This document shows positions 1-64,000 of a stretch of 64,000 bases of DNA, in pieces. Source of the stretch: an uncultured Dictyoglomota bacterium. Lineage in GTDB: Bacteria > Dictyoglomota > Dictyoglomia > Dictyoglomales > Dictyoglomaceae. The stretch is from contig CAZZIO010000040.1 in assembly GCA_964654465.1 (NCBI GenBank), positions 1 to 64,000 of the forward strand, in the 5' to 3' direction. Under the pieces are notes generated by a model. That model made no database searches and had not been told where the DNA came from. It saw only the letters and a program-made list of their open reading frames with translations. How positions within the stretch are numbered: position 1 is the stretch's first letter; each line of letters opens with the position of its first letter. The position numbers and the translations under genes are program-made.

Positions 1-125
1 GCTAACCCTTCCGCCGCTAATACCATCGTTATGGCCGACGTTAATGTCGTCTTACCATGGTCTACGTGACCTATCGTACCTATGTTTACATGTGGCTTCG
101 TCCTTACAAATTTCTCCTTCGCCAT
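1..125 (-). CDS. tuf: Elongation factor Tu, 5' part (runs off window)
   Basis: Manual translation from ATG at 125: [29 protein letters not shown] (P-loop GHVDHGKT); RBS AGGAGG at 135-140. Confidence 0.97.
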
Positions 126-198
126 CCTTTATCTCCTCCTAAAATTTGGTTTTGATTATAAAAATTAGAAAATAAAACACCTAAGATTATATTTAAAA

Positions 199-274
199 TG
201 GAGCCCACGACCGGGATCGAACCGGTGACCTTACCCTTACCAAGGGTACGCTCTGCCGACTGAGCTACGTGGGC
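199..274 (-). tRNA. tRNA-Thr(GGT)
   Basis: Cloverleaf; anticodon arm TACCC-TT-GGT-AA-GGGTA; GTTCGA T-loop; encoded CCA. Confidence 0.96.
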
Positions 275-292
275 CCATTAAATATAAAAAAT

Positions 293-369
293 TGGTTGCG
301 GGGGAGGGATTTGAACCCTCGACCTCCGGGTTATGAGCCCGGTGAGCTACCTGGCTGCTCTACCCCGCG
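293..369 (-). tRNA. Initiator tRNA-fMet(CAT)
   Basis: Starts CGCGGGG with C1:A72 mismatch; three G-C pairs in anticodon stem (CCGGG-CT-CAT-AA-CCCGG); CCA end. Confidence 0.95.
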
Positions 370-377
370 ATATTAAA

Positions 378-463
378 TGGTGGGGAGGGAGGGATTTGAA
401 CCCCCGAAGGCGTCCGCCAGCAGATTTACAGTCTGCCCCCTTTGGCCACTTGGGTACCTCCCC
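378..463 (-). tRNA. tRNA-Tyr(GTA)
   Basis: GCAGA-CT-GTA-AA-TCTGC anticodon arm, long variable arm, CCA end. Confidence 0.96.
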
Positions 464-479
464 ATATTCACACATCTTA

Positions 480-554
480 TGGAGCCGAGGAAGGGATTCG
501 AACCCCCGACCCGCTGATTACAAATCAGCTGCTCTGCCGCTGAGCTACCTCGGC
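480..554 (-). tRNA. tRNA-Thr(TGT)
   Basis: GCTGA-TT-TGT-AA-TCAGC anticodon arm, GTTCGAA T-loop, CCA end. Confidence 0.96.
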
Positions 555-597
555 TTAATTTTTTCTTTCATAAACTTATCTCAACTGGACACTGAAA

Positions 598-626
598 AGT
601 ATATACATAAATCAAATCTAAGTCAA
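598..626 (-). promoter_or_regulatory. Sigma70-type promoter of the tRNA-tuf operon
   Basis: TTGACT (626-621), 17 bp, TATACT (603-598) on the minus strand. Confidence 0.7.
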
Positions 627-719
627 GGGGCAGGCTTATTTTTTATAACAGTAATTGATGATATAATTAAAAAGGTTTTTGGTAATTTATTAAGCTATAT
701 TAAAGGAGGGATTCTATAT

Positions 720-2369
720 ATGGAAGAATTATCAGAAATAAAATTAGAAGATTCAGATTTATCATTAACTACAGACACTCTCGTTTACGGTGCTGTTCTA
801 AGTGAGGATAAAGATGGGATATGGTTAGATATTGGAAAAAAATATGATGCATTTTTACCATACACTGAATTATCTAAGGAAATAAAATCCAAGATTGAGA
901 AAAAACAGAAGGTAGATAAAATACCCGTCATTATTCAGCATATTAATTTTAAAGATGGTGTTATTTTAGTATCAAACAAAAAAGCCATAGAAAATAAAAT
1001 ATGGGAAGAGTTAATGTGGGCATATGAAAACGAAAAACCTATAAAGGGTAAAGTAATTGACTATCAGGATAGAAAATTTATCATTGAGATTGAAAATGAA
1101 ATCATTGGAATAATACCACATAGAGAGATAGATATGCCCCCATTAAAACCTCCAAAATTTTATCTAAACAAAAAAGTGGAAGGGAAAATAGTAAAAATTA
1201 ACCCGGAAAGAAAACAATTAATTATATCCGTTAGAGAATTATTAGAGAAGGAACAAGAAGAAAAAAAATTAGATCTATGGGAAAAAATTAAAAACTCTGA
1301 TATAGTGAGAGGCAAGATCATAAAAGTAGAAGATGATAAAATAACAGTAGATCTCGGTTTTGGTATAATCGGAACTGTCAATTATGATGAATTATCGTGG
1401 TTCCTTATTAAAAATGTTAGGAGATTTTTTGAGGTTGGAGATATTGTTAAAGCTAAGATTTTAAAGTTAAATGATGAATCAAAAACTGCAGAACTCAGTA
1501 TTAAACAAACACAACCCAATCCATGGAGTGTATTTAAAGAAAAATACCCCATAGGAAGTATTATAGAAGGAGAAATAATTAAAATCACAAATGGAATTCT
1601 CGTTAAAACAGATAATTTATTTGGTTATGTACCTCAAAATGAGATCACATGGGGAAGAGTTAATGAAGAAAGAGAAAAATTTAAAGTCGGAGACAAAATA
1701 AAAGTAAAGGTATTATCGGTTGATGATGAAAGGCAAAGAATCATATTGAGTGTAAAGCAAACCGAACCCAATCCCTGGGAAGTGATTGATGAGATCTTAA
1801 AAGTAGGAGATATAACAAAAGGTAAAATCACTAATATTACAGACTTTGGGATCTTCTTAGAAATAAAACCAGGCTTAGAAGGCTTAATTCCTAAAAAATA
1901 TCTCTCTTGGGAAAGAATAGATAACCTTTCAATTTTCTTTAAAATAGGAGACATAATAGAGGTTAAAGTTATAAATATTGATAAGGAAAATAGAAAACTC
2001 ACTTTAAGTAGAAGAGATTTATTAAAAGATCCTTGGGAAGACATAGATAAAAGATATAGAGAAGGAGATAACATAAAAGGAAAGATAATAGAAAAAACAA
2101 AAGATGGAATAATTGTAGAAATAGAACCAGGTATAGAAGGATTCCTACCTCAAAATCAAGTATACCTTGATAAAGAAGATAATGAAAACGTTACAGATTA
2201 TATAGAAGCTAAAATCATAAGAATTAATACTCAAAACAGAAAAATTATTCTTTCAAGAAAAGCATTATTAAAAGAGAGATTAGAAAAAGAAATTAAAGAA
2301 CAACTAAAAGAATTTTCTCCTCCGCCTATAACATTAGGTGAAATCTTAAAGCTCAAAAATATTCAATAG
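720..2369 (+). CDS. rpsA: 30S ribosomal protein S1 (multi-S1-domain protein)
   Basis: Repeated S1 motifs (e.g. GKITNITDFGIFLEIKPGLEGLIP, NPW linkers); true start ATG 720 after AGGAGG; the ORF-track extension to 333 is antisense tRNA sequence. Confidence 0.85.
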   Translation: MEELSEIKLEDSDLSLTTDTLVYGAVLSEDKDGIWLDIGKKYDAFLPYTELSKEIKSKIEKKQKVDKIPVIIQHINFKDGVILVSNKKAIENKIWEELMWAYENEKPIKGKVIDYQDRKFIIEIENEIIGIIPHREIDMPPLKPPKFYLNKKVEGKIVKINPERKQLIISVRELLEKEQEEKKLDLWEKIKNSDIVRGKIIKVEDDKITVDLGFGIIGTVNYDELSWFLIKNVRRFFEVGDIVKAKILKLNDESKTAELSIKQTQPNPWSVFKEKYPIGSIIEGEIIKITNGILVKTDNLFGYVPQNEITWGRVNEEREKFKVGDKIKVKVLSVDDERQRIILSVKQTEPNPWEVIDEILKVGDITKGKITNITDFGIFLEIKPGLEGLIPKKYLSWERIDNLSIFFKIGDIIEVKVINIDKENRKLTLSRRDLLKDPWEDIDKRYREGDNIKGKIIEKTKDGIIVEIEPGIEGFLPQNQVYLDKEDNENVTDYIEAKIIRINTQNRKIILSRKALLKERLEKEIKEQLKEFSPPPITLGEILKLKNIQ

Positions 2370-2382
2370 CATAAATACTACC

Positions 2383-2423
2383 TACCCCCTCTTTTGTTAT
2401 TTTGAAGGAGGGGGTATTTTTTT
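2383..2423 (+). terminator. Intrinsic terminator after rpsA
   Basis: TACCCCCTC...GAGGGGGTA stem followed by a T7 run. Confidence 0.7.
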
Positions 2424-2775
2424 ATTTAGACATAATAATTTCTAAAATCCTTGTGATTTTTTTATCTAATAGAGCAATTTTTTGATCTAAATCTTGAAAG
2501 TTTAAGGTTGTAGATTGTTTTTCTGCTACTTTTTTAACCTCTTCTAATAAAGATGTTTCTTGTGTTCTTAAAACTCTCAACATCTCTGAAATTTCTCTTA
2601 TCTCTCTCCTCAAAGCTTCTTCCTTATTGGACAGTTCTTCTATTTTTTTATTTATCTCATATATCTCTGTAATTTTACCTTGAGATGAACTTAAAAGTCT
2701 ATATAAGAACACAAGAAAAACAATAATTATTCCAAAAATAACAAAATCTAAAATTCTACTAATATTAATCATCAT
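2422..2775 (-). CDS. Hypothetical membrane-anchored coiled-coil protein
   Basis: N-terminal hydrophobic helix, then heptad-rich charged region; GAGGGGG RBS-like sequence upstream. Confidence 0.7.
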   Translation of the reverse strand: MMINISRILDFVIFGIIIVFLVFLYRLLSSSQGKITEIYEINKKIEELSNKEEALRREIREISEMLRVLRTQETSLLEEVKKVAEKQSTTLNFQDLDQKIALLDKKITRILEIIMSK

Positions 2776-2868
2776 TCTCCTTATTCCCCCTCACAGACAT
2801 TTTTAAATAGACTTTGAATTTTCTGTTATACTTATAAAATATATCATACAAGGAGGAAATAGTAAATA

Positions 2869-3567
2869 ATGATATATAAGACACATTTAGCTTTAAATTA
2901 CTTAGTTCTACAGACCATTCTTAAACTATCAGATGGGATGCCAGAAAAGATACTAACTCCTTGGGGTATTGGCACCATCATAGGAACAACTATTGGTACT
3001 TTTGTACCAGATGTTGATGCACCTCACTCAGAAGTCTCAAAAAGACTTCTTCCAACAAAAACACTGCTCAACTTACTAATTCCTATTTTATCTGTTTTTT
3101 TCAGTTTAGCTTTATCTTTACTGATATGTTCTAAAACTGGACTAAACTATATATATGATAAAATAATCTTATTTTTTGTTATTTTTACAATTGTATCCAT
3201 AATTCTATCTTTAGTTTTTAAGTTATTACTAAAGCCCTTATTTGTACATAGAGGCTTACTTCATAGTATATGGGGTTTATTAATTATAAATCTTTTTCTG
3301 TCTGCAATGTATATTAATAACCTTAAAAATCTTCCATTAAGTTTTATAAACATGTATAATGGATTCTATATAGGAATTAATATTGGCTATTTAGGCCATT
3401 TAATAGGCGATATGATGACATTTCATGGGATTAATCCCGTATTTCCAATAAAATGGAAAATAAGTCTGAAAATATTTCGTACAAATAGCTTAGAAGAAAA
3501 GATCTTCATGATTATCTTAATAATAGTAAACATAATCTTTTTTCTTGCAAATATTTTTAAAGTTTAG
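2869..3567 (+). CDS. YdjM-family inner-membrane metal-dependent hydrolase
   Basis: Motifs KTH, PDVD, HRGLLHS, HLIGD; several TM helices; AGGAGG RBS. Confidence 0.8.
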   Translation: MIYKTHLALNYLVLQTILKLSDGMPEKILTPWGIGTIIGTTIGTFVPDVDAPHSEVSKRLLPTKTLLNLLIPILSVFFSLALSLLICSKTGLNYIYDKIILFFVIFTIVSIILSLVFKLLLKPLFVHRGLLHSIWGLLIINLFLSAMYINNLKNLPLSFINMYNGFYIGINIGYLGHLIGDMMTFHGINPVFPIKWKISLKIFRTNSLEEKIFMIILIIVNIIFFLANIFKV

Positions 3568-3577
3568 GAGGTAAACC

Positions 3578-4858
3578 ATGATTGATATCAAAACATTAAG
3601 AGAAAATCCTGATCTAATGAAAGAAAATATCCTATTAAGAAACTTAGATCCAGAAAAATATAATGTGGACTATATTTTAGAATTAGATTCTAAAAGAAGA
3701 GAACTCCAAAAAGAATTAGATAACCTAAGATCACTAAGAAATAAAATATCTCAAGAAATAGGCAAAAAACAAGATCAAGAAAGGGAAAAGTTAATCAAAG
3801 AAGCTAAAGAATTAAAGGAAAAAATTGAAAAAATCGAAGAAGAGTTCAAAAATATTGAAAAAGAACTTTATCAACGTCTCTGGCAACTTCCTAATTTTCT
3901 TTCGCCAAAAGCCCCAAGGGGAAAAGATGAAAATGATAATGTAGAAATTAAAAGATGGGGAGAAATTAAAAAATTCAACTTTACTCCCAAGGACCATCTG
4001 GACTTAGGAATGATGAATGATTTATTGGATTTTGAAAGAGGTAGTAAAGTTACAGGATCAAACTTCTACTATTTAAAAAATGAAGCTGTAATATTAGAAT
4101 TTGCTCTGATGCAGATGGTTATAGATACTTTAGTTCCAGAAGGTTTCAAAATATTTATTACTCCAGACTTAGCCAAAATGGAGATCATTGATGGCATAGG
4201 TTTTCAACCAAGAGGACCTGAAGCCCAAATTTATAGAGTAGAAAATTTTGATTTAGGCCTTATTGCTACTGCAGAAATAACTTTAGGTGGTTACCACAAA
4301 GATGAAATTTTAGATGAGTTAGACCTTCCACTAAAATATTTAGGCTTTTCTCACTGTTTTAGGACAGAGGCTGGAGCATATGGAAGATATAATAGAGGTC
4401 TTTATAGAGTCCACCAATTTAGTAAAGCAGAAATATTTATTATATGTAGGCCTGAAGATTCAGAAGACATGCATGAATACATATTAGGATTAGAGGAAAA
4501 AATCTTCCAAAAACTAGAAATACCATATAGAGTTTTAGATATTTGCTCTGGTGACTTGGGAGCACCTGCTGCAAGAAAATTTGATATTGAGGCATGGATG
4601 CCAGGGAGAGGAGATTTTGGAGAGGTTACAAGCTGTTCAAATTGCACAGACTACCAAGCAAGAAGACTAAATATAAGATTTAGAAGAGTAACAGGAGAAG
4701 TATCATATGTACATATGCTAAATGGTACAGCTATTGCAATTTCAAGAGCATTAATTGCTATCCTTGAAAATTATCAACAAGAAGACGGAAGCATTTTAAT
4801 TCCGAAAGCTCTACAACCTTATACCTTAGGTATTAGAGAGATTAAACCCAAAGCATAA
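3578..4858 (+). CDS. serS: Serine--tRNA ligase
   Basis: N-terminal coiled coil, ATAE, FRTEAG...RVHQF, SCSNCTDYQARRL, LNGT motifs. Confidence 0.97.
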   Translation: MIDIKTLRENPDLMKENILLRNLDPEKYNVDYILELDSKRRELQKELDNLRSLRNKISQEIGKKQDQEREKLIKEAKELKEKIEKIEEEFKNIEKELYQRLWQLPNFLSPKAPRGKDENDNVEIKRWGEIKKFNFTPKDHLDLGMMNDLLDFERGSKVTGSNFYYLKNEAVILEFALMQMVIDTLVPEGFKIFITPDLAKMEIIDGIGFQPRGPEAQIYRVENFDLGLIATAEITLGGYHKDEILDELDLPLKYLGFSHCFRTEAGAYGRYNRGLYRVHQFSKAEIFIICRPEDSEDMHEYILGLEEKIFQKLEIPYRVLDICSGDLGAPAARKFDIEAWMPGRGDFGEVTSCSNCTDYQARRLNIRFRRVTGEVSYVHMLNGTAIAISRALIAILENYQQEDGSILIPKALQPYTLGIREIKPKA

Positions 4859-4890
4859 AATAAGCCCCCTTAAAATGGGGGCTTATTTTT
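4857..4890. terminator. Bidirectional intrinsic terminator between serS and nrdJ
   Basis: AAAATAAGCCCC ... GGGGCTTATTTT inverted repeat with A/T tails on both sides, between convergent genes. Confidence 0.85.
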
Positions 4891-7139
4891 TAATAACACT
4901 TTGAGTAACCACAAACTCTACACGTTAAGCAACCTTCTGCTATCTGTAGAGGTGCACCACATTCTGGACATGGAATTCCTGAATAGGAACTTTCCTTATC
5001 TGAAGATTTAGGCATAATTACAAAATTATTGTGAGAGGAAAAATTTACACCACCTTCTTTTAGCACTAAATATTTTTCCAATGCTTTTGCAATAGCATCA
5101 GAACAAGAGAAGATAAAATCACCCTCTTCTGATCTTGTGGGATTAGGACATCTTATTCCCTTTAACTGTTTAATAATAGAATTTATATCTACACCACTCC
5201 TTAAGGTCAAAGAAATTAGTCTTGAGATTGCTTCAGTTTGAGATGCTGCACATCCTCCTGCTTTACCTAAGGTTGAGAACACTTCACATATGCCAAATTC
5301 ATCTTCATTCACTGTTACATATAGATTACCACAACCAGTCTTTATTTTTATTGTTGCACCATGAGTTATATTTGGACGTGGTCGTGGTTTTACTTTATGT
5401 TCAGTTTTATCCTCCTTTGCCTCTTTCGTTTCTACACTCAAAACTTGTTCTGTTCTTGATTTATCTCTATATACAGTTATTCCTTTCAAACCTAACTCAT
5501 GGGCCATTAGATAAATTTTTCTTATATCATCTTTGGTAGCTGATTGTTTTAAATTTACAGTCTTTGATACCGCATTATCTACATATTTTTGAAATGCAGC
5601 TTGCATTAGAACATGATCTTCATAATCTATATCTAATGCTGTAACAAACAATTTTCTTATCTTCTCTGGTATCTCTTCCATATCTTTAATAGTGCCTTTT
5701 TCTAATATCTTTTCTATTATTTCATCTGAATATATCCCTTCCTTTATTAACGCTTCCTTAAACAAAGGATAAACCTCATTCCATTCCCCCAAGCTCACCT
5801 TTCTTTTATATGCCAAAGCAAAAATAGGCTCAATACCAGAAGAAGCATTAGCTATTATACTAATACTTCCAGTAGGAGCAATAGTAGTTAAAGTAGCATT
5901 TCTTAACCTTAAACCCATATCCTTATAAATACTCTTTTCCCAATTTGGGAAAACTCCTCTTTTTTCTGCAAGATTTAGAGAAGCATTTCTTGCTTCATCA
6001 AGGATAAACCTCATAATTTCTTCCGCTATATCTCTTGCTTTCTGAGTATTATAAGGAATTTCAAGAAGAATCAAAAGATCATAAAAACCCATAACACCAA
6101 GGCCAATTTTTCTATTAGTTTTTGTAATCTCTTCTATTTGCTTTAAAGGATATGTATTAGCATCAATTACATTATCTAAAAAATGAACTGCCTTGTGTAC
6201 TGTTTCTCTTAATTTATCCCAATCAATCTCATTCTTATCACCATTACTCTTAATCATTTTACCAAGATTTATAGATCCCAAATTACAAGATTCAAAAGGA
6301 AGTAAAGGTTGCTCACCACAAGGGTTTGTAGCCTCAATTTCTCCAACACCAGGCGTCGGATTTTTTCTGTTAATTTCATCAATGAATATTACCCCAGGTT
6401 CCCCATTTTTCCAAGCCTGTTCCACAATAAGATCAAATATTTCTCTTGCTTTTACTTTTTTAACAACTTCTTTGTTTCTCGGATTTATCAATTCAAAATC
6501 ATCATCCCTCAAAACAGCTTCCATAAATTTATCTGTAATAGCAACAGATATATTAAAGTTGGGTAGCACTCCTTCTTTATCTTTACAGGTAATAAATTCA
6601 AAAATATCAGGATGATCAACTCGAAGAATTCCCATATTTGCGCCTCTTCTTACACCACCCTGCTTTATGGTATCTGTTGCTGCATCATAAACCTTCATAA
6701 AACTTACTGGTCCAGAAGCAACACCTCCAGTTGTCCTAACAATATCCCCCTTAGGACGAAGGCGAGAAAATGAAAATCCAGTACCTCCTCCAGACTGATG
6801 TATTAAAGCCGCATACTTCAATCCATCAAATATGCTCACTAATGAATCCTCAATTGGTATAACAAAACATGCTGATAGTTGTCCTAATGGTCTACCAGCA
6901 TTCATAAGTGTAGGCGAATTAGGAAGAAACTCTAAAGAAACCATCATATCATAAAATTTTTCTTTTGTTTCTTCCCAATTAGCATTAGAGTCATAAATAA
7001 GATCTATTTTAGCAATACTTTCAGAAACTCTCTCAAACATCTCTTCCGGAGTCTCAATAACATTTCCGTTTTCATCCTTTTTAAGATATCTCTTTTGTAG
7101 TATATTTAAAGCTTGTTCAGTTAATTCTACTTTCTTCAT
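4890..7139 (-). CDS. nrdJ: Class II (adenosylcobalamin-dependent) ribonucleotide reductase with C-terminal TSCPD/Zn-ribbon region
   Basis: [22 protein letters not shown] (thiyl Cys), SCNLGS, TIAPTG; C-terminal [14 protein letters not shown]; no small subunit adjacent. Confidence 0.92.
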
Positions 7140-7141
7140 TT

Positions 7142-9757
7142 TTAATTACTCCCTTTTCCTTTAAGTTTTACCACTTCATCTAATAGACTCTTTAAAGATT
7201 CATCGTTAGGCTTGTATTTAAGTCCATCCTTTATAATTTTTTCAGCCATATCTATCTTTCCTTTTTGTATTAAAACATAAGCAAGATTAGAATAAGCTTG
7301 AATATAGTCAATTTTAGCATTTATTGCTTTTGAAAACCAATACTCAGCATTATCATAATCTCCCAACATATAATAACAAGCCCCAATATTATTCATAGCT
7401 TCAAAAGAGTTAGGATTTGCCTCTAATGCTTTCTTAAAAAACTCTATGGCTTTCTGATAATTTTTATTATTATAATAGTCAAGACCCCTTTGTACTAAAA
7501 CATTATCGTTTAATTTTATTTGGGGTAAAGATTTTTTGATTCCCCAAGCTTCATAAACTTTCTTTAAAAGGGCTAAAACTTTATCGTCATAGGGATCATA
7601 AGATAGTGCTTTCAATAATAACTCCTCAGCCTTTTTATAATTTTTCAATTGATAATAAATTAATCCTAAATTGACATACAAATCCTTACTGTCCGGCTTT
7701 TTGCTAAGGAGATTTTCATAAATATTCTTTGCTTCTTCATATTTTCTTTTCGTATAGTAGTATTGTGCCATATAATTCAACGCTTCTTCATGATTAGGAT
7801 CTATCTCTAATATCCTTTTTGCAATTTCCAACACTTTATTCTGATCTTTCAAATCAAAAGAATATAATCTCATCAAATTCTCCATAGGCGGTATTGAATA
7901 TTTATCATAAGATAGAGCTTTATATAAACTTTCTTCAGCTTTATATAGTAAACTTTTATCCTTTTCTCCTAAATAATGATAAGACTGTGCATAAAATGCT
8001 CCTACAAGGTTATATGTTAAAGATCTGTAATATGCATTTTTAAGCATACCCTCTATATGATATAAACCTCTGTTAAAAGCATAATTTTTATCATTTTCAT
8101 TAGTAGTAGCTCCCATTATATTTAAATAGGCTTTTACTGCTGCTTCTCTAAATGCTGATTCTTGAGGACGAAGTCTAATTGCTTCCTCAAATAAAGCTGA
8201 TGCCTTTCCTGCATCTCCTGATACAGAGTAATCCAAACCGAATCTATAAAACACCTCTGCCCTGAAAAATCTTGCTGATATATAAATGCTAAACAAACTA
8301 ATAAAAGTAAACATAATAAATAGAATACTTTTTAACATATGAGGCAAATTCCTCACATCTATCTTCCATACTTTATCAGAATCATAAAATTTATAGGATA
8401 GAAGTATAAAAGCAGTAAGAGACCAAAAATAAAGATATGTAGCTGATAATCCAAAAAGAACCAAACTTTGGATGATAAAACCAATCCATCCTGAAATAAC
8501 CCCTAAATATAATATCCTCTCTGAATTAGGAATTTTATCAATCATGTAAATACCGTTTCTGAAAGTATTTATTAATATCATACAAAAAGATAGAAGGCCA
8601 AAAATGCCAAGAGGAAATAGAATATCAAGAAACTCATTATGTTCCCTATCTGGATATCCTTTACCTCGATCATATCTTGCAAGATCTAAGGACTTATATG
8701 GAGTAAAATTGAAAGAGAAAGTTTCATGACCAAGTCCTATCAGTAACCTTGGTGATTTTAAAATTTTATCCGTAAAAAGATTAATACTATCTCTCCACGT
8801 CAATACACGAGGATTTGATTGTGTAACTCCTAATCCTACACCAATACTTTGGAATCTTTCCTTTAACGAGAAAACTCCTAAATTTTGTCTTTTTATATAG
8901 TATTCTTGTTCTGTAAAATAGAAGACTCCTACTGTAAATATCATTCCTACGATTAGCAATATTGTGATTATAGAATTTTTCTTTATAAAATTTCTATTTC
9001 TTAAAAACATATATCCATAATAGAATACCAGAGATATAATGAAGGCTATCCAGGAACCACGTGTATAACTACCTAATAAAACTAAAAAAGAAGAAAGAAA
9101 AATTAGAAGATATAATATTTTTGAATAGTATTTTTCCGAGGTGTAAATCTTGGACAAAATAATAGGAATAACCATTACTAAAAAATGGCCTAAAAAATCA
9201 GCATGCCCTAAGGTAGAAATAATTCGTGATTCAGTTCTAACCCTCTCAAACCAAGGCATCAATCTGTATATCTGTAAAATTCCAACAAAAGTTACAATAA
9301 CTGTGGAGAAAATTATTGCCCAGAAAAAATAGTTTTGTTCTTTTTGAGAATCAACCACATCATAGATAAGGAAAAAAATAACAAAATAAAAGAAATAGCT
9401 AAGAAACCCCATCTGTCTCATATAGGAACCAAAAAAGCTTAGATAGAAATTAGTTGAAAAAATTGTAGATAAAATCCAAGAAATTAAGAATAAAAAAATC
9501 CATATAGAAACACTCTTAGGAGGTAGTATAAATTCTCTTTTTCCTAAAATTAACCACAGACCGATAAGTAATAAAGCTAAACCCCCTAATATTCTTATCA
9601 ATGTTACCTTAGGTAGCTCCGAAACATCATGTATCCGCAAAAAATATGGTTGAGTAATAGGTACTAGGAAAATTAATAATAACAAAGATGCAAAAATAAA
9701 GAGTCTAAGATAATGGTCAGTATATTTCTCTTCAATCTTATTAACTTTTTTCTTCAT
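7142..9757 (-). CDS. O-antigen ligase (Wzy_C)-like polytopic membrane protein with C-terminal TPR repeats
   Basis: Many TM helices, TRGSW, R..TW...GLG...F and HNEFL motifs; multiple TPR units after about residue 500. Confidence 0.8.
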   Translation of the reverse strand: MKKKVNKIEEKYTDHYLRLFIFASLLLLIFLVPITQPYFLRIHDVSELPKVTLIRILGGLALLLIGLWLILGKREFILPPKSVSIWIFLFLISWILSTIFSTNFYLSFFGSYMRQMGFLSYFFYFVIFFLIYDVVDSQKEQNYFFWAIIFSTVIVTFVGILQIYRLMPWFERVRTESRIISTLGHADFLGHFLVMVIPIILSKIYTSEKYYSKILYLLIFLSSFLVLLGSYTRGSWIAFIISLVFYYGYMFLRNRNFIKKNSIITILLIVGMIFTVGVFYFTEQEYYIKRQNLGVFSLKERFQSIGVGLGVTQSNPRVLTWRDSINLFTDKILKSPRLLIGLGHETFSFNFTPYKSLDLARYDRGKGYPDREHNEFLDILFPLGIFGLLSFCMILINTFRNGIYMIDKIPNSERILYLGVISGWIGFIIQSLVLFGLSATYLYFWSLTAFILLSYKFYDSDKVWKIDVRNLPHMLKSILFIMFTFISLFSIYISARFFRAEVFYRFGLDYSVSGDAGKASALFEEAIRLRPQESAFREAAVKAYLNIMGATTNENDKNYAFNRGLYHIEGMLKNAYYRSLTYNLVGAFYAQSYHYLGEKDKSLLYKAEESLYKALSYDKYSIPPMENLMRLYSFDLKDQNKVLEIAKRILEIDPNHEEALNYMAQYYYTKRKYEEAKNIYENLLSKKPDSKDLYVNLGLIYYQLKNYKKAEELLLKALSYDPYDDKVLALLKKVYEAWGIKKSLPQIKLNDNVLVQRGLDYYNNKNYQKAIEFFKKALEANPNSFEAMNNIGACYYMLGDYDNAEYWFSKAINAKIDYIQAYSNLAYVLIQKGKIDMAEKIIKDGLKYKPNDESLKSLLDEVVKLKGKGSN

Positions 9758-9800
9758 CCTAACTCTCCCTCAAAAATATTAATTTTAACGATGGTAATAA

Positions 9801-9851
9801 AGTCTAACAAGGTTTAAAAACCTTGTCAATTTTTCTACTTAATAATAAAAT
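9801..9851. promoter_or_regulatory. Overlapping divergent promoters with a palindrome
   Basis: Minus: TTGACA (9829-9824)-17-TAGACT (9806-9801). Plus: TTGTCA (9823-9828)-17-TAAAAT (9846-9851). Inverted repeat ACAAGGTTT-AA-AAACCTTGT at 9807-9826. Confidence 0.6.
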
Positions 9852-9890
9852 CATAATAAGCATTAATATTTAACAAAAGGAGGATGAAAA

Positions 9891-10931
9891 ATGAGTAAGA
9901 AACGTATAGGTGTGCTTACCGGTGGTGGAGATTGTCCAGGCCTTAACCCAGCTATACGTGGAGTAGTTATGAGAGCTTTAGATTATGGAGATGAAGTTAT
10001 AGGACTAAAATATGGTTGGGCTGGTCTTATTAAAGCAGATGCTGTACCCTTAAAATTAGAAGATGTGGAAGACATATTAGAAATTGGTGGAACCATATTA
10101 GGTAGTTCAAGAACAAACCCATTTAAGAAGGAAGAGGATGTACAAAAATGCATCGAAAGTTTTAAGAAACTAAATTTAGATGCCCTAATAGCTATTGGTG
10201 GAGAAGATACCCTGGGAGTAGCATCAAAATTTAGCAAACTTGGACTTCCCATGATTGGAATCCCAAAAACCATAGATAAAGACTTAGAAGAAACAGATTA
10301 TACACTTGGTTTTGATACAGCAGTAGAGGTAGTAGTAGATGCTATTAAAAGATTAAGAGATACTGCAAAATCTCATGCAAGAGTAATAGTAGTCGAAATA
10401 ATGGGTAGACATGCTGGATGGCTTGCTCTTTATGGAGGATTAGCAGGTGGAGCAGATTATATTTTAATTCCCGAAGTAGAACCAAATCTTGAAGAATTAT
10501 ATAATCATATAAGAAAACTATATGCTAGGGGTCATACATATGCAGTAGTAGCCATCGCTGAAGGTGTACAGTTACCTGGTTTCACATACCAAAAGGGACA
10601 AGAAGGAATGGTCGACGCTTTTGGACATATAAGATTGGGCGGAGTAGGTAATGTCTTAGCAGAGGAAATTCAGAAAAATATTGGAATCGAAACAAGAGCT
10701 GTAATACTTAGCCATCTTCAAAGAGGAGGAAGTCCTTCTATTAGAGATAGAATCTTAGGATTATTACTTGGTAAAACAGCAGTTGATTTAGTACATGAAG
10801 GTAAATCTGGTTACTTTATTGCAGTAAAAGGAAGCGAATTAGTACCAGTAGATATTACACTAATTGAAGGAAAAACCAAGAATGTTGATCCAGCATTTTA
10901 CGAAAGTGTAAAAACATTCTTTAATAAATAA
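9891..10931 (+). CDS. pfp: Pyrophosphate-dependent phosphofructokinase
   Basis: PFK fold GGGDCPG; donor-specificity residues GGEDT (Asp) and PKTID (Lys) indicate PPi use. Confidence 0.9.
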   Translation: MSKKRIGVLTGGGDCPGLNPAIRGVVMRALDYGDEVIGLKYGWAGLIKADAVPLKLEDVEDILEIGGTILGSSRTNPFKKEEDVQKCIESFKKLNLDALIAIGGEDTLGVASKFSKLGLPMIGIPKTIDKDLEETDYTLGFDTAVEVVVDAIKRLRDTAKSHARVIVVEIMGRHAGWLALYGGLAGGADYILIPEVEPNLEELYNHIRKLYARGHTYAVVAIAEGVQLPGFTYQKGQEGMVDAFGHIRLGGVGNVLAEEIQKNIGIETRAVILSHLQRGGSPSIRDRILGLLLGKTAVDLVHEGKSGYFIAVKGSELVPVDITLIEGKTKNVDPAFYESVKTFFNK

Positions 10932-10944
10932 AAACGAAGACTTT

Positions 10945-11412
10945 TTAGGAAGAGGGGGGTTTTACCTTCCTCTTCCTTTTTCTATATGTGATTATAATAT
11001 CTTTCACAACAAAATAAGATAAAATTGAAAATAAAATTGATATAATAAGATTTCCCAAAAGATATCTTAGAATAAAAATTTTTGCACCTGTTCTTTCTAA
11101 TCCACGCCATCTAACTTTTCCTGTTGTTATAAAATCTCCTAATATATAACTCAATGTCCAAAAAAAGGGAGATGTAAAGTAGTTCATTATGAATGTTCCT
11201 AAAATGCCCGCAAGATAATTAAGTTTAAATATGTAACAAATAAAAATCATTATAATCCCACCTAATCCAAAAGTAGGAAAAATTCCAATAAACACTCCTA
11301 TACTGAAGCTTAAAGATATTTTCTCTGGTGTATCTTGAATTCTTACAAGCTTTAAATAAATATATCTCAGAAATCTCTTAATACTTCTTTTTTTCATTAT
11401 AGATTTTTTCAA
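10945..11412 (-). CDS. DUF2062-family membrane protein
   Basis: TPEKISLSFSIGVFIGIFPTFG and N.FT.P pattern typical of DUF2062. Confidence 0.75.
   Translation of the reverse strand: MKKSIMKKRSIKRFLRYIYLKLVRIQDTPEKISLSFSIGVFIGIFPTFGLGGIIMIFICYIFKLNYLAGILGTFIMNYFTSPFFWTLSYILGDFITTGKVRWRGLERTGAKIFILRYLLGNLIISILFSILSYFVVKDIIITYRKRKRKVKPPSS
10947..10981 (+). terminator. Intrinsic terminator of pfp, inside the 3' end of the opposite-strand gene
   Basis: AGGAAGAGGGGGGT-TTT-ACCTTCCTCTTCCT stem (14 bp, 2 G-U) followed by Ts. Confidence 0.7.
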
Positions 11413-11881
11413 TTACAGGCTTTAATTTTTTATATGTAGATGCTAAATCCTCTGGTATTACTTTAGTATCACCTATAACTACCATAAAATTTGAATCACC
11501 ATTCCATCTTGGGACAACATGTAAATGTAAGTGCTCTGATATACCTGCACCAGCTACCTCTCCTATATTCATACCAATATTAAAACCATGAGGTTTCATG
11601 ATATTATTTAATGCCTCGACAGATACCTGCAGTAGAAACATCATTTCTTGTAATGTTTCTTTATCAATAGATAAAATATCATTTGTATGCTTATAAGGTA
11701 CTATCATTAAATGTCCATTATTATAAGGATATAAATTCAGGATTATGAAATTATATTCGCCTCTTAATAATATGTAGTTCTCTTCATCTTTACTTTCCAT
11801 AGGCTTTGTACAAAATATACAGTCCTTTGATTTTTCAGCTGTAACATATTTTATCCTCCATGGACAAAAAAGTCTTTTCAT
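11378..11881 (-). CDS. HIT-family nucleotide hydrolase/phosphorylase
   Basis: CIFC, NLYPYNNGH, HLHLHVVPRW histidine triad. Confidence 0.92.
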   Translation of the reverse strand: MKRLFCPWRIKYVTAEKSKDCIFCTKPMESKDEENYILLRGEYNFIILNLYPYNNGHLMIVPYKHTNDILSIDKETLQEMMFLLQVSVEALNNIMKPHGFNIGMNIGEVAGAGISEHLHLHVVPRWNGDSNFMVVIGDTKVIPEDLASTYKKLKPVIEKIYNEKKKY

Positions 11882-11903
11882 CTTCTCTCTCCTTCCTTTA
11901 CAC

Positions 11904-11933
11904 TTGACAAAATATAGCTTTAAAAGTTAATAT
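11904..11933 (+). promoter_or_regulatory. Probable promoter of tRNA-Leu
   Basis: TTGACA at 11904-11909, TAATAT at 11928-11933 (18 bp spacer). Confidence 0.5.
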
Positions 11934-11944
11934 TTATAAAAAGT

Positions 11945-12034
11945 GCCGAAGTGGCGGAATTGGCAGACGCGCCAGACTCAAAATCTGGTGGGTGGGTAAC
12001 ACCCGTGCCGGTTCGACTCCGGCCTTCGGCACCA
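11945..12034 (+). tRNA. tRNA-Leu(CAA)
   Basis: GCCGAAGTGGCGGAATTGGCAGACGC; CCAGA-CT-CAA-AA-TCTGG; long variable arm; CCA end. Confidence 0.96.
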
Positions 12035-12045
12035 AAATTTTAATC

Positions 12046-12999
12046 TTACCATATCTTCTCCATCTCCCAATACAATTCAGAAGGTACTCTTTTCTTATTA
12101 TTTATTACATCCTCTAAAGAGACAGAAACAGTAGTATTATTTTGCCATCCTATCATTACTCCCGAAAACCCATTCATTAGAACTTTCACAGCTTCCACAC
12201 CCATAAAAGTTGCTATAGTCCTATCGAATACTGATGGGGATCCTCCTCTTTGTATGTGTCCAAGTACAACAATACGAGTAGGTATACCTACCCTATCCTC
12301 AATTTGTTTTCCAATAAAATAAGCACTTCCAACTCCCTCCGCAACCACTATAATATTATGTCTTTTATTCCTTTTTTGCCTTTCTTTTAATTTTTCTGTA
12401 ATATAAGGAAAATCTATAGGTACCTCGGGAATAAGCACAATATCCGCACCACTAACTAATCCAGCAACAAAAGCTATATATCCACACTCCCTACCCATAA
12501 CTTCTATAACAAAAGTCCTCTCATGAGCAGCAGCTGTATCCCTTATTTTATTTATAGCATCAATAACATTATTACACGCAGTGTCAAAACCTATTGAAAA
12601 ATCAGTTCCCCATATATCATTATCTATACTTCCTGGAATTCCTACTACTTTTATACCTCTCTTATATAGCTCAAAAGCTCCTTTAAGAGAACCTTCTCCA
12701 CCAATTACAATTAAACCATCTATGTTTTGATTTTTTATGTTCTCTATAGCTTTCAAAATACCCTCTTCCTTTTCAAAATCCTTTGATCGAGCAGTATGTA
12801 AAATTGTTCCACCGCGTTGAACAATTTCACTCACATCATCTCTTCCAAGCCTTCTAAAATCCCCTTCAATTAAACCCTGATATCCCCTTTCAATCCCTAT
12901 AATTTCTAAATTTTTAGATAATCCATATCTGACAATAGCCCTAATTGCAGAATTCATTCCAGGCGCATCACCACCACTAGTAAGTACCCCTACCTTCAT
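12046..12999 (-). CDS. pfkA: ATP-dependent 6-phosphofructokinase
   Basis: MKVGVLTSGGDAPGMN; GGEGS (Gly) and PGSIDND indicate ATP use; start reset to ATG 12999 after AGAGGAGG. Confidence 0.93.
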   Translation of the reverse strand: MKVGVLTSGGDAPGMNSAIRAIVRYGLSKNLEIIGIERGYQGLIEGDFRRLGRDDVSEIVQRGGTILHTARSKDFEKEEGILKAIENIKNQNIDGLIVIGGEGSLKGAFELYKRGIKVVGIPGSIDNDIWGTDFSIGFDTACNNVIDAINKIRDTAAAHERTFVIEVMGRECGYIAFVAGLVSGADIVLIPEVPIDFPYITEKLKERQKRNKRHNIIVVAEGVGSAYFIGKQIEDRVGIPTRIVVLGHIQRGGSPSVFDRTIATFMGVEAVKVLMNGFSGVMIGWQNNTTVSVSLEDVINNKKRVPSELYWEMEKIW

Positions 13000-13829
13000 T
13001 TTTCTTTTTCCTCCTCTTGAAATCTTCCATAATTTCTTAACTTCAACCATCTTTCTTCTAATAAGATTTTTATTTCCTTCTCTCTCAACCTCTTCAATAC
13101 CCTCCTTAAAGCTAATCTCAAATTATTAATTGTCCCTTCAAAATCCTGATGAGCACCCCCATTAGGCTCTGGAATTACCTCATCAACAAGACCTAACTTA
13201 TAAAGATCTTCAGCAGTAATCTTAAGAGCCTCAGCAGCCTCGGGAGCTTTAGAAGAATCCCTAAACAAAATTGACGCACAACCCTCTGGAGATATCACCG
13301 AGTAATAGGCATTTTCAAGTATCATTATATAATCTCCAACCCCTATTCCTAAAGCACCACCACTTCCACCTTCACTTAAAACTACTACTATTATTGGGGT
13401 TTTTAATACAGACATTTCTTTTAAATTTTGAGCTATTGCCCAAGCTTGTCCTCTTTCTTCAGCACCTATACCTGGATATGCTCCTGCCGTATCAATAAAG
13501 GATATTACTGGTAAAGAAAATTTCTCTGCTATCTTCATAACTCTTAAAGCTTTTCTGTAACCTTCAGGATGGGGCATACCAAAATTCCTTTTCATCTTTT
13601 CTTGAACAGACTTTCCCTTCTCTTGACCTATAATTACCACACTTTCATCATTAAAAGTCCCTAACCCTGCGATGATTGCAGAATCATCACCATATAACCT
13701 ATCTCCATGTAATTCAATAAAATTGTCAAACAATGCATCTAAAAAATCAGAAAAGGTAGGACGGTTTGGGTGTCTTGCAAGAAGTATTCTCTCCCAAGGC
13801 GTCAATCTTCTTTCCATGATTTCCTCCAA
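12996..13829 (-). CDS. accA: Acetyl-CoA carboxylase carboxyltransferase alpha
   Basis: ELHGDR, RNFGMPHPEGYRKALR, AEERGQ, GGSGGAL; start may be ATG 13817. Confidence 0.96.
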   Translation of the reverse strand: MEEIMERRLTPWERILLARHPNRPTFSDFLDALFDNFIELHGDRLYGDDSAIIAGLGTFNDESVVIIGQEKGKSVQEKMKRNFGMPHPEGYRKALRVMKIAEKFSLPVISFIDTAGAYPGIGAEERGQAWAIAQNLKEMSVLKTPIIVVVLSEGGSGGALGIGVGDYIMILENAYYSVISPEGCASILFRDSSKAPEAAEALKITAEDLYKLGLVDEVIPEPNGGAHQDFEGTINNLRLALRRVLKRLREKEIKILLEERWLKLRNYGRFQEEEKEK

Positions 13830-14656
13830 AGATGAGTCAATATTATAAATAAAGTATTTTTAAGCTTCTTCCTTTCTACTACTAAATCTACCATACCATG
13901 CTCTAATAAAAACTCTGACCTTTGAAATCCCTCAGGAAGCTTCTGTTTTATTGTTTGTTCAATAACTCGAGGCCCTGTAAAACCAATTAGTGCACCTGGT
14001 TCAGCAACTATTACATCTCCTAAGGAACCAAAACTTGCCAAGACACCTGCAGTTGATGGATGGGTTAACACATTGATATATGGTATTTTAGCCTCACTTA
14101 GTCTTGCAATTGCAGCACTTGTTTTTGCCATTTGAAATAAAGAAAAAAGTCCTTCTTGCATTCTTGCTCCTCCTGAAGATATTACACTAACTACAGGTAT
14201 TCTATCTCTTAATGCTCTTTCAATTGTTCTCACCACTTTTTCTCCTACAACTGATCCCATACTGCCCCCAATGAATCTAAAATCCATCACTATTATATGA
14301 ACAGGAATCCCATTAATCTCCCCTTTACCAACAATAATGGCATCTTTTAAACCGGTAGCTTCTTGTGCCTCTTTTATTCTTTGGGTATAGGGTTTTGTAT
14401 CTATAAAACCGAGTACATCAATAGGTGAAATATGAGCATCAAATTCCTCAAAAGTGCCATCGTCAATTAAAAGATCTATGCGTTCGTATGCTGTTAATTG
14501 ATCATGATATCCACATTTTATACATACTTTTAGATTTTCATTCCAATCCTTGGAATAGATGATTTGAGAACATTGAGGACATTTAATCCATAAACCATCG
14601 GGAATATCTCTAAATTTATCTTTGTTTTCATTTCTTCTTAAAAAATCCCTAAACAT
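13802..14656 (-). CDS. accD: Acetyl-CoA carboxylase carboxyltransferase beta
   Basis: N-terminal Zn finger CPQC..CIKC; GGSMGSVVGEK; SGGARMQEG. Confidence 0.96.
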   Translation of the reverse strand: MFRDFLRRNENKDKFRDIPDGLWIKCPQCSQIIYSKDWNENLKVCIKCGYHDQLTAYERIDLLIDDGTFEEFDAHISPIDVLGFIDTKPYTQRIKEAQEATGLKDAIIVGKGEINGIPVHIIVMDFRFIGGSMGSVVGEKVVRTIERALRDRIPVVSVISSGGARMQEGLFSLFQMAKTSAAIARLSEAKIPYINVLTHPSTAGVLASFGSLGDVIVAEPGALIGFTGPRVIEQTIKQKLPEGFQRSEFLLEHGMVDLVVERKKLKNTLFIILTHLWRKSWKED

Positions 14657-14715
14657 TTCCCCTCCTTAAAATTTTAATTTTTGATTATTTTACCATACAA
14701 AGTTATTTTAGCTAA

Positions 14716-17700
14716 TTACAGATCTTTTATATGTTTAAGTCCAAAAGTAACACCAAACTTAAATAGTTGAATTAGATCTTTTTTGATATCCTCATTCCAT
14801 TTAATCCAAAATTCAGGTGATATTAAAATTTTTTCATTATCAACCTTTATTATCACAGGCGTTAATCCTTTTCTATTTTTTAATATCTCCCTAATTTTAT
14901 AAATCAACTCATACGTTCTATTTGCGTTTAAATTAATTAAAAGAACATTTCCATCCAATTCATCTACCTGTTCTACCATAATTTTTACTATTTCCTCATT
15001 TTCATCTTTATCTACTTCTAACTTACCTCCTACTACAACTCTCTTACCTTCTTGTAAAACATCCTTAAAATTATTATAAACAGAAGAAAAAACAATTATA
15101 TCAGCTTCACCTGTGTAGTCTTCTAATGTTGCAAAAAGCATTTTTTGGTTCTTTCTATCTAAAATTTCCCTCACATTCTTAAGAATCCCAGGCACGACAA
15201 TCCAGCTTCCAGATTCCACATCTACCAACTCATCAATAGTATTTTCAAAGAGTTTTTGTGATATTTCTCTCAATTCTTCTTGAGGATCATAGGAAACATA
15301 AAGACCGAGCATCTCTTTTTCCATCTCCATTAATTCTTCCACAGTAAATTCTTCAGTATTCATAATCATTGGATCTCTAATTAATTCCATAGTATCTATT
15401 AAGGATGCTTGTGTTACTGGCACCTTTTTAGTCGATTGTACTGAATCTAAAAGCTTATCAATATTTTCAAGTAAAGATCTTCTACTTAATTCAAAACTAT
15501 CAAAAGCACCACTTTTTATCAAGCTTTCTAAAGTTCTTTTATTAATCACTCGAGAATTCAATCTTTTAACAAAATCTAAAACAGATTTAAATTTACCATT
15601 TTCTCTCTCATTTACAATTGCTACAGCAACTCCCTCACCCACATTTTTCACAGCAGAAAGTCCAAATCTTATTCCTTCATTTGTAACTGTAAAATGAACC
15701 ATACTTTCATTTACATCTGGGGGTAGAATTTTAATACCCATTCTTTTGGCTTCTGCTATATATTTACTTAACTTTGAAGTATTATTTCTCACACTTGTTA
15801 ATAATGATGACATAAATTCCTTTGGATAATAAACTTTAAGAAAAGCAGTTTGATAAGACACATAGGCATAAGCTGCACTATGAGACTTATTAAAACCATA
15901 TTCTGCAAATTTTGCCATATCCTCAAATATATCCTTAGCTACCTCTTCTGGAATACCTCTCTCTTTTGCACCTTTAACAAATATCTCTCTTTGCTCTTCC
16001 ATAACTTCTGGCTTCTTTTTACCCATAGCCCTTCTTAAAACATCAGCTTGTCCTAATGAAAATCCTGCCAATCTATGAGCAATTTCCATAACCTGTTCTT
16101 GATATATAATCACGCCATAGGTTTCTGAAAGAATAGGTTCTAAAGAAGGATGCATATATTCTACTTTTTCTTCTCCTCTCTTTCTCTTTATATAACTTTC
16201 TAATCTTCCTAAAGGACCAGGCCTATATAAAGCTAATACTGCTATTAAGTCTTCAAATTTTTCTGGCTTTATTTCTCTTAAAAGATTTCTCATTCCTCTA
16301 CTCTCTAATTGAAAGACCCCTATCGTCTCACCTTTCTGTAACAATTCATAAACCTTAGGATCATCCAGTGGTAAATTATCTATATCTATATCAACTCCAT
16401 AATTTTCTTTTATCTTTTTCAAAGTATCATAAATTACAGTAAGAGTTCTTAAACCAAGAAAATCCATCTTTAATAGTCCAAGTTCTTCTAAATTTGTCAT
16501 TGGAAATTGAGTTACAATTTCACTGCTATTCATTACTTGGAGAGGCACATACTCTATTAGTGGATCCTTAGAAATAACTAAACCAGCAGCATGTATTGAA
16601 GCATGCCTTGCGTGTCCTTCGATCCTTTTTGCAATATCAATAATCTTTTTAGCTTGAGCATTATTTTCTACAAGATTTTGTAATTCTTGTGAACTTTGTA
16701 AAGCTTCCTCTATACTACTGTTAGGAGGTATTAATTTTGCAATTCTATCTACTTCGTTATAAGGGACATTTAAAACTCTACCCACATCTCTTACAGATGC
16801 ACGAGCTGCCATAGTACCAAAAGTAATAATTTGAGCCACATGTTCTTTACCATATTTATTTCTTACATAATCAATAACTTCTTCTCTTCTTTCAAAACAA
16901 AAATCAATATCAATATCAGGCATTGTTATTCTCTCAGGATTTAAAAATCTTTCAAATATCAATCCCCATCTTGTAGGCTCAATATTTGTAATCCCTAAAA
17001 CATAGGAAACCAAAGATCCTGCAGCAGAACCTCTTCCAGGACCTACTGGAATCCCTTTACTCTTTGCATACCTTACAAAGTCCTGTACAATTAAGAAATA
17101 TCCAGAAAATCCCATTTGTTTTATTACTGAGATTTCGTATTCTAATCTTTCTCTAATGTGATTTGGAATATTATCTCCAAATCTTTTTCTTGCCCCTTCC
17201 CAACAAAGTCTTTCAAAGTAAGAATCTAATGTTTCACCTTCAGGTACTTCAAATACTGGTAAAATAACCTTGTTTAAAGGTAGTTCTAAATTACATTTTT
17301 CTGCAATTTTTACTGTGTTTTCTAAAGCTTCAGGTATACTTTCAAAAATTCTAGACATCTCTTCTTCTGATTTAAAATAAAATTCATTTGTTTTAAATCT
17401 TAACCTATCTTTGTCGTTTAATTTAGATCCTGTTTGAATACATAGGAGGATATCATGAATCTCGGCATCTTCTTTATTTAAATAATGTACATCATTAGTA
17501 GCTACAAGAGGGACGCTAAATTCTTTAGACAATTCAATTAATTTTTCATTAACATATTTTTGTTCTTCTAAACCATTATCTTGAAGTTCCAAATAAAAAT
17601 CTTCTCCAAATATATCTAAATACTCTTTTATAGATTCTTTTGCTTTATCTATTCTATTGTTTAGGATGTAGGTAGGTACTTCTCCAGCAAGACAACTTGT

Positions 17701-18099
17701 AAGAGCTATTAATCCTCTTGAATATTCTCTTAAAAGTTCTTTATCAACCCTTGGTTTATAATAGAAGCCCTCTATAAAAGACAAGCTAACTAATTTGGTT
17801 AAATTTTTATAACCCTCAAAATCTTTTGCAAGAAGAATTAAATGAAAAAGATCTCCTCTTTGGCCTTTTTTCTCAAAGCGTGAATCTGGAGTTACATATA
17901 CTTCACAACCAATTATAGGTTTAATTCCCTTCTCTTTCGTTATTTTATAAAAATCAATAACACCATACATTACACCATGGTCTGTTAAAGCTACAGCAGG
18001 CATGTTAAAATTAACAGCTTTTTCTACCAATTCATCAAGCTTACAGGCACCATCAAGCAAACTATACTCTGAATGTACATGGAGATGTACAAATCCCAT
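14716..18099 (-). CDS. dnaE: DNA polymerase III alpha subunit
   Basis: PHP FVHLHVHSEYSLLDG, GRGSAAGS, PDIDID, GFNKSH, OB fold; no intein; start taken at ATG 18099. Confidence 0.97.
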   Translation of the reverse strand: MGFVHLHVHSEYSLLDGACKLDELVEKAVNFNMPAVALTDHGVMYGVIDFYKITKEKGIKPIIGCEVYVTPDSRFEKKGQRGDLFHLILLAKDFEGYKNLTKLVSLSFIEGFYYKPRVDKELLREYSRGLIALTSCLAGEVPTYILNNRIDKAKESIKEYLDIFGEDFYLELQDNGLEEQKYVNEKLIELSKEFSVPLVATNDVHYLNKEDAEIHDILLCIQTGSKLNDKDRLRFKTNEFYFKSEEEMSRIFESIPEALENTVKIAEKCNLELPLNKVILPVFEVPEGETLDSYFERLCWEGARKRFGDNIPNHIRERLEYEISVIKQMGFSGYFLIVQDFVRYAKSKGIPVGPGRGSAAGSLVSYVLGITNIEPTRWGLIFERFLNPERITMPDIDIDFCFERREEVIDYVRNKYGKEHVAQIITFGTMAARASVRDVGRVLNVPYNEVDRIAKLIPPNSSIEEALQSSQELQNLVENNAQAKKIIDIAKRIEGHARHASIHAAGLVISKDPLIEYVPLQVMNSSEIVTQFPMTNLEELGLLKMDFLGLRTLTVIYDTLKKIKENYGVDIDIDNLPLDDPKVYELLQKGETIGVFQLESRGMRNLLREIKPEKFEDLIAVLALYRPGPLGRLESYIKRKRGEEKVEYMHPSLEPILSETYGVIIYQEQVMEIAHRLAGFSLGQADVLRRAMGKKKPEVMEEQREIFVKGAKERGIPEEVAKDIFEDMAKFAEYGFNKSHSAAYAYVSYQTAFLKVYYPKEFMSSLLTSVRNNTSKLSKYIAEAKRMGIKILPPDVNESMVHFTVTNEGIRFGLSAVKNVGEGVAVAIVNERENGKFKSVLDFVKRLNSRVINKRTLESLIKSGAFDSFELSRRSLLENIDKLLDSVQSTKKVPVTQASLIDTMELIRDPMIMNTEEFTVEELMEMEKEMLGLYVSYDPQEELREISQKLFENTIDELVDVESGSWIVVPGILKNVREILDRKNQKMLFATLEDYTGEADIIVFSSVYNNFKDVLQEGKRVVVGGKLEVDKDENEEIVKIMVEQVDELDGNVLLINLNANRTYELIYKIREILKNRKGLTPVIIKVDNEKILISPEFWIKWNEDIKKDLIQLFKFGVTFGLKHIKDL

Positions 18100-18136
18100 A
18101 CATATCGCCAAGTTTCAAAAAAATATTACTTTTGTA

Positions 18137-18439
18137 TTATAACTGAGAAGGATCTAAACCCAAGAGAACAAAAAAACTCTCTAATGCTCTTTTTTTCCCT
18201 CTTAATTCTGGATCACTTTCATCATTTATTAAATTTTTATATTCTTCAATAGCAAACTTTATTGTCTCTTCTAATCCCTTTTCCTCTATACTTTTATAAA
18301 GCTCCTTATACTTACTGTGTCTTGCTTCTGCATTTTTTCTCCAATAATCTGGGTTTTCTGTATTCACACTCATAAGAATATCTTGCTTTGCAAGTTTAGA
18401 AAATCCATCTAATCCCTTAAGGACAGAATCTTTATCCAT
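18137..18439 (-). CDS. Hypothetical helical protein (100 aa)
   Basis: ATG with AAGGAGAGG RBS; fills the gap between udg and dnaE; no family recognised. Confidence 0.7.
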   Translation of the reverse strand: MDKDSVLKGLDGFSKLAKQDILMSVNTENPDYWRKNAEARHSKYKELYKSIEEKGLEETIKFAIEEYKNLINDESDPELRGKKRALESFFVLLGLDPSQL

Positions 18440-18469
18440 TATAAATCCTCTCCTTTCAATTAATATTTT

Positions 18470-19096
18470 TTACCAAAAGGAAAGTTGTTCTCTTTCTCCC
18501 TTTTTGTTTTGCTCTTCCTTTTGCTGTATAACATCATCATATAATTTTTTAAGTTCAATAAAATCTTTTTTAATTCCATCAAGAAGCTTCCCATGATATA
18601 AAGCCGCAGCTGGATGATACGTTACAAATACCAACCTCCCATCAACTTGATAGTATTTACCATGAGATGTGTTCATATTCACTGTATGCCCTAATAATAC
18701 ATAGGCAGCGTGCCTTCCTAAAGCACATAATATTTGTGGACTAATTATTTCTATCTGTTTTTTTAAAAAAGGATAACAAGCATTGATCTCTTCTGGAAGA
18801 GGATCCCTATTATTAGGAGGTCTACATTTTAAAACATTGGCTATATATACATCTTCCCTTTTCAACCCCAAGGATTCAATAAGTTCTGTTAAAAGCTTTC
18901 CTGCAGCCCCAACAAAAGGCCTACCTTGTTGATCTTCATGAAAACCAGGTGCTTCACCAACAAACATAATAACAGCATTAGGATTTCCTTCACCAAAAAC
19001 TAAATTAGTTCTTTCATTCCATAATAGACAATTTCTACACCTTTCTGCTTCTCGTAACAACTCATCTAAACTTCTTATTTTATTTAATCTTTCCAT
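18470..19096 (-). CDS. udg: Family 4 (Fe-S) uracil-DNA glycosylase
   Basis: CRNC, GEAPG, GRPFVG, NVLKCRPPNNR, HPAA. Confidence 0.93.
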   Translation of the reverse strand: MERLNKIRSLDELLREAERCRNCLLWNERTNLVFGEGNPNAVIMFVGEAPGFHEDQQGRPFVGAAGKLLTELIESLGLKREDVYIANVLKCRPPNNRDPLPEEINACYPFLKKQIEIISPQILCALGRHAAYVLLGHTVNMNTSHGKYYQVDGRLVFVTYHPAAALYHGKLLDGIKKDFIELKKLYDDVIQQKEEQNKKGEREQLSFW

Positions 19097-19746
19097 CCAA
19101 ACTCTCCTTTCAGCTGGACAAATCTAACATACCCAAGATTCTCCTTCAACATTTTGCCATTTTTTTTAATAATCTTACATAAATTTTGAAAATCTCTCCC
19201 TCCTATGGGAATAACCATAATTCCTCCCTCTTCTAACTGCTCCCATAGAGGAAAAGGAACATCGTAAGATGCAGCTGTCACAATAATTCTGTCAAAAGGC
19301 GCTTTTTCTTCCCAACCCAAAGTACCATCTCCTACCTTGAAATATATATTAGTATAACCTAAAAATTTTAAAATTTTTTGGGCTCTCTCTGATAGTTCTC
19401 TGATCCGCTCAATCGTATATACTTCCTTTGAGAGTTCAGCCAATATTGCTGTCTGATAACCAGAACCTGTACCTATCTCTAAGACTTTTTCCTTTTTAGT
19501 AAGTCCTAAAGCTTCTGTCATTAGGGCTACCACATAAGGCTGGGATATGGTCTGCCCAAAACCTATTGGTAATGCTTCATTTACATAAGCTAAATCTATA
19601 TACTCTTGGGGTACAAAAAGATGTCTTGGAACTTTACTAATAGCATTAAGAACGTCAGGAGATTTTATTCCTTCATTCCTTAATATCTCTACTAAATTTT
19701 CTCTTTTTTGTTTGAATAAATCAGTATCTTTAAAATCCAAAGTCAA
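19084..19746 (-). CDS. pcm: Protein-L-isoaspartate O-methyltransferase
   Basis: VPRHLFVP, GQTISQP, VLEIGTGSGYQ, APFDRIIVTAA; TTG start. Confidence 0.94.
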   Translation of the reverse strand: MTLDFKDTDLFKQKRENLVEILRNEGIKSPDVLNAISKVPRHLFVPQEYIDLAYVNEALPIGFGQTISQPYVVALMTEALGLTKKEKVLEIGTGSGYQTAILAELSKEVYTIERIRELSERAQKILKFLGYTNIYFKVGDGTLGWEEKAPFDRIIVTAASYDVPFPLWEQLEEGGIMVIPIGGRDFQNLCKIIKKNGKMLKENLGYVRFVQLKGEFGWKD

Positions 19747-19747
19747 T

Positions 19748-20614
19748 TCAACTTCTTAAATACTTAGGAATATAAAATAAAGATAAATGAGTGTCTCCAT
19801 CATAAAATTTTAATTCACCGTGAATTCTTTCCTTTATCCGCTTATCAATTTCATCTTTTTGTAAGAATGGTGAGACACTTTTATCCTTAAAACCAATCAA
19901 AAATCCCCAATTACTATCAAAAGAAGGAATAAAAGTCTGGTATGAATATGAATTAGAAAATACTTTCTTTAAATTATCCCTTATCCAAAAATGTCTATAT
20001 TCTTGCCCTAATTGTGTTGTATCTCCCTGTGTAACCAATATTCCATTATCGTCTAATATGTTCCAAACCAGAAAATAAAACTCTGGCAAATATAATCGGT
20101 AAGCAGGAGTATCAGGGTACGGTTCAGGTAGATCTAAAACCACAATATCAAATTTATCCGTTGTATTCTTAACAAATTCCCAGCCATCTTGAAATATTAA
20201 TTTAACTTTCTCACTTTTAAAAGAACCTTGATGCCATTCCCATAAATACTTTTCAGAAAACTCAACTACTTCAGGATCAATTTCAATTGCAACAATTTCC
20301 ACATAGTTATATTTTAAAAGCTCTCTGAGGGTAGCTCCTTCTCCTGCACCAACAACTAATATCTTATAAGGATTAGGGTGCAATATCATAGAAGGATGAA
20401 TAAGAGCTTCATGATATATGAATTCATCCTTTTCTGCGGACTGAATTTTTCCATCTATTATCAAACATTTTCCATAGGTTGGATTTTTAATAATTTGAAT
20501 CTTCTGATAATAGGAAACAATGTCAACCAAAACTTCCTCTACCATATAGCAATGTAGCTGATCTTCAGCAACTGTGTCTACATACCATCTATAATTTTTC
20601 ATAGTCCCTTTCAT
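19748..20614 (-). CDS. speE: Polyamine aminopropyltransferase (spermidine synthase family)
   Basis: DGKIQS, DEFIYHEAL, GAGEGATLRE, EID, DLPEP. Confidence 0.88.
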   Translation of the reverse strand: MKGTMKNYRWYVDTVAEDQLHCYMVEEVLVDIVSYYQKIQIIKNPTYGKCLIIDGKIQSAEKDEFIYHEALIHPSMILHPNPYKILVVGAGEGATLRELLKYNYVEIVAIEIDPEVVEFSEKYLWEWHQGSFKSEKVKLIFQDGWEFVKNTTDKFDIVVLDLPEPYPDTPAYRLYLPEFYFLVWNILDDNGILVTQGDTTQLGQEYRHFWIRDNLKKVFSNSYSYQTFIPSFDSNWGFLIGFKDKSVSPFLQKDEIDKRIKERIHGELKFYDGDTHLSLFYIPKYLRS

Positions 20615-20892
20615 CTTATCTCAAAATCAGTAAAGTTATTTATATTTTCATCGCTCCAAACCACATCAACCTTTTCTACTATTGCTCCTAAGGGACCTTC
20701 TTTTAATTTTTCCAAAAAAAGTTTTAATGCTTCTTCTTCTCCTATAGCTTCTACTTCCACTCTTCCATCATTTAGATTTCTCACATAACCTAAAATACCA
20801 AGACGCTTTGCCCACTTATAGGCAAAATATCTAAAACCAACTCCCTGAACTACTCCTGAAATATAGACATGAAAATACTTCTTCATAAACAA
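20611..20892 (-). CDS. acyP: Acylphosphatase
   Basis: GVVQGVGFR, GYVRNLNDGRVE; start may be ATG 20886. Confidence 0.93.
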   Translation of the reverse strand: MFMKKYFHVYISGVVQGVGFRYFAYKWAKRLGILGYVRNLNDGRVEVEAIGEEEALKLFLEKLKEGPLGAIVEKVDVVWSDENINNFTDFEIR

Positions 20893-20898
20893 CTAAAT

Positions 20899-20975
20899 TG
20901 GTCGGGGCGACTGGACTTGAACCAGCGACCTCCTACTCCCGAAGCAGGCGCGCTAGCCAACTGCGCTACGCCCCG
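20899..20975 (-). tRNA. tRNA-Pro(CGG)
   Basis: CGGGGCGTAGCGCAG; CCTGC-TT-CGG-GA-GTAGG; CCA end. Confidence 0.95.
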
Positions 20976-20985
20976 CATAATAAGA

Positions 20986-21060
20986 TGGTCGGGGCGACTG
21001 GACTCGAACCAGCGACCTTCCGCACCCCAAACGGACGCGCTTCCCCTGCGCTACGCCCCG
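20986..21060 (-). tRNA. tRNA-Pro(GGG)
   Basis: CGGGGCGTAGCGCAG; TCCGT-TT-GGG-GT-GCGGA; CCA end. Confidence 0.95.
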
Positions 21061-21073
21061 ACTCGCGTTATTT

Positions 21074-21082
21074 ATTATACCA
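21074..21082 (-). promoter_or_regulatory. Extended -10 promoter upstream of the tRNA-Pro pair
   Basis: TG-G-TATAAT on the minus strand, 13 nt before the tRNA 5' end. Confidence 0.6.
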
Positions 21083-21090
21083 TAAAATAC

Positions 21091-22980
21091 TTACTTTTTC
21101 ACATTTAGAAGATGTGAAATTTCCTCGACAAATCGAGATGGTTCTTGATACCTATTATATCTTTTTGAAGCGTAAGACATATATAATTTCTCCTTGGCTC
21201 TTGTTATACCCACGTAACACAATCTTCTCTCTTCTTCTATTTCTTCTCTTGTAGTTGCATTATAATGAGGTAGTATCCCTTCTTCAAGACCTACAAGAAA
21301 TACAATATCAAACTCCAATCCTTTTACACTGTGTAGAGTAATAAGAGAAATCTTATCACTCTCAAGAGAATTTTCTATCTTACTACTACTTAACGTAAGA
21401 TGAGACAGGAATTCTCCCAAATCATTTTTTTCTGAAAACCCCTTACTAAACTCAATTAATTCTAAGAGATTTTCTTTTTTTACCTCTAAAGTATCTCTAT
21501 CATACTTCTCTATTTCTTTCATATAGCCAGTTTTATCAATAACAGTCTCTATAAGGCCTTCAATATTAATCTTATCTTTTATTTCTAATAAATAATTCCA
21601 AATATCTAAAAAACTTTTTACCTCTTTCTTCGTCTTTGAGACTTCCTTAACCGCTTCCAGTAAAGAATAACCCTTGTTATAATATTCCTTTATAAAATTA
21701 AAAGTAGCCTCACCAATACCTCTCTTAGGTACATTAATTATTCTCTTTAAGCTTATAATATCATTGGGATCATGTAGGATATTTAGATATGCTACTATAT
21801 CTTTAACTTCTTTTCTATCAAAAAAACTTATTCCCCCTATTACTTTATATGGAAGATTAGACCTAATAAAGGCTTCTTCGAACACTCTTGATTGCCTATT
21901 TGTTCTGTATAAAACTGCAATTTCAGAAGGATTTTTACCCTTTAAAAGTTCTATTTTTATTTGTCTTACCACAAAGCTTGCCTCATCTTCTTCATTTACA
22001 GCCCTAAAAAGTATAGGATAATTTCCATTCTTTTTATCACTCCATAACTTTTTAGGATATCTTTTATCATTATTTACTATTAAGGCGTTTGCTATATCCA
22101 GAATTTGTTGTGTAGATCTATAATTTTTAGTTAAAAATATTACTTTCAAATTTTTGAAATCTTTCTCCAATCTAAAAATATTTTGATAATCAGCCCCCCT
22201 CCAGCTATATATACTTTGATCGTCATCTCCAACTACAGAAAATCTTTTTTTCTCTTCCACAAGAATTTTAAAAAGCTCGTATTGGGCCTTATTAGTATCC
22301 TGATATTCATCGACTAAAACATATTCTAATTTGTCTTGAACATATCCTCTTAAAGCAGGATTTTCTTGTAATAATTTAATAGAATAAATGAGAAGGTCTG
22401 CAAAATCAACAGCATTATTTTTCCTTAAATAATTTTCATATTTCTTATAGATTCCTAATATTATCTCATCAAAATTATTAGAAACCATATACTGAAAATC
22501 TTCAGGAGTAATTAGCTTATCTTTTAGGCGAGAGATTTTATCTTTAATATCTTTAGAGTTATAATCGTTTTCTCTTGCAAAATCCTTAAGTATCTCTTTT
22601 ACAACTTCTTCTTGTGCATCTTCATCATATATCACAAAATTGCTTGGAAACCCAAACCTTTTTCCATAGGTTTTTAAAAGATATAACCCAAATCCATGAA
22701 AAGTTCCAGCCCAAACTTTTTCACCATCTTCTGACGATATCAGTCTTGTTATCCTACTTTTCATCTCAAAAGCTGCTTTATTCGTAAAAGTTAAAGCCAC
22801 AATGTTTTCAGGCTTTGCATACTTTTCAGATATGAGATAAGCTATTTTGTAAGTTATTACCCTTGTTTTACCACTTCCAGCTCCTGCAAGTACTAGTAAA
22901 GGATTATCCACATCTAAAACTGCGGATAACTGTTCCTCACTTAAGTCTTTAAGAAAATCCATAATTCTTACCTCTTCCAA
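21091..22980 (-). CDS. pcrA: UvrD/PcrA superfamily 1 DNA helicase
   Basis: AGAGSGKT, TFTNKAA, DEYQD, GDDDQSIY, NYRST, KGLEF, YVGITRA; start may be ATG 22962. Confidence 0.92.
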   Translation of the reverse strand: MEEVRIMDFLKDLSEEQLSAVLDVDNPLLVLAGAGSGKTRVITYKIAYLISEKYAKPENIVALTFTNKAAFEMKSRITRLISSEDGEKVWAGTFHGFGLYLLKTYGKRFGFPSNFVIYDEDAQEEVVKEILKDFARENDYNSKDIKDKISRLKDKLITPEDFQYMVSNNFDEIILGIYKKYENYLRKNNAVDFADLLIYSIKLLQENPALRGYVQDKLEYVLVDEYQDTNKAQYELFKILVEEKKRFSVVGDDDQSIYSWRGADYQNIFRLEKDFKNLKVIFLTKNYRSTQQILDIANALIVNNDKRYPKKLWSDKKNGNYPILFRAVNEEDEASFVVRQIKIELLKGKNPSEIAVLYRTNRQSRVFEEAFIRSNLPYKVIGGISFFDRKEVKDIVAYLNILHDPNDIISLKRIINVPKRGIGEATFNFIKEYYNKGYSLLEAVKEVSKTKKEVKSFLDIWNYLLEIKDKINIEGLIETVIDKTGYMKEIEKYDRDTLEVKKENLLELIEFSKGFSEKNDLGEFLSHLTLSSSKIENSLESDKISLITLHSVKGLEFDIVFLVGLEEGILPHYNATTREEIEEERRLCYVGITRAKEKLYMSYASKRYNRYQEPSRFVEEISHLLNVKK

Positions 22981-22984
22981 AAAT

Positions 22985-23227
22985 CTATTCTTTTAATGGT
23001 ATATCAATTCTTAAAATAGATTTGTTATCCTCCTGAGATAATTCAATTCTCATATTATCAGGTTCAAAAGTGAGATATTTAGAGACTGCCTTAATTAAAT
23101 CTTCTTTTAAACTTTCTATCATTTTAGGTTCAATCTTTGCCCTATCATAAACAAGGATAACTTGAAGTCTCTCTTTTGCAATTTCTTTAGAAGATATCTT
23201 TTTACTCCATATGTTAGTTATGATCAT
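22985..23227 (-). CDS. minE: Cell division topological specificity factor
   Basis: SKEIAKERLQVIL..DR motif; follows minD. Confidence 0.92.
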   Translation of the reverse strand: MIITNIWSKKISSKEIAKERLQVILVYDRAKIEPKMIESLKEDLIKAVSKYLTFEPDNMRIELSQEDNKSILRIDIPLKE

Positions 23228-23242
23228 CTTAACCTCCCCTTT

Positions 23243-24037
23243 TTACCCCTTAAATATTTTAAAAATCTTTTCTAAGAAGCTCTCGGATTTTTCAAGCTCA
23301 TCCCATGATACATCTTCTCCTAAAAGCCTCTTCACTATTAAATTAAAAGCTAAAGCGGATTTATACTTATTTCCTGAATAAATAATAGGTTCTCCTTTAT
23401 TTATACTTATTATTAAATTTTCATCTTCTGGTATAATTCCTAAAAGTTCTATAGACAGAATATCCAACAAATCATCAACACCAAGCATTTCACCATTTTT
23501 TACCATATCAAACCTTACTCTGTTAACAATAAGTCTTGGATCTCTAAGTCCATAAGCTTCTAAAAGTCCAATAACCCTATCTGCATCTCTTACCGCTGAA
23601 ACTTCAGGAGTAGTAATAACTATAGCCTCATCAGCACCCGATATAGCACTCTTAAATCCATGCTCTATACCAGCTGGAGAGTCTATTAATACATAATCAA
23701 ACTCTATCTTAAGATCATTTATTACCCCTTTCATCTGTTCAATAGAAACAGCTTCCTTTTCTTTTGTTTGGGCAGCAGGTAAAAGATATAGATTATTTAA
23801 TCTTTTATCCTTAACTAATGCTTGTTTAAGACTACATTTTCCTTCCACCACATCCACTATGTTGTAAACTATTCTATTTTCTAAACCCAGAAGAAGATCT
23901 AAATTTCTAAGTCCTATATCTGTATCTACAAGAGCAACTTTAAGACCACTCATAGCAAGACCAGTTCCAATATTAGCCACAGCAGTAGTCTTACCAACAC
24001 CACCCTTCCCTGAAGTTACCACTATAGATTTACCCAT
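23243..24037 (-). CDS. minD: Septum site-determining ATPase
   Basis: SGKGGVGKTT, DIGLRNLD, DSPAGIE, C-terminal amphipathic helix. Confidence 0.97.
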   Translation of the reverse strand: MGKSIVVTSGKGGVGKTTAVANIGTGLAMSGLKVALVDTDIGLRNLDLLLGLENRIVYNIVDVVEGKCSLKQALVKDKRLNNLYLLPAAQTKEKEAVSIEQMKGVINDLKIEFDYVLIDSPAGIEHGFKSAISGADEAIVITTPEVSAVRDADRVIGLLEAYGLRDPRLIVNRVRFDMVKNGEMLGVDDLLDILSIELLGIIPEDENLIISINKGEPIIYSGNKYKSALAFNLIVKRLLGEDVSWDELEKSESFLEKIFKIFKG

Positions 24038-24054
24038 CTTTTTTACCCCCTAAA

Positions 24055-24636
24055 TTAATATGTATCAATCTTAAATTTACCATCCTCTATATATAAAAAA
24101 TAACCTGCCTTTTTATACCTTGCTTTGGGCATATCTAAAATATAAGAGGCGATTTGAATCTTTTCAGGCTCAAGTCCCAAAGCAAATATAATAGCTTTGT
24201 CATTATTTTCATATCCTGCCCATATAGAACCTCTGATCTTTCCTAAAACAAAAACACTCTTATTACAAATTATTTCTGCCCCTGAATTTACATCTCCTAA
24301 AATTAAAAGATTTTCTTTTGAACTAACAAGTTTACCACTTCTTATAGGACCGATAATAATCTTTGCAATATTGGAGTAAGGAACTCTTATCTTAGGTAAG
24401 TCCCTGTTTAGCATTATACCATAATTTTTATAAATTTGTTTCTGGAGTTCCTCCCAATCTGAATTATCTATCTCTCTTCCTTGGAAGTCTATATAAATAT
24501 TTACACCTTTAAAAAATTTTTCCTTATTCTTGATCTCATCAATTATAAGATTTTTAATTTCATCCCAAGATAAAGATGGATTAACTACCATCTTTATACC
24601 TTCTTTTAAATCTCCTTTTATAGATATATTACTCAA
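24055..24636 (-). CDS. minC: Septum site-determining protein MinC
   Basis: IRSG, GDVNSGAEI, GKIRG..WAG; position upstream of minD. Confidence 0.9.
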   Translation of the reverse strand: MSNISIKGDLKEGIKMVVNPSLSWDEIKNLIIDEIKNKEKFFKGVNIYIDFQGREIDNSDWEELQKQIYKNYGIMLNRDLPKIRVPYSNIAKIIIGPIRSGKLVSSKENLLILGDVNSGAEIICNKSVFVLGKIRGSIWAGYENNDKAIIFALGLEPEKIQIASYILDMPKARYKKAGYFLYIEDGKFKIDTY

Positions 24637-26356
24637 TATTTTTACCCCCCTTTATCATATATTCAATTATCTTTCTTGCTATTAGAGCTGCTCTACCTCC
24701 TCCGCTTTTTCCATGCTCAACAAAAACAGTCACCACATAAGGAACATCGTTAACTCTAAAGAAAGAGGAAAACCAAGCATGGCTTTCTCCATGCGGGTTC
24801 TCAGCTGTTCCTGTTTTTCCAAATATTTCTACTCCTGGAAATTTTACAGCTATTCCTGTTCCTTCCTCCACCACTTTTTTCATTCCCTCCTTTAATATTT
24901 CCCATATTGATTTATTTATCTTTACTTCTTTAATAATCTCAGGCCTAACCTCTTCTATACCATTTTCAGTTACTATACCCTTTAAAACGTGCGGTTTAAC
25001 CAATATTCCTTCTGTAGCAAGCATACTCATCATAGCATGTATTTCTAAAGGAGTAACCAGTACAAAACCTTGACCGATGGAAAGATTTACTGTATCTCCA
25101 GGATACCAAGGCTCTTTAAAGGTTTTTACTTTCCATTCCTTAGATGGAATAAATCCTTTTACCTCTCCTGGCAAATCTATACCCACTTTAGAATCTAACA
25201 TAAAATCTTTTGCATATTTAAAAATCTGATCTTCTCCTACCCTCAATCCTACATTGTAAAAAACCACATTACAAGATTGAGCTATTCCATCCACAAAATT
25301 AATTCTTCTATGTCCACCCTTTTTCCAGCATTTATAAGAATATCCTCCTAAGTAAAATTCTCCTGGACAATAAAAAGTATCATTTGGTGAGATCTTTTTA
25401 TTTTCTAAGGCAGAAAGAGCAACTATCAATTTAAAAATAGAACCTGGAGGGTATAAGGCTGAAATCGCCTTATTGTTTAATGGCTTGTTGATATCATTAA
25501 TAAGATTATTCCATTCTTCTTTTGTAAAACCTGTTATAAATTTATTAGGGTCAAAGGCAGGATGACTTGCCATAGATAAAACTTCTCCTGTATCTGCCCG
25601 AGATACAATGACACAGCCCCTTTCCTCTCCTAAGGCATCTTCAGCAACCTTTTGAATATTCAGATCTAAACTTAATATTAATGATTCACCAGGTACAGGA
25701 TCCTTCTGGCCAACTGTGATATTTTCAGTATTTGAAGCATGCAATAATATTCCTCTAAATCCTTTCTTACCCCTTAAATATTTTTCATAAAATGCCTCTA
25801 CTCCGTATTTCCCAGATTTTTCCCCCAAAGAATAATCACTTTCCTCATCTTCAAGTTCTTCTTTACTTACCTCACCCATGTATCCAATAACATGAGAAGC
25901 TAATGATCCAAAAGGATAATATCTCTCAAATTCAATATTTATAGAAAATGGTGGTAAATCCTCTCTATTCTCTTCTAAAAGTAATATTTCCTTTATATCT
26001 AAATTATTTTTTAAAAGTACCGCAGGATAGAACGGTGAAATTTTATTATAAATCTTTTCGATATCTTTATCCTTCATTTTTATAACATTGCTTAATCTCT
26101 TTACTTTTTCTCTCTCATATTTGTAAGGAGGAATTAAATATAATGAATATTTTATCTTATTTTCAGCTAAAATAACTCCATTTCTATCATATATGATACC
26201 TCGAGGGGCAGGAAGGATTACTGATTTCATATAGTTTCTTTGGGCAAGATCTTGATAAAAATCACCTTTATATATTTGAAGATAGAAAAGTCTTAATATA
26301 ATCAGCAAAATAGCTACTTCTATTATTCTTTTAAAGAAAATTTCATGATTCTTCAT
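24629..26356 (-). CDS. mrdA: Penicillin-binding protein 2
   Basis: RGIIYDRNG; SIFK, SCN and KTG motifs; mre context. Confidence 0.93.
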   Translation of the reverse strand: MKNHEIFFKRIIEVAILLIILRLFYLQIYKGDFYQDLAQRNYMKSVILPAPRGIIYDRNGVILAENKIKYSLYLIPPYKYEREKVKRLSNVIKMKDKDIEKIYNKISPFYPAVLLKNNLDIKEILLLEENREDLPPFSINIEFERYYPFGSLASHVIGYMGEVSKEELEDEESDYSLGEKSGKYGVEAFYEKYLRGKKGFRGILLHASNTENITVGQKDPVPGESLILSLDLNIQKVAEDALGEERGCVIVSRADTGEVLSMASHPAFDPNKFITGFTKEEWNNLINDINKPLNNKAISALYPPGSIFKLIVALSALENKKISPNDTFYCPGEFYLGGYSYKCWKKGGHRRINFVDGIAQSCNVVFYNVGLRVGEDQIFKYAKDFMLDSKVGIDLPGEVKGFIPSKEWKVKTFKEPWYPGDTVNLSIGQGFVLVTPLEIHAMMSMLATEGILVKPHVLKGIVTENGIEEVRPEIIKEVKINKSIWEILKEGMKKVVEEGTGIAVKFPGVEIFGKTGTAENPHGESHAWFSSFFRVNDVPYVVTVFVEHGKSGGGRAALIARKIIEYMIKGGKNIE

Positions 26357-26799
26357 TCTTTTTCAGTAGAATAAATCTCAGGAATAAAAAAATAAAAAGG
26401 GATAAAAAATACAAGATTAGATGATATATATCTCAAGAGGTCTATTACATAATTCAAACTAAAATTATAGCCAAAGTTCCAAAATAAAAAGGAAAAGGTA
26501 CTAAGACCAATTATTAAAAAGAAGGCACTACTTTTATGAATAGAGATAAAACTCTTTTTCCACATTTTTATTATAACTTCAATAATAACCCAATAAATCA
26601 GAAATAAATAGAAAGGAATAGTAGAAAAAATTTTTAAAGAAAAAGATAGAATAATAGATATTCCTTGAAAATATAAACTTTTAAAAAGAAGAAAAACAAA
26701 AAAAACTAAAACCAAATCAGGATGAAATCCTAAAAAGAAAACTTTTGTCTGCAAAAAAGCTAAAATTAAAGAACTTAAAAAGATTAAAATTTCAGACAA
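26353..26799 (-). CDS. mreD: Probable rod-shape protein MreD (divergent)
   Basis: Hydrophobic, PDLVLV motif, lies between mreC and mrdA. Confidence 0.7.
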   Translation of the reverse strand: MSEILIFLSSLILAFLQTKVFFLGFHPDLVLVFFVFLLFKSLYFQGISIILSFSLKIFSTIPFYLFLIYWVIIEVIIKMWKKSFISIHKSSAFFLIIGLSTFSFLFWNFGYNFSLNYVIDLLRYISSNLVFFIPFYFFIPEIYSTEKE

Positions 26800-27572
26800 A
26801 CTGCAACCCCCTCCATATTTGATAAATCAACCATTGGATATACTTTTATTCTGGTAAAAGCTAAAACATTCTTCTCTTCTAAATGAGAAATATATCCTAC
26901 CTTTAAACCATAAGGTATATATTCATCAATTCCAGAAGTTATTACATTATGATTAGTTTTAATACCATGATCTGAAAATATGTAAGCCATTTCTATATGA
27001 TCAAAGGCTCCTTTAACTATTCCATAATCTTTTGTTTCCCATATCATTACTCCTACTACTGTACTAGGGTCATAGATTGTCTTTACAATTGAAAAATTTT
27101 TCTCTGTTTTATAAATTTTTCCAATTATCTGATCCTTATAAATTACTGCCATCCCTTTTTTGACACCATCTTTTTCTCCCTTATCTATTTTAAATTCAAG
27201 ATTCCACTTTACAGGATCTCTTCCAATAATGTTAGCATAAACAAACGAAAAATTTTTCTTTTCCAATTCCTTTAACCATATTGCTGTCTCTTCTTTCCGT
27301 CTTAGATTTTCTAAAATCATTTTAAGCCTTAAATTTTCCTTATATAAATCAAAGTTTTCGTTCCTTAATATCTCTATTTCCTTTTGCAAACTTTCAGTTA
27401 AAGTAAAAATAGCTTTCAATTCATTAATAAAAATCTTTAAGTCATTAATTATATTAGAAAATGCTTTTTGAATATTAGTGGTCCAAATTTCTACGTATCC
27501 ACTACCCCAAAGAAGAATAGAGAGTAGTAGTACTAAAAATACCAACCGCCATTTAATTCCTTGTTTATCCAT
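26784..27572 (-). CDS. mreC: Rod-shape protein MreC
   Basis: TM plus coiled coil; IDKGEKDGVKKGMAV; ITSG..P.GL. Confidence 0.9.
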   Translation of the reverse strand: MDKQGIKWRLVFLVLLLSILLWGSGYVEIWTTNIQKAFSNIINDLKIFINELKAIFTLTESLQKEIEILRNENFDLYKENLRLKMILENLRRKEETAIWLKELEKKNFSFVYANIIGRDPVKWNLEFKIDKGEKDGVKKGMAVIYKDQIIGKIYKTEKNFSIVKTIYDPSTVVGVMIWETKDYGIVKGAFDHIEMAYIFSDHGIKTNHNVITSGIDEYIPYGLKVGYISHLEEKNVLAFTRIKVYPMVDLSNMEGVAVCLKF

Positions 27573-27585
27573 TTATAAATACTTC

Positions 27586-28632
27586 TTAATAGCTCTCTTT
27601 AACTGAAGCAAGTACCTGTTTATATTTATCAAATTCTTCAATAATCTTTCCTGTTCCTTTTACTACACAAAGTAAAGGCTCTTCTGCAACTATAGTTACA
27701 ACCCCTATTTGTTCTGATATATATGAATCAAGACCTCTCAGGAGAGCACCTCCACCAGCTAAAACTATACCTTTATCCATAATATCTGCTGCAAGTTCTG
27801 GAGGTGTTTTTTCTAAGGTATCTCTAATTGCTTCTACAATCATATCAATGGTATCCTTTAAAGCTTCTCTAACTTCTGCCGAACTAATCTCTATATTACG
27901 AGGCACCCCAGTAAGTAAATCTCTTCCTTTAACTTCCATATAAGTTTTATTCTCTTCTCCAAAAGCAGCATTTCCAAGGTTAACCTTTATCTCTTCTGCA
28001 GTTCTCTCTCCTATAAATAGGTTGTATTTTTTCCTTATATAATGAACAATAGCTTCATCCATCTCATCCCCAGCCACCTTTATTGAGGTGCTAACCACTA
28101 TTCCTCCTAATGAAATAACAGCTATTTCAGTAGTCCCTCCACCAATATCTACAATAATATTACCAGAAGGTTCCCATATTGGGAGATCAGCACCTAATGC
28201 ACTAGCAATAGGCTCTGTGACAAGCAAAACATCTCTTGCACCAGCAGAATATGCAGTATCTAAAACAGCTCTACGCTCTACAGGTGTTGTTCCCGACGGT
28301 ATACCTATAACCATTCGAGGACTTACTAAAAAATCTCTCTTATTGTGAACCTTCTCTATAAAGTATCTAATCATCTTTTCCGCAGCATCAAAATCTGCTA
28401 TGACTCCATCCTTTAATGGCCTTATAGTGACAATCTCTTCAGGAGTTCTTCCAAGCATTTTCTTTGCTTCTTCACCAACAGCAACAACCTTCTTATCACT
28501 TCTTCTTATTGCCACCATAGATGGTTCAAAGATAACTACTCCCTTACCTCTAACATATACAACCGTATTTGCAGTTCCCAAATCAATACCTAAATCCTTA
28601 GAAAAAATTCCTGCCAAAAAATTCAAAGCCAT
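27586..28632 (-). CDS. mreB: Actin-like MreB
   Basis: GIDLGTAN, RPLKDGVIADF, DIGGGTT, GGGALL. Confidence 0.97.
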   Translation of the reverse strand: MALNFLAGIFSKDLGIDLGTANTVVYVRGKGVVIFEPSMVAIRRSDKKVVAVGEEAKKMLGRTPEEIVTIRPLKDGVIADFDAAEKMIRYFIEKVHNKRDFLVSPRMVIGIPSGTTPVERRAVLDTAYSAGARDVLLVTEPIASALGADLPIWEPSGNIIVDIGGGTTEIAVISLGGIVVSTSIKVAGDEMDEAIVHYIRKKYNLFIGERTAEEIKVNLGNAAFGEENKTYMEVKGRDLLTGVPRNIEISSAEVREALKDTIDMIVEAIRDTLEKTPPELAADIMDKGIVLAGGGALLRGLDSYISEQIGVVTIVAEEPLLCVVKGTGKIIEEFDKYKQVLASVKESY

Positions 28633-28660
28633 AAGTCCTCCTTCTTTCTTTTATAATATT

Positions 28661-29248
28661 TTATAAAAGATTATATCCAAATTTATCAAGAAGATAATTC
28701 AATCTTACTAATGGTAATCCCACTATATTATAGTAATCACCTTCTATTTTTTCAATTAATAATGCTCCTTTACCTTGAATTCCATAAGCACCAGCTTTAT
28801 CCATAGGTTCACCTGTTGCAACGTATCTTTCTATTTCCTCATCCGAATAATCCCTCATTTTTACCTTACTTCTAACAGAAGAAATATAATGTATGTTTTC
28901 AGGAGTCGCCCATACAACTATACCCGTAAAAACATAATGATATTTACCTCTTAGCCTCTTAAGAATTCTTATAGCATCCTTTTCATTTTTTGGTTTACCA
29001 ACAATTTCTCCATCTAATACTACAATAGTATCAGCTGAAATAATTAAAGAATATTCACTTTGGCATAGTTCTGCTGCTTTTTGAGCTTTCTTTAAAGCAT
29101 TTTTCTTCACCAAATCTACTGGCGAGATATTTCTTTTCCCTTCTATTTCTTCCACATCTACTGGTAAAACTTTAAAATCAATACCTAAACTCTTAAGAAG
29201 TTCCTTTCTTCTAGGAGAATTAGATGCAAGAATTATTTCTCTTTTCAT
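28661..29248 (-). CDS. maf: Maf-family nucleoside triphosphate pyrophosphatase
   Basis: ILASNSPRR, ADTIV, DKAGAYGIQ, VGLP. Confidence 0.94.
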   Translation of the reverse strand: MKREIILASNSPRRKELLKSLGIDFKVLPVDVEEIEGKRNISPVDLVKKNALKKAQKAAELCQSEYSLIISADTIVVLDGEIVGKPKNEKDAIRILKRLRGKYHYVFTGIVVWATPENIHYISSVRSKVKMRDYSDEEIERYVATGEPMDKAGAYGIQGKGALLIEKIEGDYYNIVGLPLVRLNYLLDKFGYNLL

Positions 29249-30081
29249 TGTTTGAAAGATTTAAATCCCTCCCCTAATACTTCATGAGCCGGTGTTATTA
29301 CAACAAAAGCTTTTGGATCATTTTTATGAATTATTTCTTTTAATCTACCAACCTCTGATTGACTTACTACACAGTATAAAATTTCCCTCTCTCTCCCAGT
29401 GTATAATCCCATACCATAAAAAACTGTAACTCCTCTGCCTAATTCTTTGAGAATTTTTTCTCCAATATCCCTTGGCCTATCTGAGAAAATAAGAGCAGCT
29501 TTAGTATACGATAATCCTTGTTGTACTAAATCTATGGAATATCCTTGAATAAAAATAACAAGAAGAGCATATAAAGCCAAAACAAAATCAAAAATAAAAC
29601 CTGCGGAAATAACTATAATTCCATCTATTATTAACAATGATTGTCCTATATTTAACCCGGTAAAATGAGAAAATACTTGAGCTAAAATATCTGTTCCACC
29701 AGTAGATCCTCCGTATTTAAATACTATACCAAGCCCTAATCCCCCCAATATACCACCATAAACCGTCGCAATTATTGGGTCTTTTATAACAGGTAATTTG
29801 AAAAGATTAAGCAGATCTACAAATAAAGATAGTATAAAAGTTCCGTACAGAGTTTTAAAGCCAAAAGAAGAACCAAGCATCTTAATACCCAATACAAATA
29901 TGGGTATATTTAAAAGAAGCATAGTAATACCAACAGGAGATCTAAAAATATAGTATAGAATGATAGCTATTCCACTAACTCCACCACCCACAAGCTTGTT
30001 AGGAGCTAAAAATACATCTATACTTACAGCTATAAAAAAAGCCCCCAAAGTTATTCCCAATAAATCAATAATTTTTTTCAT
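29245..30081 (-). CDS. YitT-family membrane protein
   Basis: GGVSG, NIP, GGSTGGTD, RGVT, DPKAF. Confidence 0.88.
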   Translation of the reverse strand: MKKIIDLLGITLGAFFIAVSIDVFLAPNKLVGGGVSGIAIILYYIFRSPVGITMLLLNIPIFVLGIKMLGSSFGFKTLYGTFILSLFVDLLNLFKLPVIKDPIIATVYGGILGGLGLGIVFKYGGSTGGTDILAQVFSHFTGLNIGQSLLIIDGIIVISAGFIFDFVLALYALLVIFIQGYSIDLVQQGLSYTKAALIFSDRPRDIGEKILKELGRGVTVFYGMGLYTGREREILYCVVSQSEVGRLKEIIHKNDPKAFVVITPAHEVLGEGFKSFKQ

Positions 30082-30086
30082 ATATT

Positions 30087-30803
30087 CTACCCCTTTGTAT
30101 ATATACGCAAAAACCTCAGAAGTCTTGGAAACCTTACAAAAATTCTTTTAGGCTCTTGTAAAATTCTGTAAAACCATTCTAACCCAAGTTTTCTAAAAAT
30201 CCAAGGAGCTCTTCTTTTTACACCAGAAAGAACATCAAAACTACCTCCAACCCCCATAGCAACTCTTACCTTCAAATCCCTTTTATATTTGCTAATAAAA
30301 AATTCTTGTTTAGGAGCACCTAAAGCCACGAATAAAATCTTTGCTCCAGATTCATTAATCATCTTAATTATTTTTTCCTCTTCTTCATCAGAAAAATAAC
30401 CATTTCTAAATCCTGCTACTAATAAATCTGGATATTTTAACTTTAGATTTTCAACTAATTTCCTAACAACTTCCTCTTTTGCTCCAAGGAAAAATATTGG
30501 AAATCCATATATTTCCGCCCAAGAAAGAATTTTTTCCATAGCCTCAATACCCGGGAACTTTCTAATAAAATATCCCTTTCTTTTAGCGAGAAGAGTTATA
30601 CCAATACCATCTGGAATATTTAAATCAGACTCATATAACACCTTTTTAAACTCAGGATTTTCATTAGCTATTACCAACATTTCTGCATTTGGAGTGAATA
30701 TAGTATTACATTTATTACTCTCCATAAAGGAGAGTATTAATTTTTTAAATTCATCATCTTCTAAAGATGTAAATTTAATCCCTAAAATATCCACATTTAA
30801 CAT
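30087..30803 (-). CDS. tagA: WecB/TagA/CpsF-family glycosyltransferase (ManNAc transferase-like)
   Basis: TPNAE, PDGIG, LGAPKQE, GVGGSFD, RAP, LEW. Confidence 0.88.
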   Translation of the reverse strand: MLNVDILGIKFTSLEDDEFKKLILSFMESNKCNTIFTPNAEMLVIANENPEFKKVLYESDLNIPDGIGITLLAKRKGYFIRKFPGIEAMEKILSWAEIYGFPIFFLGAKEEVVRKLVENLKLKYPDLLVAGFRNGYFSDEEEEKIIKMINESGAKILFVALGAPKQEFFISKYKRDLKVRVAMGVGGSFDVLSGVKRRAPWIFRKLGLEWFYRILQEPKRIFVRFPRLLRFLRIYTKG

Positions 30804-31810
30804 ATTTCTTTCTTAAAATTGTCTAAGTCCTCCTTTATTTTCTCTTTTTGCATAATTTTTACTTTCTTTAAGTATTCCTTATATTGATCATAATTTTTCA
30901 AAATTTCGGCAACATAATCTTTTATTTTATCAGATGAAAGTTCATCAACTACGAATTTCCAGCCAATATCTTCACAAAAACCTTTAACCTTCTCATCATA
31001 AGAAATTGCAATGAAAGGAATTTCAAAAAGTACAGATAGGATATGACTATGAAGTCTCATGCCAATAAAAATTATATTCATAGGAAAAAACTCTTCAATA
31101 TTATCATCCGTTAGCTCTACAAATTTAATTTTTGATTTTATATGGTTGCCTAATTCGTCAAAAAGATGTTTGTCTTCAGTATGTAAAGCATAAAATACCA
31201 TCTCTTTTTCCATTAATCCTTCTAAATTAGTAAGTAGGGAGTATATATCATTTAAACTATAATCTTTCCATCTTCTCAAATTAACCCCTATATATTTTCT
31301 CTCTAACTTTTTATAATTAAAGTCTAATAAAAAGACTAAATCTGTTGATAATTTAATCTTTTCTTCCAGGACATTTATCTTTTTCAAATAATTATAAGAA
31401 AAAGAATCTCTTACATATACTTTGTTACACTGAGTTAATATATAACCTAATAGCTTTTCTTCAATTCTATTTCTTAAAGGAGAAAAGCTTTGACCCAAAA
31501 GATATATCTTTTTATTAAAAAGTAAAGCAAAGAAAATTATAGATAAATAATAAAAAAAAGATTTTAAGCTTGTTTTGTCTTGAAAAAGACCTCCCCCTCC
31601 TGCAACAACAACTTCTGCCCATTTTAAAGCTTTGTATACTTGAAAAGGTGAAAATTTATTAAAAACCTTATAATTTGAATTTTTGTCTTTTTTCTTTGAT
31701 AAAACACCTACTTCAAAATTCGTACTCAAAGAGAATAATAAGCTCTTTAAAAGAAGCTCATCACCAAGATTCCCCTCCCCATAGTATCCAAAAAGAAGCA
31801 CTCTTTTCAT
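30797..31810 (-). CDS. csaB: Polysaccharide pyruvyl transferase CsaB-like
   Basis: [36 protein letters not shown]. Confidence 0.88.
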
Positions 31811-32917
31811 TTATCTTTTTTCCTTTGCCATTCACTAAATAAATATGCTTCTATGAAAGGATCTAAATCACCATCAATAACCGCTTGTACATTACCCACT
31901 TCTAAACCTGTTCTATGATCCTTTACTAATGTATATGGATGAAATACATAAGATCTGATTTGATTCCCCCAACTTATCTCTTGTACTTCTCCTTTTAAAG
32001 ATGCTATTTGTTCTCTTCTTTTCCTTTCTTCCAATTCCTCAAGACGAGCTCTCAAAACCCTTAAAGCCATCTCTTTATTAGCATGCTGTGACCTCTCGTT
32101 TTGACATTGAACTACTATACCAGTTGGAATATGGGTTATTCTAACAGCTGATTCAACTTTATTTACATGTTGTCCCCCTGCTCCTCCTGCCCTAAAAGTT
32201 TCTATTCTTAAATCTTCAGGTCTTATAACAATATTACTTTCAGGAATTTCAGGAATAACCTCTACTAAAGCAAATGATGTATGTCTTCTATGATTAGCAT
32301 CAAAAGGGGAAATCCTTACAAGTCTATGAACCCCTTTCTCCCCCTTAAGATATCCATAAGCTCTCTCACCTTCTATTAACAAAGTAGCACTTTTTATTCC
32401 AGCTTCTTCTCCTGGAGATATATCTAATATTTTTACGTTAAAGCCTTTTCTTTCTGCCCATCTTATATACATTCTTAAAAGAATTTCAGTCCAATCTTGA
32501 GCATCAGTACCTCCTGTCCCTGCATGTAAAGAAAGAATAGCATTAGCATTATCATGTGGTTCTTTTAGGATTAAATTAATCTCAAAGTTTTTAAGTTTTT
32601 CTCCAATTTCCTTTAATTTCCTTTCAAACTCCTCTCTAAATTCATCTCCCTCTTCAATAAGATCTTTCCATTCTTTCAATTCAATAATTTCTTTCTCTAT
32701 TGAAAGCCAATCATTTAACTCCTTTTGCAAGTTGTTATATTCACTTAAAAGGGCTTTATTTTTCTCCGGATCATCCCAGCTACTCTTGGCAATTTTATTT
32801 TCTAAATCCTTTAATCTTGACTTTATCCTATCTAAGTCAAAGATAACCACCCAATTTATTGAAAGTCTCTAGTATTTCTTCATATGATATTAACAAATCC
32901 GCTACAGAAACTCCCAA
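31807..32917 (-). CDS. prfB: Peptide chain release factor 2, programmed +1 frameshift
   Basis: TTG start 32917 after AGGAGGAG; 26 codons to CTT-TGA-C (32842-32836); the +1 frame carries SPF and GGQ. Confidence 0.95.
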
Positions 32918-32918
32918 A

Positions 32919-35276
32919 TCAACTCCTCCTTCCACGATTTGCTGTTTTTGTTTCTTCAGTAACACGGATATTAAATAAGTATCTTATACTTTCCCAATCA
33001 AAAGTATTTACCATATCTTGGAACATTTGATAAGCCTCTTTTTTATATTCTACTAAAGGATCATGATGAGCAATAGCTCTCAAACCAATACCTTCCCTCA
33101 AAACTTCCATATCATTAAGATGCTCTATCCAGAGTTTATCAATTACATATAAAAGTACTATTCTCTCAATTTCTTTCCAGGTATCTTCTCCAAATTTCAT
33201 CTTTCTCTCTTCATATTTTTCTTTAATTACCTTTTCTAATTTCTCTTTAATAGTCTCAAAATTATCTCCAGCTATAATCTCTTCCCAATTTGATGGTAAA
33301 AATCCGAATACCTCAAGAAACATATTTTTCCAGCTTTCCATTTCCTGAGAAGACATCTGATTAAAGAATCTTTCTAATACTCTATCTAAAATCTTCTGTA
33401 CTATTTCTTCCAAATTATCCATCGTTAATATTTTTCTTCTTTCAGAGTAAACTACTTCTCTTTGTTTATTAAGCACATCATCATACTCTAAAAGTTGTTT
33501 TCTTATTTCAAAATTTAACTTTTCCACCTTAGCTTGGCTATTTTCTATTAATCTCGTAAGTAAAGGAGATTCAATAGGTTGCCCTTTTTCCATTCCCAAT
33601 CTATCCATTAAAGCTTTTATCTGATCTCCTCCAAAAAGTCTTAAAAGATCATCTTCCAATGAAACGTAAAACCTCGAAGAACCGGGATCTCCCTGTCTAC
33701 CTGCACGTCCTCTTAACTGATTATCAATTCTTCTACTTTCATGTCTTTCTGTTCCTATAACATGAAGACCTCCAAGCTCAGCCACTCCTTCCCCTAAAAC
33801 AATATCTGTCCCTCTTCCTGCCATATTTGTAGCAATAGTTACAGCATATTTCTGGCCTGCTTTAGCAATAATTTCAGCTTCCTTTTCGTGGTATTTTGCG
33901 TTTAATACATTGTGGGGAATCCCCTTCTTTTTAAGCATTTTACTTAATCTTTCTGACTTCTCTATAGATGTCGTACCTACAAGCACAGGCCTTCCAATTT
34001 TGTATAACTTTTCAATTTCCTTTACCACAGCCTCAAATTTTTCTTCTTCTGTTTTAAAAACAAGATCAGGATAATTGGTTCTCCTTAAAGGTTTATTCGG
34101 AGGTATAACAACTACCTCTAATCCGTAAATCTTAACAAATTCTTCTTCCTCAGTAGCTGCAGTTCCCGTCATACCAGCTATCTTCTTATACATTCTAAAA
34201 TAATTTTGTATAGAGATAGTTGCTAAAGTAACATTTTCTTCCCTTATTCTTACACCTTCTTTTGCCTCAATAGCTTGATGCAATCCATCACTATATCTTC
34301 TTCCAAACATTAATCTTCCTGTAAATTCGTCAACAATTATCACTTCTCCGTCTTTAACTATATAATCCCTATCTCTATGATAAAAATTAAGAGCCTTTAA
34401 ACACTGAAGAAGAGCATGAGCTAAATCCATATTTTGAAAATCATATAGGTCCTTTACACCTAAAAATTTTTCTGCCTTTCTCAAACCTTCTTCTGTTAAA
34501 GATACTGTTCTTGTTTTCTCATCAGTAGTATAATCTTCATCCTTCTTCAAATATCTTGCAGTTCTAATCGCAAGCTTATATATCCGACTATCTCCCTTAG
34601 CTGGACCTGAAATAATAAGAGGAGTTCTTGCCTCATCTATTAGAATACTATCTACTTCATCAATAATCGCATAGTTTAATTCTCTTTGAACTAAATGATC
34701 AGCTGATAATGCTATATTATCCCTTAAATAATCAAATCCAAACTCATTATTAGTACCATATGTAATATCTGCCAAATAAGCTTTTTTCCTTTCTAAAATT
34801 GGAGTATTATTTTGTAAAAGACCAACTTCCAAACCTAAAAACTCATAAATTGGTCCCATCCAATATCTATCCCTTTTAGCCAAATAATCATTAACTGTTA
34901 CTATATGTACTCCTTTTCCCTCTAAGGCGTTCAAATAGGCAGGAAGAGTTGCTACCAGAGTTTTACCCTCTCCCGTTTGCATTTCAGCTATTTTTCCTTG
35001 ATGTAGAACAATACCACCCATTAGTTGTACATCAAAGTGTCTCATCCCAAGAGTTCTTTTTGCTACCTCTCTTACTACTGCAAAGGATTCTACTAATAAA
35101 TCATCAAGGGTAGCACCCCTTTCTAATCTCTGTTTAAACTCTGATGTTTTTCTTTTTAGTTCATCGTCAGATAATTTACTTATCTCAGGTTCTAAAGCGT
35201 TAATTTTCTTTACGTATTCTTCTAATCTTTTTAAAGTTCTTGAATTGGAATCAAATAATTTAGATAGTAATCCCAT
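32919..35276 (-). CDS. secA: Preprotein translocase ATPase SecA
   Basis: [45 protein letters not shown]; no C-terminal Zn-binding tail. Confidence 0.97.
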
Positions 35277-35285
35277 ATTATTTAC

Positions 35286-35828
35286 TTATTCTCCTTCGTC
35301 CGTAATAATTAATCCATAATTTCCATCTTTTCTTCTATATAAAATAGAAGTTTTATAAGTATCTGCATCTATGAAAACAAAGAAATCATGACCTAAAAGT
35401 TCCATTTGCAATATGGCTTCTTCTATATCCATAGGTTTCAATGAAAATCTTTTAACTTTAACAACCTTTTTCTCTCCTTCATCTTCCTCTTTTGTAAACA
35501 TTTCAGTCAAAGAAGGAGCCCTCTTTTCTCTGTCTATCATTTTTTCTTTATATTTTTTAAGTTGTTTTTCCAATTTATCAATTACCAAATCTATACTACT
35601 TCTAAAATCTTGATTGGCCTCTGATGCTCTTATTATCTTTCCATTTGCCCTAATAGTAACTTCTACTCTATGAGCTCGACTACCATCTTTCCAATCTTCT
35701 TCCGAAAAGATAACCTCTATATTTTCAATATTATCAAAAAAGCGAGATAGTTTTGAAAGTTTTTTCTCAGCATATTCTTGCAAATTAGGAGAAATAGACA
35801 CATTTTTACTTGAAAAGTTAATCTGCAT
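35286..35828 (-). CDS. hpf: Long-form ribosome hibernation promoting factor
   Basis: S30AE domain plus C-terminal KPMDIEEAILQMELLGHDFFVF...YRRKDGNYGLI. Confidence 0.93.
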   Translation of the reverse strand: MQINFSSKNVSISPNLQEYAEKKLSKLSRFFDNIENIEVIFSEEDWKDGSRAHRVEVTIRANGKIIRASEANQDFRSSIDLVIDKLEKQLKKYKEKMIDREKRAPSLTEMFTKEEDEGEKKVVKVKRFSLKPMDIEEAILQMELLGHDFFVFIDADTYKTSILYRRKDGNYGLIITDEGE

Positions 35829-35849
35829 AATCCAACCTCCTTGAAAATT

Positions 35850-36551
35850 TTATAAAAGAGCTCTTACAGCTACAAATACATAAATCTTATCCAAAATTTT
35901 TATATTGTTTTTTAAGGTATAAGCACACTCCTTTATTGTAGATCCAGTAGTATAGACGTCATCTACAATCAAAATATTTCTATAATGCAAATATTTTACC
36001 TCTTCTACTAAACCAAATGCTCCTTTAACATTTTCCTTCCTTTCCTTTAAACTAAGTGTTTTTTGTGGTTTTACCTCCTTATTTAATGACAAAAGAGAAC
36101 CATATGGTTTTTTAAGACTTTTACTTAAAAAATACGCTAAATATTCTGATTGGTTATAACCCCTCTCCACAAGTCTTTTATTACTCAATGGTACATAGGT
36201 GAGAAAATCAATGTCCCATTTCTTACTTAAGATTTTATCCTTAGCAAGATCTGCTATAAATTTAGCCACATTAGGTTTATTTCTAAATTTGAGGTTCTTA
36301 ATTACTGTTTCCCACATATCATCATAATATCCTAAAAATTCAAATCCGCTCCATATAGGGCTCTCTTTAGTACAATTATAACAGATTTCTGAAATACCTG
36401 TAAGAGGTCTTCCGCAAAACCTACAATATTTATTAGGAATTTTGAATTTACTAAAACATTCTGGACAAACATAACCTAATCCATATCTACCACAAAAAAT
36501 ACATCTTGAGGGAAATATTATATCTAAAATAAAGTCTAAATAATGTCTCAT
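35850..36551 (-). CDS. comF: ComF-family amidophosphoribosyltransferase-like protein
   Basis: N-terminal CxxC pairs, RGYNQ, IVDDVYTTGST; comF-hpf-secA synteny. Confidence 0.88.
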   Translation of the reverse strand: MRHYLDFILDIIFPSRCIFCGRYGLGYVCPECFSKFKIPNKYCRFCGRPLTGISEICYNCTKESPIWSGFEFLGYYDDMWETVIKNLKFRNKPNVAKFIADLAKDKILSKKWDIDFLTYVPLSNKRLVERGYNQSEYLAYFLSKSLKKPYGSLLSLNKEVKPQKTLSLKERKENVKGAFGLVEEVKYLHYRNILIVDDVYTTGSTIKECAYTLKNNIKILDKIYVFVAVRALL

Positions 36552-37702
36552 GAATGGTATGGATTAAATTCTTCTGGAAGAGAGGAGCTAAATCCGAAAT
36601 AATAAAGAAGAATATCTCTTATTCTTTCACTTGCCTTTCCGTCACCATAAGGATTTAGAGCTCTTGCCATTTTATTATACTCGTCTTCATCAATTAATAA
36701 TTTACTTACCTCTTCCACTATTCTTTTTCTCTCAGTTCCTATTATCTTCACTGTACCTGCCTCAACTGCCTCAGGTCTCTCAGTAACCTCCCTTAAAACT
36801 AATACAGGTTTTCCTAAGGATGGAGCCTCCTCTTGAAGACCCCCCGAATCTGTAAGAACTAAGTTGCAATTTGCTATTAGATATACCATTGTTACATAAT
36901 CAACAGGAGATATAAGAATAGCTCTCCTCTCATTACCTAATATGGAATTTACAGTTTCTCTTATAATAGGATTTGGGTGTACAGGATAAACTATGTAAAG
37001 ATCTTCAAATTCACTCAAGATTTCTTTTAATGCTAAGGCAACGTTTTCCAAAGGTTTTCCCCAGTTTTCTCTTCTATGAGAAGTAACTAAAATATATTTC
37101 CCTTTGGGAACTTCTTCAGGAAGTTTAACCTCAAATTTTTCAAGGTTGTTATATACAAATAAAAGAGCATCAATCACTGTATTACCAGTTACAAAAATAT
37201 TGTTAGATGGTACATTTTCTTTTAATAAATTTTCTTTTGCTTTCTTTGTTGGAGCAAAATGTAAATCAGAAAGTACACCTGTAAGATGTCTATTCATCTC
37301 CTCAGGATACGGTTGATATTTATCATAAGTTCTTAAACCAGATTCTACATGTCCAATGGATATCTTCTTATAAAAAGCAGCTAAACTGGCTGCAAAGGTT
37401 GTAGTCGTATCTCCATGTACCAATACCATATCAGGAGAATCTTTTTGCCATATTACATCTAATCCCTCAAGTACCTTTACGGTTATTTGAGTAAGGGTTT
37501 GTTTTTCCTGCATTATATTTAAATCGTAATCAGAATTTAATTTAAAGATTTCCATAACTTGATCTAATAGCTCTCTGTGTTGTGCAGTAAGGATAATCTG
37601 AAGTTCAAAAAACTCAACATTCCTTAAGGCATATGCTACAGGAGCCATTTTTATAGCTTCTGGTCTTGTACCAAATACTAATGCAATACGCTTTTTATCC
37701 AT
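36548..37702 (-). CDS. wecB: UDP-N-acetylglucosamine 2-epimerase (non-hydrolysing)
   Basis: GTRPEAIKMAP, HGDT, PEEMNR, HRREN, TDSGGLQEE. Confidence 0.95.
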   Translation of the reverse strand: MDKKRIALVFGTRPEAIKMAPVAYALRNVEFFELQIILTAQHRELLDQVMEIFKLNSDYDLNIMQEKQTLTQITVKVLEGLDVIWQKDSPDMVLVHGDTTTTFAASLAAFYKKISIGHVESGLRTYDKYQPYPEEMNRHLTGVLSDLHFAPTKKAKENLLKENVPSNNIFVTGNTVIDALLFVYNNLEKFEVKLPEEVPKGKYILVTSHRRENWGKPLENVALALKEILSEFEDLYIVYPVHPNPIIRETVNSILGNERRAILISPVDYVTMVYLIANCNLVLTDSGGLQEEAPSLGKPVLVLREVTERPEAVEAGTVKIIGTERKRIVEEVSKLLIDEDEYNKMARALNPYGDGKASERIRDILLYYFGFSSSLPEEFNPYHS

Positions 37703-38594
37703 TAGTTTTCTCCATGTTGTATTTTTTATAATATCCTATTATTTTATAAATAAGTCTCGCTGCTATATAATCTGCATAGTTAAGCCCAGGAATAGGAGAA
37801 AATTCTACGAAATCTACTCCTATTACTTTTTTATTTTTAAATATTTCCCTTAAAATACTCAGCACTTCATACCAAGATAATCCACCAGGCTCAGGTGTAC
37901 CTGTAGCTGGCATTTCAGAAGGATTAAACACATCAAAATCAAAGGTAATATAAACATTTTCATTTTCAATGCTCGTTAATATATCTTCAATCACCATATT
38001 AAAATCCTTTGTATGAATTTTAAAATCCCAAAAAACCTTAATATTTGCTTTCTTTTTAATATATTCTCTTTCTCCTTCACTTAAACTTCTTATACCTACC
38101 TGAACAATATTAAGCCTCTCTGAAGCTTCTCTCAGTGCACACGCATGACTATCTTCAGTACCTTCATACTCTTCCCTAAGATCTGAATGTGCGTCGAAAT
38201 GAAGAACAGAAAAATTATAACCCATACTTAGATAAGCTCTTAAAATTCCTTTTGTTATCGTATGTTCACCACCTAAAAATATGGGAAATTTATTCTTTTC
38301 AAGAATATCTTTTACTATTATCTCAATATTTAACAAACTCTTCTTTAAGTCTCCTAAAGGAAGAAAAAAATCAGGAAAAGTAAAGATACCTATTTTAGCA
38401 GGTATATCGTCAATCTCTTCATCATATAATTCAATATTGTAGGAAGCTAACAAAATGGACAGGGGACCCTCACGGGTCCCCTTTTTATATGTGGTTGTAA
38501 CTTCCAAAGGAAAAGGAACAATAACAACTCTTGAATTTTCGATAGTAAAAGACGAAAGTCCACCAAAGGAAGGAAGGGGTCTATACTGATCCAT
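37695..38594 (-). CDS. speB: Agmatinase / ureohydrolase
   Basis: GGEH, DAHSD, DFDV..P, GTPEPGG. Confidence 0.9.
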   Translation of the reverse strand: MDQYRPLPSFGGLSSFTIENSRVVIVPFPLEVTTTYKKGTREGPLSILLASYNIELYDEEIDDIPAKIGIFTFPDFFLPLGDLKKSLLNIEIIVKDILEKNKFPIFLGGEHTITKGILRAYLSMGYNFSVLHFDAHSDLREEYEGTEDSHACALREASERLNIVQVGIRSLSEGEREYIKKKANIKVFWDFKIHTKDFNMVIEDILTSIENENVYITFDFDVFNPSEMPATGTPEPGGLSWYEVLSILREIFKNKKVIGVDFVEFSPIPGLNYADYIAARLIYKIIGYYKKYNMEKTNG

Positions 38595-38982
38595 TTTTTC
38601 CTCTTTTTAAGAGATTGACCGGAAAATCTCTGCCTCTTACCAATATTTCCCAATCAGATCTTTCAGGTAAAAGTTTTTCTTCAAGTATTTCTTTAGCCTT
38701 ATCAATATTGAAGGTTTTGCACGAAAAGATATCAACACTCGCATAGTTTAAATCTGGCCATGTATGTATTGCAATGTGGCTTTCTGCAATAAGCACCACT
38801 CCTGAGATACCCCAATCTAAAGGATCATCCTCGGGTACATATCTCATTACATATGGTGGCATAATCTTTTGCATGCCTATCATATCAGGCAGTTCATCTA
38901 AAAGATCATAGATATATTGTACATCTTCCAACTTTTCCTTAGGACACCCATATAAGTCTAAAACTAAATGCGGTCCTAACAT
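38581..38982 (-). CDS. speD: Pyruvoyl-dependent SpeD-family decarboxylase proenzyme (substrate uncertain)
   Basis: ESH self-cleavage site (LIAESHIAIHTWP), DIFSC. Confidence 0.8.
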   Translation of the reverse strand: MLGPHLVLDLYGCPKEKLEDVQYIYDLLDELPDMIGMQKIMPPYVMRYVPEDDPLDWGISGVVLIAESHIAIHTWPDLNYASVDIFSCKTFNIDKAKEILEEKLLPERSDWEILVRGRDFPVNLLKRGKNGSV

Positions 38983-39027
38983 CTCCTCTTCCTTTTACCC
39001 CTTTCCTCAAAATTTTGTTCAACGCTA

Positions 39028-39056
39028 AATATAATACAATCAACCCCCTATGTCAA
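39028..39056 (-). promoter_or_regulatory. Sigma70-type promoter upstream of speD
   Basis: TTGACA (39056-39051), 17 bp, TATATT (39033-39028). Confidence 0.75.
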
Positions 39057-39083
39057 TAATTTTTGAAAATTTTTTTGTGAAAA

Positions 39084-40337
39084 TCACATATCTTCTACTT
39101 CTAAGGCAATATCTTTCCTATAATACATATTCTCAAAAAAGATATTTTGGATATTTTTATAAACCTTCTCCCTCGCCTCCTTAAAGGATTTACCTAAACC
39201 TACCACATTTAATACTCTTCCACCAGAAGTAACCAATTTACCATTCCTAAAGGAAGTTCCTGCATGAAAAATTATTGTCTCTTTTGTCTCCTTTACACTA
39301 ATTTCTTTACCGACTTCATACCTTTCTGGATATCCTTTAGATGCAAGTACAACACATACAGCTTTTTTTTCGGAATATTCATACTCATTATATGTTTTGA
39401 TATTTTTACCATCTTTAAGATCCAATAAAGAAAAACCAATAATAGGAAGAATAACTTGAGCCTCTGGGTCTCCAAGTCTAACATTAAATTCTAAAACATA
39501 TGGTTCGTTATTAACCAAAATCAATCCTCCATAAAGAAAACCCTCATATTTTAAATTATTCTTTTCAAGTTCAGATAATAATGGCTTAAATATCAATTTT
39601 AAAGATTTCTCTATTAAACTACTATCAATCCATGGTACAGGAGCAAAAGAGCCCATACCTCCAGTATTAGGACCAGTGTTTCCTTCTCCCACTCTTTTAT
39701 AGTCTTGAGCTGGTGGAAGTACATAGATTTCCCCGTCTTTAATAGCTACAATGAGAGAAAATTCTTTACCTTCAAGGAATTTTTCAATCACTACTCTCCT
39801 TCCAGCTTCTCCTAAAATACCTTCCTTTAATAACTTACCCAAGACTTCTACAGCCTCATTTTGAGAGTTAACAATAAAAACACCTTTACCAGCAGCCAAA
39901 CCATCAGCCTTAATTACTAAAGGATAATGCTCCTTTTCCACGAAACTTTTAGCAGATTCAAAATCATCAAATATCTTAAAATCTGCAGTAGGTATTTTTG
40001 CTTTCTCCATAATTTTCTTAGCAAAAGCCTTGCTTGCCTCTAGCATTGCTAGATTTTTAATTGGTCCCCATATACTTAAACCCTCCTCTAAAAATCTATC
40101 TACAATACCCATAGAAAGAGGCATTTCAGGTCCTACAATAGTCCAATCAATTCTATTTTCTTTAGCAAAACTTACAATTTCATTTATATTTTCAGATTTT
40201 ATAGGTACGCATTCCGCAAAACTACTGATACCAGCATTCCCAGGAAGAGCATAAATTTTTTCAACCCTTTTATCTTGGGATAATTTCCAACATATAGCAT
40301 GCTCTCTCCCACCACTTCCAATAACCATCACTTTCAT
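39084..40337 (-). CDS. purD: Phosphoribosylamine--glycine ligase
   Basis: GSGGREHA, KADGLAAGKGV, GPNTGGMG, EFNVRLGDPE. Confidence 0.96.
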   Translation of the reverse strand: MKVMVIGSGGREHAICWKLSQDKRVEKIYALPGNAGISSFAECVPIKSENINEIVSFAKENRIDWTIVGPEMPLSMGIVDRFLEEGLSIWGPIKNLAMLEASKAFAKKIMEKAKIPTADFKIFDDFESAKSFVEKEHYPLVIKADGLAAGKGVFIVNSQNEAVEVLGKLLKEGILGEAGRRVVIEKFLEGKEFSLIVAIKDGEIYVLPPAQDYKRVGEGNTGPNTGGMGSFAPVPWIDSSLIEKSLKLIFKPLLSELEKNNLKYEGFLYGGLILVNNEPYVLEFNVRLGDPEAQVILPIIGFSLLDLKDGKNIKTYNEYEYSEKKAVCVVLASKGYPERYEVGKEISVKETKETIIFHAGTSFRNGKLVTSGGRVLNVVGLGKSFKEAREKVYKNIQNIFFENMYYRKDIALEVEDM

Positions 40338-40963
40338 ATATTCTCAGCCCCCTTCTTCTTAAATACTACTCTTCTTCCTATTATCTTGTATTCTTCGGTT
40401 AGAATTTTTTTGACAGATTCTACTATTAACTTATGTTCTTCCTGCAATATTCTTTCAGCCAAAGTCTCTGGAGTATCATCATCATAGACAGGTACTGCTC
40501 TCTGACCTATTATTGGACCTGAATCTATACCCTCATCCACAAAATGAACAGTACATCCGCTTATTTTCACTCCATATTCCAATGCCTTTTTTTGAGCTTC
40601 CAATCCTGGAAAGGAGGGAAGAAGAGATGGATGGATATTAATAATTTTCCATGGAAAAGCATCAAGAAGGGTTTTACCTATAATCTTCATATATCCCGCC
40701 AATACTACTAAATCTACTTTATATTCAAGAAGAATTTCTCTTATTTTTTCCTCATATTCCCTTTTGGATCTGTAATCTTCTCTTTTTACAACATAAACGG
40801 GAATATTCTCCTTTTTTGCCCTCTCAATAGCATAAGCTTCTCTTTTATTACTAATAACAACTACTACCTTCGCTGGATAATCATCTTTTTTTGAAGCATC
40901 AATAAGAGCTTGTAAGTTTGAACCCCTACCTGAGACTAGAACTCCAAGTCTTTTCTTTTCCAT
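40334..40963 (-). CDS. purN: Phosphoribosylglycinamide formyltransferase
   Basis: SGRGSNLQA, NIHPSLLP, GCTVHFVDEGIDSG. Confidence 0.96.
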   Translation of the reverse strand: MEKKRLGVLVSGRGSNLQALIDASKKDDYPAKVVVVISNKREAYAIERAKKENIPVYVVKREDYRSKREYEEKIREILLEYKVDLVVLAGYMKIIGKTLLDAFPWKIINIHPSLLPSFPGLEAQKKALEYGVKISGCTVHFVDEGIDSGPIIGQRAVPVYDDDTPETLAERILQEEHKLIVESVKKILTEEYKIIGRRVVFKKKGAENI

Positions 40964-42021
40964 TCAATTTTTACGCCACCTTTCCCAGATTTTAATGATC
41001 CTATAATATAGCTCTTTTCTCCCATAGAATCTAAATCTTCCAATATCTTTTCTTCATTATCAGAAACCACAAGAATTAAGCCAATCCCCATATTGAAAAC
41101 TCTAAAAGCCTCCTTTATACTTATATTCCCTTTCTTTATAAAAAATTTAAATATCCATGGAATTTCCCAAGAAGATTCAACAATAGCGGTTAAATTATCT
41201 GGAATAATTCTTGGTAGATTACCCACAATTCCCCCACCCGTTATATGAGCAATGCCAAGAATATTTTCTCGATATCTCTCTAAGAGAGGCAAAATTTTAG
41301 GGGAATATATTTTCGTCGGTCTTAATAACTCCTCTAACAGATTATGTCCGTCTATATCTTTCTTCAAAGATATTTTCTTCTTTCTCAAAATATACCTTAT
41401 TAAAGAATAACCATTACTATGAAATCCGGAAGATGTGACCCCAATTAAAATATTACCATCCTTCATTTTATCTTTTTTAGGAAGCAAATTATCTTTTTCT
41501 ACAATTCCAAGTACAAAACCTACCAAATCAATCTCCTTACCCCTATATATACCCGGCATTTCAGCAGTTTCTCCACCAACCAAACTACAATTTGCTTCCT
41601 TGCAAGCTAAAGAAATACTCTTCAAAATTTCTTTATAGACATCTGGATCAATTTTTGATCCACCAAAATAATCTAAAAAGGCTAAAGGCTTACCGCCAGA
41701 GGTTAGAATATCATTAACATTCATAGCTACTAAATCAAAACCTATACCTGAAAACTTACGATATTTAACTGCAAGACTCAACTTAGTTCCCACTCCGTCA
41801 GTACTAAGTAAGAATAAAGGATTCTTAAATAGCTTAAAATCCAATTCTAAAATACTGGAAAAACCGTTCCAATAAGGTAATACATATGCCTGATGGGTAG
41901 ATTCAATATCCTTTCTAACCTCTTGTAATGCTCTTTCTACCTTAGAAATATTAACACCACTTAGACTATAAGTAATTTTTTTTCTTTTTTTACTATTTTT
42001 CTTCCAAAACATTCTCCACAA
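40936..42021 (-). CDS. purM: AIR synthetase
   Basis: TDGVGTK, GGETAEMPG, SSGFHSNGYSL, HITGGG, FNMGIG; exact start uncertain. Confidence 0.94.
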   Translation of the reverse strand: MWRMFWKKNSKKRKKITYSLSGVNISKVERALQEVRKDIESTHQAYVLPYWNGFSSILELDFKLFKNPLFLLSTDGVGTKLSLAVKYRKFSGIGFDLVAMNVNDILTSGGKPLAFLDYFGGSKIDPDVYKEILKSISLACKEANCSLVGGETAEMPGIYRGKEIDLVGFVLGIVEKDNLLPKKDKMKDGNILIGVTSSGFHSNGYSLIRYILRKKKISLKKDIDGHNLLEELLRPTKIYSPKILPLLERYRENILGIAHITGGGIVGNLPRIIPDNLTAIVESSWEIPWIFKFFIKKGNISIKEAFRVFNMGIGLILVVSDNEEKILEDLDSMGEKSYIIGSLKSGKGGVKIEWKRKDLEF

Positions 42022-43352
42022 TAACCCCTTTCTGGAAGTATACTAACTAAACCCTCCATACTTAAAAAAGCAACAGAATCAAAACCTAAAAGTCTGGCAA
42101 TCTCCTCAGGAGAGTAATGATAACTTATTAATTCTTTTGTATTAGGTATATCTACTCCATAATGGCAAGGAGAAATAAGGGGAGGTGAAGAAAGTCTAAG
42201 GTGTACTTCTTTAGCACCTTCTTCCCTAAATTTCTCAGCAAGGATTTTGGCAGTAGTACCTCTCACCAAAGAATCATCTACCAATACTATTTTTTTTCCT
42301 TTAATTAAATCGCTAACAAATAAAAATTTCATTCTTACTGACAATTCTCTTTCCTTTTGCCTTGGCTGTATAAATGTTCTGCCTACATAATGACTTCTCA
42401 TGAGAAGCATCTGTAGAGGTATACCTGACTCCTCACTATACCCAATAGCAGCAGGAATACCTGAATCAGGAACAGGAACAACCCAATCTGCAGATACAGG
42501 AACTTCTTTTGCTAATATTCTTCCCATTTGTTTTCTATAATAATAAACCGTCCTATCATCATAAAGACTATCTGGCCTCGAAAAATATATAAATTCAAAC
42601 AAGCAAAATCTGGAGGGTCTATCTTGAAATGATCTATAATTAAAAACATTTCCATCTTTACTGAAAAAAACCCATTCACCAGGATTCAATTCTTTAATTT
42701 CTATTATAGGTAAATCTTTTAAAGCTGATGTCTCAGATGCAAAAATAACTCCTCCATCTTGGAGCCTTCCCATAAAAAGTGGTCTAAATCCTGATGGATC
42801 TCTGATTGCATAAACACCTTCGTAGGTTCCAACTATTAGAGAGTAACTTCCTTCAACTTGATTAAGAGCCTCTTCAAGCCTTTCTTGTAAACTTTGCTTT
42901 TTTGATTTAGCTGTTAAATGTAATATAACTTCAGTATCTGAATCACTTTGAAATATTATCCCTTCTTTTTCCAAGTTTCTTCTTAAAGAATTAGCATTAG
43001 ATATATGACCATTATGGGCAAGAGCCATATAACCATACCTAGGAAGATTCACTACAAAGGGCTGAATACTTTGAGGTGATTTCTTACCAGAAGTAGAATA
43101 TCTAACATGTCCAACAGCAATTTTTCCCTTTAAGTTTTTAAGAGATAATTCATCAAAAACTTGAGAAACAAGACCAAAATTCTTATGAACATGATATCCT
43201 TCACTGGAAAAAGTTACAATTCCCGCGCTTTCTTGGCCTCTATGTTGTAATTTTAACAATCCTCTATAAGCCAAAAAACTTGCATATCTTTCACTAAAAA
43301 CTATAACTCCTATAACCCCACATTCTTCTTTTAAGGTCATTTGACCTTTCAC
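41961..43352 (-). CDS. purF: Amidophosphoribosyltransferase (propeptide, Fe-S type)
   Basis: EECG processing site, QHRGQE, VDDSLVRGTT; Cys in FCLFE, PCHYG, YCGEC. Confidence 0.96.
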   Translation of the reverse strand: MKGQMTLKEECGVIGVIVFSERYASFLAYRGLLKLQHRGQESAGIVTFSSEGYHVHKNFGLVSQVFDELSLKNLKGKIAVGHVRYSTSGKKSPQSIQPFVVNLPRYGYMALAHNGHISNANSLRRNLEKEGIIFQSDSDTEVILHLTAKSKKQSLQERLEEALNQVEGSYSLIVGTYEGVYAIRDPSGFRPLFMGRLQDGGVIFASETSALKDLPIIEIKELNPGEWVFFSKDGNVFNYRSFQDRPSRFCLFEFIYFSRPDSLYDDRTVYYYRKQMGRILAKEVPVSADWVVPVPDSGIPAAIGYSEESGIPLQMLLMRSHYVGRTFIQPRQKERELSVRMKFLFVSDLIKGKKIVLVDDSLVRGTTAKILAEKFREEGAKEVHLRLSSPPLISPCHYGVDIPNTKELISYHYSPEEIARLLGFDSVAFLSMEGLVSILPERGYCGECFGRKIVKKEKKLLIV

Positions 43353-43358
43353 CTTCTT

Positions 43359-45479
43359 TCAGAAAAGGGTCTTTATGTCTAATTCAAGAAAAGGTCTAAC
43401 TATAAATTTATCTGGAATTACTTTACCTATTTTTTGTACATTTAAGTTATATTTCTCTGCATATTTTAAAAACATAGTTTCTTTTTCTCTTGATACCTCC
43501 GCAATTAAAATAGAACCTTCACCAAAAAGCATTTCAGCTTTATCTTCTCTTGGGAGATTTACATACAATCCTTTATTTCCCCATATCGATAGTTCTAACA
43601 AAGAAGCCAACATTCCCCCCTCACTTACATCATGTAAAGAAAGAATAATTTTTTCCAACCTTATTTCCTCTAAAAAATATTTTAATTTTCTATCCCAAAT
43701 TAAATCTACATATGGGGGCTCACCTTCTATAACCCCATAAAGATCTTTCATAAATCTTGATCCATCTAAAGTTAATCTTGAAAAATCACCTATCACATAT
43801 ATAGGATTTTCATATTCTTTTAATCCCGGTGTTATTAAATATGAAAGATCCTCAATAATTCCAACCATACCAATAATAGGAGTAGGGAAAATTTTGTTAT
43901 CACCTTGACCATTATAAAAACTAACATTTCCACTTACTATAGGTATTTCCAATATTCTTGATGCCAAATTAATACCCTTTACTACTTCTTTAAATTGATA
44001 GAAAACATCCGGTTCATCGGGATCCCCAAAATTCAATCCATCAGTTATAGCTAATGGTTTGCCACCAACACAAAGAATGTTTCTACAGGCCTCTGCTACA
44101 GCATACATAGCCCCTTGTTTAGGATTCAAATAACAATATCTACCATTCCCATCTGTAACAATAGCAATACCCTTATTTGTATTTTTAATTCTCAAAACAG
44201 CAGCATCACCAAATCCAGGTGGTAAAACTGTATTTGTTTGCACGGAATAATCATACTGGGTATAGATTTTTTCCTTAGTTTTTATATCTTGAATTAAAAT
44301 CTCTATATATTTTTCCACATCTTCATTGGTGACTGTTACTACGTTTTCTTTCCTTTCCTTCTTGGGCCCCATTGATGGTGGATCAAATATAAGAGAACCA
44401 TCCACTAAAAGCTCAGTAGGTAGATCAACAACCTTTACTCCATTAAAATAAGCTATAAATCTTTCTTCTTTAATTACCTCTCCTATAACTTCTGCTTCAA
44501 GATCCCATTTTTTAAACACTTCAATAATATCCTTTACTTTATCTGGTCTAACTACAAAAAGCATTCTCTCTTGAGATTCCGATAACAATATTTCTTCTGG
44601 TGTCATATTTTCCTCTCTTTGAGGAACTTTATCAAGATAAACTTTTACTCCACTTCTTCCTCTACGTGCAGACTCTGATAAGGCACTCACAAGACCTGCA
44701 GCACCTAAATCTTGAATACCTATAACACCATCCTTAGCTGCAGCCTCTAAAGTTGCCTCAATAAGAAGCTTACCCAAGAAGGGATCCCCTACTTGAACTG
44801 ATGGTTTCTTTTTGTGAGTTTCATCATCAAGCTTCTCTGAAGCAAAACTTGCTCCTTGAAGACCATCCCTACCCGTTCTTGCGCCAACAAGTACTAGAAG
44901 ATTACCTTCACCTTCAGCTTTTCCTCGATAAGATTTTTGATTTGGAGATAATAATCCTAAACACATAACATTTACTAAGGGATTTGATGAATAACATTCA
45001 TCAAATACTATCTCTCCTCCCACAACAGGTACTCCAATACAATTACCATAAAAACTTATACCACTTACTACTCCCTCAAAAAGATACTTATTTTTTGGTT
45101 TATCAATTGAACCAAATCTTAATGAATCAAGTAGAGCAATAGGCCTTGCTCCAAGAGCCAATATATCCCTTACAATTCCTCCAACTCCTGTAGCAGCTCC
45201 TTGAAATGGTTCAACTGCTGAAGGATGATTATGGCTTTCTATCTTGAACACTATTTTATATCCATCTCCTAGATCTACAATTCCTGCATTCTCGCCTGGA
45301 CCTTGTTCTACCCACTCTGCTTTTGAATAAAAATCCTTTAGATATTTCCTTGAGTGTTTATAACTACAATGTTCAGACCATATTACAGATATAACAGACC
45401 ATTCTATATCATTTGGCTCTCTACCAAGCAATTCTCTTGCATGTTTTATTTCTTCTTCCTTAAGCCCAAAAATTCCCAT
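43359..45479 (-). CDS. purL: FGAM synthase large subunit (small-type PurL)
   Basis: WSEHCSYK, ESHNHPS, DLGAAGL, SESQERM. Confidence 0.96.
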   Translation of the reverse strand: MGIFGLKEEEIKHARELLGREPNDIEWSVISVIWSEHCSYKHSRKYLKDFYSKAEWVEQGPGENAGIVDLGDGYKIVFKIESHNHPSAVEPFQGAATGVGGIVRDILALGARPIALLDSLRFGSIDKPKNKYLFEGVVSGISFYGNCIGVPVVGGEIVFDECYSSNPLVNVMCLGLLSPNQKSYRGKAEGEGNLLVLVGARTGRDGLQGASFASEKLDDETHKKKPSVQVGDPFLGKLLIEATLEAAAKDGVIGIQDLGAAGLVSALSESARRGRSGVKVYLDKVPQREENMTPEEILLSESQERMLFVVRPDKVKDIIEVFKKWDLEAEVIGEVIKEERFIAYFNGVKVVDLPTELLVDGSLIFDPPSMGPKKERKENVVTVTNEDVEKYIEILIQDIKTKEKIYTQYDYSVQTNTVLPPGFGDAAVLRIKNTNKGIAIVTDGNGRYCYLNPKQGAMYAVAEACRNILCVGGKPLAITDGLNFGDPDEPDVFYQFKEVVKGINLASRILEIPIVSGNVSFYNGQGDNKIFPTPIIGMVGIIEDLSYLITPGLKEYENPIYVIGDFSRLTLDGSRFMKDLYGVIEGEPPYVDLIWDRKLKYFLEEIRLEKIILSLHDVSEGGMLASLLELSIWGNKGLYVNLPREDKAEMLFGEGSILIAEVSREKETMFLKYAEKYNLNVQKIGKVIPDKFIVRPFLELDIKTLF

Positions 45480-45491
45480 GATTACACCCCT

Positions 45492-46145
45492 TTATTTTAG
45501 AAATGATAAGAACAGATTAATCCCATCAGAGCTTCCCAAAATATCTTCTACTGCTCTTTCAGGATGAGGCATCATACCCATTACATTACCCTTTTTATTA
45601 ATAATTCCAGCAATATTATCAATTGAACCATTTGGATTTTCATATTCATATTTAAGTACTATTTGATTGTTCTCCTTCAGATCTTCTAATCCCTTTTCTG
45701 ATATATAATATCTACCTTCTTTATGGGCTATAGGTATCTTAATAACCTGATTAACTAAATACCTATTCAAGAAGATATTTTGATTATTCAATACTCTTAT
45801 AAAAACAGGTTTACATATAAAAGTATTGGTAACATTTGGTAACATAGCTCCAGGTAAAAGACCTGCCTCTAAAAGTATCTGGAACCCATTACATATACCT
45901 AGCACATATCCACCTTTATTTGCAAAATCTATTACCTCATTCATGATAGGAGAAAATCTTGCAATAGAACCAGCTCTCAAATAGTCTCCATAAGAAAATC
46001 CTCCAGGGAGTATTACCATATCCACCTCTTGAAGATCATGATCTTTGTGCCAGAGAAAAACTGGGTCATGTCCTGTAATCTTTAAAGCATAAAAGGTATC
46101 CATATCACAATTTGTGCCTGGAAATACCACTACTCCTACCCTCAT
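45492..46145 (-). CDS. purQ: FGAM synthase glutaminase subunit
   Basis: [31 protein letters not shown]. Confidence 0.96.
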
Positions 46146-46396
46146 TCTCTTTCCACCCTTATTGAAAAATCTTCTGTAACTGGATTAACAAGTACAATTT
46201 CACTCATTTTTCTAACTTTTTCCATCACTTCCTCTTCAGAATTCCCCATCAGTTTAATTTTAAGGACCTTTCCAACCCTCACATCTTTTACTTCTTCAAA
46301 GTCTAAGGAATGAAGAGCATTTCTAATAGTTTTACCTTGAGGATCAAAGATCCCCTCTTTTAAAAAGATCTCTAATATCACTGTCCATTCTTTCAC
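46142..46396 (-). CDS. purS: FGAM synthase PurS subunit
   Basis: DPQG, VRVGK, LVNPVTE. Confidence 0.93.
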
Positions 46397-47700
46397 TTTA
46401 ATTCCTCCTTAACTCCAGATCTCTGAAATATAAAATCTATATTTTTAAGGAATACTTGCGGAGAAAAACAACTTTCTATCTCTTCCTTAGAAAGTTTTTC
46501 TGTAACTCTCTTATCTTCTAAAACTACCTCTAAAAAATCTCTTTTTTCATTGATAGCCTTAAATGCATCCTCTTGAATCCATGAATAAGCAATATCCCTT
46601 AAAACCCCTTTTTGGGTAAGAGCTAATAATAAGTTTTGAGAATAAAATATTCTATAATTAGTATTCATGTTCTCTAGAATATTCTCTTCATTAACTTTTA
46701 AATCTTTAACTATCTCATAAGTTAGATTAAGTATATAATCAGTGAGGGTAGTAGCATCTGGAAATATTACTCTTTCTACAGAAGAATGACTAATATCTCT
46801 CTCATGCCATAAAGGAATGTTTTCAAAAGCAGAATTCATATATGACCTTATTACTCTTGACAGTCCACAAATTCTTTCAGAAAGAATAGGATTTCTTTTA
46901 TGAGGCATAGCTGACGATCCCTTTTGCCTCTCCCTAAAAGGTTCTTCCAATTCTCCTACTTCCGTTCTTTGGAGATGTCTAATTTCAAGAGCAATTCGTT
47001 CACAAGACGAAGCTATCATTCCTAAAACATAAATTACTTCTGCATGTCTATCTCTTGGAATAATTTGTGTAGCAACTGGTTCAGGTTCTAATCCTAAAAT
47101 CTTACATGCCAATTCTTCTACTTCAGGTGACAAATGACTTAATGTACCAACAACACCTGAAAATTTTCCATATCTTATGTTTTCTCTTGCCTTTCTCAAC
47201 CTCTCTAAATTTCTTTTAAGTTCTGACCACCATCCCAAAAACTTAAAACCTAAGGTGATTGGTTCTGCATGCATTCCATGAGTTCTTCCCATCATAGGCA
47301 AATCTTTGTATTGAATTGCTTTTTTTGCTATTTCATCTAACAATTTTAAGAGATCTGATTCTATATAATTAAGAGCTTCTAAAATTTGTAAAGAAAAAGC
47401 AGTATCCATAACATCTGATGATGTAAGTCCTTGATGGATGTATTCAGATCCTTCTCCTACATATTGAGCCACATTAGTTAAAAATGCTATCATCTCATGA
47501 TTATTAATCTTTTCTATCTCCTTAATTTCTTCGACTTTAAATCTTGCTTTCTTTTTTATTTTTTCAAATGCTTCACTTGGGATCTCTCCTAATTTAGCTC
47601 TTGCTTCTAATACTGCCTCTTCTACCTTCCACCAAAGAGAATATCTTTTCTCATCAGACCAAACTTCTCTTAATTCCTTTCTACTATATCTTTCTAACAC
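46393..47700 (-). CDS. purB: Adenylosuccinate lyase
   Basis: TSSD, GRTHG, GSSAMPHKRNP, ERDISHS; start reset to GTG 47700 after AAGGAGGT. Confidence 0.96.
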   Translation of the reverse strand: MLERYSRKELREVWSDEKRYSLWWKVEEAVLEARAKLGEIPSEAFEKIKKKARFKVEEIKEIEKINNHEMIAFLTNVAQYVGEGSEYIHQGLTSSDVMDTAFSLQILEALNYIESDLLKLLDEIAKKAIQYKDLPMMGRTHGMHAEPITLGFKFLGWWSELKRNLERLRKARENIRYGKFSGVVGTLSHLSPEVEELACKILGLEPEPVATQIIPRDRHAEVIYVLGMIASSCERIALEIRHLQRTEVGELEEPFRERQKGSSAMPHKRNPILSERICGLSRVIRSYMNSAFENIPLWHERDISHSSVERVIFPDATTLTDYILNLTYEIVKDLKVNEENILENMNTNYRIFYSQNLLLALTQKGVLRDIAYSWIQEDAFKAINEKRDFLEVVLEDKRVTEKLSKEEIESCFSPQVFLKNIDFIFQRSGVKEELK

Positions 47701-47716
47701 TTTTTTTACCTCCTTT

Positions 47717-47778
47717 AAAAGCAAAAAGCCCAAGCTCATAGGTTCTCCTTACGAGGGAACCTACCCGCCTGGGCTTTT
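47717..47778 (-). terminator. Riboswitch expression-platform terminator
   Basis: AAAAGCCCAGGC...GCTTGGGCTTTT outer stem enclosing TAGGTTC/GAACCTA, then TTTTTGCTTTT. Confidence 0.8.
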
Positions 47779-47857
47779 ATCCCTTCGGTGTAGCAAGATC
47801 AACAATCTTGCCAGCTCCGCTTGGATCTTTAGACCCTAAGGAGCTCTTCCGCTCGTA
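47750..47857 (-). ncRNA. ykkC-type riboswitch aptamer, PRPP-sensing subtype likely
   Basis: TAGGGT in P1, P2 GGCAAGAT/ATCTTGCT, and the hallmark ACACCG..GGGATAAAAGCCCAGGCGG; sits upstream of pur genes. Confidence 0.85.
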
Positions 47858-47920
47858 GTCAGGCAATTTACGGTTGCCTGGTAGAAACTCCCGAGCCATA
47901 TTCTCGGGATTATACGAAGC
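47851..47920 (-). ncRNA. Purine (guanine-sensing) riboswitch aptamer
   Basis: TCGTATAA-TCCCGAG-AATATGG-CTCGGGA-GTTTCTAC-CAGGCAA-CCGTAAA-TTGCCTG-ACTACGA; specificity base is C. Confidence 0.93.
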
Positions 47921-47928
47921 TTAAGTAG

Positions 47929-49229
<1,301 letters not shown>

Positions 49230-49368
49230 CTAATTTAGATTTGTTTTTATTTTATTAAGGTTATTATAACACTTATTCTTAATAAAAACTTTAAATTTTC
49301 TTTTAAAAGAAGCCACTTTAATATAGAATATAATTAGAAAATAAAAATATTAAGCAAGGAGGCGAAAA

Positions 49369-49956
49369 ATGGAGTACTTGGCACCCAGCTGGGAAGAAAT
49401 TTATAATCTATGTCTTGATCTTGCAGATGAGATTAATAAGAATAAGTTTAATCCTGAAGTTATAGTTGGGATTGCACGAGGAGGATGGATTCCTGCAAGA
49501 ATACTATCTGATCTTCTTGGAAACTCTTATACAGCTAATCTTAAAATTGATTTTTATAGAGGGGTTGGAGAAACTAAAGAAAGACCAATTATAACTCAAA
49601 CTATCTCAACAATTGTTGAAGGGAAAAAAGTATTAATAGCTGACGATGTGGCAGATAGTGGAAAAAGCTTAAAGGTTGCTAAAGAACACTTAGAACAATG
49701 TGGGGCAACTCAAGTAAAAATTGCTACCATATATTACAAACCCTGGTCTATCATTAAACCCGATTTTTACATAAAAGAAACAGAAGCATGGATAATCTTC
49801 CCTTGGGAAAGAAAAGAATTTGTATCTAAAATGATAGAAAGCTTAAGAGCGAAAGGACTTAGACATGATGAAATAATGAAAGAAATAGAAAAAAGTGGAA
49901 TTCCTAAGGATCTAATATTAAGATTTGTAAATGATTTAATAGGAGAAGACTCATGA
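49369..49956 (+). CDS. Type I phosphoribosyltransferase (purine-salvage-like)
   Basis: IARGG, PRPP loop VLIADDVADSGKS, WIIFPWE. Confidence 0.85.
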   Translation: MEYLAPSWEEIYNLCLDLADEINKNKFNPEVIVGIARGGWIPARILSDLLGNSYTANLKIDFYRGVGETKERPIITQTISTIVEGKKVLIADDVADSGKSLKVAKEHLEQCGATQVKIATIYYKPWSIIKPDFYIKETEAWIIFPWERKEFVSKMIESLRAKGLRHDEIMKEIEKSGIPKDLILRFVNDLIGEDS

Positions 49957-51566
49957 AAAATGCCATTTCAGCAGGTGGAGTAATTATTAATCCTATCAAC
50001 AAAAAAGTTTTTATCCTAAAAAGAAAAAATTCTAATTGGGTTCTCCCTAAGGGACATATTGAAAAAGGAGAATCTCCAGAAGAAGCAGCTATAAGAGAGG
50101 TAAAAGAAGAAACAAATTTGAATGTGAAAATTATAGATTTTATAGGAAAGACCCACTATATTGCTCCCGCTACAGAAAGACATCCTGAAGAGGACAAAAC
50201 AGTATTATGGTTTCTTATGGAATCCTATGACTCTAATAATGTTAAAATCGAGGAAGATGTATTCTCAGATGGAAGATTCTTGTATTTTAATGATGCATAT
50301 AATCTTCTTACCTTCGAGCAAGAAAAAGAAATATTGAGAAGAGGATATGAATTATATATGCTTCAAAAAGGCGAAAAAAAACTTCATGTTTTAATGTTAA
50401 GCTGGGAATATCCACCAAGAATTGTAGGCGGACTCAGTAGACATGTGAAAGATCTCAGTGATGCTTTAGCAGAGAAATATACTAAAGTTTCCATCGTAAC
50501 ATGTGGTACAAAAGATGTCCCTTGGGAAGAGCATAAAGAAAATCTCTCTGTTTATAGAGTACCAGAAAAAATAATAGACACCCCCAATTTTATCTCATGG
50601 ATCTACTTTCTCAATATCTCCATGATGATTAAAGCCTTAGAAATAAACAGAACAAATCCCATAGATATCATACATGCTCATGACTGGCTATCTGCTTTTA
50701 CTGGATATGTACTAAAACACTCTCTTAAAAAACCTCTTATATCAACAATTCATGCAACCGAACATGGTAGAAATCAAGGGATATATACTGAAGAACAAAA
50801 ATTTATCCACAATGTGGAATGGTGGCTAACATATGAATCTTGGAAAGTAATTGTATGCAGTAACAATATGAAAGATGAAGTAAAATCTCTTTTTAACTTA
50901 CCGGATGACAAAATAAAAATTATCCCTAACGGTATAAACCCCGAAAACTTAAAAACCACATTAAATTATAATGAAATAAAAAGCAGATATCTTAGTCAAG
51001 ATGAAAAAATGATACTCTTCATTGGTAGAATGCATTATCAAAAGGGAGCGGAGTATCTTTTAAGATCTATACCCTATATTAATAATGATTATCCAAAAGT
51101 TAAATTCATCTTTGTAGGGACAGGGCCACAACTTGATTATTTAATTGAAGAAAGCAAGAATTTAGGTGTCAAAGAAAAAGTTATATTCACAGGCTTTGTA
51201 GATGATAACCTGAGAAATGCTCTACTCCATGCATCTGATATATGTGTTTTTCCCAGTATCTACGAACCCTTTGGGATAGTTGCATTAGAAGCTATGGCTT
51301 TAGGAAAGCCTGTAGTAGCAAGTAGGCTTGGTGGCTTTGCTGAGATAATTGAAGATGGAATAGACGGTATACTTTTTGAACCTAAAAATATATTAGATTT
51401 AGCAAATAAAATAAAAATGCTTTTATACAATGATGAGTTAAAAGAAAATATTGGAAAAATGGCAATGAAAAAAGCTTTGGAAAAATATTCTTGGAAAAGT
51501 ATTGCTGAAGAAACTAAAAAGGTTTACTTTGAGATTTATAGAGAATATCTAAAAACTGATTGGTAA
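49953..51566 (+). CDS. NUDIX hydrolase fused to GT4 glycosyltransferase
   Basis: Nudix box GHIEKGESPEEAAIREVKEET in the N-terminal ~140 aa; then MLSWEYPP..GGL, HAHDW, HATE, YEPFGIVALEAM. Confidence 0.85.
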   Translation: MKNAISAGGVIINPINKKVFILKRKNSNWVLPKGHIEKGESPEEAAIREVKEETNLNVKIIDFIGKTHYIAPATERHPEEDKTVLWFLMESYDSNNVKIEEDVFSDGRFLYFNDAYNLLTFEQEKEILRRGYELYMLQKGEKKLHVLMLSWEYPPRIVGGLSRHVKDLSDALAEKYTKVSIVTCGTKDVPWEEHKENLSVYRVPEKIIDTPNFISWIYFLNISMMIKALEINRTNPIDIIHAHDWLSAFTGYVLKHSLKKPLISTIHATEHGRNQGIYTEEQKFIHNVEWWLTYESWKVIVCSNNMKDEVKSLFNLPDDKIKIIPNGINPENLKTTLNYNEIKSRYLSQDEKMILFIGRMHYQKGAEYLLRSIPYINNDYPKVKFIFVGTGPQLDYLIEESKNLGVKEKVIFTGFVDDNLRNALLHASDICVFPSIYEPFGIVALEAMALGKPVVASRLGGFAEIIEDGIDGILFEPKNILDLANKIKMLLYNDELKENIGKMAMKKALEKYSWKSIAEETKKVYFEIYREYLKTDW

Positions 51567-51579
51567 GGGAGGTTTTTTC

Positions 51580-54063
51580 ATGAAAGTTGTTGTAATGGCA
51601 GGGGGAGAGGGAACAAGATTAAGACCTCTAACCATCACACGTCCCAAACCTATGACCCACATTGTTGGTAAACCTATAATGGAACATATTATTAACCTTC
51701 TTTCAGAACAGGGTTTTAAAGAATTTATTGCCACTTTATATTATTTACCTGAAATCATCCAAGAATATTTTAATGATGGGTCCAATTGGAACATAAAACT
51801 CGATTATTCTATTGAAGAATCTCCTCTCGGTACAGCTGGAAGTGTAAAATATGCCCTTAAGGATAAGGAAAAGGGAAGAATTTTAATAGTAAGTGGAGAT
51901 GCCTTAACAGATTTTAACTTTCAAGAAATTATAAGATTCCATGAAGAAAAAAAAGCCTTAATTACAATTGTATTAACAAGTGTAGAAAATCCTCTAGAGT
52001 ATGGCGTGGTAATTACAGATGATGAGGGAAGAATAGTTAAATTTTTAGAAAAACCCAGTTGGGGAGAGGTATTTAGTGATACGGTTAATACAGGTATATA
52101 CATTTTGGAACCTGAGGTTTTAGATTATATACCAGAAAATGAGCCCTTTGATTTTAGTAAAGACCTATTCCCAATGCTTCTTGAAAAAGGTGCACCTTTA
52201 TATGGTTATATAGCAAATGGATATTGGTGTGATATAGGAAATTTAGAACAATTCCTCAAAGCCAATATTGATATACTAACTGGTAAAGTAAAAATAAAGA
52301 TTCCAGGTAGAGAAATTCTTCCTGGTATCTTTGTAAACGAAGATGTGGACATTTCTCACTCAGCCTTTATTAAGCCGCCCGTCTACATTGGCCAATTTTC
52401 AAAAATAAAAGAAAATGCAACTATTCTTGGACCAACAGTTTTAGGAGATTCTGTATTTGTAGATAGCGAAGCCAAGATTCAAAGAAGTGTGATATTTAAT
52501 AATACCTATATAGGTAAAAAAACAAATATTTATTCATCCATAATAGGTAGTAAATGTAATATAAAAAACTCCGTAAAAATAGAAGAAGGAGCAAGCATAG
52601 GTGACAACAATACAATAGGAGATAGAGTATTTATTAATACAGGAGTTAAAATATGGCCCAATAAATATATAGAGACTGGATCCATTGTTAATACAAGTAT
52701 TGTCTGGGGAAGCCATTGGAGAAAAACCCTCTTTGGTCAAAGGGGAATTACAGGAAAAATAAATATAGAAATAACCCCTGAATTTGCAACTAAAATAGGC
52801 GCGTCTTTTGGTACCATACTTCCCAAATCATCTTATGTGGTAATGAGTAGAGATGCAAGGCCAGCTTGTAGAATGATAAAAAGAGCTATTTTAACAGGTA
52901 TTCTCTCTACAGGTGTAAATGTGTTTGATATAAGGACCCTTCCAATACCCGTATCCAGATATGCTACCCCAAATTTGGATACTGTTGCAGGCGTTCATAT
53001 AAGAATATCACCTTATGATCCTGAAAAAATATTAATAGAATTTTTTGATAGATCAGGTATTAACATTGATAAAAATACTGAAAGAAAAATAGAAAATACT
53101 TTCTTCAGAGAAGATTTTAGAAGAACTTATACAGAAGAAGTAGGAGAAATAAAATTTCCTCCGCATGTAATAGAATATTATACATGGGGATTACTTAAAT
53201 CAATAGATAAATCAAGTATTGAGAAAAAAAGATATAAAGTTGTAATTGATTATCAAGGAAATAGCGCTTCTTTATTCTTACCCAATATACTCTCCCAATT
53301 AAAGATAGAAAACATATCTCTTAACATATATGGAGAAGATACACATAAAATAAAGGTTCCCAATGAAGAAGTTATTAAAATTACAAAGGCTGTTGGGGCT
53401 GATTTTGGCTTAATTATCAATAATGACGGTGAAAGTTTCTCAATCATAACACCAGGGGGAAAATATCTTGCAAAAGATGAGTTAATCGCAGTTCTCACCT
53501 ATCTTACATTAAAACTTTATCCAAACTCGCAAATAGTCATACCGGTGAATATTTCCCAATCAATAGAAAAGATAGCTAATAATTTAGGAGGAAGAATAAT
53601 AAGAAGCAAAATTTCACCTTCTGAATTAACAAAAACTTTATTAAGAACAGAATCCAAATTTGGAGCTAGTGAAGATGGCCTTATATTTCCTGATTTTCAA
53701 CCTGTTTTTGATGGAATATATGGTCTATTAAAGTTTCTTGAAATCTATTCAAAGAATAATCTCACACTAAAAGAATTAGTAGAAGAATTACCAGAATATT
53801 TCAAAGTAAAAGCTACGGTAGATTGTTATGCAGAAAATAAAGGAAAAATCATGAGAAAGCTTATAGAAGAGAATGCTGAAAAAAACATAGAATATATAGA
53901 TGGAATAAAAGTATATATAGATGATTCTTGGGTACTTATTATTCCACACCCAGAAGAGCCCGCTCTTATAATATATGCTGAATCTACAACTCTAAAGAAG
54001 GCTCAAGAACTATTGGAGGAATTCAGCCAAAAGATTAAAGATTTAAATATAGCTTTAACCTAA
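51580..54063 (+). CDS. Sugar-1-phosphate nucleotidyltransferase (mannose-1-P guanylyltransferase-like) plus beta-helix plus phosphomannomutase-like domain
   Basis: MAGGEGTRLRPLT..PKP, LGTAG, FLEKP, hexapeptide region, LFG..G PMM start; mutase motifs degenerate. Confidence 0.85.
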   Translation: MKVVVMAGGEGTRLRPLTITRPKPMTHIVGKPIMEHIINLLSEQGFKEFIATLYYLPEIIQEYFNDGSNWNIKLDYSIEESPLGTAGSVKYALKDKEKGRILIVSGDALTDFNFQEIIRFHEEKKALITIVLTSVENPLEYGVVITDDEGRIVKFLEKPSWGEVFSDTVNTGIYILEPEVLDYIPENEPFDFSKDLFPMLLEKGAPLYGYIANGYWCDIGNLEQFLKANIDILTGKVKIKIPGREILPGIFVNEDVDISHSAFIKPPVYIGQFSKIKENATILGPTVLGDSVFVDSEAKIQRSVIFNNTYIGKKTNIYSSIIGSKCNIKNSVKIEEGASIGDNNTIGDRVFINTGVKIWPNKYIETGSIVNTSIVWGSHWRKTLFGQRGITGKINIEITPEFATKIGASFGTILPKSSYVVMSRDARPACRMIKRAILTGILSTGVNVFDIRTLPIPVSRYATPNLDTVAGVHIRISPYDPEKILIEFFDRSGINIDKNTERKIENTFFREDFRRTYTEEVGEIKFPPHVIEYYTWGLLKSIDKSSIEKKRYKVVIDYQGNSASLFLPNILSQLKIENISLNIYGEDTHKIKVPNEEVIKITKAVGADFGLIINNDGESFSIITPGGKYLAKDELIAVLTYLTLKLYPNSQIVIPVNISQSIEKIANNLGGRIIRSKISPSELTKTLLRTESKFGASEDGLIFPDFQPVFDGIYGLLKFLEIYSKNNLTLKELVEELPEYFKVKATVDCYAENKGKIMRKLIEENAEKNIEYIDGIKVYIDDSWVLIIPHPEEPALIIYAESTTLKKAQELLEEFSQKIKDLNIALT

Positions 54064-54070
54064 TTTTAAC

Positions 54071-54099
54071 TTGACATTAATATATCTTCAAATTATCTT
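54071..54099 (+). promoter_or_regulatory. Probable promoter of hppA
   Basis: TTGACA (54071-54076), 17 bp, TATCTT (54094-54099). Confidence 0.6.
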
Positions 54100-54136
54100 A
54101 AAATGAGGTAAAATTTTTTAAAAGGAGGATTAAGAA

Positions 54137-56128
54137 ATGCAGAACCTACTGTGGATTACACCCATTTCAGGCACAATCGGTCTCTTAGTAGCTTTTCTTA
54201 TTGCAAGAAATATTCTTAAAGAAGAAGTGGGACCTACAGAGATCCAAAAAATCATGAAAGCCATACAACAAGGAGCAGATGCATTTCTAAATCGTGAAAT
54301 AAAAACTGTATCAATATTTGCAATAATATTCGGTATTTTTATGGCAATAGTATTACAACCTCTATTAGGATTAGCCTTCATCATTGGTGCAGCCTTTTCT
54401 ATGCTTTCTGGATATATAGGAATGAAGATAGCAACAAGGGCAAATGGAAGAACAACTTATGCTGCCTCTAAATATGGAGTAGGTAAATCTTTGGATATTG
54501 CATTTTCTGGTGGAGCAGTTATGGGACTTATGGAAGCAAGTCTAGGAATCTTTGGTTCAAGTTTAATTTACCTCATTCTTAGCAATTTTATGCCAGATCC
54601 AAGATTAAAGCTTGAAATTATCAGTGGATATGCATTAGGAGCAAGTTTTATTGCCCTTTTTGCTCGTGTGGGTGGTGGTATTTATACAAAGGCTGCAGAT
54701 GTAGGAGCAGATCTTGTTGGTAAAGTGGAAGCAGGAATTCCTGAAGATGATCCAAGAAACCCTGCTGTAATAGCTGATAATGTAGGAGACAATGTAGGAG
54801 ATGTGGCAGGAATGGGAGCAGATTTATATGAATCCTATGTAGGAGCCATACACGCTGGTGCGGTATTAGGATTTGCATACGCTGAGATGAAAGGTCTCCT
54901 TTATCCATTCCTTTTTGCAGTAATAGGTCTTTATGCATCTATTATAGGAATCATCTTTACAAAAGTATATGCTGCAAGGAAAAATGCTGATCCTGCTAAT
55001 GCCTTAAGAAATGGAACCTTTATTGCAGCTATCATCACTATTATTGGATCTTTCTTTTTATCCCAATCACTATTAGGAAATTTAGGTCCTTTCTGGGCAG
55101 GTACTATCGGAATTATTGTGGGTATAGCAATAGGTTTAATAAGCGAATACTATACATCTAATAAACCAATAGAAAGAATTGCATATGCCAGTACTACAGG
55201 TCCAGCTACTAACATTATAACTGGTCTTTCTGTAGGAATGGAAAGTACATTTCTTACTATAGTTGTTTTAGCAATTGGTATATATTTAGCTTATTTAGCT
55301 AATGGCATGTGGGGAATAGGAATCGCAGGAGTTGGAATGCTTGCAACCTTAGGTATTACCCTTTCTGTTGATGCTTATGGACCAATAGCTGATAATGCTA
55401 GTGGAATAGCAGAAATGGCCCACCAAGGAGAAAAAGTCAGAGAAATAACAAGCTCTCTTGACGCTTATGGAAACACTACTGCAGCTATGGGTAAAGGCTT
55501 TGCTATAGGTTCAGCCATATTAACTGCTCTATCTTTGTTTGCTGCTTTTAAAGAATGGGCTCAGATCCAATATATAGATGTATCAAAGGCATCAGTGCTT
55601 GCAGGTACTCTTATTGGTGGAATGCTACCATTTTTATTCTCCGCCCTATCTTTAAAGGCAGTAGGTGAGGCAGCCACTCATATGGTAGAAGAGGTAAGAA
55701 GACAATTTAGAGAAATAAAAGGACTTCTTGAAGGAAAATCAGACCCAGATTATGCAAAATGTGTAGATATAAGTACTCGCGGTGCATTAAAAGCTATGAT
55801 ACTTCCAAGTTTAATTATGATATTATCTCCCTTTATTATTGCATTCTTATTAGGAAAAGAAGCCTTAGGTGGTATGCTTACCGGAGCAACTGTATCTGGA
55901 GGACTTTTAGCCATATTTATGGCAAATGCTGGTGGAGCCTGGGATAATGCTAAAAAACTAATTGAACATGGTAAATTTGGGGGTAAGGGTTCTGATGCTC
56001 ATAAGGCAGCTGTAGTAGGAGATACAGTAGGAGATCCTTTCAAAGATACTGCTGGACCTTCAATCAACATATTAATAAAACTTATGGCTGTAATTTCCCT
56101 TGTATTCTTACCAATATTCTTTCATTAA
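54137..56128 (+). CDS. hppA: Membrane-integral ion-translocating pyrophosphatase, K+-dependent type
   Basis: [40 protein letters not shown]. Confidence 0.96.
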
Positions 56129-56143
56129 AAATTAAAAGACAAG

Positions 56144-56178
56144 AAAGGGGTGGAAGATATTCTTCCACCCCTTTTTTT
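56144..56178 (+). terminator. Intrinsic terminator after hppA
   Basis: Perfect AAAGGGGTGGAAGA-TAT-TCTTCCACCCCTTT stem with T tail. Confidence 0.9.
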
Positions 56179-56182
56179 ATTC

Positions 56183-56210
56183 TTGACATAAATCTCATAT
56201 ATAATATACT
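56183..56210 (+). promoter_or_regulatory. Probable promoter of ileS
   Basis: TTGACA (56183-56188), 16 bp, TATACT (56205-56210). Confidence 0.6.
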
Positions 56211-56250
56211 AACCTAAGTCTTTACATATATTTTTGGAAGGAGGGATAAC

Positions 56251-59175
56251 TTGTTCAAGAAACTACCATCACTAATAAACTTCCCACAGATGGAAGAAGA
56301 GATAATGAAATTTTGGAAAGATAGAGATACATTTAAAAAATCCTTAGAAATAAGAAAGGGATCACCCAGATTCAATTTCTATGAGGGACCACCCACTGCC
56401 AACGGTAAACCCCATGCAGGTCATGTTCTACCCAGAATATACAAGGACCTTTTCCCAAGATACAAAACCATGCAAGGATATTACGTGCCAAGAAAAGCAG
56501 GATGGGATACCCATGGGCTTCCTGTAGAGCTTGAGGTAGAAAAAGAGTTGGGTATTAACAGCAAACAAGAAATAGAAAAATACGGGATAGAAGAGTTTAA
56601 TAAAAAATGTAGAGAAAGTGTATTTAGATACGAAAGAGAATGGCGACTATTTACAGAGAGAATTGGTTTCTGGATTGATATGGATAATCCCTATATTACA
56701 TTAAGCAATGACTATATAGAATCAGTCTGGTGGCTTTTAAAAAAAATTTGGGAAAGAGGCTTACTTTATAAAGGATATAAAATTGTCCCTTGGTGTCCAA
56801 GATGCGAAACAGCCCTATCAGATCACGAGGTAGCTCAAGGTTATAAAGAAACAGAAGATCCATCTATTTTTGTAAAATTTAAGATAAAAAATCAAAATGA
56901 TACATATTTTCTTGCATGGACTACAACTCCATGGACCCTTATATCTAATATAGCATTAGCTGTACATCCTGATGAAGATTATGTGAAAGTGAAATATAAT
57001 AACGAATACTACATATTAGCAGAAAAAAGATTAACTTATGTATTTCCAGAAGGAAACTACGAAATAATAGAAAAGTATAAAGGCAAAGATTTAGAAAAAA
57101 CTTATTATGAACCCCTATTCAATTTCTTACCCATCGATAAAGATTCTCATTATGTTGTACTTGGAGATTTTGTAACCTTAGAAGATGGTACAGGAATTGT
57201 CCATATTGCACCAGCCTTTGGAGATGAGGACTTCCAAATAGGGAAAAAATATGATCTTCCCTTCTTACAACCTGTAGATCAAAATGGCAAATTTATAAAA
57301 GAGGTTGAACCATGGGCAGGAATGTTCATAAAAAAAGCTGATCCCTTAATCATTGAAAATCTAAAAAATAGGGGCTTATTATTTAAAGAAGAAAAATATC
57401 TACACTCATATCCATTCTGTTGGAGATGTGATACTCCTCTAATTTATTATGCCAGAGCCTCATGGTATATAAAAACTACCGCAGTAAAAGAAGATTTACT
57501 GAGAAATAATCAAAAAATAAATTGGTATCCAGAACATATTAAAGAAGGAAGATTTGGTAATTGGCTAGCTAATAATATTGATTGGTCGCTAAGTAGAGAA
57601 AGATATTGGGGTACTCCACTACCCATATGGATATGTGAGTCTTGTGGACACCAAGAATGTATAGGAAGCTATAAAGAATTAGGTATCACTGATACAAAAA
57701 ACTTTGATCCTCATAAACCTTATATAGACAAAATTACATTAAAATGTCCAAAATGCGGGGGTACAATGTATAGAGTACCTGAAGTTATTGACTGTTGGTT
57801 TGATTCAGGAGCTATGCCAGTAGCCCAATGGCATTATCCTTTTGAAAATGAGGAAGAATTTAAAGCTTCTTTCCCCGCAGATTTCATATGTGAAGCTATT
57901 GATCAAACAAGAGGATGGTTCTATAGTCTTCTTGCCATATCTACCTTAGTATTTAACAAGCCTGCTTATAATAATGTTCTCGTGACGGAATTAGTGTTAG
58001 ATGAAAAAGGCGAAAAAATGAGTAAACATAAAGGTAATGTAGTTGATCCCTGGCTAATATTGAATAAATACGGGGCAGATGCTTTAAGATGGTATATCTT
58101 TACTGTAAGTCCTCCATGGGTACCACTAAGATTTTCTCCTGATGCTGTAAATGAAGCCCTTAAAAAATTCCTTTTAACCTTATGGAATACTGTTTCTTTC
58201 TTCTCCATTTACGCAGAAATAGATGGTTTTGATCCAACACAAAATAGTATCTCCTTAGAAACACTTGAAGATGTCTCTGATAGATGGATTATATCAAGAC
58301 TAAATAGCTTAATATTAAAAGTAAAAGATGATATGGACAAATTTAATGCTACTTCTGCAGCAAGATCAATACAAAGTTTTGTCATAGATGACCTAAGTAA
58401 CTGGTATATTAGATTAAATAGAGAAAGATTCTGGAAATCTGAAAAAGACAATGATAAATGGTCAGCTTATACAACCACTTATACTGTAATAAAAGAGCTT
58501 ACTAAGCTTTTAGCTCCTTTTATCCCATTTACAACAGAAAAAATATATCAAGAAATAGTTAGGGTAGCAGAAAAGGAAGCTCCCGAAAGTGTGCATCTTT
58601 GTGATTATCCTCAAGGAGAAATTAAATATATAGATCCTGCATTAGAAGCAGATATGGAAATAGTTAGAAATATTGTTACTATAGGAAGAATGCTTAGAAA
58701 TCAAGCAAACATAAAAATAAGACAACCGTTATCAAAGATATGGATAAACACGAAAGGAAATAAAGAAAATCTTGAAAAACTTTATAAATACATAAAGCAA
58801 GAACTTAATGTCAATGACGTAATTTTCGATAATCCAGAGGCAAAAGACAATATATTAATTCATCAAGATGATAATCTCCAAGTAGGATTGGACATAACAA
58901 TAACAGAAGATTTATTAAAGAAAGGAATATTGAGAGAGTTAGAGCATAAAATTCAAATGCTAAGAAAAGAAGCAAAATTAGATTATGCAGATAGAATAAA
59001 ATTCTACTATCAAGGATCTCCTAAAATAAAGGAAATCATAGAAGAAAACAAAGAAGAACTCTCAGAAGAAATTTTGGCTATTGAAATACATGAAGGAGAA
59101 ATACCAGATACTGCTTATAAAAAGAATATAAAAGTGTATGATGAAGAGATATTAGTAGGTTTTGAAAAATTATAA
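56251..59175 (+). CDS. ileS: Isoleucine--tRNA ligase, type 2
   Basis: EGPPTANG.PHAGH, GWDTHGLP, WTTTPWTL, DQTRGWF, KMSKH; no IleRS1-type C-terminal Zn finger; TTG start after GGAGGG. Confidence 0.95.
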   Translation: MFKKLPSLINFPQMEEEIMKFWKDRDTFKKSLEIRKGSPRFNFYEGPPTANGKPHAGHVLPRIYKDLFPRYKTMQGYYVPRKAGWDTHGLPVELEVEKELGINSKQEIEKYGIEEFNKKCRESVFRYEREWRLFTERIGFWIDMDNPYITLSNDYIESVWWLLKKIWERGLLYKGYKIVPWCPRCETALSDHEVAQGYKETEDPSIFVKFKIKNQNDTYFLAWTTTPWTLISNIALAVHPDEDYVKVKYNNEYYILAEKRLTYVFPEGNYEIIEKYKGKDLEKTYYEPLFNFLPIDKDSHYVVLGDFVTLEDGTGIVHIAPAFGDEDFQIGKKYDLPFLQPVDQNGKFIKEVEPWAGMFIKKADPLIIENLKNRGLLFKEEKYLHSYPFCWRCDTPLIYYARASWYIKTTAVKEDLLRNNQKINWYPEHIKEGRFGNWLANNIDWSLSRERYWGTPLPIWICESCGHQECIGSYKELGITDTKNFDPHKPYIDKITLKCPKCGGTMYRVPEVIDCWFDSGAMPVAQWHYPFENEEEFKASFPADFICEAIDQTRGWFYSLLAISTLVFNKPAYNNVLVTELVLDEKGEKMSKHKGNVVDPWLILNKYGADALRWYIFTVSPPWVPLRFSPDAVNEALKKFLLTLWNTVSFFSIYAEIDGFDPTQNSISLETLEDVSDRWIISRLNSLILKVKDDMDKFNATSAARSIQSFVIDDLSNWYIRLNRERFWKSEKDNDKWSAYTTTYTVIKELTKLLAPFIPFTTEKIYQEIVRVAEKEAPESVHLCDYPQGEIKYIDPALEADMEIVRNIVTIGRMLRNQANIKIRQPLSKIWINTKGNKENLEKLYKYIKQELNVNDVIFDNPEAKDNILIHQDDNLQVGLDITITEDLLKKGILRELEHKIQMLRKEAKLDYADRIKFYYQGSPKIKEIIEENKEELSEEILAIEIHEGEIPDTAYKKNIKVYDEEILVGFEKL

Positions 59176-59194
59176 AAGGGGGTTTAGGAAAGTG

Positions 59195-60085
59195 ATGAAA
59201 TTTAAAAAACTATCAATTATATTTATCATAGTAATTTTAGTAACTACTATCTTTTCCTTTTCTTCAACCTTACCAATATCTATAAAAGATGATATAGGAA
59301 GAGAAATAACCATTAAAGAGTATCCTAAGAGAATTATATCTCTTGCTCCTTCATCAACTGAAATACTTTTTGAAATAGGCGCTGGAGATAGAGTGGTTGG
59401 AGTCACTGATTTTTGTAACTACCCAAAGGAAGCTCAAACAAAAGAGAAAGTAGGAGGTTTTAGCAATCCTAACATAGAAAAAATTATCTCCTTAAAACCA
59501 GATTTAATCGTTCTATACAAAAGTTTTCCAAAGGAAGTTTTTAACCAATTGGAAAAATCTCTACCAAATACTTCATTTATTGTTCTTGATCCAAAAACTT
59601 ATGAAGATGTAATGAAAAATATCATATTAGTAGGTAAGGCCGTAGGAAAAGAAAATGAAGCAAGAAAAGTTTACAACAATATGCTTAATGGATGGTTAGA
59701 GATACAAAAAAGAGTTGCTTCTATAAAGAAATCTCCAAAGGTTCTTTTCTTAATTTGGAATGATCCATTTATATCTGTATCACCTTCCACCTTTCTGGGT
59801 GATCTTTTGAAAAAACTAAAAGCCAAAAATATTGTAGAAAATAATGAGCCAGAATACCCTGTTCTTAGTTTAGAGTCTATTATCTCAAAAAATCCTGATG
59901 TTATAATTATTGGAGAAATGTCAGGTATATCAAAAGAATCCATAATGAATCACCCAATCTTAAAAGATACGAATGCAGTAAAAAATAAAAAAGTTTTTAC
60001 AGTAAATGATGATTTAGTTTTCAGACCAGGCCCAAGACTTGTGGATGGACTTAAAGTACTCTACAAAACTTTATATGAAAATTAA
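59195..60085 (+). CDS. Cobalamin/iron-chelate ABC transporter substrate-binding protein (BtuF-like)
   Basis: Signal peptide; PKRIISLAPSSTEILF, NIEKIISLKPDL, RPGPR. Confidence 0.85.
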   Translation: MKFKKLSIIFIIVILVTTIFSFSSTLPISIKDDIGREITIKEYPKRIISLAPSSTEILFEIGAGDRVVGVTDFCNYPKEAQTKEKVGGFSNPNIEKIISLKPDLIVLYKSFPKEVFNQLEKSLPNTSFIVLDPKTYEDVMKNIILVGKAVGKENEARKVYNNMLNGWLEIQKRVASIKKSPKVLFLIWNDPFISVSPSTFLGDLLKKLKAKNIVENNEPEYPVLSLESIISKNPDVIIIGEMSGISKESIMNHPILKDTNAVKNKKVFTVNDDLVFRPGPRLVDGLKVLYKTLYEN

Positions 60086-61010
60086 GCTTTCTTTTTTATT
60101 AATACTTTTACTTTTTTTAAGTATTATCTCTGTAAAAATAGGAGATATAAAAGGAAATAATGAGGTCCGGGGAGTCATTATATATAACATAAGGTTGCCC
60201 CGGACTCTTTTATCTATTTTTGTCGGTGGAAATCTTGGTATTGCAGGAGCTATTCTTCAGAGTCTTTTCCACAATCCATTAGCAGAACCTCATATTATAG
60301 GCTTATCTTCCGGAGCACTATTAGGTACTACCATATATTTTCTTATGGCTGGAAGTACTTGGGATATTGATCCCCTTTTGACACCTTGGTTTGCTATTTT
60401 AGGTTCGATTTTCGTGCTATTTTTACTTTTAATCTTTAATCAAAGATTTCAAAGTTCAAATACCTTAATACTTTTAGGTGTATCATTAAACTCTTTATTA
60501 TCTTCCTTTACTTCTTTATTACTTTTTTTAAAACAAAAAACTTTTCAAGGTGTTTATTTTTGGATTCTTGGAGGCTTTAATGGCAAATCATGGAATCACT
60601 TTTATATTCTACTTTATTACTCATTAATAAGCATACCATGGGCTTTCTTGTGGAGAAAAAAATTTAATATTCTATTCCTAAGTGAAGAAGAGATATATAG
60701 TCTTGGAATTTCTTTAAAAAAGATCCAACCATTAATAATAATACTTTTAACTATTTTAATAGCCCCATCAGTTGCAGTATCTGGAATGATAGGATTTGTT
60801 GGCCTTATTTCTCCCCATCTAATGAGAGTATGGGAAACAGCAGACTACAAGTGGCTAATACCATCAAGTTACCTTGCAGGATCCATCCTTTTATTATCAT
60901 CGGACATTTTATCAAGAATTCTTTTTTATCCAACAGAAATACCAGTAGGTATAATAACGTCTTTCTTAGGCGTACCATTCTTTATCTATCTTCTTATCAA
61001 AAGACAATGA
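60075..61010 (+). CDS. FecCD/BtuC-family ABC permease
   Basis: RLPR, NPLAEP..IG, GMIGFVGLISPH, EIPVG; start taken at ATG 60075. Confidence 0.88.
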   Translation: MKIKLSFLLILLLFLSIISVKIGDIKGNNEVRGVIIYNIRLPRTLLSIFVGGNLGIAGAILQSLFHNPLAEPHIIGLSSGALLGTTIYFLMAGSTWDIDPLLTPWFAILGSIFVLFLLLIFNQRFQSSNTLILLGVSLNSLLSSFTSLLLFLKQKTFQGVYFWILGGFNGKSWNHFYILLYYSLISIPWAFLWRKKFNILFLSEEEIYSLGISLKKIQPLIIILLTILIAPSVAVSGMIGFVGLISPHLMRVWETADYKWLIPSSYLAGSILLLSSDILSRILFYPTEIPVGIITSFLGVPFFIYLLIKRQ

Positions 61011-61792
61011 TAAAATTTTTAAATGTAAGTGCTGGCTACGAAACCAAGAAAATAGTATTAAAGAATTTTACCTGGGAAACACCCGAAAAGGGTTTTATAG
61101 GAATAATTGGCCCTAATGGGGCTGGAAAAAGTACTATTTTTAGATTAATTATAAGGTATATTGTACCTACTTTAGGTGAGATATATTTAAATAATATCAA
61201 TATTAAAAAATATTCACAGGAAAATTTAGCAAAAATTATAGCTCTTCTTCCTCAAAAGCCTATATGGGAACCCTCTTTATCAGTAGAAGAATATATATCC
61301 TTAGGTAGGTATCCTCATCATCCCTCATGGAGACCATTAAGTAAAAAAGATATTATAAGAGTAAATGAAATCATGATATCAACAGATACCATAATGCTTA
61401 AAAAGAAAAAATTACATCAACTTTCGGGAGGAGAATTACAAAGGGTTATTATCGCAAGAATATTAGCCCAAGACCCTCAAATTATCCTTCTAGATGAACC
61501 TACAAATAACTTAGATCCATATTATCAAATAAGCATCTTAGATAAGATTAGAGAATTAAGCAAAGAAATACTTATTATAGCTAACCTACATGACATAAAC
61601 TTAGCCTCTTTTTATACAGACTATATCTTAGCTTTAAGAAATGGTATGGCTCTATCCTTCGGGAAGACAAAAGAAGTATTAAATTGTAATCTTTTAAATC
61701 AACTCTTTAACATAAGATATACAGAAATAAATTATAAAAATAAAAAAATATTTTTACCTTTTCACATTACCAATCAGGAAGAGAAATCTTAG
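61007..61792 (+). CDS. ABC transporter ATP-binding subunit (BtuD/FhuC-like)
   Basis: GPNGAGKST, LSGGE, LLDEPT, H-loop; ATGA overlap with the permease stop. Confidence 0.9.
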   Translation: MIKFLNVSAGYETKKIVLKNFTWETPEKGFIGIIGPNGAGKSTIFRLIIRYIVPTLGEIYLNNINIKKYSQENLAKIIALLPQKPIWEPSLSVEEYISLGRYPHHPSWRPLSKKDIIRVNEIMISTDTIMLKKKKLHQLSGGELQRVIIARILAQDPQIILLDEPTNNLDPYYQISILDKIRELSKEILIIANLHDINLASFYTDYILALRNGMALSFGKTKEVLNCNLLNQLFNIRYTEINYKNKKIFLPFHITNQEEKS

Positions 61793-62357
61793 AAAGCCTT
61801 CTATCTATAAGCCAGATTCGTATTATAAGGGCAAGTATACCCCCAAATATCACTTGGGAGAACGTTAGAAGATAAAAGAAAGAAAGAACAACTAAAAAAA
61901 TCTTCGTTTCATTTTTTTTTGAAGCAAAAATGAAATGTTTACTTAGAGTAATCTCTCCCTTTACACTACCTGGATATTCTCTGTATATCCAAATATTACT
62001 TAAAAATCCAGGAATATCTAAATAAAAGAAATATAAAGATAGAGTAAATCCTACAATAACCTCATAGATCTCTTTACTGAAACCTTTTTGAGTTGTAAGA
62101 TACCATACAAAAAGTACATATATTATAAGAAACAAATTAAGAAACCAAAATATTAGTCCTCTCTTTTTGGGTGTTTCTTTTTCTTTCTTCTCATCCTTTC
62201 TCCAAGGGGGGACACTCTCTCCTACTCCTTCTACTTTTATATATTTCTTAGCATCCTCTTCATAAGACATACTTTCCCTTTTTTCCAGTATATCATGAAA
62301 TATAATCATAAATAAGACTGCCAAAGGAATAAACCATGGTTCATAAATAAGTCCCAT
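61767..62357 (-). CDS. Hypothetical membrane protein
   Basis: Several hydrophobic segments; AAGGAGGT RBS; starts 3 nt after the rpe stop. Confidence 0.7.
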   Translation of the reverse strand: MGLIYEPWFIPLAVLFMIIFHDILEKRESMSYEEDAKKYIKVEGVGESVPPWRKDEKKEKETPKKRGLIFWFLNLFLIIYVLFVWYLTTQKGFSKEIYEVIVGFTLSLYFFYLDIPGFLSNIWIYREYPGSVKGEITLSKHFIFASKKNETKIFLVVLSFFYLLTFSQVIFGGILALIIRIWLIDRRLSKISLPDW

Positions 62358-62360
62358 TTA

Positions 62361-63023
62361 TTATACCTCCTTATAAGTGAGAGTCTTCATTCTTAAAATA
62401 ACATTTTTAGGATCTTCCGAACCAAAAATTCCTTGCCCACTAATCAATATGTTTGCCCCAGCGCTAACCACCAAAGGAGCAGTTTTTAAATCAATACCCC
62501 CATCTACCATTATATCTAAATTTATCCCCTCCTTAATAGCTCTTTCTCTTAGATCCCTTATTTTTTTAAGACAAAAAGGTAAAAATTCCTGCCCCCCATA
62601 ACCAGGATTTACAGTCATAAGTAGAACTAAATCCACCTCTCCAAGAAGATAATCCAAAGTAGACAGAGGAGTTGCTGGATTTAAGGTTATAAAAGGACGA
62701 ACTTTATGCTCTCTTATATATTTTAATAATCTTTGAGGATGATAGGTATTTTCAATATGAAATCCTAAATGATCAGCTCCAGATTCTATAAACATATCTA
62801 CAAAAAGTTCTGGCTTTTCAACCATAAGATGTACATTAAGAAGTAAATTAAATCTCTTTTTTATCGCCTTCACTAAAGATGGACCATAACTTAGATTAGG
62901 GACAAAATGTCCATCCATAATATCAACGTGTAATGCATCAGAATATTCCTCGACAAGTCTTATAGATTTTTCCATATTTAAAAGATCAGCTGAAAGAATT
63001 GAAGGAAAAACTTGGACTTTCAT
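62361..63023 (-). CDS. rpe: Ribulose-phosphate 3-epimerase
   Basis: PSILSAD, HVDIMDGHFVPN, MTVNPGYGGQ, VDGG; start reset to ATG 63023. Confidence 0.96.
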   Translation of the reverse strand: MKVQVFPSILSADLLNMEKSIRLVEEYSDALHVDIMDGHFVPNLSYGPSLVKAIKKRFNLLLNVHLMVEKPELFVDMFIESGADHLGFHIENTYHPQRLLKYIREHKVRPFITLNPATPLSTLDYLLGEVDLVLLMTVNPGYGGQEFLPFCLKKIRDLRERAIKEGINLDIMVDGGIDLKTAPLVVSAGANILISGQGIFGSEDPKNVILRMKTLTYKEV

Positions 63024-63024
63024 T

Positions 63025-63570
63025 TTACTCTTCCTCAGAAGTATATGTAGATTCAGGAGTATTTCCATAAGAAGACGTGGTAAAGGTATATAAAAGAACC
63101 GTTCCACCCTTTTCCATATATATATTAGCTTGAGGGACTTGTTTTACCACATATCCCTCCTTATTTCCAGCAAAATCAACCACAAAACCTGCCCTCTCAA
63201 GAATATTCAAAGCCTCTCCCATATCTTTATACCTAACATCTGGAACTTTAGCAAAAGAGGCAGGCATATTTATCCATAAAATTATACTACTTCCTATTGG
63301 AACCTTAGTAGTCAATGGATTCTGATCTAAAACCAATAAAAAATCTTTTTTTCTATCCATTAATATACCACCAATCACAATTTTAAAGTTTTTTTCCGAT
63401 AATATCTTAGAAGCTTCCATAATATTTTTTCCTCTTACATCAGGAGGAACAACAGATTCTACATTTGAAGATACAGTATTCTTAAAAAGGATTATAAAAA
63501 GGATAAAGATTAATAGATTTATTCCTATAAGGATATAAAGTATAAGTTCCTTAATTGAAATTTTTTTCAT
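63025..63570 (-). CDS. Membrane-anchored PASTA-domain protein
   Basis: N-terminal TM helix and two PASTA-like repeats (PDVRG...QNP; VPDVR...KQVP). Confidence 0.75.
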   Translation of the reverse strand: MKKISIKELILYILIGINLLIFILFIILFKNTVSSNVESVVPPDVRGKNIMEASKILSEKNFKIVIGGILMDRKKDFLLVLDQNPLTTKVPIGSSIILWINMPASFAKVPDVRYKDMGEALNILERAGFVVDFAGNKEGYVVKQVPQANIYMEKGGTVLLYTFTTSSYGNTPESTYTSEEE

Positions 63571-64000
63571 AATTCATCCCCCTCATAATTAAATAAGTTG
63601 CTCTTAATTGGCCACATCCAGCCCTAATTTTACTTCCATAAGAAATTCTCAATGTATTATTTATACCATTCTTATCTAAAATCTCTTTAAACTTCCTAAT
63701 AGAATAAATATCAGAAGGTTCCCATGGATATTCCTTTACTTTATTCCAAGGAATTAAATTCACATGAGCAGGTTTACCCTTAAGAAGTATAGATAGTTTA
63801 TCTGCATGTTCAATTCTATCATTAAAATCTTTTATAAGCACATATTCAAAAGTTATTCTTCTTTTTGTAACATTTGCATAAAACCAAGCACTTTCTAATA
63901 ACTCTTCTATGGGATATTTCTTATTAATGGGAATTATTTGATTTCTCAATTCATTGTCAGGAGCATGTAAAGAAATAGCAAGCCTTACTTTAACTTTTTC
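63551..64000 (-). CDS. rlmN: Radical SAM RNA methyltransferase RlmN, 3' part (starts outside window)
   Basis: LAISLHAPDNELR, RRITFEYVLI..FND, VNLIPWN, AGCGQL. Confidence 0.92.
   Translation of the reverse strand, partial: EKVKVRLAISLHAPDNELRNQIIPINKKYPIEELLESAWFYANVTKRRITFEYVLIKDFNDRIEHADKLSILLKGKPAHVNLIPWNKVKEYPWEPSDIYSIRKFKEILDKNGINNTLRISYGSKIRAGCGQLRATYLIMRGMNYEKNFN

Follow-up and report, generated by a model that had tools for sequence, protein, structure and literature searches.

On the minus strand of the window (the whole stretch of 64,000 nucleotides analysed here), the leader of purB-purSQLF-purMND most probably forms a transcription-attenuating tandem riboswitch in which a guanine OFF input and a PRPP ON input act on one terminator, a reading of the sequence to which we assign a probability of roughly 0.86. 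The ligands and the truth table are presumably those of the validated Bacillus/Priestia megaterium system, from which they are carried over here. The host is a hot-spring bacterium of the Dictyoglomota, a phylum other than Firmicutes, and the tandem belongs to the guanine-PRPP class known from Firmicutes; on both points, a non-Firmicute thermophile and a known class, the earlier note on this DNA was right, and all that it had read directly from the sequence was confirmed. The elements of the leader and the genes behind it are listed below in the order of transcription.

47957-47929, minus: promoter-like site, TTGAAC (47957-47952), 17-nt spacer, TATAAT (47934-47929), 10/12 matches
47918-47852, minus: guanine-class purine aptamer, placed by RF00167 and helix coordinates
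47918-47913 (UUCGUA) with 47857-47852 (UACGAG), minus: guanine P1, 6 bp, closing U-G
47909-47903 with 47895-47889, minus: P2 of the guanine aptamer
47880-47874 with 47866-47860, minus: P3 of the guanine aptamer
47857-47847, minus: shared strand UACGAG-C-GGAA, comprising the guanine P1 3' strand (47857-47852) and the P0 5' strand
47857-47750, minus: predicted PRPP-type aptamer (ykkC subtype 2b), 108 nt long with P0 counted in
47857-47852 and 47850-47847 with 47759-47750, minus: P0, 10 bp, C47851 bulged
47845-47840 with 47818-47813, minus: P1 of the PRPP aptamer
47836-47832 with 47827-47823, minus: P1a/P1b, loop UAAA
47819, minus: C at the putative 'C49' position, assigned by alignment, in AAGCG
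47812-47805 with 47799-47792, minus: P2 of the PRPP aptamer
C47790 with G47769, minus: long-range pair, G47769 being mapped by alignment to the 'G96' position
47783-47781 with 47773-47771, minus: P3 of the PRPP aptamer
47776-47717, minus: intrinsic terminator common to both aptamers, hairpin -32.8 kcal/mol
47776-47767 (AAGCCCAGGC) with 47735-47726 (GCUUGGGCUU), minus: lower stem of the terminator
47763-47757 with 47745-47739 and 47756-47755 with 47748-47747, minus: upper stems of the terminator
47725-47717, minus: U-run tail of the terminator, UUUGCUUUU
47716-47698, minus: RBS (AAAGGAGG, 47716-47709) and purB start (GTG, 47700-47698)
47700-39084, minus: regulated genes purB, purS, purQ, purL, purF, purM, purN and purD, each with an NCBIfam equivalog match over the cut-off

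The first half of the tandem matches the Rfam Purine family (RF00167) at 47937-47836 on the minus strand over its full length (1-102), clearing the cut-off of 37 with 90.9 bits (E-value 2.4e-15); the genome, 99.97% complete, has no other Purine match. All upper-case consensus positions of RF00167 are matched in the alignment, and the P2 helix carries a compensatory A-U/G-C change inside the family. The specificity base is C47858, within GACUA; we take this position to be C74 in xpt numbering, where a U would mark the adenine class. Judged by score, by the three-way junction P1-P2-P3 and by C47858, the first aptamer is of the guanine class, as the earlier note, which had described a complete purine aptamer with C as specificity base, already had it.

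Directly behind it, the ykkC-motif aptamer that had been proposed there was recovered as a full-length match to Rfam Guanidine-I (RF00442) at 47851-47764, separated from the first by a linker of six bases (47851-47846, between guanine P1 and the P1 of the PRPP aptamer). With E-values of 1.3e-5 in a 401-base scan and 1.4e-5 in the whole genome, this match reached 38.8 bits and stayed below the cut-off of 63, so that Rfam at the gathering threshold returned the Purine half only and the ykkC half appeared in E-value mode. The Rfam version searched came without the PRPP family, which is why standard pipelines label only the guanine half. Seven same-type RNAs of Firmicutes, including the Priestia megaterium codA tandem, scored 43.8-68.1 bits with the same Guanidine-I model, and two of the seven passed. 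The Rfam scan suggested for both aptamers was thus successful outright for the Purine half; for the ykkC half, where a missing covariance-model match was to speak against the assignment, a match exists below the cut-off, as it does for five of the seven comparison RNAs.

Our own covariance model, R1, was built on the second aptamer and applied to 80 loci from a core-motif scan. The RNA of the window scored 128.8 bits with it, and 62 RNAs from other bacteria scored 53-86 bits (E <= 1e-8). At E <= 0.01, there were 78 matches; the first ORFs downstream (73 scanned) included 24 purE, 14 FGAM synthase, 10 purD and 6 purC genes, a guanine aptamer preceded 46 of the 78, and the P. megaterium tandem in front of cytosine deaminase was found among the R1 matches. 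In an alignment of 71 sequences, which was fitted to R1 and is hence biased towards the model, 95.0% of the cells were paired as against 79.9% after shuffling, and two-sided changes occurred in 24 of 33 pairs. From 80 purB-based loci in other phyla, with E <= 1 as the limit, R1 yielded a single match, in a Bacillota MAG (L025), which makes purB neighbourhoods a poor source of relatives. A singlet PRPP-type RNA was also seen in a MAG of the candidate division NPL-UPA2.

The two aptamers share a strand. UACGAG (47857-47852) can pair backwards, in guanine P1, or forwards with CUCGUA (47755-47750), in the outer part of P0, by which the PRPP aptamer is closed, while GGAA (47850-47847) pairs with UUCC (47759-47756). 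All six bases of the guanine P1 3' strand are taken up by P0, and the duplex energies are -4.2 kcal/mol for P1 and -11.5 kcal/mol for P0. Each helix also has a strand of its own, CUCGUA (47755-47750) belonging to P0 only and UUCGUA (47918-47913) to guanine P1 only. The earlier note had drawn this alternative helix with the same pairs and had placed it over the terminator, the hairpin of which indeed encloses the P0 3' strand; as an idea, it is not new, being the P0 of the solved PRPP aptamer (PMC6031431), and the mutual exclusion of P0 and guanine P1 was already proposed in 2018, in the account of the Thermoanaerobacter mathranii tandem given in PMC6031431.

In other bacteria, the P0 5' strand is the same as, or overlaps, the guanine P1 3' strand in 35 of 35 tandems, and at least five of the six outer P0 pairs are kept in 21 of 35. 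Across the 71 aligned sequences, pairing amounts to 99.6% in inner P0 and 84.5% in outer P0, and both-sided changes are found at all six outer pairs. The second pair of P0 gives GG/CC here versus GA/UC elsewhere (13 G-C and 55 A-U in the 71-sequence alignment). Within the Dictyoglomota family, all 10 P0 pairs are invariant, and the close relatives therefore give P0 no covariation support.

Only one expression platform follows, with no terminator between the aptamers, in agreement with the single terminator that had been noted before the purB RBS; it lies at 47776-47717. Its lower stem is kept in 9/9 family sequences, 4/9 of which show one G-C/A-U compensatory pair. A simple terminator scan of the leader found nothing, because the loop is longer than 8. 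Since P3 lends its 3' strand to the 5' arm of the terminator, and since G47769 of the S-turn and a portion of the P0 3' strand lie in that arm as well, the folded PRPP aptamer and the terminator are mutually exclusive.

This arrangement suggests how the gate may work. Guanine would lock P1 and reduce P0 to GGAA/UUCC, whereby the PRPP aptamer would be weakened, the terminator would form and the operon would be off. PRPP would stabilise P0 and P3, strip P1 from the guanine aptamer and block the terminator, giving read-through even with guanine. With neither ligand, the 10-bp P0 would probably outcompete the 6-bp P1 and favour read-through, and the combined guanine/PRPP outputs would be those of an IMPLY-like gate. 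The spacing fits the IMPLY gate of guanine-PRPP tandems, for which PMC5912903 gives 5-7 nt between the P1 stems.

A rather improbable alternative, but one with energetic arguments on its side, is that the terminator forms by default without PRPP whatever guanine does, so that the RNA would be a PRPP-ON switch that guanine desensitises, approximately 'PRPP AND NOT too much guanine', and not an IMPLY gate. The hairpin alone is worth -32.8 kcal/mol, nearest-neighbour energies at 37 C are -78.3 kcal/mol for the terminator fold versus -60.2 for the P0 + P3 fold, placing the ligand-free terminated fold 18 kcal/mol ahead, and the full-length minimum-energy folds contain the terminator at both 37 and 70 C. 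In addition, the structural changes behind the gate are described as not established in the 2022 review (PMC9481103). Transcriptional switches are kinetic, however, and the P0 3' strand is made at least 15 bases before the 3' arm of the terminator; a transcript ending at 47740 folds with P0 at 70 C, and the megaterium tandem, with the same layout, reads through without ligands according to PMC5912903. The no-ligand output is uncertain because static energies favour the terminator while it depends on the length of a truncated transcript and on the temperature (37 and 70 C) whether its minimum-energy fold contains P1 or P0; minimum-energy folds, be it of the whole leader or of truncated transcripts, are not among our grounds for the truth table. 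The IMPLY-like gate is the reading that we prefer.

It presupposes that the second aptamer senses PRPP, and its sequence supports a PRPP-type aptamer over a ppGpp or guanidine sensor. The 33 bases of its 3' core, ACACCGAAGGGAUAAAAGCCCAGGCGGGUAGGUU, recur unchanged in the P. megaterium codA tandem (locus L105). The bases A47770, G47769 and G47768 read AGG, and in the alignment with the ykkC model the central G belongs to the long-range C-G pair; the earlier note took this bulge to fit PRPP rather than ppGpp, and the pairing of G47769 with C47790 bears it out. In PRPP sensors, G96 of the S-turn forms a pair with C75; ppGpp sensors lack this G or have another base in its place (PMC6031431).

That the second aptamer is a decayed relic, in which a shortened P1b has abolished binding and the guanine aptamer and terminator work alone, is very unlikely. 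It would agree with a Guanidine-I score below all seven comparison RNAs and with a P1a-to-P1a span of 14 nt versus a median of 28, but two of 62 other aptamers are equally short there, and the core is invariant in three genera. Compensatory changes were found in the family in P1, P1b and the terminator, at five pairs of P1 and P1b, and a plain guanine OFF switch needs no ~100 conserved bases between P1 and the terminator. The short span also decides what is left of the description of the tandem as compact: it is true of P1b, but not of the aptamer overall, since its 108 nt compare with a median of 117.5 and seven of 62 others are no longer than it.

Less credible still is a ppGpp sensor of ykkC subtype 2a, even though the subtypes barely differ: a single G-to-A substitution is enough to convert the T. 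mathranii aptamer, which binds ppGpp even in its wild-type form, at 91 uM (both PMC6031431). Here, the discriminator G47769 is present and paired to C47790, a C-G pair kept in 71/71 aligned purine-gene-associated RNAs, whereas the BCAA-associated comparators are without the G and 1-2 bases shorter at this place. In a Desulfosporosinus genome, two ykkC RNAs before BCAA genes lacked the discriminator motif and reached 33.3 and 16.2 bits with R1; purE and codA RNAs in the same search reached 71.3 and 49.2 bits. Context points in the same direction, as the element lies before purine genes while the ppGpp contexts reported in PMC5912903 are BCAA genes, glutamate synthase and natA, and as the guanine tandem has one terminator while ppGpp tandems with T-boxes keep their own platforms in the description of PMC6031431. 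A guanidine-I riboswitch, after the name of the only Rfam family matched, is practically out of the question, given 38.8 bits under a cut-off of 63, C47819 in place of the A of the guanidine-I consensus (C or U in other PRPP-type rows), an extra base in ACAC-C-GAAGGG, AGGCGGG instead of GGGAGA, conserved 5' and 3' tails forming a P0 that guanidine-I does not need (PMC5912903), and purine genes downstream instead of guanidine carboxylase or efflux genes.

The PRPP-type second aptamer stands before an operon headed by purB, with the gene order purB-purS-purQ-purL-purF-purM-purN-purD. The pur genes are packed tightly or overlap, and from this spacing purB to purD probably form one transcript. Its start is predicted at ~47922, just 5' of guanine P1, from the promoter-like site, which sits within the last codons of eno; genus g3 has TTGACA-17-TATACT at equal distance from P1. 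The start column of purB is conserved, with GTG in g1 and ATG in g2 and g3. The ORF list had begun purB at ATG 47739, an unlikely start inside the terminator, and this misplacement by the ORF caller is a point for annotation. The full leader folds with z = -7.4 relative to 200 shuffles. In metatranscriptomes, a ~94% alike relative was found in three runs as assembled contigs, one of which (1150 nt) covers eno, the leader and purB, while the contigs of another run break at 47751 and 47779; such contigs cannot reveal RNA starts, ends or expression, and for this reason we base no claim of transcription on them.

The tandem precedes purB in nine of 11 species genomes of the phylum, in three genera, while the complete relative G006 carries purB but not the element. 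The host genome has no further riboswitch of the purine or ykkC type, and the host purB is not Firmicute-like. Across 92 conserved columns, identity to the nearest aptamer elsewhere is 75-85%, and by this identity no close donor was found outside the family (best 0.85); the P0 signature was found only in records titled as Dictyoglomota and in one without a title.

The gate has been described as a Firmicute feature, with 257 aptamers in 2018 and 192 tandems in the 2022 review (PMC9481103). Our literature search for Dictyoglom* with PRPP riboswitch, ykkC or purine riboswitch gave no prior mention, although the supplementary alignments of PMC5912903 might list Dictyoglomus. Dictyoglomi are named in one ykkC-related paper, for an unrelated motif only. 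As the class is known from Firmicutes, the new points are modest, namely the host phylum, the very short P1b and the perfect 10-bp P0. With this element, the two-input RNA logic gate reaches a thermophilic phylum that is small and deep-branching. Tentatively, and with more doubt than confidence, one may see here an old, separately inherited gate lineage outside Bacillota that is also a natural extreme of the helix-swap design, with a 10-bp P0 and a minimal 6-bp P1. Were the lineage old, the class would predate the split of the phyla or would have crossed long ago without its gene; were it such an extreme, the truth table or the ligand balance at 70-80 C may differ from the mesophilic model. 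The sharing of a strand by P0 and P1 is unusually clean, each competing helix having one strand to itself, open to mutation independently of the other helix, and together with the short RNA and the hot-spring origin this makes the element a convenient substrate for a mechanistic and structural test of the gate, which the 2022 review (PMC9481103) still lists as missing.

With guanidine-I riboswitches (RF00442), the second aptamer shares the fold of P1-P1a-P1b, P2 and P3 as well as the P3 hairpin GGGAUAAAAGCCC, but those have no P0 and differ from it in gene context and in positions of the binding pocket. The ppGpp riboswitches (subtype 2a) have the same scaffold, P0-type tails and ACACCG, and differ in the missing S-turn G and the BCAA context (cimA CCCCG--UGGCAAGUU, ilvE CCCAAGCGGAAAGUU). 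The guanine half agrees with the core of the Bacillus subtilis xpt-type riboswitch (RF00167) in every conserved position and has C as its specificity base; in contrast to that type, the P1 3' strand would here act as anti-terminator by closing an entire second aptamer. Peselis and Serganov reportedly worked on the T. mathranii PRPP aptamer in 2018. That of Knappenberger et al. (2018, PMC6031431), from the same organism, resembles ours in its thermophilic host, in a P0 made from the 5' and 3' tails, in the C75-G96 pair, for which the correspondence of numbering is our inference, and in the predicted exclusion of P0 and guanine P1, while the phylum differs. In Heliobacterium modesticaldum, purB also lies downstream and P3 is set against the terminator in an ON design, but the aptamer is presented in PMC5912903 as a singlet without guanine input. 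The tandem that Sherlock et al. (2018, PMC5912903) validated before codA of Bacillus (Priestia) megaterium likewise has a guanine aptamer, a short linker, a PRPP aptamer and one terminator overlapping P3, the same 33-nt 3' core, and a P0 5' strand overlapping the guanine P1 3' strand. Our element differs from it in host (Dictyoglomaceae, not Bacillota) and gene (purB, not codA), in a P1b of 14 nt versus a much longer insert, in its Guanidine-I score (38.8 versus 60.9 bits), and in a perfect 6-bp outer P0 over all six P1 bases, where the register in megaterium is shifted by 2 and four bases are shared.

The 220 bases between the enolase stop (ORF 47940-49226) and purB on the minus strand hold the whole element. 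A promoter-like site comes first and a purine aptamer next; a six-base linker joins the latter to a ykkC-fold aptamer, behind which stand one long hairpin and UUUGCUUUU.

Features of the purB leader and operon
47957-47929, minus strand: promoter-like site TTGAAC-17-TATAAT, 10/12 matches
47918-47913 with 47857-47852, minus strand: guanine P1, UUCGUA/UACGAG, six pairs only, the outermost U-G
47857-47852 with 47755-47750 and 47850-47847 with 47759-47756, minus strand: P0, UACGAG with CUCGUA and GGAA with UUCC, C47851 bulged
47776-47767 with 47735-47726, minus strand: terminator lower stem, AAGCCCAGGC with GCUUGGGCUU; upper stems UAGGUUC and CC, taking in the P0 strand UUCC
47716-47709, minus strand: RBS AAAGGAGG
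47700, minus strand: purB start GTG, with GTG or ATG in the same column among nine aligned relatives from three genera
to 39084, minus strand: purB, purS, purQ, purL, purF, purM, purN and purD, packed or overlapping

An ATG at 47739 (47737-47739), given in the ORF list as the purB start, was rejected. We take the GTG at 47700, eight bases past the RBS, as the start, because the ATG lies within the terminator hairpin and the GTG/ATG column is conserved. Each of the eight pur genes exceeded the cut-off of an equivalog model. With its listed TTG start, purM (40936-42021) overlaps the end of purF (41961-43352) by 61 bases; since the profile match begins only at residue 16, translation probably starts further downstream. 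Diverging from eno on the plus strand (49369-51566) are two ORFs with a 4-base overlap. One encodes a 195-aa phosphoribosyltransferase-like protein that matches xanthine PRT weakly, at 61 bits and under the cut-off, and the other a GT4 glycosyltransferase of 537 aa; the Rfam scan revealed no RNA element upstream of this pair.

The first aptamer matched the Rfam Purine model at 47937-47836 with 90.9 bits (cut-off 37) and all conserved positions intact, in agreement with the earlier note, which had read a purine aptamer with C as its specificity base. This base, C47858, places it in the guanine/hypoxanthine class, and in the whole genome (1.91 Mb, 99.97% complete) it is the sole Purine match. 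For the ykkC-motif aptamer that the note saw behind it, Rfam at gathering thresholds gave no match; with an E-value threshold instead, Guanidine-I (ykkC) aligned end to end (47851-47764) with 38.8 bits, below the cut-off of 63 (E of 1.3e-5 in the local scan, 1.4e-5 genome-wide), so that the scan suggested there recovered both aptamers, the second below cut-off. The deficit is mostly due to P1b, which has 6 bases against 26 consensus positions. Seven loci from other bacteria with the same kind of RNA, scanned for calibration, scored 43.8-68.1 bits on Guanidine-I, two of them above the cut-off, and matched no further ykkC-related family; PRPP-type RNAs therefore show in the searched Rfam copy only as weak Guanidine-I matches.

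A covariance model, R1, was built from the alignment A2 of the family's nine second aptamers with a hand-drawn structure. A core-motif scan of 185,579 species genomes gave at least 120 stretches, and in the 80 among the matches listed R1 found 78 places at E <= 0.01. The 62 matches at E <= 1e-8 among these, together with the nine of the family, form an alignment of 71 sequences. P1b is short in the window, at 14 nt where the median is 28, and equally short in 2 of the 62 others.

The alternative helix proposed previously, TACGAG with CTCGTA and GGAA with TTCC, was confirmed and equals P0, the helix closing the PRPP aptamer; the 5' strand of P0 doubles as the 3' strand of guanine P1. Calculated as separate duplexes, P0 comes to -11.5 and P1 to -4.2 kcal/mol. 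None of the ten P0 pairs varies within the family, so the close relatives are uninformative on covariation. Across the 71 sequences, inner P0 is 99.6% paired, its second pair being G-C in 13 and A-U in 55, and outer P0 is 84.5% paired, with 6/6 pairs varying on both sides. Over all helices, the paired share of cells is 95.0%, compared with 79.9% after shuffling and at most 45.3% with partners slid, in an alignment that is biased towards the structure by having been fitted to R1. In 19 of 35 tandems from other bacteria among the matches listed, one and the same strand serves as the 5' side of P0 and the 3' side of guanine P1, and in the remaining 16 the two overlap, offset by a few bases; at least five of the six outer P0 pairs are kept in 21. 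Strand sharing is therefore general to the class as listed, the Priestia megaterium RNA included. For T. mathranii, Knappenberger et al. (PMC6031431) state that formation of P0 and guanine P1 'are mutually exclusive', and the 2022 tandem-riboswitch review (PMC9481103) still considers the structural mechanism unestablished.

The terminator hairpin (47776-47726) reaches -32.8 kcal/mol by itself and uses the P0 strand UUCC, as anticipated by the reading of one terminator overlapping the alternative helix. Its 5' arm includes the P3 3' strand (47773-47771) and G47769, so that the ligand-bound aptamer and the terminator are mutually exclusive. The lower stem is kept in 9/9 relatives, four of them with one compensatory G-C to A-U pair. 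The predicted pairing thus shows two exclusive pairs of structures, namely guanine P1 versus outer P0, and P3, S-turn and inner P0 versus the terminator. Guanine would fix P1 and starve P0, loosening the PRPP aptamer, letting the terminator form and turning the operon off. PRPP would fix P0 and P3 and strip P1, giving read-through despite guanine. With neither ligand, the stronger P0 would win; this step is the weakest, because, when tertiary and ligand terms are left out, folding into the terminator beats folding into P0 and P3 by 18 kcal/mol, and because truncated-transcript folds switch between P1 and P0 by length and temperature. We hold a guanine-PRPP tandem working through P0/P1 competition on one terminator to be highly probable (about 0.86), and lean, with less assurance, towards the exact IMPLY table.

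According to PMC6031431, what distinguishes PRPP from ppGpp aptamers is G96, a single guanosine of the S-turn that pairs with C75, and G96A changes specificity ~40,000-fold. The Rfam alignment puts this long-range pair at C47790-G47769, the numbering being matched through alignments in a loci set without the T. mathranii sequence, and the pair is C-G in 71/71 aligned sequences. G47769 is the middle G of the 'AGG' from which the earlier note had argued for PRPP rather than ppGpp, a call that holds as a subtype read from sequence. Negative comparators came from a Guanidine-I model search of five Firmicute genomes. A Desulfosporosinus genome (G041) has two singlet ykkC subtype-2 RNAs (L215:1501-1597 and L218:1501-1640), one preceding citramalate synthase and the other ilvE and acetolactate synthase, a branched-chain amino acid context that PMC5912903 assigns to the ppGpp subtype. 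By context, both are ppGpp-type; at the discriminator site they read CCCCG--UGGCAAGUU and CCCAAGCGGAAAGUU, both without the S-turn G. They scored 33.3 and 16.2 bits on R1, against 71.3 for the guanine-PRPP tandem that this Desulfosporosinus has before purE (L217) and 49.2 for the megaterium codA RNA. From the guanidine-I consensus the window differs by C47819 in place of A, an additional base in ACAC-C-GAAGGG, conserved tails and a purine gene context.

The host phylum comprises 11 species genomes in one family and is therefore not Bacillota, as the non-Firmicute assignment had it. The tandem is kept before purB in 9/11 (the entire phylum in the genome set, three genera). In G004 (72% complete) the purB contig is cut; in G006 (genus g3, 99% complete; purB 71% identical) a search of the AT-rich leader of ~170 bases (L224:2790-2960, minus strand) gave no guanine or PRPP aptamer, and the element was lost or replaced there within the family. 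A second guanine-aptamer copy in G005 (L085:1300-1500) was rejected as an assembly artefact, an N scaffold gap flanked by duplicated ends. In the species collection, a 30-base family core signature that includes the P0 strand UUCC matched only five records, of which four carry Dictyoglomaceae or Dictyoglomota in the title and the fifth reads 'uncultured bacterium'; they are probably the same species as the counted genomes and therefore not independent. Hot-spring metagenomes of two studies, neither flagged as a possible source of the sequence, contain 0.90-0.96 of the stretch's sampled words, one matching at >=99%. Contigs from one hot-spring DNA run break or diverge at the conserved core edges (47750-47780, 47917-47992), and one loose contig end resembles the sister genus's terminator; probably, several members of the family live together there and are merged over this core in assembly. 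G+C is 32% in the window, 48% in the leader and 61-71% in the tRNAs (seven genes, four of them clustered at 202-554 and the others within 11945-12031 and 20902-21060); such a pattern is usual in thermophiles. Outside the family, purB identity is at most 55%, with best matches scattered over many phyla, and the nearest aptamer among the matches listed shares 75-85% identity across 92 conserved columns; these comparisons give no sign of recent transfer.

The stretches listed are nearly all from Bacillota (Clostridia, Tissierellia, Halanaerobiales, Peptococcaceae, Desulfosporosinus, Bacilli). Among these matches, a guanine aptamer, found with an nhmmer profile of the family's own, precedes 46 of the 78 R1 places, and the first downstream ORFs (n=73) include purE (24), the large FGAM synthase (14), purD (10) and purC (6). 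A singlet PRPP-type aptamer precedes purB in a candidate division NPL-UPA2 MAG not labelled Bacillota (L134:7138-7253; R1 58.5 bits, Guanidine-I 66.7 bits, no Purine match), so Dictyoglomota is probably not the sole non-Bacillota host. A MAG labelled Sutterella (L103) carries an R1-type aptamer too (58.3 bits), which may be a binning error. PMC9481103 counts 192 tandems; the literature covered leaves the guanine-PRPP class in Dictyoglomi unmentioned, and the supplementary alignments of PMC5912903 could already contain the two complete genomes of the genus-level group. The earlier note's observation is confirmed and its interpretation supported, with ligands and logic putative. At the P. megaterium locus (Purine 86.2 bits, Guanidine-I 60.9 bits, cytosine deaminase downstream), the window's ACACCGAAGGGAUAAAAGCCCAGGCGGGUAGGUU is identical across 33 bases; for that species and gene, Sherlock et al. 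(PMC5912903) demonstrated that the RNA binds guanine and PRPP and terminates in an IMPLY-like manner. The element adds one member, in a new phylum, to this described class, its novelty limited to host range and a clean, compact layout in which the P0/P1 overlap is maximal.
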